Virus record (IMG/VR): IMGVR_UViG_3300033143_002040
Span: 99,712-126,561 of that record
From: a virus
Lineage: Duplodnaviria; Heunggongvirae; Uroviricota; Caudoviricetes
Reading direction: 5' to 3' (one strand)
Length of the DNA: 26,850 nucleotides
The notes beneath the pieces are model-generated. The model made no database searches and was not told the DNA's origin. It saw only the letters and a program-made list of their open reading frames with translations. This document shows positions 1 through 26,850 of the stretch, piece after piece. Positions within the stretch are counted from its first letter, which is position 1. Each line of letters begins with the position of its first letter. The position numbers and the translations under genes were made by a program.

Positions 1-89
1 GTAAGTGTACTGTTGAGTACGCTATACTCGTTGAACGTGTATACATGCTCTTTGCCGAACTTACTGTATATTCTGATTAAACAACTCAT
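1..89 (-). CDS. Hypothetical protein, 5' part only (MSCLIRIYSKFGKEHVYTFNEYSVLNSTL...), runs off the left edge
   Basis: ATG at 89-87 and an open frame to position 1, co-oriented with the upstream operon; no clear SD. Confidence 0.35.
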   Translation of the reverse strand, partial: MSCLIRIYSKFGKEHVYTFNEYSVLNSTL

Positions 90-272
90 AACTATTAATC
101 TAGGTTAGGACTAAAGTGGAAACACACTGGACAGCGTTAAGCTGGACTGGTGTTTACTCTTTTGTTCTAAACTCTATAGTTTCTCCTCCTGTTAAAATTC
201 GTCGTTCTTACTCGCTTTTACTCGTACTTAATCTGGTTGTGCTTTGATCGTCATTTGCTCTCAATATTGTTA

Positions 273-602
273 TTACCTACCTAATTGCTGTATGAACTTT
301 TCAAGTGGCATTACTGTGAATCGTGCCTTCAGTGGCATTGTGTAATGCCCTATGCTAGAGAAATTGTACTGCCACTTCAGTTCTCTAGCTATTTCTGTTA
401 TCTTATCTACTGCTGGTTGTAACTCATCTAGTTGTCTGACTTCAATTTCAAACTTAAGTCCACCATCATGTAGAGTCATTAGTTCATTATTAACTCCTAT
501 GTCATAGCTATCTTCAGGAAGAGCATCATATATAGCTTGGATAAACTCTTTCTGTTCATCTGTGTATGGCATGAAGCTCTCTGTTATCTCGTTTGCTTTC
601 AT
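273..602 (-). CDS. Hypothetical 109-aa protein with MKANEITE leader (candidate internal virion protein)
   Basis: ATGA overlap with the upstream ORF; ends in tandem TAA TAA; shared leader motif. Confidence 0.75.
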   Translation of the reverse strand: MKANEITESFMPYTDEQKEFIQAIYDALPEDSYDIGVNNELMTLHDGGLKFEIEVRQLDELQPAVDKITEIARELKWQYNFSSIGHYTMPLKARFTVMPLEKFIQQLGR

Positions 603-946
603 CCTATCACTACTTCAGCGACTAGGTAATCGTCGTTACTTGATTGCCAACCCATGTATAATACATAATTCCTATTCTCACTAAACTTACTCTCTACTGC
701 GTCCTTTACTTCTGCTATGTTTGTTACTACTTTACTTGTCTTCAAGTCATATGTAACTATGCTCTCTGATTCAGTATACATAGAAAGACTTACTACTCTT
801 GCTTTAGGATTATAACTTGAGCGTACTTTCCATTCAAGCGGCTTTAGTAGTCTGCGTAGTTCTTTTATCTTCTGCTTAACTTTCTGCTTCCCAGGATCTT
901 TAAGTCCTTGTATAAACTCCTTCTTTGTTATCTCTGTTAACTTCAT
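599..946 (-). CDS. Hypothetical 115-aa protein with MKLTEIT leader; N-terminus similar to 1418-1732
   Basis: ATGA overlaps at both ends; MKLTEITKKEFIQGLKDP vs MRVNEITDKDKFVGNLKDP. Confidence 0.75.
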   Translation of the reverse strand: MKLTEITKKEFIQGLKDPGKQKVKQKIKELRRLLKPLEWKVRSSYNPKARVVSLSMYTESESIVTYDLKTSKVVTNIAEVKDAVESKFSENRNYVLYMGWQSSNDDYLVAEVVIG

Positions 947-1281
947 ACATGTCCTGGATCAATCATATTAACTCTGTCAACCCAGGGCTTTGCTCTTGCT
1001 TTCTGTTCTTCATCGTCGCTACGCCAGTGTCGCTTCAAGCGATCTGTGAATAGAAACTCGCGAGGTAACTCACGAAATATCCATGTTCCCCATGTAGCGT
1101 TGAAGCCTACGTCAGCTATAATAGCAATTGCAGACCACAAGTACATAGGTATTATAGTGAACCAACTTAGTTCATCTTTATGTGCTTTCAATCTTTGAAC
1201 TGTAGGATATGCTAAGAAGATGCCGCCTAAGATCAACCACGAAGTTAATGCTACTGATAAGATAGTTAGTATAATATTCAT
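943..1281 (-). CDS. 112-aa membrane protein of unknown function
   Basis: Two hydrophobic segments (ILTILSVALTSWLILGGIFLAY; WFTIIPMYLWSAIAIIADVGF) followed by FNATWG..FRELPRE.LFTDRL; ATGA overlaps at both ends. Confidence 0.75.
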   Translation of the reverse strand: MNIILTILSVALTSWLILGGIFLAYPTVQRLKAHKDELSWFTIIPMYLWSAIAIIADVGFNATWGTWIFRELPREFLFTDRLKRHWRSDDEEQKARAKPWVDRVNMIDPGHV

Positions 1282-1421
1282 GTGCTACACTCGCCTCTGC
1301 ATTTTATCTTGCCACAACGACAACTCTTATCTGGCTTAGGTGCGCAATCTCCTTTGCAACTTATCTTGCCGCATCGACAGCTAGATGATTTACGTTCTTG
1401 TTTAATCTCTGATAGTTTCAT
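1278..1421 (-). CDS. 47-aa Cys-rich microprotein not in the ORF track: MKLSEIKQERKSSSCRCGKISCKGDCAPKPDKSCRCGKIKCRGECST
   Basis: Translated by hand. SD GAGGA upstream; its ATG overlaps the upstream TGA and its TGA overlaps the downstream ATG, so it fills the gap exactly; shared MKLxEI leader. Confidence 0.85.
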   Translation of the reverse strand: MKLSEIKQERKSSSCRCGKISCKGDCAPKPDKSCRCGKIKCRGECST

Positions 1422-1732
1422 GTCTTCCTCACTACGTAAACAGCGAATTCTTCTTCTACGTCACCCCTAAATGCTTTGAAAGCCCAATGCTGTGAACTCT
1501 TAATTATTCCCTTTATGTTCCCAATCAGATTACCTTCTTGGGTCTCAATATCCATTCTTGGAGGAATGCCTATAATAGTCGCAAGCTCTTTGTCTGCGTT
1601 GTATGCGTTAAAGCTGTATCCTCGACTTGCTGATTGAATCAATCTATCAACAATATCCTGTAATTCTGTTGCTGCTGGGTCTTTAAGATTGCCAACAAAC
1701 TTATCCTTATCTGTTATTTCATTAACTCTCAT
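1418..1732 (-). CDS. Hypothetical 104-aa protein with MRVNEIT leader
   Basis: ATGA overlaps at both ends; leader motif; N-terminal similarity to 599-946. Confidence 0.75.
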   Translation of the reverse strand: MRVNEITDKDKFVGNLKDPAATELQDIVDRLIQSASRGYSFNAYNADKELATIIGIPPRMDIETQEGNLIGNIKGIIKSSQHWAFKAFRGDVEEEFAVYVVRKT

Positions 1733-2079
1733 AGTAAACTCTTATTCCACGGGCCTAAGTTGCCTTCTCTTGCTGCTTTAATCATAGCTTCAACTACTGT
1801 ATATTCTATGATATTCTCTGCGTTCATTACATCTCTGTACTTTACTGCATCCATCACTAGTGGATCTTCTTTGCTACGTGAACTGTCTATTGCTTTGCCT
1901 TCTAGTTCTAGCCAGCCATGTGCAAACGTTCTACCCTCTATGTTTGTAACAGTTGCGTGTACTAATGTATATTTGTCTTGTACTTCTTCTGATTCACCTT
2001 TGATAAGATCCATCATCAATCGCCACGAATTGTCGAAACAATGTAGTAGTTCTCTTTGTTGTATCTCATTTAATTTCAT
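1729..2079 (-). CDS. 116-aa protein with MKLNEI leader and a putative transglutaminase/papain-like Cys-His-Asp core
   Basis: Start moved to ATG 2079 (TAATG overlap). Motifs HCFDNS (C14), LVHATV, AHGWLE (H54), AIDSS (D65). Confidence 0.65.
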   Translation of the reverse strand: MKLNEIQQRELLHCFDNSWRLMMDLIKGESEEVQDKYTLVHATVTNIEGRTFAHGWLELEGKAIDSSRSKEDPLVMDAVKYRDVMNAENIIEYTVVEAMIKAAREGNLGPWNKSLL

Positions 2080-2399
2080 TAAACCCAAAAATGATGTATG
2101 TCATTCTCTAGATCATGTATCCAAAGATTGCCAGACATCGTATCCCTTTCTAATTTTATATTCTCTCTATTTGACATTCGCAATAACTTACTGCTAATCT
2201 CGTTAGGCCAAATTAACTTCTTAAATACTTCTAATTCTACTGGCTCTGCATTCTCAACTGCGTATGCAAACTCTGTAGCATCATCATATCCCATTTCAGC
2301 TAATGCCTCATCTGAACGACAGTCACCTGCATAAACAAGCCCAGCCTTCGATGACCATTCAGTTTTTGCCCAGTTGTTGTCTATCTCATCTAACTTCAT
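2079..2399 (-). CDS. Hypothetical 106-aa acidic protein with MKLDEI leader
   Basis: Start moved to ATG 2399, preceded by GGAGG; TAATG overlap with the next gene. Confidence 0.75.
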   Translation of the reverse strand: MKLDEIDNNWAKTEWSSKAGLVYAGDCRSDEALAEMGYDDATEFAYAVENAEPVELEVFKKLIWPNEISSKLLRMSNRENIKLERDTMSGNLWIHDLENDIHHFWV

Positions 2400-2832
2400 C
2401 TGTTTCCTCCTCTGTGTAACCAAATCCGCCACAATCATCACAAACCGTTATTGTTTCTTTATCGGGCCACCTTGTAAACGACGGATAATACTCTAGTTGT
2501 CCCTTGCCGACACATGCTTCACAAAAAATACTGTTATCATTGCGTTCTTTGACTAACTGCCTGCTTATATTATTCACGCATTCTTCATTATCCCACAGCA
2601 TATTAATCTTCAATTCATAGTGGGTTCTAATGTCTGATGGCGGTATAATGCTATCACATATGTATTCCCAATAGTTCGTAGGAGTTGTCTCAAAATATAC
2701 TTCAAAGATATAATCTCCACCGAAGTGTAAAGCATCTTCAAGATGTCTAGCAAAGAATGTTCCAACAGTAAAACCGTCTTTCATAATCTTTGCTGCATTC
2801 TCAGCGTTAGTTCCGTGAAACATTATTTTCAT
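2386..2832 (-). CDS. 148-aa putative ADP-ribosyltransferase-fold domain fused to a DnaJ-type zinc finger
   Basis: FHGT...A..I...GF...FFA...DA..F...IFEV...WEY...IPP.DI pattern, then CEACVGKG and CDDCGGFG repeats. Confidence 0.6.
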   Translation of the reverse strand: MKIMFHGTNAENAAKIMKDGFTVGTFFARHLEDALHFGGDYIFEVYFETTPTNYWEYICDSIIPPSDIRTHYELKINMLWDNEECVNNISRQLVKERNDNSIFCEACVGKGQLEYYPSFTRWPDKETITVCDDCGGFGYTEEETDEVR

Positions 2833-3083
2833 TACGGTCCTTCTGCGTATACAGTTGTTTGCGTAGCATCCATGACTCGCCAGTACTTAACAGCCGTCCA
2901 GCGACTAAACAAGTCTTTTGCTGCTTCAACTGCAATTGGAACTGTGTCATACTTAATTGCGTTAGTGTTCCAGCTATCTTCTGGATCGCCGTGTGTATTG
3001 ACATATACTTTGTATATTCCTGTCTGCTGCCGAACGCCTGTTGCATTACCCCTGCGCGCTTCTTCTATTTCTTCTAGTCTCAT
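2832..3083 (-). CDS. Hypothetical 83-aa protein with MRLEEIEE leader
   Basis: SD AGGAG at 3096-3092; TAATG overlap with the next gene. Confidence 0.75.
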   Translation of the reverse strand: MRLEEIEEARRGNATGVRQQTGIYKVYVNTHGDPEDSWNTNAIKYDTVPIAVEAAKDLFSRWTAVKYWRVMDATQTTVYAEGP

Positions 3084-3122
3084 GTTGATGCTCCTATGCG
3101 TAGGTTCGTGTCAGTAAGATTT

Positions 3123-3294
3123 CTTACGATTACTACATCGCCTACTGTTGCTGTACTTAAGAATAACTCATCAGGTTCTCCTTTTACTTGGAAGAGGTTA
3201 CCGAATACCTTACGATTACTACATCGCCTACTGTTGCTGTACTTAAGAATAACTCATCAGGTTCTCCTTTTACTTGGAAGAGGTTACCGAATAC
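3123..3294. repeat. Exact 86-bp tandem duplication (3123-3208 and 3209-3294) in the 3' end of the baseplate wedge gene
   Basis: Both copies read cttacgattactacatcgcc...gaggttaccgaatac; the 86-nt period is not a multiple of 3. Confidence 0.97.
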
Positions 3295-6200
3295 CGAATC
3301 TGATTTCTGTGGTACAATGACCACTGAAGCTACTGTTTTAGCTAGCGTTTGATGAATGAACGTCGATAATTCCGTATAAAAAAAGCTCTCTCCAAAATCC
3401 CAATTTGAGATGTCAAAGTAATCATCAATAGCTGAGATAACTTGTGACTTCACTTCGTTGTCTGTTACTGTTGAGCCGTCTACCTTAACTACTTTAAACT
3501 TGGCTTGCAATTCATCCTCTGAACCAGTGCCAAACAATAGCTTGAACTTACCTGGTTTATAGATGATTTGATCTGACATCATCTTGAATTCTTCTAACTC
3601 AGCGAACTGAATACGTAGATCCTCTGTTGTAGGCTCAGTTGGAAATGGCGCAGTTATATCGTTCGATGCCTTCCATGTAATCACTTCACCATAGTATGTA
3701 TTTGTCAATAGCATTACGTCAATGACGTTAGATATGCTAGGATCAATACGATTGCTACGAGGTGCGTAATGCTTCCATTTGAAGTACAACGGATTCTCTT
3801 GTGTTGGATCTGTTATTACATCTAACTCAAAGCTTCTGCCTAACTTAGCATCGTGATTTGTTGTTACTACAATCTCTCCTGTTAGCGTTGTTAGTTGATT
3901 AAACACATAGAATGTCTCTACTGATGCGTTAGCGTCATAGAAAACCATTCCGTTAAATGCTAGGATAGACTCTGCTGCATCAGGAGAGCCTGTGCCTGCT
4001 GGATTAACGATAGCATCGTGTATAGTTCCTGTGCCTAATGCTGACGGATCAAGTGTCGTAACCATAAGATCAACAATCGTTGTTGCTCTATTAGGATCTG
4101 GACTTGAAATCGCTGACATTACGTAGTCTAAGCCAACCTTGCTTACTACTAATGGGCCAGTGTTAAGTTGATACTCACCATGTTCCCAAAGTCTAAAGTA
4201 CTCGTAGTTATCAAAGTCAGTAAATCTCTCAAAGTATACTGTATCAGGTGAGCCGCCGTTGTCTAGAAATATATCAATCTCTAGTGGCTCATCAGGCACG
4301 CCGTCGTTGTTAGTATCTGGTGAACGTACTTCTACTTTACGAGGATCATTGTAACCGTCTTCGTACATCACTAAACTGATAAGCTCTAGGTTCACTGGAT
4401 CTACTAGTGCTGCTCCTGAACCAATGCTCGGAGGATTAGTTAATGAGTTTGTAGGCAGAATCTCAACACTATCTTGTAGTGCTAGTCCTGTTGATACATC
4501 AATCGTTGTTCTACTTGGGTCTAAGAAGAACTGTGCATCTTCCTTAGACTCGAATATATATCGCTTACCACGAGCCGTGAATGTCCATACTGAATCTACT
4601 GCATCGAATGAACAGAATACTAACCAACTTGCAACCTCTGTTATATCAGCTACAAACGTTTCATCTCCGCTAGGAGCAGAAGCGAAACCATTTGTTGTAT
4701 CAATTACATACCATGCGCCGGCCTTAAGATCACCTGAAACTGTTGCTGCTACGTCATATCCTATGCCAAAGTCTGCTGCATTTGTAATTGCAGTCTGAAT
4801 CAATGTAGACTCTGCTGCGCTAAATGCTGTTCTGAATGTTGGGATAAGATCAAGTGCGTATCTATCATCATTAACTAAATCAGTTAGCTCAATTGGGCCT
4901 GTAGCTGTTAGGTTAGTTGGAGTTGGAGCGACTCCGTCTAGAATGAGTGAGTTAACTACTCGCCATTCTAGAATTGTTGATGTTCCTACTGTTGAAGCAT
5001 TACCGAAGCGTATTTGTGCGCCTGTTCGAAAGAACGTATCTGCTGTAGAGATAGGCACAATGCTATCAACTGATGGGTTCAAATAACCTGTGTCATTGCT
5101 TGTGTTGATAGGTTGTGGTTGCCAGTACACATTACTCGGAGCGGCACCAAATTCTGTATTATCTGTGATATTAAACGCATTTGGATTCAGTGTCAAATAA
5201 CTAGTACGGTAATCACTGTAGTAGAAGTTTGCTAGTTCTTGATTATCAATAAAAGCATCTAGGTTTACGTTTGTAATAGTTGATGCGCCTAATGTTGAAT
5301 CTACTGTAGTACGATCTCCTTCATCATCCTCATACAATGCGCCATCATCACCAAATACTAAGGTATTCTGTGCTGTTCCCGTAGGATCATTGATGTCGAT
5401 GTATCGACTATGTCCTGCGTGTGTGCGATTCAAACTCTTGATCTTGTTAATCTCGTTGCCTCGTGTCAATGGGAATACGTTATAGTCTTCACCGTTGACC
5501 ATTCTGTTCTGAGTGTAGAACACTTGAGGAGCACGCTCTTTGATCTGCCTACTTGTTTCAGTTGGTGCGCCGTTAGCTACTGTAGATTCTAAGCTAAAGA
5601 GTAGTCGTGCGTTGTACTCTTGACTGTCTGCGCCAAAGTACGGAATGTTTATCTCAAAGTTCTGTACATCATCTGCTCGTAGTGTTAGATTCTTGTTAGC
5701 AGAGACACGCATCCATGTACGAAAGATGCCTACAGGAGTATTACCGAAGTTGCCATCAGCAAACTTCAGAGTAACCTGATCGTTCAATCGTGGTAGGACA
5801 TTAAAGATTGTACGTAGAGCATTGTTCAAACTGTTGAAAATAACATTTGTGCCTACTAAGCTAGGGACTTTTGTCCATTGCTCTAATACGTTACCGTCTT
5901 GATCTATTTCTTGTACATATACATCATCTTCGTTAATGTTGTTGATGTTAATGTCTAGTGTTCTATTACGTACAGGCAAATCGTAGCGATTATCCTGTCG
6001 TTCTAGTGTGCCCTGCTTGAACATCAAGAAGAATCCTGTGTTCTCTGAGCCTAAGCCCTCGCCATCATTGCGATAGATAACGTGAAAGTTATCTGCTGGG
6101 TTAGGTGGACGTTCGAAGAAGAACTCACCATCAGTGAAGTCAGGATTGACTACATCAAACGGTACTTGATCTCCTCGAATAGATATGTTAAGATTATACG

Positions 6201-6792
6201 CTACTTCAACGTTAGGTACGTTGTTGAGTCGATAGATGTCAGTAGGAATGTTGCCAATCGTGCCTGTCTTGAACGGACGGCCAAATGGGTTGTTACTATT
6301 GAACACAGCGTTAAGGATAGTTGTGAACTGCTCAAAACTATCAGGGTTATTTACATCATTCCAAAAGATAGTTGTATTGTTTAAGTCACGATCCAAACTA
6401 TCTGTGATTGGCTCATTGGTCTCTACTCCTGACAGCTTAAACAAACCTGATAGAGCTATGTTACGCTTAGGGGTATATGAGAGCATCCTAGCAAGTCGTA
6501 TAATACTATCTCTGCGTTCTGCTGTATCTAAAAAATTCTCTCGCGTGTTCAAATCTGCTCTAAAGTTGAGCGATGTACCGAGATATGACAGCAATTCTAT
6601 TGTTGCAATGAATTCACTTGACTGGATGTAATCGTTGAACGATTCAGGATAGTGGGCACGAACGTAGTCAATAAGACTTGCTCGTAGAGTATCGAAATCA
6701 TATGCGCGGAAGTCAACATCTGAAAACGACTTGTAAATTGTGGTCCAGTCTTCTGCTGTAAACAGATTACTTTGTCTTACTGATTGTGACAT
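3184..6792 (-). CDS. gp6: Large baseplate wedge subunit (T4 gp6 / P2 gpJ-like), 1202 aa as given; 1208 aa ending at 3080 if one repeat copy is removed
   Basis: N-terminus ..DFRAYDFDTLR..YP..FNDYI.SSEF.A.IE.L.Y.G..L.FR.DLN.RENF.DTAERR.S..RLA.M.SY.PKRN; NGG-like NGAPTET...IK..APQ..YTQNRMV.GEDY motif; C-terminal WDFGESF...EL; SD AAGGA; downstream of gp25. Confidence 0.9.
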   Translation of the reverse strand: MSQSVRQSNLFTAEDWTTIYKSFSDVDFRAYDFDTLRASLIDYVRAHYPESFNDYIQSSEFIATIELLSYLGTSLNFRADLNTRENFLDTAERRDSIIRLARMLSYTPKRNIALSGLFKLSGVETNEPITDSLDRDLNNTTIFWNDVNNPDSFEQFTTILNAVFNSNNPFGRPFKTGTIGNIPTDIYRLNNVPNVEVAYNLNISIRGDQVPFDVVNPDFTDGEFFFERPPNPADNFHVIYRNDGEGLGSENTGFFLMFKQGTLERQDNRYDLPVRNRTLDININNINEDDVYVQEIDQDGNVLEQWTKVPSLVGTNVIFNSLNNALRTIFNVLPRLNDQVTLKFADGNFGNTPVGIFRTWMRVSANKNLTLRADDVQNFEINIPYFGADSQEYNARLLFSLESTVANGAPTETSRQIKERAPQVFYTQNRMVNGEDYNVFPLTRGNEINKIKSLNRTHAGHSRYIDINDPTGTAQNTLVFGDDGALYEDDEGDRTTVDSTLGASTITNVNLDAFIDNQELANFYYSDYRTSYLTLNPNAFNITDNTEFGAAPSNVYWQPQPINTSNDTGYLNPSVDSIVPISTADTFFRTGAQIRFGNASTVGTSTILEWRVVNSLILDGVAPTPTNLTATGPIELTDLVNDDRYALDLIPTFRTAFSAAESTLIQTAITNAADFGIGYDVAATVSGDLKAGAWYVIDTTNGFASAPSGDETFVADITEVASWLVFCSFDAVDSVWTFTARGKRYIFESKEDAQFFLDPSRTTIDVSTGLALQDSVEILPTNSLTNPPSIGSGAALVDPVNLELISLVMYEDGYNDPRKVEVRSPDTNNDGVPDEPLEIDIFLDNGGSPDTVYFERFTDFDNYEYFRLWEHGEYQLNTGPLVVSKVGLDYVMSAISSPDPNRATTIVDLMVTTLDPSALGTGTIHDAIVNPAGTGSPDAAESILAFNGMVFYDANASVETFYVFNQLTTLTGEIVVTTNHDAKLGRSFELDVITDPTQENPLYFKWKHYAPRSNRIDPSISNVIDVMLLTNTYYGEVITWKASNDITAPFPTEPTTEDLRIQFAELEEFKMMSDQIIYKPGKFKLLFGTGSEDELQAKFKVVKVDGSTVTDNEVKSQVISAIDDYFDISNWDFGESFFYTELSTFIHQTLAKTVASVVIVPQKSDSVFGNLFQVKGEPDELFLSTATVGDVVIVRYSVTSSK

Positions 6793-6921
6793 TTATCCTT
6801 CTTCCTCTAATTGTTGTAGACGGCTAGTATATGTATACTCGCCTATCACATCACCTATAGCTTTAGCTTCTGCTAGTAGTTCTTTGACTGTTGCTATCTG
6901 TGCTTCTGTATATTCGCTCAT
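6793..6921 (-). CDS. 42-aa ORF not in the ORF track: MSEYTEAQIATVKELLAEAKAIGDVIGEYTYTSRLQQLEEEG
   Basis: ATGA overlap with the upstream stop; its TAA directly precedes the gp6 ATG and its last codons supply the gp6 SD. Confidence 0.7.
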   Translation of the reverse strand: MSEYTEAQIATVKELLAEAKAIGDVIGEYTYTSRLQQLEEEG

Positions 6922-7394
6922 CTTTTCTTCTGCCAATCGCTGAATGCAGCATACTCATCATCTTGTCCGTGCCCAGCATCCTCATGCCCAGCAAAGTATC
7001 CTGCTATGAATGTTTTTTCAGTTTGTTCTTGTTGCATTTCAATCATAGTCTCGTATGAATCACACATACTGCTCAATCGTTGAAATGCTTGTTCTAATTC
7101 TTGTTGTGTAGGCGGAATACTAAGCTGCGGTCGTTTCATTCTAAAGTCACGAGGTTTAGCTGATCCTGCTTCACTTAGTTCTTTGTGTCTCTCTACATGT
7201 ACTGCGAATTCATCTTTGTCCATCCATTGATATGGTGAATGGTTAAGAGTGATTCTCTCCCCTTTAGGAGTAGTCATGTAGTGCCATTTCTTACTGTTAT
7301 TGCCGTCTGATTCAACGTCTTCTTCCTCGTTGTATCCGTATCCGTCTACTACGTACTGAAATCGTTGTTCATTTAGTATGTCTTGAAATCTCAT
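6918..7394 (-). CDS. Hypothetical 158-aa protein with MRFQDILNE leader
   Basis: TAATG and ATGA overlaps with neighbours; leader motif. Confidence 0.75.
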   Translation of the reverse strand: MRFQDILNEQRFQYVVDGYGYNEEEDVESDGNNSKKWHYMTTPKGERITLNHSPYQWMDKDEFAVHVERHKELSEAGSAKPRDFRMKRPQLSIPPTQQELEQAFQRLSSMCDSYETMIEMQQEQTEKTFIAGYFAGHEDAGHGQDDEYAAFSDWQKKR

Positions 7395-7603
7395 TATCGC
7401 TCCTGCGCCATCAGTTCAACCCAATGATCCTTGCCTGCACGATAAGCTTCACGCGCCCAACCTTTTGCATACACTTCAGGACGATATACTCTATTTTTTG
7501 CATCACGAAACCCCTCTTGATTGAATAATAATTCGTGATCTCGTTGGGCTTGATCTGCTATGCTTTCATTTACATCTTGCTTAGTTATTTCATCTAGTTT
7601 CAT
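7394..7603 (-). CDS. Hypothetical 69-aa protein with MKLDEIT leader
   Basis: ATG overlaps the gp25 TAA (TAATG); leader motif. Confidence 0.75.
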   Translation of the reverse strand: MKLDEITKQDVNESIADQAQRDHELLFNQEGFRDAKNRVYRPEVYAKGWAREAYRAGKDHWVELMAQER

Positions 7604-7983
7604 TACTGAGCCTCTATGTTCTGACGATCATATTCGATCTGTAAGCTATCAACTACGTCTAGTGGAACATAATTCAATACTATGTCTAGGCGTAGCGTAT
7701 GTTCTAATTCGCGTACATCAATACTCACCATTGTGAATCTAGGATCACCGCTGATAATATCTACTGCGTCATCGACTACTTGCGCTCTCGTTTCTTCGTC
7801 AAACGGCTCAAATAGCAAGTCAAATATAATTGATCCAAAGTCAGGACGCATCACTCGCTCGCCACGTTGAGTGTGAAACACATTCATTAAGTCCTGTTTC
7901 GCAAGCTTCAAGTTCTCCAGAGTAAATGGAGGTCGGCGCTTGCCGAATGTAGAGTAGCCTATGTTGGTGCCGCGTAACGCCAT
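7603..7983 (-). CDS. gp25: Baseplate wedge protein gp25-like (GPW/gp25 family)
   Basis: KQDLMN.F.T..GERVMRPDFGS.I.DLLFEP...DPR motif; SD AAGGA; upstream of gp6-like. Confidence 0.92.
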   Translation of the reverse strand: MALRGTNIGYSTFGKRRPPFTLENLKLAKQDLMNVFHTQRGERVMRPDFGSIIFDLLFEPFDEETRAQVVDDAVDIISGDPRFTMVSIDVRELEHTLRLDIVLNYVPLDVVDSLQIEYDRQNIEAQ

Positions 7984-8005
7984 GATTATCCTTGTCTTTA
8001 TGTAC

Positions 8006-8020
8006 TGCTGTTATTTATCA
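8006..8020 (-). promoter_or_regulatory. Putative late (gp55-dependent) promoter TGATAAATAACAGCA for the gp25-gp6 operon
   Basis: Core GATAAATA resembles the T4 late TATAAATA; identical 15-mer at 22498-22512, also just upstream of a structural operon. Confidence 0.75.
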
Positions 8021-8089
8021 TAAAAGATGTAACGGGTTTTAATGAAATCAGCAACTTACAAGTTATTGTTATCAAAGAACTTTTAGGTA

Positions 8090-8118
8090 TTGACAAACGG
8101 GCGTATTTCCTCTATAAT
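8090..8118 (+). promoter_or_regulatory. Consensus sigma70 early promoter TTGACA-N17-TATAAT
   Basis: TTGACA 8090-8095 and TATAAT 8113-8118, directly ahead of the plus-strand small-ORF cluster. Confidence 0.9.
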
Positions 8119-8150
8119 AGTTACAATTGAGGCAAGAATGGATAGCTACA

Positions 8151-8345
8151 ATGGCCGACAAGAGAGCATTTTGTGAACATGCTGATTGTGCAGGTGAGTT
8201 CTACGTGCGCGATATGGAAGAAATGCAGGATGGCGATGGCGGCCATATCTATGTCTGCCAGCATCACTTAGAAACAATGGAAGATCAGTCTGGTTTCTGC
8301 TCAATGAATTGCCAGCTTGGTTACGGCTGCGATGATAGTTGCTAG
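8151..8345 (+). CDS. 64-aa Cys-rich acidic protein, possible metal binder
   Basis: First ORF after the promoter; 7 Cys including C-terminal CSMNC..GYGCDDSC; ATG 8151 preferred over TTG 8127. Confidence 0.65.
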   Translation: MADKRAFCEHADCAGEFYVRDMEEMQDGDGGHIYVCQHHLETMEDQSGFCSMNCQLGYGCDDSC

Positions 8346-8346
8346 T

Positions 8347-8568
8347 ATGAAATATGTAATTCATTTAGCATACGAGATTAAGAAAACGAATTACTATTCA
8401 GGGCCGCTAATCGTTGGTGGGCAAACACCAAAACTGTCTAAAGCGGCAACGTATAACTCACATACAGAAGCGAAGGTTGTTGCAGATGAAATAAGTGAGG
8501 CGTGGTTTGCTAGTGTTACTGAAGTTTCTGACAGAGAACTATTTGAAGCGAGGCTCAAAGGAATATGA
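8347..8568 (+). CDS. 73-aa hypothetical, paralog family with ELFxxRLKG tail
   Basis: MKYVIH..KAATYNSHTEA..EVSDRELFEARLKGI. Confidence 0.75.
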   Translation: MKYVIHLAYEIKKTNYYSGPLIVGGQTPKLSKAATYNSHTEAKVVADEISEAWFASVTEVSDRELFEARLKGI

Positions 8569-8777
8569 AAATATATCAAATCTATTTTTGGCACGGCAGA
8601 TCAGAAAGTCTTGCCGGTGAACTAATGGCGATTGAGGGCATATCTCAAACAGACGATACTCTGCATTATATTGGGACACTAGATAACTTCGCCGAACAGT
8701 ATGGCAGACAGTTCATAGTTCGCTCCCCTGATAACCTTATTTGCGTAACCCAATACAATTCATGGAGTGCAAGATAA
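8565..8777 (+). CDS. 70-aa hypothetical protein
   Basis: ATGA and TAATG overlaps; SD AAGGA. Confidence 0.7.
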   Translation: MKIYQIYFWHGRSESLAGELMAIEGISQTDDTLHYIGTLDNFAEQYGRQFIVRSPDNLICVTQYNSWSAR

Positions 8778-9049
8778 TGAGTAATGAAGAAAACCATATA
8801 TTTTTAGGGATGTTTATTGCCATCATGTTCATAGGAATGGCTAACCTTCCAGCTTTAGTACAAGACAACTCAAATGATGATATTTATATGCGTCACATTG
8901 AGCAAGGCATGGAAGTATGCGAGCAGAACGGCGGTCTTGTAAAAATAGAAGGTCAGACTTTTTCCCAGCACTTACTCATCTGCGAGAACGGTGCAATATT
9001 TAAATACGTACCGCCTAAGATAGTAAATGATTGGCCAGACGCCGAATAA
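8777..9049 (+). CDS. 90-aa membrane-anchored protein with C..NGG...C.NGA.F Cys pair
   Basis: Start moved to ATG 8777 (TAATG overlap); N-terminal hydrophobic helix. Confidence 0.7.
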   Translation: MSNEENHIFLGMFIAIMFIGMANLPALVQDNSNDDIYMRHIEQGMEVCEQNGGLVKIEGQTFSQHLLICENGAIFKYVPPKIVNDWPDAE

Positions 9050-9330
9050 TCGTGAACGGGCTTATACACTTAATTATAGCTGACAGGGACGATAATCTTG
9101 GCGTCGTCTATTCATATTATGCCTGCGAGCCTCAGCGAATACGTGACGGTAGTGGAGAATACGCAGGCGGATTCGAAAGTGATATAACTAACGCAATCAC
9201 TTTCGATAATATCTTGTTAGCGCACATAAATCGTAAGAGGCTACAGGATATGTATTCTGATATACCTGCTAAGATGAAAGTCATAACTATGACAACCAAA
9301 GAATTATTTAAAGCGAGACTCGGAGGATAA
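9031..9330 (+). CDS. ~99-aa hypothetical, paralog family (ELFKARLGG tail); start uncertain (TTG 9031 or GTG 9052)
   Basis: NAITFDN..A core and C-terminal tail shared with 8347-8568. Confidence 0.7.
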   Translation: MARRRIIVNGLIHLIIADRDDNLGVVYSYYACEPQRIRDGSGEYAGGFESDITNAITFDNILLAHINRKRLQDMYSDIPAKMKVITMTTKELFKARLGG

Positions 9331-9552
9331 ATGAAGTATTTGATAGTACAGAACAATCCTTTGAGAACTTATATACAGGATCGGAAAAGAGATACTGTAC
9401 ATATTAATGAAGCACTAATATTTGACTCAAAGAAAGAATGCCAGACTTTCATAAAGGACAATCCGCTTCGAACTAAACACATGGGATTGCTATTCTACGA
9501 TATTATAGAAATATCTAAACAAGATTTATTTATAGAGAGATTAAAAGGATGA
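9331..9552 (+). CDS. 73-aa hypothetical, paralog family (DLFIERLKG tail)
   Basis: MKYLIV..EALIFDSKKE..EISKQDLFIERLKG; SD GGAGG. Confidence 0.8.
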   Translation: MKYLIVQNNPLRTYIQDRKRDTVHINEALIFDSKKECQTFIKDNPLRTKHMGLLFYDIIEISKQDLFIERLKG

Positions 9553-9773
9553 CTATTTACAAGAAAGAAACAACAGAAGAAAAAGTCATGCGAATAGTGA
9601 CACGAATAATGTCTGTAGTAATGGGGCTTATGATTTTATGGGTTGTAGCAGCGACACCAGCTACCTTTACAGAACTAACAATTGATGATGCTACAGCATT
9701 ACGAACAGCAGCGATGCTAGGTTTCATGGGTTGGATGTTTGTTTTTGTATCTGCATTTAGGCCTCGCGAATGA
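9549..9773 (+). CDS. 74-aa protein with two predicted TM segments
   Basis: IMSVVMGLMILWVVAA and AAMLGFMGWMFVFVSAF; ATGA overlaps. Confidence 0.75.
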   Translation: MTIYKKETTEEKVMRIVTRIMSVVMGLMILWVVAATPATFTELTIDDATALRTAAMLGFMGWMFVFVSAFRPRE

Positions 9774-10039
9774 CACCGTCTGACACAATCTATGTATTAT
9801 CATTTACGTATAGTGATGGTTATGGTGATGGTTCGATGTACCTGAGTGGTCGTTACGAACCAAGTAATGGCGAACTTAATGCTATTAGTGATACCATTGC
9901 AACTGATTTAGTAGATGCTAAAGTGTTTTACAGCAAACAGGAAGCGTGGAATTATCGTGAAGATGCTTCGAGTAACGGTTGGCAGATAACTCCAATCTCA
10001 GCAAAGAAATTATTTACCAAAAAGTTGAAAAGCAAATGA
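9770..10039 (+). CDS. 89-aa hypothetical, paralog family (KLFTKKLKSK tail)
   Basis: DAKVFYSKQEA core; ITPISAKKLFTKKLK tail. Confidence 0.75.
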   Translation: MTPSDTIYVLSFTYSDGYGDGSMYLSGRYEPSNGELNAISDTIATDLVDAKVFYSKQEAWNYREDASSNGWQITPISAKKLFTKKLKSK

Positions 10040-10299
10040 ATATGATTATGAAAATGATACCACTGTTTATTCTGTTAACTGGATGTACGTATAATCCAGG
10101 TGAAGCAACAGCAGACTTCGAACTGGCTGTATGCACAGATACGAGAGACGGCAAGCAATTCACTATCATTGGTTCGACGTTAAGGAACTACAGAGCAGGA
10201 GTCGGTGCGCCAAGTACTTACGAAATAGACGATACTGAAGGACGTACTCGAACTTTATCGTCAGATATGAATGCATGGTTAAAGTGTGTGCCGCAATGA
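10036..10299 (+). CDS. 87-aa putative lipoprotein
   Basis: Start at ATG 10036 (ATGA overlap); ..KMIPLFILLTG|C lipobox. Confidence 0.7.
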   Translation: MNMIMKMIPLFILLTGCTYNPGEATADFELAVCTDTRDGKQFTIIGSTLRNYRAGVGAPSTYEIDDTEGRTRTLSSDMNAWLKCVPQ

Positions 10300-10634
10300 T
10301 TGAATGGGACGAAAGAACAATCAAACAGTTGCGCGAAGGCGATACTAAGAATCGCTTAGTGAAGGACAAATTCGTTAGCAATTTGAGAGGCGGCAGTCAG
10401 TATGAATGGAAAGGTACGTTTCGTAGAAGTTCGCCAAAAGACGTACACGCATGGCGCTCTGTTGAGTTACGTACATCAGTTCACGGTACGGCTGTGCTGA
10501 TTGTATTGAAAGGTGGCGAAATGGCTCGATTTTCAATGAACGCAAAACTACATGCAGACCCTAGCTATTATAGAGATATAGCAGAAGTAATCGAAGAAGG
10601 TCAACTAATAGCAGCAGAACTGAGGGTGAAATGA
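10296..10634 (+). CDS. 112-aa hypothetical protein
   Basis: Start moved to ATG 10296; ATGA overlaps at both ends. Confidence 0.7.
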   Translation: MIEWDERTIKQLREGDTKNRLVKDKFVSNLRGGSQYEWKGTFRRSSPKDVHAWRSVELRTSVHGTAVLIVLKGGEMARFSMNAKLHADPSYYRDIAEVIEEGQLIAAELRVK

Positions 10635-11053
10635 AAATTGGATTCGACATACACGGCGTGATCGACACGTTTCCTGCATTCAGGATGATGATCGAAAAGT
10701 ATATTGATGATCCTGATGTAGAAGTGCATGTAGTTACTGGCCTAGCTAGAGCAACAGCAGACAAAGAGATAGGTCACTTGGTTGACTTGGATAAGATCGA
10801 CGGATACTTTTCGATTGCAGATTACTTAGAGAGTAGGCCAGACGTTGAAGTTAAATGGATTGACGGTCTACCTTGGGCAGATGAGATTGCATGGAACAAT
10901 GCTAAAGCAGATTATTGCTACGAAAACCAAATTGATATAATCTTTGATGATAGTCCTATCTATGCAGACACATTCAAAGATATTGACACAGTTTATGTAC
11001 AGATTCATAATTCAAACAGAAAGTCATTCAAGACGAGGCCAAACACAAAATGA
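10631..11053 (+). CDS. HAD-superfamily hydrolase-like protein (140 aa) with variant motif I DIHGV
   Basis: IGFDIHGVI (I), VHVVTG (II), NAKAD (III Lys), IIFDDS (IV). Confidence 0.7.
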   Translation: MKIGFDIHGVIDTFPAFRMMIEKYIDDPDVEVHVVTGLARATADKEIGHLVDLDKIDGYFSIADYLESRPDVEVKWIDGLPWADEIAWNNAKADYCYENQIDIIFDDSPIYADTFKDIDTVYVQIHNSNRKSFKTRPNTK

Positions 11054-11487
11054 ACAAATTAAGTAGACAAGGACAAACTAATTTAATAATCATATTGTCA
11101 GGTATGCTATTTATGAGTATTGCATTGTTTAATATAGCACTCAATAACGCAAACAATCGCGCAGATAGAGCAGAGCAAACAATAGAACGCCTGACAGAAT
11201 ACACTGACCGTAAATCTGGTGGAACGTCATTGCTTACTGGCAGCAACATTAATTATGATCTTCGTACATTTGACGGCGGCCTAACTTGGTACGCAGTTGA
11301 ACGTAACAATGATTGGGGCTTTAAGATCATTGGTGACTCAGAAGAGGTGTACCCTGGTTTGCTAGACCATATCGAAGCAATGGACAGATTGACACAGCAC
11401 GTTCAAACGAACGGGGCAATTGATTTAAGCAACTTAGACAACATTAAGTTGCTGGAAGATGCAGGGTTTGAGGTAAAGAGAAAATGA
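11050..11487 (+). CDS. 145-aa protein with N-terminal TM anchor
   Basis: LIIILSGMLFMSIALFNIAL hydrophobic segment; ATGA overlaps. Confidence 0.75.
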   Translation: MNKLSRQGQTNLIIILSGMLFMSIALFNIALNNANNRADRAEQTIERLTEYTDRKSGGTSLLTGSNINYDLRTFDGGLTWYAVERNNDWGFKIIGDSEEVYPGLLDHIEAMDRLTQHVQTNGAIDLSNLDNIKLLEDAGFEVKRK

Positions 11488-11621
11488 ATAACGTAATGGA
11501 CATGGTTTATTGTGTGCATTGTAATTTCTGGTTTCGCGCACAGCAAATGGCTACTCGATTTTGGCGGCATCCAGACGAAGGTCTATGTGATGATTGCGAC
11601 AAAACAGTTAGGGAAAAATAG
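11484..11621 (+). CDS. 45-aa CxxC...CxxC zinc-finger ORF not in the ORF track: MNNVMDMVYCVHCNFWFRAQQMATRFWRHPDEGLCDDCDKTVREK
   Basis: ATGA overlap upstream; TAG 2 nt before the next ATG, so it fills the gap. Confidence 0.7.
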   Translation: MNNVMDMVYCVHCNFWFRAQQMATRFWRHPDEGLCDDCDKTVREK

Positions 11622-11623
11622 GG

Positions 11624-12052
11624 ATGAGTTCTTTTATACAAACACTCAATGAAATGTATCATTGGCTTCCTGGGGATGCGACAGCACCTATTAGTTTTTG
11701 TGTACTCGGATTTATATGGGGCGTGTCTCGCTACTTTCGTTCATTCAAATATATGTATTACTATTATATTGAAAATGGTATCGTTATTTGGTCCATGGAC
11801 GAAAAAAGATCAGAAATGGATCGGATTGCTAAGAAATACAATCTTCCTAATTCTGATTACTTTGAACCTAGCGGATATGTTACAGGTTTAATAATTATTC
11901 TTTTGTGTACTATATTAGGAATAATTGTAGGAACACTGTGGCCTTTGTCACTCATAATCGGAGTGTTAACAATACCAAATTTTATTCTTCGCCGTATTGC
12001 AAGAGAGAAACGAAACAAAGCAGTATTTGAACAAACATTGAAGGGAAAATAA
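11624..12052 (+). CDS. 142-aa multi-pass membrane protein
   Basis: Hydrophobic segments APISFCVLGFIWGV and VTGLIIILLCTILGIIVGTLWPLSLIIGVLTIPNFIL with a basic tail. Confidence 0.75.
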   Translation: MSSFIQTLNEMYHWLPGDATAPISFCVLGFIWGVSRYFRSFKYMYYYYIENGIVIWSMDEKRSEMDRIAKKYNLPNSDYFEPSGYVTGLIIILLCTILGIIVGTLWPLSLIIGVLTIPNFILRRIAREKRNKAVFEQTLKGK

Positions 12053-12357
12053 TGAACAGAGTAAAAGCATTTATAGTTAATCACTGGGTGTCATGGGTCA
12101 TTGAACTTTCTATTCTCGGCGTAGTTGGAATGATAACTATAGCTGAGGTTCGAAAGACCAACGAACAAACGCGAGCTATGCTGACTTCTATTTCACAATT
12201 TGCATCAGAACGTAAAGAAGCAGTCGGTGATGCAATTGATTCTATTGCTGGTGAAGCACAGAACATAGAGATCGAAGGCAAAATTGATATTAGCACACTT
12301 GGCTCAAAAGCTAAAGAGATGTGGGATAATCGTAACAACGATGAGGATACAGAATAA
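12052..12357 (+). CDS. 101-aa protein with N-terminal TM segment
   Basis: WVSWVIELSILGVVGMITIA; TAATG overlaps. Confidence 0.75.
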   Translation: MNRVKAFIVNHWVSWVIELSILGVVGMITIAEVRKTNEQTRAMLTSISQFASERKEAVGDAIDSIAGEAQNIEIEGKIDISTLGSKAKEMWDNRNNDEDTE

Positions 12358-12545
12358 TGGACTTTCTACTTGGTGTAATCTTTATCTACGCAGGAACGCG
12401 ATTTTATAAGCATTACAAAAAGCCTTATGAATCTTCACGCGCAGATATACGCATGATGGCAATTCTTATCATGGTGTACACAATCGGCTACGGTGCATAT
12501 AGATTGTATCTCGGCTTTGGTGGCACACCGTGGGCAGTATTTTAA
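12357..12545 (+). CDS. 62-aa two-TM membrane protein
   Basis: FLLGVIFIYAG and MMAILIMVYTIGYGAYRLYLGFG; TAATG overlap. Confidence 0.7.
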   Translation: MDFLLGVIFIYAGTRFYKHYKKPYESSRADIRMMAILIMVYTIGYGAYRLYLGFGGTPWAVF

Positions 12546-12546
12546 G

Positions 12547-12648
12547 ATGAAATTCCCATTATACTTCTTTGGAATTATATTTCTCGTCGCAGGCAACCCG
12601 CTAGTCGGACTAGTGCTTGTTGGCGCAGGATGGTTGGCAGCAGAATGA
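12547..12648 (+). CDS. 33-aa hydrophobic micro-ORF not in the ORF track: MKFPLYFFGIIFLVAGNPLVGLVLVGAGWLAAE
   Basis: Starts 1 nt after the previous stop; TGA overlaps ATG 12645. Confidence 0.65.
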   Translation: MKFPLYFFGIIFLVAGNPLVGLVLVGAGWLAAE

Positions 12649-12926
12649 AAAAGATAATCTTAGAACAAATACCCGTGAAGTGGACAACACTCACAATGTA
12701 TACTTATGACGACGGAGAAAATGTAGATGTCGTTTGTGATGTATCAGATGGCAAAAAGACTGAGTGGATGGATACGAAGTATGATTCATTCTACAAGAAA
12801 GCTATCTGGCCGCATCAAGAAAGACTTCAACACACAAAAGAGAATGCCTTGAAAGCATATGGCTATCTCCCCGCACAAATAATCATCATAGAATGTGATT
12901 TCTCAGAGTTTAGGAATCTAAGATAA
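12645..12926 (+). CDS. 93-aa hypothetical protein
   Basis: Start moved to ATG 12645 (ATGA overlap); TAATG overlap downstream. Confidence 0.7.
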   Translation: MKKIILEQIPVKWTTLTMYTYDDGENVDVVCDVSDGKKTEWMDTKYDSFYKKAIWPHQERLQHTKENALKAYGYLPAQIIIIECDFSEFRNLR

Positions 12927-13192
12927 TGAGCAGAGTACATAAAGACAAACACGGCATATATGTCAAGGCAGGCGGATATATTATTCGCCCAGATATTAGC
13001 GAACGCTTCTACAATCAAGAAGATTGTCTCAAAGGCAAAACGCAATATGTTGCTGGCGATGAAGTCAAGGCTAATCACATAGCTAGTTCAGGTTTAGGAT
13101 TAGTTGGTGATGAATATTGGTTCACACACGGCAGCTACTATGATTACGAAGGCGGCCAAATAAGCAGCGAGGAATGTTGGGAAGTAAAATGA
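12926..13192 (+). CDS. 88-aa hypothetical protein
   Basis: Coupled to both neighbours. Confidence 0.7.
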   Translation: MSRVHKDKHGIYVKAGGYIIRPDISERFYNQEDCLKGKTQYVAGDEVKANHIASSGLGLVGDEYWFTHGSYYDYEGGQISSEECWEVK

Positions 13193-13458
13193 AATACATT
13201 ACTTACCAAGTACGCTATGCAATCGTGCGCGGAGACATGCAATCTACGCGCACGTACCTCATGCAAATGAATCCATACAGCATAGGCATGTCATATGTTA
13301 GGTCTGATGCATTGATTTTTGACAACGAGGAAGAAATTAAAACTACCATTGTTGAAGCTAAGAATAATGATTATGATGAAAATGATTACGAAGCTGATAA
13401 TTGGATTATCGAACCCATAACAGAAAAAGAAGTGTTCGTGCAAAGATTAACGCGGTGA
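13189..13458 (+). CDS. 89-aa hypothetical, paralog family (EVFVQRLTR tail)
   Basis: MKYITY..DALIFDNEEE..EPITEKEVFVQRL. Confidence 0.75.
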   Translation: MKYITYQVRYAIVRGDMQSTRTYLMQMNPYSIGMSYVRSDALIFDNEEEIKTTIVEAKNNDYDENDYEADNWIIEPITEKEVFVQRLTR

Positions 13459-13586
13459 GTGTAATATTTGGAATTTTTATTGTTGTAATTTTGCTCACGA
13501 TTGCAAATTTACTCAATGAAATATTAAGTGAGCTACGATTAGCTAAGAGAGACAGGGAAGATGCAAGTTCACAGAGGAAGGGTTGA
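13455..13586 (+). CDS. 43-aa single-TM micro-protein
   Basis: GTG start overlapping the previous TGA; VIFGIFIVVILLTIANLL. Confidence 0.55.
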   Translation: MSVIFGIFIVVILLTIANLLNEILSELRLAKRDREDASSQRKG

Positions 13587-13589
13587 AAG

Positions 13590-13874
13590 GTGAGTGAAGA
13601 AGTTATCTCAGTTGTGAAGTGGGTTAACAGAACAAAGGTAGCTGGTATGTATTGTTATTACGGTAAAACTGAGTTTGGCAGCGGAGATAATGAACCAGGA
13701 AGATACGCTACATTCTTAGAGGCAATCGCACTTGAGATTGAATCAAAGTATCGTCAGATTGAAGAATTAGATTGTCAAGGAGAGTGGTGCGGGAAGTCTC
13801 CTAATAAGCATGACGATGGACTGTGTGGTGTTTGTAAGATGCAGAAAGAATTATTTGTAGACAAGTTAGGTTGA
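13590..13874 (+). CDS. 94-aa protein with C-terminal Cys cluster and KELFVDKLG tail
   Basis: GTG start; CQGEWC...LCGVCK then the family-like tail. Confidence 0.7.
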   Translation: MSEEVISVVKWVNRTKVAGMYCYYGKTEFGSGDNEPGRYATFLEAIALEIESKYRQIEELDCQGEWCGKSPNKHDDGLCGVCKMQKELFVDKLG

Positions 13875-13878
13875 TATT

Positions 13879-14160
13879 ATGAATTTCTTTGAATGGTACG
13901 GAACAGGAATTGTAATCATACTAGCATTGTTTTGTTGGCAAGCATATACATTAAACGACACAATAATGAAAGCAGTAGATGAAGTGTATGATATATTCAT
14001 ACGCAGAGCAGATGGATTATCAACTAGTCTTCTACTTGTACTCGCATTGTTAGGTCCATTATTGATTCCAGCAATAGCATACTTTAAATTTCGTGAATGG
14101 CAAGATAGTTTAGCAGTAGATGATGATGACAATATAGATTATCCTTGGAGGGATGAATGA
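13879..14160 (+). CDS. 93-aa two-TM membrane protein
   Basis: WYGTGIVIILALFCW and LLLVLALLGPLLIPAIAYF. Confidence 0.7.
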   Translation: MNFFEWYGTGIVIILALFCWQAYTLNDTIMKAVDEVYDIFIRRADGLSTSLLLVLALLGPLLIPAIAYFKFREWQDSLAVDDDDNIDYPWRDE

Positions 14161-14465
14161 ACATTAGCATGTACAGAAAGGTCTTAGGATACATGGGTGG
14201 TGACAAGAAACAACCTATCTATCAGCATATGCCAGGAGCGTTAGTGACTCAAGCATTCATTCATTGCAGTCAATGTATGGCAGCTATCAGCGGTCAAAAT
14301 GGTCCTCGTAGGGATGCATGGTGCATCAAGTGTACAGATGAAAAGGTTGAGACTGATGCGGAGGCAAAGAAGGTAGCTAGAAAGAAAGCTACTGCTGATG
14401 CGCTAGCTAAAAAGAAAGCAGAATTAGAAGCAGCAGCAAAGAAAAAGAAAGCGGAAGAAGAATGA
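14157..14465 (+). CDS. 102-aa CxxC...CxxC protein with Ala/Lys-rich helical tail
   Basis: CSQC, CIKC, then EAKKVARKKATADALAKKKAELEAAAKKKKAEEE; ATGA overlaps. Confidence 0.75.
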   Translation: MNISMYRKVLGYMGGDKKQPIYQHMPGALVTQAFIHCSQCMAAISGQNGPRRDAWCIKCTDEKVETDAEAKKVARKKATADALAKKKAELEAAAKKKKAEEE

Positions 14466-14794
14466 ACGAATGGCAACAAGTAGGCAGATTAGTTAGCAGT
14501 TACGAGAAAGGTGAGCTTCGTTTCGTTGTATTGAAGTCTCGTGGTACAGGCAAAAGTATGATTGCACAAAATATGATACGATTCAGTGACTCATGGACAA
14601 AATGGAAAGATGAATGGTCGTGGAAGCCTCGCGTATCTAGCAGAAGTGGTAATATAATTTGGGGCAACATTATGGTACGAAAGAGCAAGTTTGTTCTTAG
14701 TAACTTTGGCCGAGAAGTGATTGAATATGCATCACCAAACGAAGCACTAAAACAGCAGAGAGAAGAATTTAAGGAGATATTAAGTCGTGGCTAA
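14462..14794 (+). CDS. 110-aa hypothetical protein
   Basis: ATGA overlap upstream. Confidence 0.7.
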   Translation: MNEWQQVGRLVSSYEKGELRFVVLKSRGTGKSMIAQNMIRFSDSWTKWKDEWSWKPRVSSRSGNIIWGNIMVRKSKFVLSNFGREVIEYASPNEALKQQREEFKEILSRG

Positions 14795-15053
14795 AAGAAT
14801 TGACATCGGTGAGAAATCATTTAGATTACGCAGAGGCGTACTCGTAGAGATACCTAAGAAATGGATAGGTAAAACTCTTAGCGATCAAACGAAACGTAAG
14901 CGTCAAAGCAAACTAACACGCAAACAAAAGAATCAAGGGTTTGGTAGAGTTTGGAAAAATCCTAGCAAAGAAATAGGCTGGGGCACATGTATGTATCTGC
15001 GCCGCAGTCGTGGTGAAGATGTTTTTAATGAGGTTGATGAACATGAATACTAA
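14787..15053 (+). CDS. 88-aa very basic hypothetical protein
   Basis: GTG start after GGAG; Lys/Arg-rich (FRLRRGVLVEIP..KRKRQSK). Confidence 0.7.
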   Translation: MAKRIDIGEKSFRLRRGVLVEIPKKWIGKTLSDQTKRKRQSKLTRKQKNQGFGRVWKNPSKEIGWGTCMYLRRSRGEDVFNEVDEHEY

Positions 15054-15345
15054 ACGAGTAGTTGAAGACATGGGAGATCGTCTAGAGCAAGAGTATCCTG
15101 ACATCAAACCTAAAAAGATTACTGGCGATTATCTTGCAACAGTGAGCGAGATAGAAACAGGTTCTTACGAAGTTGCAGCACATCTGAAATGGATGATTGA
15201 GCAAATGAAAGAAATGGATGAATACGCCCAAGATGATTTTGACGCATGGGGTAAACAGATGCGTTGGATAGGATTCATACAAGGTGCTCTTTGGGGTCTC
15301 GGTTATGTTTCAATTGATGAGTGGCGGGAGTTGAACATTGAGTGA
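15043..15345 (+). CDS. 100-aa helical hypothetical protein (HLKWM...RWIGFIQG motif)
   Basis: Start moved to ATG 15043 after GAGG. Confidence 0.7.
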   Translation: MNTKRVVEDMGDRLEQEYPDIKPKKITGDYLATVSEIETGSYEVAAHLKWMIEQMKEMDEYAQDDFDAWGKQMRWIGFIQGALWGLGYVSIDEWRELNIE

Positions 15346-15346
15346 C

Positions 15347-15589
15347 ATGAAATATATAGTTCAAGTATTTAACGGTAGAGGATACGAATATTTTTCTGGT
15401 AGTGCGAATCCTCACACTGGTTACTACGGTGGATTTGACACTTGTTTGCACCAAGCAACATTATTTGAATCTGAACATGTAGCACAGTCAACATTAGCAT
15501 ATCTCAGACAAGTAGGAATGGCAATGGGCATCGGTGAAGTGATTGCAAAGACAGATGCAGAAATATTCAAAATTAAGCTGAAAGGCTAA
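15347..15589 (+). CDS. 80-aa hypothetical, paralog family (EIFKIKLKG tail)
   Basis: MKYIVQ..QATLFESEHVA..AKTDAEIFKIKLKG. Confidence 0.75.
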   Translation: MKYIVQVFNGRGYEYFSGSANPHTGYYGGFDTCLHQATLFESEHVAQSTLAYLRQVGMAMGIGEVIAKTDAEIFKIKLKG

Positions 15590-15606
15590 TAGTGGAAAAA
15601 TAGTGG

Positions 15607-15635
15607 TTGCTATATAAATAGCAGCATGTTATAAT
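15607..15635 (+). promoter_or_regulatory. Composite promoter: sigma70-type TTGCTA-N17-TG-n-TATAAT with late-type TATAAATAGCAGCA in the spacer
   Basis: TTGCTA 15607-15612, TATAAATA 15613-15620, TG 15627-15628, TATAAT 15630-15635, in an intergenic gap. Confidence 0.7.
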
Positions 15636-15659
15636 TGTTTTTTAATCAGAGTGATAATC

Positions 15660-15899
15660 ATGGCCAAGATGAAGAAAGAAGAAATCGCAGTTAAATTTGC
15701 AACATTGTCCGATGTAGCAAAAACCAAAAATATCAAAAACAAGAACAAACGTTTTCTTCCTATGTCACACGTTAGGAACAGCAAACTTCAAGAGTTTGGA
15801 CTGTATGACTATGTGACGAAACGTTACACTTTGGGTAGCATTCATTCTGCGAAAGCTCAAACTATTCTCAAAGAAATGAGAGAAATGTTGGATAAATAA
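15660..15899 (+). CDS. 79-aa basic hypothetical protein (start ATG 15660 or GTG 15651)
   Basis: First ORF after the composite promoter; Lys-rich. Confidence 0.7.
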   Translation: MAKMKKEEIAVKFATLSDVAKTKNIKNKNKRFLPMSHVRNSKLQEFGLYDYVTKRYTLGSIHSAKAQTILKEMREMLDK

Positions 15900-15900
15900 C
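15891..15900 (+). promoter_or_regulatory. Possible late promoter GATAAATAAC
   Basis: 10/10 match to the core of the 15-bp motif, 25 nt before GTG 15925; overlaps the previous stop codon so may be chance. Confidence 0.4.
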
Positions 15901-15924
15901 TACATAAAACGCATCGGAGTAATC

Positions 15925-16269
15925 GTGTCAAAAACACCCACTTTTCATCATATTATTGGGCTGCGTTTAATAGCAGAGAAACGACATCATCACAAACCTA
16001 TGACAGAAGAACAAAAAGATGATCGTGACCCGAACGATCCTGTAAAGATTTCATTTAATGTTAAAGATGAATCAATGGAACCTTGGTTTGACAAACGAAT
16101 TGCTGATCTAAAAGAGTACGATCCAGGATTCTATTGTCAGATTAACAGTTGGCTGCACGGAGCACTCTATACACTATCTACAACTCGCAAACACCTAGAA
16201 CACGAAGAATTCAAGAAATTTATGTTCCAAGTAAAACTCAAGTTGGGTGAAGATGTCAAAATACGGTGA
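15925..16269 (+). CDS. 114-aa hypothetical protein
   Basis: GTG start 5 nt after GGAG. Confidence 0.75.
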   Translation: MSKTPTFHHIIGLRLIAEKRHHHKPMTEEQKDDRDPNDPVKISFNVKDESMEPWFDKRIADLKEYDPGFYCQINSWLHGALYTLSTTRKHLEHEEFKKFMFQVKLKLGEDVKIR

Positions 16270-16588
16270 GAAAAAAGTAACAGAAAAGTTTTACCGCATG
16301 ACATTTAGTGTAGGCGAAGTCACAGAAAAAGAAATAGCAGATATACGCAAAATCATGCAAAAATTAGAGAAGATTGATGGTGTCATGCGTTGCTTCCAAA
16401 ATATTGATCGTGCGACAAACAGAAGCTTAGATCAGCAATTGTGGCAAGCAGAAATGGAAGGCTCTGATTTTACAATATACTACAGAGAAAATTGTGAAGC
16501 AGCACTAAACAAATTGTTATTCAAACTGAAACTAAAATACCCTGACTTCTCGCTCTGTAAAGAAGAAACACTACAATCTTATATTTAA
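16253..16588 (+). CDS. 111-aa hypothetical protein (start ATG 16253 or GTG 16247)
   Basis: Last plus-strand ORF; its stop overlaps the convergent gp5-like stop (TTAA 16585-16588). Confidence 0.7.
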   Translation: MSKYGEKKVTEKFYRMTFSVGEVTEKEIADIRKIMQKLEKIDGVMRCFQNIDRATNRSLDQQLWQAEMEGSDFTIYYRENCEAALNKLLFKLKLKYPDFSLCKEETLQSYI

Positions 16589-18252
16589 CTCTCAGGTGTA
16601 CTATCTTGTCCGCCTGTGTTTGTATGTTCAGGACAGGGCTCATACGTCAAGAACCTTCCTACCATTGTTAGCACTGGCTGAGTCAATCGTGTATCATTGA
16701 CTGGCGGGACAAAATTAAGTAACACGTTTGTCTTTGATTCTGGCTCTGTCGGTGTCGCAGGGACTGCTGCTGTAGCAACACCTGCTGTAGGTCCAGAAAC
16801 ACTACCACTACCGCCAGTTCCTATAAACGGTAAAGTCTTACCAGCAGAAGAACCGCTAGAAATAACATGATCGTGACCATTTAATGCATTAAGACTTGTA
16901 GTTGAAGTCTTAACATCGCCGCCTGCTGTTATGTTGCCACCAGCAGCGATCTTACCTGTTGTTCCAATACCAGAACTTGCAACATCAAAATTAGAACTGC
17001 CTACGCCAAAGACACCATTTGTTGACATCGTGATACCGCTTGTTGCATTTACATCAAGTGAACCTGTCGCTGTCAGTATTTGATTGCCGCCAACTAATAG
17101 ACTATCATCGCCGATAACATTTGTTGTACGATTGCCTGTGATAGAAGTAGTCACATCACCTACGAGTACAGTAGTTGTCATGCTTCCTTGTACTGATGTA
17201 GTTGTAAGATCATTCGCAGCTTCGATAATAATGTCTCCGCCTTCTCCGACTAACGGTGCTCCTACTGCTGCCGTTTCAATAGGTATGCCCGTATCAGGAA
17301 CTGGCAGCTTATCTGCTGCTGCTTTAATAAGAATGTTACGTCCTGCTTCAATGTTAATATCTTGGTCAGCACGAAAGTTTATATCTTTAACTGATCGTAC
17401 ACTCATACTTTGTGCAGCGTAAATATCAAAGTTACCTTCAGCATCCATTTGCATCCAGCTTGTGCCAAGCTTATTGATTGCATATACAATACCGTTAGTC
17501 TCATCTACTAAAAACTGTGCTCCACTCTTTGTACGTATGCGAATGTGTTCACTACCTACGCCATCATCCATAACAAATACTGAACCGCCTAGACGTTTTC
17601 CAGGAGCATCTTCATTCTTTGGCCCAGGTGTTAGCATACCGTACACCTCTGACGGCGACTCGCGACGGGCGCCACTAGTAGATACTCCTCGTATTTGATC
17701 GTGAATTAAACCTTGAGCATTAATGCCTTCTGCAATTGTTATAGCAGCAGGTCTTTTGGAAGCATCAGTCTTAGTCCCAGGTGCTTGCTTATTATACTCA
17801 GCAGTTGGTGCATCAGTTGTTGGAAATTGAAATGTACTACCTGCGGGTATCCCAGGAACCATTTGATTCATAAACTGTTGATACAAACAACCCATCACGA
17901 CTCCGCGAGTAGGATCACCATTTGCAAACATGACTGTAACTTGATTGTCTAGATCAGGCGGTACAGCCCAAAAGCCGTAGCTTGTTTGTGTTTGTGAATC
18001 TAGCTGTTCATTATTTCCTAATAGCTTAGGACTAGTTGCTCCAGCAAACGGAGATGAATAAGATACAGTTAGCCAACCCGTCTTATCTTCCTCTTGTGAG
18101 CCGAACTCAGGAATCCAAATTTGCAAGCGTCCCATCTTCTGTATATCAGCATTAGCTTTGACATAGCCAATATACATTCCATCATATCGTTTTGATCGAC
18201 CGACTGTATCATATGCTTTATCTGTTTTAGTTGTGCGTGTAAGTTTAGCCAT
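16585..18252 (-). CDS. gp5: Baseplate central spike, gp5/gpV/VgrG-C-like (555 aa from ATG 18252; alternative ATG 18258), no lysozyme domain
   Basis: N-terminal OB-fold motifs (G.VK.N.D...GRLQIWIPE.G..WLTVSY.SPF.G; SYGFW.VPPD....V.V.F.NGD...G), SARRESPS.V.G..TPG, RIRT..G.Q.L..E..G, Gly/Thr/Val-rich beta-helix repeats, GHDH tip. Confidence 0.85.
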   Translation of the reverse strand: MAKLTRTTKTDKAYDTVGRSKRYDGMYIGYVKANADIQKMGRLQIWIPEFGSQEEDKTGWLTVSYSSPFAGATSPKLLGNNEQLDSQTQTSYGFWAVPPDLDNQVTVMFANGDPTRGVVMGCLYQQFMNQMVPGIPAGSTFQFPTTDAPTAEYNKQAPGTKTDASKRPAAITIAEGINAQGLIHDQIRGVSTSGARRESPSEVYGMLTPGPKNEDAPGKRLGGSVFVMDDGVGSEHIRIRTKSGAQFLVDETNGIVYAINKLGTSWMQMDAEGNFDIYAAQSMSVRSVKDINFRADQDINIEAGRNILIKAAADKLPVPDTGIPIETAAVGAPLVGEGGDIIIEAANDLTTTSVQGSMTTTVLVGDVTTSITGNRTTNVIGDDSLLVGGNQILTATGSLDVNATSGITMSTNGVFGVGSSNFDVASSGIGTTGKIAAGGNITAGGDVKTSTTSLNALNGHDHVISSGSSAGKTLPFIGTGGSGSVSGPTAGVATAAVPATPTEPESKTNVLLNFVPPVNDTRLTQPVLTMVGRFLTYEPCPEHTNTGGQDSTPES

Positions 18253-20767
18253 CGTCATCTGTCTCTGGTGCTGGTGTCGGTCCTACAGGTGTTAACTCTG
18301 GATCAAGGACATCATCAAACATACCCTGAAATGGGTTGGTGCCGAACGCTTCTGTGCGTATGTTCAAACCGTTTTCTCCTGTGATTCGCTCATCACCTGA
18401 ATTAAGAGATTCAATGGCTTGATTAGCAAAATACTTATTGTCTTCTTTCTCTGATTCAGAAAGTACTCCTAAGTGTGCGAGTAGATTAACATTACTAACA
18501 TTAATCTTTGGGTCTCTGATTCCGTGTAACGTTTGAGTAAATGTGCCGCCAGCAAAAGTATGTGTAACTGTTCGAACTCCATACACACCATTCAATACGT
18601 TATTAGATTTCTTTCCTGCAGGAGTGATGCCTGTTTTTGGATCAAACTGTTGTGGAGTAAATGATCTAAAAACCATGTATGTTTGTGCATTACTAGCATT
18701 TGCTGTTGTAAAATTCTGTGGTTGTGTTTGTTTATCAGAAGATTCTTCAGAACTAGATTCTTCTGCACTATCGCCAGAGTCAATAAATCCTCTATCTGCA
18801 AGCATACGATCAAGTGTTGATCGTGGCGCAGCATTACGATGAATTGGTGGGGGCTCAAGCCAATAAGGGTCGCCCTTGATATTAAGATCAATATTTAATA
18901 AGTCACCTGACACTGGACTTTTTGCTTGTTCAAACATTGCACTTAGCATTGTTCTACCAGATGTTTGTGAGCCTTGCGCTATATCAGCAGCATTGTCGCC
19001 AGACTTAGACTCAGTTGTAGATTGTTTAAGTACTTCTTCTAATTTCTCTCCGATTTTCGGATCATCTAAAAATATATCTTGTTCGCGTAATGCGTCTTGA
19101 GCAGAACTTGCCGAGCCAATGTCTGGTGTATTAACACGAGGTAGTTGTGTTCCTGCGACTAGTCGATCAACAAGTGTGCCAGTGCCAGGTATTACTGGAA
19201 CGCCTGGAACAACCTCTGGAATATCGGCGATGCCAGCTTGTACAGTATCAAGTGCAGCATCGGCATCAGCAATTGCTGGTCCAATAACATCATCTATTTC
19301 TGTTTGTGCTTCATCTAATTCATTTTTTACTTGATCTAGCTCGTCAGTTACTGGACTAAAGAATTCACTCAATGCATCTTCAATAAATGAGGTCGGTGCA
19401 AATCCTGCAGGATTTGCAAGAAAAGAACGTAACTGATTAACTTTGTCAGCAGTTTCTTCTAGTGATTCTCGCTGTTCGTCTGTCAATGTTGCTTTCGGTT
19501 CTGCGGCTGCAGGGTTTGTAGATCGCCCTGCTTGTAAAGGTAATGCTGCATACCAATTAAAATTGAATACTAATTCAAAATCTAATACTTGATCGTTCAA
19601 TCCTGTATAGATATAGTTATATAATTTCTTAACAAGTCCCTTGCGAGCCTTAGCTTGATATAATTCTTCATCGCCTTGAGTAGATCCTTGACTATCAGGA
19701 GTGGTAATCGTAGACATTGGATATGGGATAATGAGATAGCGGAAATTACGAGCATAATCTGAACGAGTCTCATCGTATTCACCTAGTGTTGTATCAGTAA
19801 TAACACGATAAAGATTTTGAAATGTTGGTTCATCTGCTGTATTGTTTCCATTCTCATCTGGAACAAGTTGCTGAAACAGTGTCGTAAGTGATAAAATATT
19901 CTCTACCATGCGATCTACTGAAATACCAGGTTGAAAAGTAAATGTCATCTTACCATTCGCATCTAAAAATGTTCCAGCGCGGCTCTGTCGCTCCTCGATG
20001 AGATCAGGCACAATGAGAGCCTTCGCAATTTCTTCATCAACATAGAATGCATATGTATCAGCAACTTTATAATTTGCTGTCTCTATTTTCTCTGTTTCAC
20101 GTAAATTCATTTGTGTTTGTAATCCAGTGAACCAATCACCAACAGTGAGAGCATCAACTGTAATCGTTTTCTGTGCATCAGAAGCTTCGTTAGTATATGC
20201 TAGGTCACCATAGATAGCAGCTTTTAATGAATATACTGTGCCACCTGTAGTGACATCCATTGCCATTTTTGTTAGAAGTATAGGCCAAGTCCAAACTAGA
20301 TCAGCCAGCTCACCAATGGAGCCAGGTCTTTGTGATTGTCCTTTTCCTGCCTTTCTTCCTTTGAATGATACTTCTAAGAAAAATGGAATTTTTGCAAAGT
20401 TTTTAATGTTTAAGAATTTAGCTGCATTAGAAACATCATCTAATAATGTTGCTCCGAATGGTTCTTTCAATGTGAGACTAAACTCTGTAGCAGTTCCAAC
20501 GCCTGATTCTCTAGATATGCCAGATACAGTATGTATCTCCACCTCATCTATTTCTAGAACTGTAACACCACTTTCAGCAATTACGACGCGCTCGTTTTTA
20601 GCTTTAGGTCCGAATATGCCCTTTCGCACAGCATCATCTGACATCATATAAAATCGTATATGATATGTTGGAAGATCAAACTTGTCTAGAATATTATCTT
20701 CAATGTCAGTAGATATATCTACGCCGCCACGGATGGGTGGAACTGTCTGTGCATTATTATCGCTCAT
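18245..20767 (-). CDS. Baseplate hub protein (gp27/late control D-like), 840 aa
   Basis: Between gp53-like and gp5-like; motifs IAE.G, LKEP.G..L.D, PFFLEV.FKG, YNYIYTG.N..VLDF.L.FN..W, L.IKGDPYWL, G.Y.V..V.H.F..G.FTQ.L. Confidence 0.8.
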   Translation of the reverse strand: MSDNNAQTVPPIRGGVDISTDIEDNILDKFDLPTYHIRFYMMSDDAVRKGIFGPKAKNERVVIAESGVTVLEIDEVEIHTVSGISRESGVGTATEFSLTLKEPFGATLLDDVSNAAKFLNIKNFAKIPFFLEVSFKGRKAGKGQSQRPGSIGELADLVWTWPILLTKMAMDVTTGGTVYSLKAAIYGDLAYTNEASDAQKTITVDALTVGDWFTGLQTQMNLRETEKIETANYKVADTYAFYVDEEIAKALIVPDLIEERQSRAGTFLDANGKMTFTFQPGISVDRMVENILSLTTLFQQLVPDENGNNTADEPTFQNLYRVITDTTLGEYDETRSDYARNFRYLIIPYPMSTITTPDSQGSTQGDEELYQAKARKGLVKKLYNYIYTGLNDQVLDFELVFNFNWYAALPLQAGRSTNPAAAEPKATLTDEQRESLEETADKVNQLRSFLANPAGFAPTSFIEDALSEFFSPVTDELDQVKNELDEAQTEIDDVIGPAIADADAALDTVQAGIADIPEVVPGVPVIPGTGTLVDRLVAGTQLPRVNTPDIGSASSAQDALREQDIFLDDPKIGEKLEEVLKQSTTESKSGDNAADIAQGSQTSGRTMLSAMFEQAKSPVSGDLLNIDLNIKGDPYWLEPPPIHRNAAPRSTLDRMLADRGFIDSGDSAEESSSEESSDKQTQPQNFTTANASNAQTYMVFRSFTPQQFDPKTGITPAGKKSNNVLNGVYGVRTVTHTFAGGTFTQTLHGIRDPKINVSNVNLLAHLGVLSESEKEDNKYFANQAIESLNSGDERITGENGLNIRTEAFGTNPFQGMFDDVLDPELTPVGPTPAPETDDDG

Positions 20768-20768
20768 G

Positions 20769-21065
20769 TTAGATTATATCCTGTACTGTCTCAGGATTAG
20801 GTACAAATATTTGAACACCAGTTTTAAAATCTCCTATAGGATCTACTAGTGTATCCATGTTGCGTGTAGCTAAAACCCACCACAGTCGAGGTGATCCGAA
20901 GTAATCGTTAGCAAATAGATCAGGTCGTTCATTATACTTTGCTTCTATAGTAACTAGCTCATCATTTGAACTAGGCGGTATTGTTCGTTTTGTCATTACA
21001 TCAAGATAAAAATCCTTGATAGGAGTATTTAAGTATGGTGAGGTTGTCTTATGGATTCCGGCCAA
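20769..21065 (-). CDS. gp53: Baseplate wedge subunit gp53-like / LysM-like tail X protein (98 aa, TTG start)
   Basis: Y.ERPDL.A.DY.G.PRLWWV.A.RN...L.DP..DF..G..IFVP; SD AAGGAG 7 nt upstream, inside the endonuclease gene. Confidence 0.85.
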   Translation of the reverse strand: MAGIHKTTSPYLNTPIKDFYLDVMTKRTIPPSSNDELVTIEAKYNERPDLFANDYFGSPRLWWVLATRNMDTLVDPIGDFKTGVQIFVPNPETVQDII

Positions 21066-21774
21066 TTTCTTTCTCCTTTAATTTACAATTATCAAAATGC
21101 CAACGTTTCATAGCAGGTTTTCCGCCTACTTTTTTACAATGAATACATGACACCTGCTCTTTCTTGATTCCTATGGTCTTATCTTTAATAAGTTGAATTG
21201 TTTTGCTTGTATGCTGATTACCAAAATTTGGTGCTTTCATTCCAACCCTATCTCTACGTAATCGTTTCAATCTATTGGCTTCCTGATTTCCGAACAATTC
21301 CTCATACGTTTTACCTTGGCGTCGATCAGACGCTTTCTGTATCAAATCTCTAGCTATTGTTGACCCAAACAGTTCCGTATATGTTTTATTTTGACGATTC
21401 AACGATAGTTGGGTTCGAAGCTGGTCAGCAATGGCCTTAGGATAACGATCATAATAAGATAAACCTTTGTATAATTGATTATTAACACAGCCAGATATAT
21501 TTTGATTAAGCCAACGATCATCCTCTAGAACATTTAATCGAGTTAAAACTAATTCTTCCCATATAATTGCATGATCTATGTTATCAAATATTTTACGAAC
21601 CTGTATAATATCAGGCTCACCAACTTTTTCACGCATCTCTGATACATACTTACTCGATGTAAAGTATTCATGCCATAGGTCTTCTGCTGGTAAAAGTCTA
21701 TTTGCATAACGAACACCATAATAATGTTTATCATACTCTGTCCAACCAATTCTATATGTATATGGAGAGATCAT
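21049..21774 (-). CDS. Free-standing GIY-YIG (Seg-like) homing endonuclease, 241 aa
   Basis: PYTY.IGW....YYGVR...YFTSS...WE..VL.R....WLN; KTYxELFG repeats, NUMOD3-like PNFG..H, C-terminal CIHC...MKRWHFDNC. Confidence 0.85.
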   Translation of the reverse strand: MISPYTYRIGWTEYDKHYYGVRYANRLLPAEDLWHEYFTSSKYVSEMREKVGEPDIIQVRKIFDNIDHAIIWEELVLTRLNVLEDDRWLNQNISGCVNNQLYKGLSYYDRYPKAIADQLRTQLSLNRQNKTYTELFGSTIARDLIQKASDRRQGKTYEELFGNQEANRLKRLRRDRVGMKAPNFGNQHTSKTIQLIKDKTIGIKKEQVSCIHCKKVGGKPAMKRWHFDNCKLKEKEIGRNP

Positions 21775-22481
21775 TAAATAAATCCACGATTGATTAACGC
21801 GCCGCTCTTAAACGCATCAAGATCAAACTTGTCACGAACTTTACGTGGGTTTTCTTGTACCATGAGCATAGCTGTGATGACCATTCTAGTTGGAACATAT
21901 GTACTATTATCATCTACTTGTACAAGATCAGTACCAAAAACACTCTGGCCGAAAACAGTACGCTCCTCAGGAGAGAGTGCACCTGGCAAATTAACTTCCA
22001 CGTAATCAACTGTATCCTCTAATAGATAGTTATATGTAGTCAACACAACAGGAACATTATTAAATTGGTGACCACCTAGATAATTAAATCGTAATACGGG
22101 TGGCGGGGTTCCTGCGATACCCTTGCGTGCTGCTGCTGCTCCAAATTCTATCATAGTAGCTGCGCGAAGGAAGCGCATAACAGCAATCATATAGCGGCCT
22201 TCTTCATTTGTTTGTGCAGTAAATGTTCCAGTTATCTGTATCTCAGACGGCATAGAATTTTGATAATTGTGCTGTTGAAAATTGCTGTGAGTGAAATGCC
22301 ATTGATTATAGTTTGCTGTTCCACCAAAGTTTAGCTGTGGGGTGTACGGAAATAGTACACCTTTTGTAGCATGAAGTGGCTGTAGAAGATTATTACAATC
22401 TGTAGGATCGCCTAGTACAGTAGTCATTGCTGCAGGCGCGGGTCCTAATCTTGCTCGTTTATTCGTGGTAAATGTTGACAT
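21774..22481 (-). CDS. Baseplate tail-tube initiator/cap-like protein (T4 gp48/gp54-like), 235 aa
   Basis: FPYTPQ...Y...HSN...Y.NS....I.I.G.FTAQ..E..Y...FLR..M.FG...G.PPPV.RF...G...F.NVPVV; ATG 22481 after AGAGGA; first gene after the late promoter. Confidence 0.75.
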   Translation of the reverse strand: MSTFTTNKRARLGPAPAAMTTVLGDPTDCNNLLQPLHATKGVLFPYTPQLNFGGTANYNQWHFTHSNFQQHNYQNSMPSEIQITGTFTAQTNEEGRYMIAVMRFLRAATMIEFGAAAARKGIAGTPPPVLRFNYLGGHQFNNVPVVLTTYNYLLEDTVDYVEVNLPGALSPEERTVFGQSVFGTDLVQVDDNSTYVPTRMVITAMLMVQENPRKVRDKFDLDAFKSGALINRGFI

Positions 22482-22497
22482 ATACAATGTTCCTCTT

Positions 22498-22512
22498 TGC
22501 TGTTATTTATCA
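22498..22512 (-). promoter_or_regulatory. Putative late promoter TGATAAATAACAGCA for the 22481-16585 baseplate operon
   Basis: Identical to 8006-8020; ends 17 nt upstream of the ATG. Confidence 0.75.
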
Positions 22513-22544
22513 CCAAAATTATATACTATGTTAACGTAAGGTAT

Positions 22545-22552
22545 GATAAATA
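22545..22552 (+). promoter_or_regulatory. Possible late promoter GATAAATA upstream of gp55
   Basis: Late core in an intergenic gap, lacking the ACAGCA extension; overlaps palindrome ATAGTACTAT (22550-22559). Confidence 0.45.
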
Positions 22553-22581
22553 GTACTATAATAGTTTGCCTATGTAAGGCA

Positions 22582-22611
22582 TTGACAACATAAGTCGTTG
22601 TATGTTATACT
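22582..22611 (+). promoter_or_regulatory. Sigma70 promoter TTGACA-N18-TATACT with extended -10 TG
   Basis: TTGACA 22582-22587, TG 22603-22604, TATACT 22606-22611; SD AAGGAG and ATG 22643 follow. Confidence 0.75.
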
Positions 22612-22642
22612 AGATCACATAATAAGAATAACAAGGAGCAAC

Positions 22643-23581
22643 ATGGCAGCACGCAATAAGTATTTAAATAATAAAGAACTGCTCAAAGAAATCCACATAA
22701 GCAAAACCTCATTTAGTGAATTTGATAAACCAGAATATAATCGCTTCGATGCAATTGTAGAAGAATATGATAACTTATTTACATATTCTGAAAAAGTCGA
22801 AAACACCATTGACAAAACAACAGGCGAAATTACAAGCACCAAAGGCACTGGCGAATGGCATTACCCTGTAGTGCTAGAAGCACAAGAGGCAAAAGCTGCA
22901 CGAATGGCAGCAGAAGATTATGCAGCAAAGATGGCAATTTGGGAACAGGGACCGAAAAAGGCATCTAACAAGCCCAGACTAGTTGACTGCAAATTTGATC
23001 CCACTACCCTAGCAGAAGATGAACTAGTATATCGTGTAATGACATTTGAACACATTCCACTTGAACCTGGCCGCAAGAAGAATCCCCGCAAAGAATCAGA
23101 ATATTACGTCAAACTCAATTTCATTCCTTTCAAACATTACATGATTACAGACATAGCTAAAGAAGAAGCTGTCGAAGTAGGAAAGAGTCATAGTAAAGAC
23201 GGAGAGTATTGTCAGACACATGGCGCAATGACAGACAAGTTAGCAGTTATGTACATGCTATTAGTAGAGCGATACAGCCAACGATCAAACTGGCGCGGCT
23301 ACACATACTTAGATGAAATGAAGGGTCAAAGTCTGTTACAACTATCATCAATGGGTTTGCAGTTTAACGAAGCGAAAAGTAAGAATCCATTTGCATACTA
23401 CACACAAGCATTGACGCATAGCTTTACGCGAGTGCTAAACATAGAAAAGAAAAACCAAGATATTAGAGACAAGATACTTGTAAGCAAAGGACTAACGCCG
23501 AGCTTCTCTAAGCAAATCGAACATGAAAACAAATTACGTCAGATGCGTGAAGACGCAAAGAACACAGCAGAGAATGAATAA
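22643..23581 (+). CDS. gp55: Sigma factor for late transcription (gp55-like), 312 aa
   Basis: KYLNNKELL, LA.M.MLL.ERY..R.NWRGYTY.DEM.GQ, F.E.KS.NPFAYYTQ....F.R.L..EKK.Q.IRD; start moved to ATG 22643 (AAGGAG SD); upstream of gp47-gp46 as in T4. Confidence 0.92.
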   Translation: MAARNKYLNNKELLKEIHISKTSFSEFDKPEYNRFDAIVEEYDNLFTYSEKVENTIDKTTGEITSTKGTGEWHYPVVLEAQEAKAARMAAEDYAAKMAIWEQGPKKASNKPRLVDCKFDPTTLAEDELVYRVMTFEHIPLEPGRKKNPRKESEYYVKLNFIPFKHYMITDIAKEEAVEVGKSHSKDGEYCQTHGAMTDKLAVMYMLLVERYSQRSNWRGYTYLDEMKGQSLLQLSSMGLQFNEAKSKNPFAYYTQALTHSFTRVLNIEKKNQDIRDKILVSKGLTPSFSKQIEHENKLRQMREDAKNTAENE

Positions 23582-23612
23582 AACATAAAAATAACAAGTG
23601 GTGTGGGAGTAC

Positions 23613-24275
23613 ATGACTGAGAATTTACTTAACGGATTTGTCTACAGGTGGACAAATCAAATCAACTGCAAATGGTACATCGGTTCTCATAAGGGAACTG
23701 TGGATGACGGCTATCGGCATACTAGCGAAATTATGGCATTAGCTGAAGCAAAGCATGGCACAGAAAATTTCACACGCGAAATATTATTTGAGGGTGACTA
23801 CGAGAAAGATAAAATTCGTGAAGTGGAAGCGAAACTCCTTAGAGAAAATAACGCAGCACATGATAGAATGTCCTATAACAGGTCAAACATCACAGGCCCG
23901 AATTGTGTTTCAGATGAAACACGGGATAAAATCTCTCAAAATCGCGCTGGCATCAAAACAGGGCCGCTTTCTGCTGAACACATAGCAAAAATATCTGCGT
24001 CATTAACTGGTAAAAAGAGACAACCATTCACAGAAGAACACAGAACTAATATGTCAATCTCACATAAAGGCCAAGTTACATGGATGAAGGACAAAGAACA
24101 CACACAGGAAACAAAAGAATATTGGTCAAAAATAAGAAAAGGTTCTGTACCGTGGAATAAAGGTAAGACTAACATATATTCTGAAGAAACGCTTAGTCTT
24201 ATGTCAGATAAGAAACGTGGAAAGCCTTGGAGTGCTTCAAGAAGGCAAGCACAAGAGGATAAGAAACAAAAATGA
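23613..24275 (+). CDS. Free-standing GIY-YIG (Seg-like) homing endonuclease with NUMOD3 repeats, ~220 aa
   Basis: GFVYRWTN.IN.KWYIGSH, E..L......YN; H..KIS.SL.GK, FTEEH..NMS.SHKG, HTQETK, PWNKG repeats. Confidence 0.88.
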   Translation: MTENLLNGFVYRWTNQINCKWYIGSHKGTVDDGYRHTSEIMALAEAKHGTENFTREILFEGDYEKDKIREVEAKLLRENNAAHDRMSYNRSNITGPNCVSDETRDKISQNRAGIKTGPLSAEHIAKISASLTGKKRQPFTEEHRTNMSISHKGQVTWMKDKEHTQETKEYWSKIRKGSVPWNKGKTNIYSEETLSLMSDKKRGKPWSASRRQAQEDKKQK

Positions 24276-25288
24276 CAAATCAATTGTTTCAAAACGTAGC
24301 TTGTCTAACAGATGTTCATTTTGGCTTGAAACATAATAGCCGTTTGCACAACGGTGATTGTATACGTTTTATAAATTGGTTTATAAAACAAGCACAGAAA
24401 AGAAACTCTGAAACGTGTATCATGCTAGGTGATTGGCACCATCATAGGGCATCTATTAATGTTTCTACATTAAACTATAGTATGCAAGCACTATCTCTAT
24501 TAAATGATGCGTTTGATGATGTGTATTTTATTGTAGGCAACCATGATTTATATTATAAAGAAAAACGAGAACTCAATTCGATTCCGATGGCTGAGTTATT
24601 TCCTAACATACATCTCATTGATGAAATAACTAAGAAAGATGATGTTGCTATTGTTCCGTGGCTAGTAGGTGATGAATGGAAGAAAGTAGCAAAGATTAAA
24701 TCGAAATATATGTTTGGTCATTTTGAATTGCCTAAGTTTAAAATGAATGCTCACGTAGAAATGCCAGATCATAATTTGCTACATGCAGAAGACTTCCAAC
24801 ACCAAGACTACATCTTCTCTGGTCATTTTCACAAGAGACAGAACAAGGGTATTATTCATTACATCGGCAATCCTTTCGGACACAACTTTGCAGACATATG
24901 GGACTTTGATCGCGGCGCAATGTTTCTAACATGGGGCGACAAGCCTGAGTATGTTAATTGGGAACATGGTCCTAGATATATCTCAATGGATTTAAGTGTC
25001 TTGCTTGAAGATCCTGAGAAGTATCTAAATGCGCATACATATGCGAAAATTGAACTAGATGTCGATATTTCTTACGAAGAGGCAAACTTCTTACGTGAGA
25101 CATTCTTTAACAACTACGAGATACGAGAACTTAAGTTACTACCTAAACACGAAGAAACTGATTCAGATGTACTTCTCGGTGACATTAAATTTGAGACAGT
25201 AGATCAGATAGTCACAGAAAGCATACAAACAATGGATTCTACTACATTCAATGTTGATGTACTGACACAAATATATAATGACTTATGA
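24272..25288 (+). CDS. gp47: Recombination endonuclease subunit, Mre11/SbcD-like
   Basis: Phosphoesterase motifs TDVHFG, LGDWHH.R, GNHD, FGHFE, SGHFH, YIGNP. Confidence 0.95.
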   Translation: MTNQLFQNVACLTDVHFGLKHNSRLHNGDCIRFINWFIKQAQKRNSETCIMLGDWHHHRASINVSTLNYSMQALSLLNDAFDDVYFIVGNHDLYYKEKRELNSIPMAELFPNIHLIDEITKKDDVAIVPWLVGDEWKKVAKIKSKYMFGHFELPKFKMNAHVEMPDHNLLHAEDFQHQDYIFSGHFHKRQNKGIIHYIGNPFGHNFADIWDFDRGAMFLTWGDKPEYVNWEHGPRYISMDLSVLLEDPEKYLNAHTYAKIELDVDISYEEANFLRETFFNNYEIRELKLLPKHEETDSDVLLGDIKFETVDQIVTESIQTMDSTTFNVDVLTQIYNDL

Positions 25289-25520
25289 TGATTTAGTAAA
25301 AAATGAATACATAGCATATCTTATAGAAGAAGGTGGAATGTGTGTAGGAATAACTGAGCGCGGAATTGAATTAATCCCGTTCACAGATAAGAATGTTTTT
25401 ACTATGGCTACAATGACGAAGGAAGAAGGAATTGAATTACTACGTTTACTGCGACTAAGTGGTGGTATAACAGGTTTAGGAAATGCATATGTAACTTCGC
25501 ACGCGTGGTATCCAGGATAA
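25278..25520 (+). CDS. 80-aa hypothetical protein between gp47 and gp46
   Basis: Overlaps the gp47 end by 11 nt and stops 3 nt before the gp46 ATG. Confidence 0.65.
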   Translation: MTYDDLVKNEYIAYLIEEGGMCVGITERGIELIPFTDKNVFTMATMTKEEGIELLRLLRLSGGITGLGNAYVTSHAWYPG

Positions 25521-25523
25521 CTA

Positions 25524-26850
25524 ATGATAATAATTAAAAACATAGCAATCAAGAATTTTATGAGCATTGGTAATGTCACACAAAGCATAAACTTTATTGA
25601 TAAAGACCTTGTACTTGTGTTGGGTGAAAATCTTGATCTAGGAGGCAATGATTCACGTAATGGTGTAGGTAAGAGTACAATTGTCAATGCTCTATCATAT
25701 GCGCTGTATGGATCAGCACTCACTAAGATTAGAGTAGATAATCTTATCAATAAAACTAATGCGAAGAATATGATAGTGACACTGGAGTTTGAAAAGGATG
25801 GTGTAGAGTATTTGATTGAGCGTGGACGTAGGCCAAGCAAGTTTGCATTTATGATAGCTGGCACAGAATCTAATGCTGACGAAGCTGACGAAGCACAGGG
25901 TGATAATCGTGTAACACAGAAAGAACTTGAGCGTGAGATTGGCCTCAGTCATACTATGTTCAAGAACATTGTAGCTCTGAATACCTACTCAGAACCGTTT
26001 CTTGCAATGAAGGCAGCAGATCAACGAGAACTTATTGAACAACTATTAGGAATTACAAAACTTAGCGAAAAAGCAGAAGTCTTAAAGGAGAAGCTAAAAG
26101 AAACTAAGGACACTATTAAAGAAGAGGAATTTAGAATAGATGCAGTTAAAGGAGCAAACAAGCGCATTGAAAACAATGTTGAAAGCTTACGTATCAAGAA
26201 GGCAGCATGGGACACGAATCAGACAAAGCTTATTGAAGACACTAAAGCAGCCATCGGAGTCCTCGAAGGAATTGACATCGAGACCGAGATTGAGAATCAC
26301 AAAGTTCTCACAGTTATTAAAGACAAACAAACAGCCAAAGACAAAATAGATCAAACTTGTAAAACAAAGAAATTACAACTACTTGAATCTAGCCGTCGTC
26401 TACAAAAAGCATATGATGATCTAGTCGTACTTGATAGTCAAACTTGTCACACATGCGGACAAGACTTACACGACGAAGCACACAAGACACTACAAGATCA
26501 AGTAGTTGTACGCATAGATAAGCATGAAGGAGAGACATTGGGCCTCACTAAAGACATTGCTGTACTAGAACCCAAGAGCGCAGAATTAGTTATTGATGCT
26601 AAACCAAATACGTTCTACGATGATCTTGAATCAGCATACGATCATAGATCAAGCCTAGAAACTCTACAGACTACATTTGAAACTGAGTCAGAAAGAGATA
26701 ATCACTTTGTAGAACAAATTGAAACACTTGAGAAGACTGGCATACAAGTAATTGACTACACAACGATGAATGAACTGACTGTCTTACGCGATCACCAAGA
26801 CTTCTTGTTTAACCTATTAACTAAGAAGGATAGCTTTATACGTAGAAAGA
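25524..26850 (+). CDS. gp46: Recombination ATPase subunit, Rad50/SbcC-like; runs off the right edge, so absent from the ORF track
   Basis: MIIIKNIAIKNFMSIGN, Walker A GENLDLGGNDSRNGVGKST, Q-loop region, coiled coil, zinc hook CHTC at 26445-26456; open to the window end. Confidence 0.95.
   Translation, partial: MIIIKNIAIKNFMSIGNVTQSINFIDKDLVLVLGENLDLGGNDSRNGVGKSTIVNALSYALYGSALTKIRVDNLINKTNAKNMIVTLEFEKDGVEYLIERGRRPSKFAFMIAGTESNADEADEAQGDNRVTQKELEREIGLSHTMFKNIVALNTYSEPFLAMKAADQRELIEQLLGITKLSEKAEVLKEKLKETKDTIKEEEFRIDAVKGANKRIENNVESLRIKKAAWDTNQTKLIEDTKAAIGVLEGIDIETEIENHKVLTVIKDKQTAKDKIDQTCKTKKLQLLESSRRLQKAYDDLVVLDSQTCHTCGQDLHDEAHKTLQDQVVVRIDKHEGETLGLTKDIAVLEPKSAELVIDAKPNTFYDDLESAYDHRSSLETLQTTFETESERDNHFVEQIETLEKTGIQVIDYTTMNELTVLRDHQDFLFNLLTKKDSFIRRK

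Follow-up and report, generated by a model that had tools for sequence, protein, structure and literature searches.

A short N-terminal tag shared by mostly unrelated small proteins of the late-type baseplate operon in a PA5oct-like jumbo phage matches a signature of head-module proteins

Introduction

Phage T4 has a 10-residue capsid-targeting sequence (CTS), L/I-X-E cleavage and diverse cargos (PMC9026906, PMC3012670). The CTS found on internal proteins IPI, IPII and IPIII, like the gp21-removed propeptides of Alt, gp24 and gp22, is a short peptide located at the very N-terminus with variable accessory cargos (PMC9026906, PMC3012670, PMC8442874), as is the tag described here. Read off the T4 genome, gp24 begins with MAKINELLRE, Alt with MELITELFDE and gp22 with MLKEQLIAE; the CTS itself, MKTYQEFIAE, resembles the N-terminus of T4's own scaffold gp22.

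The phiKZ-like giants (201phi2-1, phiKZ and SPN3US) package a large protein load with their DNA, and a diverged, gp21-like protease cuts many of their head-internal proteins behind Glu (PMC9026906, PMC5694885). They form a separate phage group and differ in their S/A-x-E motif and long propeptides; the passages of PMC9026906 consulted mention no short leader common to the extreme N-termini. The third comparable system, the gp333 family of PA5oct (PHROG 13986), has N-termini that match the leader motif studied here (MKINDIITE; MKAKDLLVE in relatives). These small virion proteins are encoded directly after the portal gene, within the head module and on the late strand. They differ from the proteins reported here in belonging to a conserved core gene at a fixed position, and we found no similarity between their bodies and those of our nine ORFs.

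Results

We analyzed a 26,850-nt stretch of DNA (the window; positions 99,712 to 126,561 of IMG/VR record IMGVR_UViG_3300033143_002040) from an uncultured PA5oct-like jumbo phage, in which the N-terminal tag M-[KR]-x-x-[ED]-I opens nine small minus-strand ORFs. All nine N-termini listed in a preceding sequence-only reading were present, and their ATG starts were located at window positions 602, 946, 1421, 1732, 2079, 2399, 3083, 7394, and 7603. Longer TTG/GTG-start alternatives exist for two of them. The leader-giving ATG is preferred for 1729-2079 because orthologues favour it, and for 2079-2399 because an AGGAGG ribosome-binding site precedes it.

The tag occurs in 9 of the 14 small ORFs of the leader interval, which runs from gp25 past gp6 to the giant gp7-like gene, compared with 2 of the ~194 other ORFs called on the 126.5-kb contig (Fisher p = 6e-11). 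The five interval ORFs without a leader are 943-1281, 2386-2832, a doubtful ORF at 6793-6936, and two that lie in part or in full upstream of the window. The sequence-only reading had also seen the leader on none of the plus-strand ORFs, which is nearly correct: the one exception, ORF 15660-15899 (MAKMKKEEI), contains M-K-K-E-E-I at an internal Met with its own upstream TATAAATA. Its description of the bodies as mostly unrelated held in BLASTP comparisons among the nine, which returned no similarity apart from the pair 599-946 and 1418-1732; these two have an EF-x-x-LKDP segment in common and are paralogues over ~30 residues.

The leaders agree in part with the L/I-x-E rule that T4-type prohead proteases follow. 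L-x-E occupies residues 3-5 in six of the nine, the other three having V, A or F at position 3; position 5 is Asp in a single leader, but the residue following this motif is Ile. A second T4-style site (hydrophobic-x-E with a small or polar residue next to it on the C-terminal side) is found at residues 6-9 in only three leaders (ITE/S, IEE/A and LNE/Q, with the slash marking the site). Seven of the nine cargos are acidic.

The first gene of the operon, which has no leader, encodes a gp25-like baseplate wedge subunit (7603..7983, minus strand; PHROG 43 at 1.4e-18) that is 43-46% identical to gp25 of PA5oct and Atu_ph07. Further along, also leaderless, lies the gene for a gp6-like baseplate wedge subunit of 1202 aa (3184..6792, minus strand; PHROG 10646, E = 0), 45.6% identical to PA5oct gp6. 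At its 3' end, an 86-nt sequence is perfectly duplicated in tandem (3123-3208 and 3209-3294); had this not happened, the stop codon of gp6 would form ATGA with the overlapping ATG of the leader gene 2832..3083. Two further non-leader members encode a 148-aa ART-like protein (2386..2832, minus strand) with a weak CxxCxGxG zinc-finger match (PF00684, below cut-off) and a 112-aa probable membrane protein (943..1281, minus strand) with a hydrophobic N-terminal half. Stop and start codons overlap within the operon, and terminator-like sites are not above chance expectation.

The assignment of these genes to a late-type operon was supported. A late-type promoter-like motif, tGATAAATA (8012..8020, minus strand; GATAAATA, in its extended form TGATAAATAACAGCA), lies 28 nt before the gp25 start codon ATG, and the T4-late-like motif tGATAAATAaCAGcA precedes this operon, other structural operons of the phage and other tagged genes. 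The extended motif recurs in front of a gene for a virion structural protein (genome 122222, minus strand) and of two late-looking operons (genome 19357 and 29585, plus strand), and a gp55-like late sigma factor is encoded at window 22598-23581. Tagged cassettes situated among replication/nucleotide genes in two relatives (L094 and L010) likewise lie behind GATAAATA. Since gp25, gp6 and gp7 are directly adjacent in PA5oct and in more distant relatives (L004 and L012), we regard the leader genes as insertions into the late operon; their presence varies among close relatives.

Seen from the promoter, the first leader gene (7394..7603, 69 aa, MKLDEIT-; all nine on the minus strand) has a start that overlaps the gp25 stop, and its protein gave no match in a family search. 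It is followed by 6918..7394 (158 aa, MRFQDILNEQ-), whose leader is nearly a copy of the PA5oct scaffold N-terminus MTVKFEHILNEQ. Homologues of this protein retain M[KR]FxEILNEQ and are domain mosaics: P0065 consists of the tag and only the C-terminal half of the family, and in L095 the C-terminal module occupies the same gp25/gp6 slot behind a second leader type, MNDMRKIMNLVE. On the other side of gp6, 2832..3083 (83 aa, MRLEEIEE-) has a 63% identical orthologue in L095 that retains MRLKEI and the body with a linker 10 residues shorter. The next gene, 2079..2399 (106 aa, MKLDEID-), is the one with the AGGAGG site, and it is followed by 1729..2079 (116 aa, MKLNEIQQRE-), the body of which has a compact Cys-His fold. 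For the latter we found 51 metagenomic homologues; all 12 full-length single-domain homologues aligned begin with M[KR]LxE[IV], position 4 being variable. A fold search with this body returned nothing at E ≤ 0.001, its papain/transglutaminase-like structural matches being weak.

The remaining four genes include the two leader-bearing members of the EF-x-x-LKDP family, 1418..1732 (104 aa, MRVNEITDKDKFVGNLKDP-) and 599..946 (115 aa, MKLTEITKKEFIQGLKDP-). Between them, 1278..1421 (47 aa, MKLSEIKQE-) encodes a Cys-rich protein with two CRCGKIxCxGxC repeats and has 80% identical orthologues in L008 and L009. Orthologues of the last gene, 273..602 (109 aa, MKANEITESF-), start with MKLSEITEGF and MKLTEITESF, and in the head modules of relatives MKLSEITESF also starts ORFs of ~150 aa that are inserted behind the portal gene.

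Several observations support the proposed modular nature of the leader. This peptide at the extreme N-terminus is common to otherwise unrelated proteins, namely the nine ORFs and other families in the lineage, including cytidylyltransferase-like and NT5C-like enzymes. The EF-x-x-LKDP family occurs as ten tandem tagless copies in L095 and as tagged copies in the window. In gene fusions the downstream module is without its tag; in L095, for instance, the Cys-rich module of 1278..1421 is fused, leaderless, behind a leader-bearing KOW-like domain. A second tag, MNEMRKLME-, is present on a homologous body in relatives, including in the gp25/gp6 slot. AlphaFold2 predicted residues 1-10 to be unstructured in two cargos whose bodies fold (1729..2079, body pLDDT >90 and residues 1-10 pLDDT 43; 273..602, residues 1-10 coil, pLDDT 40). 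Orthologues conserve tag positions 1-3, 5 and 6, while position 4 and the linker, including its length, vary.

To place the tag within the phage family, we compared 80 gp6-centred baseplate loci of relatives (1.29 Mb, 3214 first-Met ORF starts) with 80 head loci (2566 ORFs), counted by one method. The strict motif was found in 0 of 3214 baseplate-locus ORFs and 15 of 2566 head-locus ORFs, the wide motif in 1 and 39, respectively, and all matches in head loci were on the head-gene strand. The gp333-like proteins (M[KR]Ax[DE][LMI]LVE), the scaffold (MAKK[IL]DE[IL]LSE), the prohead protease (MANKLYE[YF]L) and the major capsid protein (MATKLFES) of these relatives, whose gp6 is at most ~46% identical to that of this phage, all contain K-[LI]-x-[DE]-hydrophobic at their N-termini; in the latter three, the tag peptide is offset, 2-4 residues from the start. 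Portal protein N-termini in the same head loci do not have the tag. An S77 gp21-like protease is encoded in PA5oct, the nearest relative in culture (PF03420, 7e-25), and in 73 of the 80 head loci; neither a PF03420 prohead protease nor a capsid gene was found in the 126.5-kb contig, which represents ~35% of the genome. Judged from these N-termini, the tag is a signature of head-module proteins in the PA5oct-like family.

PA5oct gp333 (MKINDIITE), with the motif at its N-terminus, is a virion protein by ESI-MS/MS. Overall, PA5oct has seven wide-motif proteins, of which four (gp333, gp279, gp254 and gp104) are in the virion list, compared with 93 of 461 (20%) of all proteins (PMC7318152). With only seven proteins, the enrichment gives a Fisher p of 0.03, or 0.017 minus one protein with an ambiguous start. 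The tagged gp408 (MKLNEV), encoded among small genes of the terminal-repeat region, is absent from the list, which also contains metabolic enzymes and is thus not a clean head proteome. These data strengthen the view that the tag in PA5oct marks proteins found in virions, which serves as a proxy for the nine window proteins.

Discussion

Our preferred reading, to which we assign a probability of roughly 0.5, is that a selected tag was bolted onto unrelated proteins, inserted in a late baseplate operon, and serves in prohead-core targeting in a T4-CTS-like manner. The six-residue tag would have been attached to unrelated small proteins that were then inserted into the late gp25-gp6-gp7 operon. 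It would confer affinity for the assembling prohead core, so that a tagged protein may become enclosed in the head, possibly followed by trimming of the tag after Glu. By analogy with T4, we infer packaging and cleavage for the nine window proteins. The likeness to the CTS extends to the hydrophobic-x-Glu motif, the setting in a late-type operon and the S77 protease in the phage family, and, as the CTS resembles gp22, MRFQDILNEQ resembles the PA5oct scaffold.

There are also differences from T4. The conserved core comprises six residues instead of ten, in a different register, and a second cleavage-type site is limited to the three leaders mentioned above. The tagged genes, at least nine within 8 kb, are located in a baseplate operon and not in an IP locus, most cargos are acidic, and the lineage has a second interchangeable tag. 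Cleavage after Glu5 would place Ile, a bulky residue, at P1', where the cut sites placed on T4 N-termini have small or polar residues. Also speaking against head-loading, the tagged genes sit in the baseplate operon rather than the head operon, and the conserved part is only six residues long, K-L-x-E-hydrophobic being a simple helix-start pattern.

The tag could instead be a recognition peptide for machinery other than the prohead, as a baseplate or tail docking signal or a degradation or chaperone signal, which we consider unlikely. Extreme N-terminal peptides are classic protease and adaptor signals, and the phage encodes a DnaJ-like protein and, in a late-looking operon, a 774-aa protein of PHROG 4871, named ATP-dependent protease; ClpX, ClpS, ClpA, ClpP-like and FtsH-like proteins are annotated in PA5oct. 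The position of all nine genes inside the baseplate operon would suit this reading, and enzymes such as the cytidylyltransferase-like and NT5C-like proteins are odd capsid cargo. However, the motif is frequent in the head modules of relatives and missing from their 80 baseplate neighbourhoods, it is also found on the scaffold, protease, capsid and virion protein gp333, and no tag–Clp or tag–Lon gene link supports such a role.

Under another reading, which is rather improbable, the tag does target the prohead core, but the tagged proteins would only help assembly or fill space there and, like scaffold fragments, would be degraded or expelled by the time DNA packaging ends, with no injected payload. 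The resemblance of the tag to scaffold and core-protein N-termini and the mostly acidic cargos would fit, as would the cutting of T4 core proteins gp22, gp67 and gp68 into fragments (PMC9026906). In contrast, the papain/transglutaminase-like Cys-His fold, with its weak structural matches, and the nucleotide enzymes of the lineage look effector-like, and variable presence in close relatives suits accessory genes rather than assembly factors.

An RNA- or translation-level signal, such as a start-region enhancer or a site for a late-gene translational regulator, is very improbable. Within the window, Ile6 is encoded by ATA in eight of nine leaders versus 30% genome-wide (p = 4e-4) and Arg2 always by AGA, and it is a recognized feature of translation that codons behind the start can be A-rich. 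Yet leader codons vary synonymously even within the window, and across relatives Ile6 is encoded by ATT (12), ATA (7) and ATC (4), with several codons for Lys/Arg2 and Glu5 as well. Moreover, regions upstream of leader genes lack conservation, the residue at position 4 changes freely while its neighbours are conserved, the peptide of head proteins sits away from the start codon, and late baseplate and tail genes do not have the tag. Since codons vary synonymously while the tag residues persist, the constraint acts on the protein. Hardly credible, finally, is that the nine genes are diverged tandem paralogues with an N-terminal helix as their sole surviving similarity: they are clustered and include one real paralogous pair, but their range of lengths (47-158 aa), unrelated compositions and otherwise negative BLASTP comparisons, the tagless EF-x-x-LKDP copies, the tag on enzymes of known families, its loss inside fusions and its position outside the predicted folds all argue against common descent.

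In summary, the tag M-[KR]-hydrophobic-x-[ED]-I is a genuine, selected, protein-level element that has been added to unrelated small proteins. Since head-core proteins in this phage family bear it as their N-terminal signature, the nine tagged proteins are probably loaded into the capsid, as the internal proteins of T4 are.

Small genes inserted into a conserved baseplate operon

The window is the end portion (26.8 kb) of an IMG/VR contig of 126.5 kb, which is estimated to cover ~35% of the phage genome. Its gp6-like protein shares 45.6% identity with the counterpart in the Pseudomonas jumbo phage PA5oct, the closest cultured relative, with Atu_ph07 and RaK2-like phages being more distant. The PA5oct gene order is kept: late sigma factor, structural genes and a gp5-like hub, with gp25, gp6 and a giant gp7-like gene on the opposite strand. 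The latter three adjoin directly in PA5oct and in two loci from relatives (L004 and L012). In the contig, gp25 and gp6 are separated by two or three small ORFs, and gp6 and the giant gene by 11; these small genes are thus insertions in a conserved late operon. Such insertions are common only to the closest relatives, the loci L008 (gp6 87% identical) and L095 (gp6 76%). Both were recovered via the protein of ORF 1729–2079; a gp25 search returned a single locus, and a gp6 search returned 80 loci without these two. The genes of the operon are tightly coupled, with 1- or 4-nt overlaps at most junctions, and terminator-like sites are not enriched (four versus a mean of 3.9 in shuffled sequence). 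Megablast with the region found no match in cultured phages, and tblastn with the 69-aa ORF and the KOW-like tagged domain gave no useful match.

The 3′ end of the gp6-like gene contains a perfect 86-nt tandem duplication (window 3123–3294; 3123–3208 plus 3209–3294). As 86 is not a multiple of three, the duplication swaps the last ~14 gp6 residues (ancestral-looking -NLTDTNLRIGAST) for -YSVTSSK. It also creates a false 100-nt gap 3′ of gp6; with the duplication removed, the gp6 stop overlaps the ATG of the next leader gene. The duplication is either a very recent event or an assembly artefact. Two virion structural genes flank a homing-endonuclease-like gene (window 21049–21774); in PA5oct the two are neighbors, with just a small hypothetical gene between them.

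According to the sequence-only reading, nine minus-strand ORFs in window 273–7603 begin with M-[KR]-x-x-[ED]-I and carry mostly unrelated bodies behind this tag. All nine starts were confirmed, and BLASTP among the nine finds similarity in one pair only. The tag occurs in 9 of 14 small ORFs of the interval versus 2 of ~194 remaining contig ORFs (Fisher p = 6e-11); these two, at genome 70492 (MRINDI) and window 15660 (MAKMKKEEI), both lie shortly downstream of a [GT]ATAAATA motif. In the 1.29 Mb surrounding the gp6 genes of 80 relatives it is found at 0 of 3214 ORF starts, a count that describes the more distant relatives because the gp6 search missed L008 and L095. Pfam and PHROGs searches with ten small ORFs gave nothing above cut-off, the sub-threshold Pfam matches being weak, and ORF 7394–7603 had no match in a search of PHROGs alone. 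We regard the tag as almost certainly real and modular.

Tag-like N-termini in the head modules of relatives

No prohead protease or capsid gene was found in the 126.5-kb contig (~35% of the genome), where PF07068 matched just short, capsid-like stretches of small ORFs; the N-termini of head proteins were therefore taken from relatives. The gene order of the PA5oct head module is portal, gp333, gp332, S77 protease, scaffold and capsid, and its gp333 (73 aa, detected in virions by ESI-MS/MS) starts with MKINDIITE. Across 80 IMG/VR head modules, gp333-like proteins start with M[KR]Ax[DE][LMI]LVE, scaffolds with MAKK[IL]DE[IL]LSE (variants MRKFEDILAE and, in PA5oct, MTVKFEHILNEQ), proteases with MANKLYE[YF]L and capsid proteins with MATKLFES, and portals are without such a motif. 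Furthermore, variable extra ORFs just 3′ of portal in relatives start with MKLSEITESF, MKISEIME and similar sequences, to which the window leaders MKANEITESF and MRFQDILNEQ are comparable. In the head loci, 15 of 2566 ORFs carry the strict and 39 the wide motif, every one on the head strand; the same count method gave 0 and 1 of 3214 in the baseplate loci, and scrambled control motifs gave 0–3 in both sets alike. The nine ORF bodies showed no similarity to any ORF of the 80 head loci.

PA5oct served as a proxy for virion content: it was assembled from its annotated record, and every wide-motif ORF start was listed. Seven such starts fall at, or no more than five codons from, annotated starts. 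Four of the seven proteins (gp333, gp279, gp254 and gp104) have an ESI-MS/MS flag for presence in virions; gp103, gp213 and gp408 have none. Compared with a virion background of 93/461 (PMC7318152), this enrichment (Fisher p = 0.03; 0.017 excluding gp213, whose start is ambiguous) gives modest backing to a link between tag and virion, on a list that includes metabolic enzymes and thus is not a clean head proteome.

The best-supported reading is that the tag directs proteins to the prohead, with a probability of roughly 0.5. The further step, that the cargos would act as injected effectors, is possible but clearly less probable. Among the rivals, the tag may be some other docking or degradation signal, or the tagged proteins may be core-targeted helpers that are not injected.

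The tag as a modular, peptide-level addition

Among 51 homologues of ORF 1729–2079, the 12 full-length single-domain forms were aligned: M-[KR]-L-x-[ED]-[IV] is kept and position 4 takes at least seven residue types. Some homologues have additional residues between tag and body. An orthologue of ORF 2832–3083 conserves MRLxEI and the body, with a linker shorter by 10 residues. Homologues of ORF 6918–7394 have mosaic domain structures, and nearly all of them open with the tag; one consists of the tag and the C-terminal half alone. In fusions with a tagged KOW-like domain at the front, the second cargo has lost its tag. In AlphaFold2 models of two cargos, the bodies fold confidently or fairly well, and residues 1–10 have a pLDDT of 43 and 40. 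A PDB fold search with the ORF 1729–2079 model gave no row at E ≤ 0.001, only weak papain/transglutaminase-like rows.

Diverged paralogy of the nine genes is a further, improbable rival; a single pair among their bodies is similar. This family relation exists in the EF-x-x-LKDP bodies, which are tagged in ORFs 599–946 and 1418–1732 and tagless in ten tandem L095 copies. The ten paralogues (L095:11278–14279, downstream of gp6; ~100–118 aa) have an N-terminal EF-L-x-x-L-[KRT]-[DN]-P in common. The nine leaders differ in synonymous codons, and an RNA-level signal, considered in view of ATA at Ile6 in 8/9 leaders and an AGA bias in the window, was judged improbable after codon counts in which the ATA preference vanishes across relatives (ATT 12, ATA 7, ATC 4).

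The KOW/SH3-like tagged domain (~65 aa; MKLDEITKGKTTLNPPSI...) occurs in the proteins P0026, P0029 and P0051 and in L095:9488–9811. Either the Cys-His body or the Cys-rich microprotein follows it in the fusion, with -KLEPV- at the junction where the second leader would stand; such proteins resemble read-through fusions between adjacent cassette genes. Two enzyme-like proteins (genome 33969–34547, outside the window; L010:7241–7744) bear the leader as an N-terminal extension: the cytidylyltransferase-like protein starts with MRLFEL- and its Pfam domain begins at residue 20, and the NT5C-like nucleotidase starts with MKLFEI-, with a domain beginning at residue 12 that scores slightly below the Pfam cut-off. 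An 85-aa protein (L008:8936–9193) combines an N-terminal MRIQDITE- leader with a C-terminal KFKDKLSG-type tail.

Late-type promoter setting and a second leader

The proposal that the leader genes lie downstream of a late-type promoter-like motif was borne out, as TGATAAATAACAGCA is located 28 nt upstream of the gp25 ATG. Elsewhere in the contig, this extended motif stands upstream of a further virion-gene operon and of several operons that look late. The phage also has a gene for a gp55-like sigma factor. The T4 late promoter is TATAAATA, to which the motif is similar. In loci L094 and L010, tagged cassettes stand amid replication or nucleotide-metabolism genes directly downstream of GATAAATA, a type of motif that we infer to be a putative late promoter. 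The PA5oct paper gives neither a late-promoter motif nor processing data. Within a plus-strand island of early-looking small ORFs, window 15613–15899 comprises a perfect TATAAATA and, ~40 nt 3′ of it, the ORF MAKMKKEEIAVKF, which may be a late gene within the early block.

A second leader, MN[ED]MRK[LI]M[EN]xV, heads unrelated proteins that range from 61 to 648 aa in length (genome 19977–20162 and 33225–33965, outside the window; L095:3461–3868 and 3865–4188; L094:12466–14412; L093:7687–8838). It recurs in this genome and in L093–L095, always downstream of the GATAAATA motif where checked. In the gp25-gp6 slot of L095, the C-terminal module of the ORF 6918–7394 family stands behind a leader of this second type, MNDMRKIMNLVE. 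The second leader includes K-L-M-E followed by Ala or Ser, which by its sequence would match a T4-type cleavage context better than the first leader does.

Comparison with T4 and implications

The T4 targeting sequence is MKTYQEFIAE (PMC8442874). Two T4 papers describe gp21 cleavage after Glu at L/I-X-E, encapsidation as needing no more than the ten N-terminal residues of IPIII, targeting as dependent on residues 4 and 7 and processing on 8 and 10, and T-even internal proteins as diverse, with the targeting sequence as the sole common part (PMC9026906, PMC3012670). In the T4 genome, gp24 starts with MAKINELLRE, Alt with MELITELFDE and gp22 with MLKEQLIAE; set against gp22, the T4 targeting peptide likewise echoes the scaffold N-terminus. 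The logic of the present tag is alike, but it has a shorter conserved core, another register and a bulky residue following Glu5, and just three of the nine leaders have a clean second cleavage site.

A more tentative, joint reading is that two minimal, interchangeable leaders, the six-residue M-[KR]-L-x-E-I and the nine-residue MNEMRKLME-, would load a large cargo set into the capsid for delivery with the DNA in uncultured PA5oct-like jumbo phages. Each leader type would copy the N-termini of the lineage's own scaffold and core proteins. The cargo, small proteins and enzymes in rapid turnover, would include the papain-like Cys-His protein, the Cys-rich microprotein, and the cytidylyltransferase-like and nucleotidase-like enzymes, and tagged cassettes would spread via insertion into any late operon, the baseplate operon included. 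If true, this would be the smallest capsid-loading tag known, with an injected repertoire far larger than that of T4.

Capsid targeting is in principle well established from T4, so what is new here lies in scope and variant rather than in kind; a search of a paper library found no paper joining capsid targeting or propeptides with the PA5oct-like group. If the tag loads the head, packaged and possibly injected proteins would be recognisable from sequence alone in relatives of PA5oct, RaK2 and Atu_ph07, a large and nearly unstudied group of jumbo phages, which would narrow the search for early-acting effectors to a short list of candidates. A head-loading tag would also suggest a way to package foreign proteins by means of six residues, comparable to the use of the T4 CTS, and a route by which the repertoire could grow: a scaffold N-terminus copied onto accessory genes, which would then be free to occupy any late operon.
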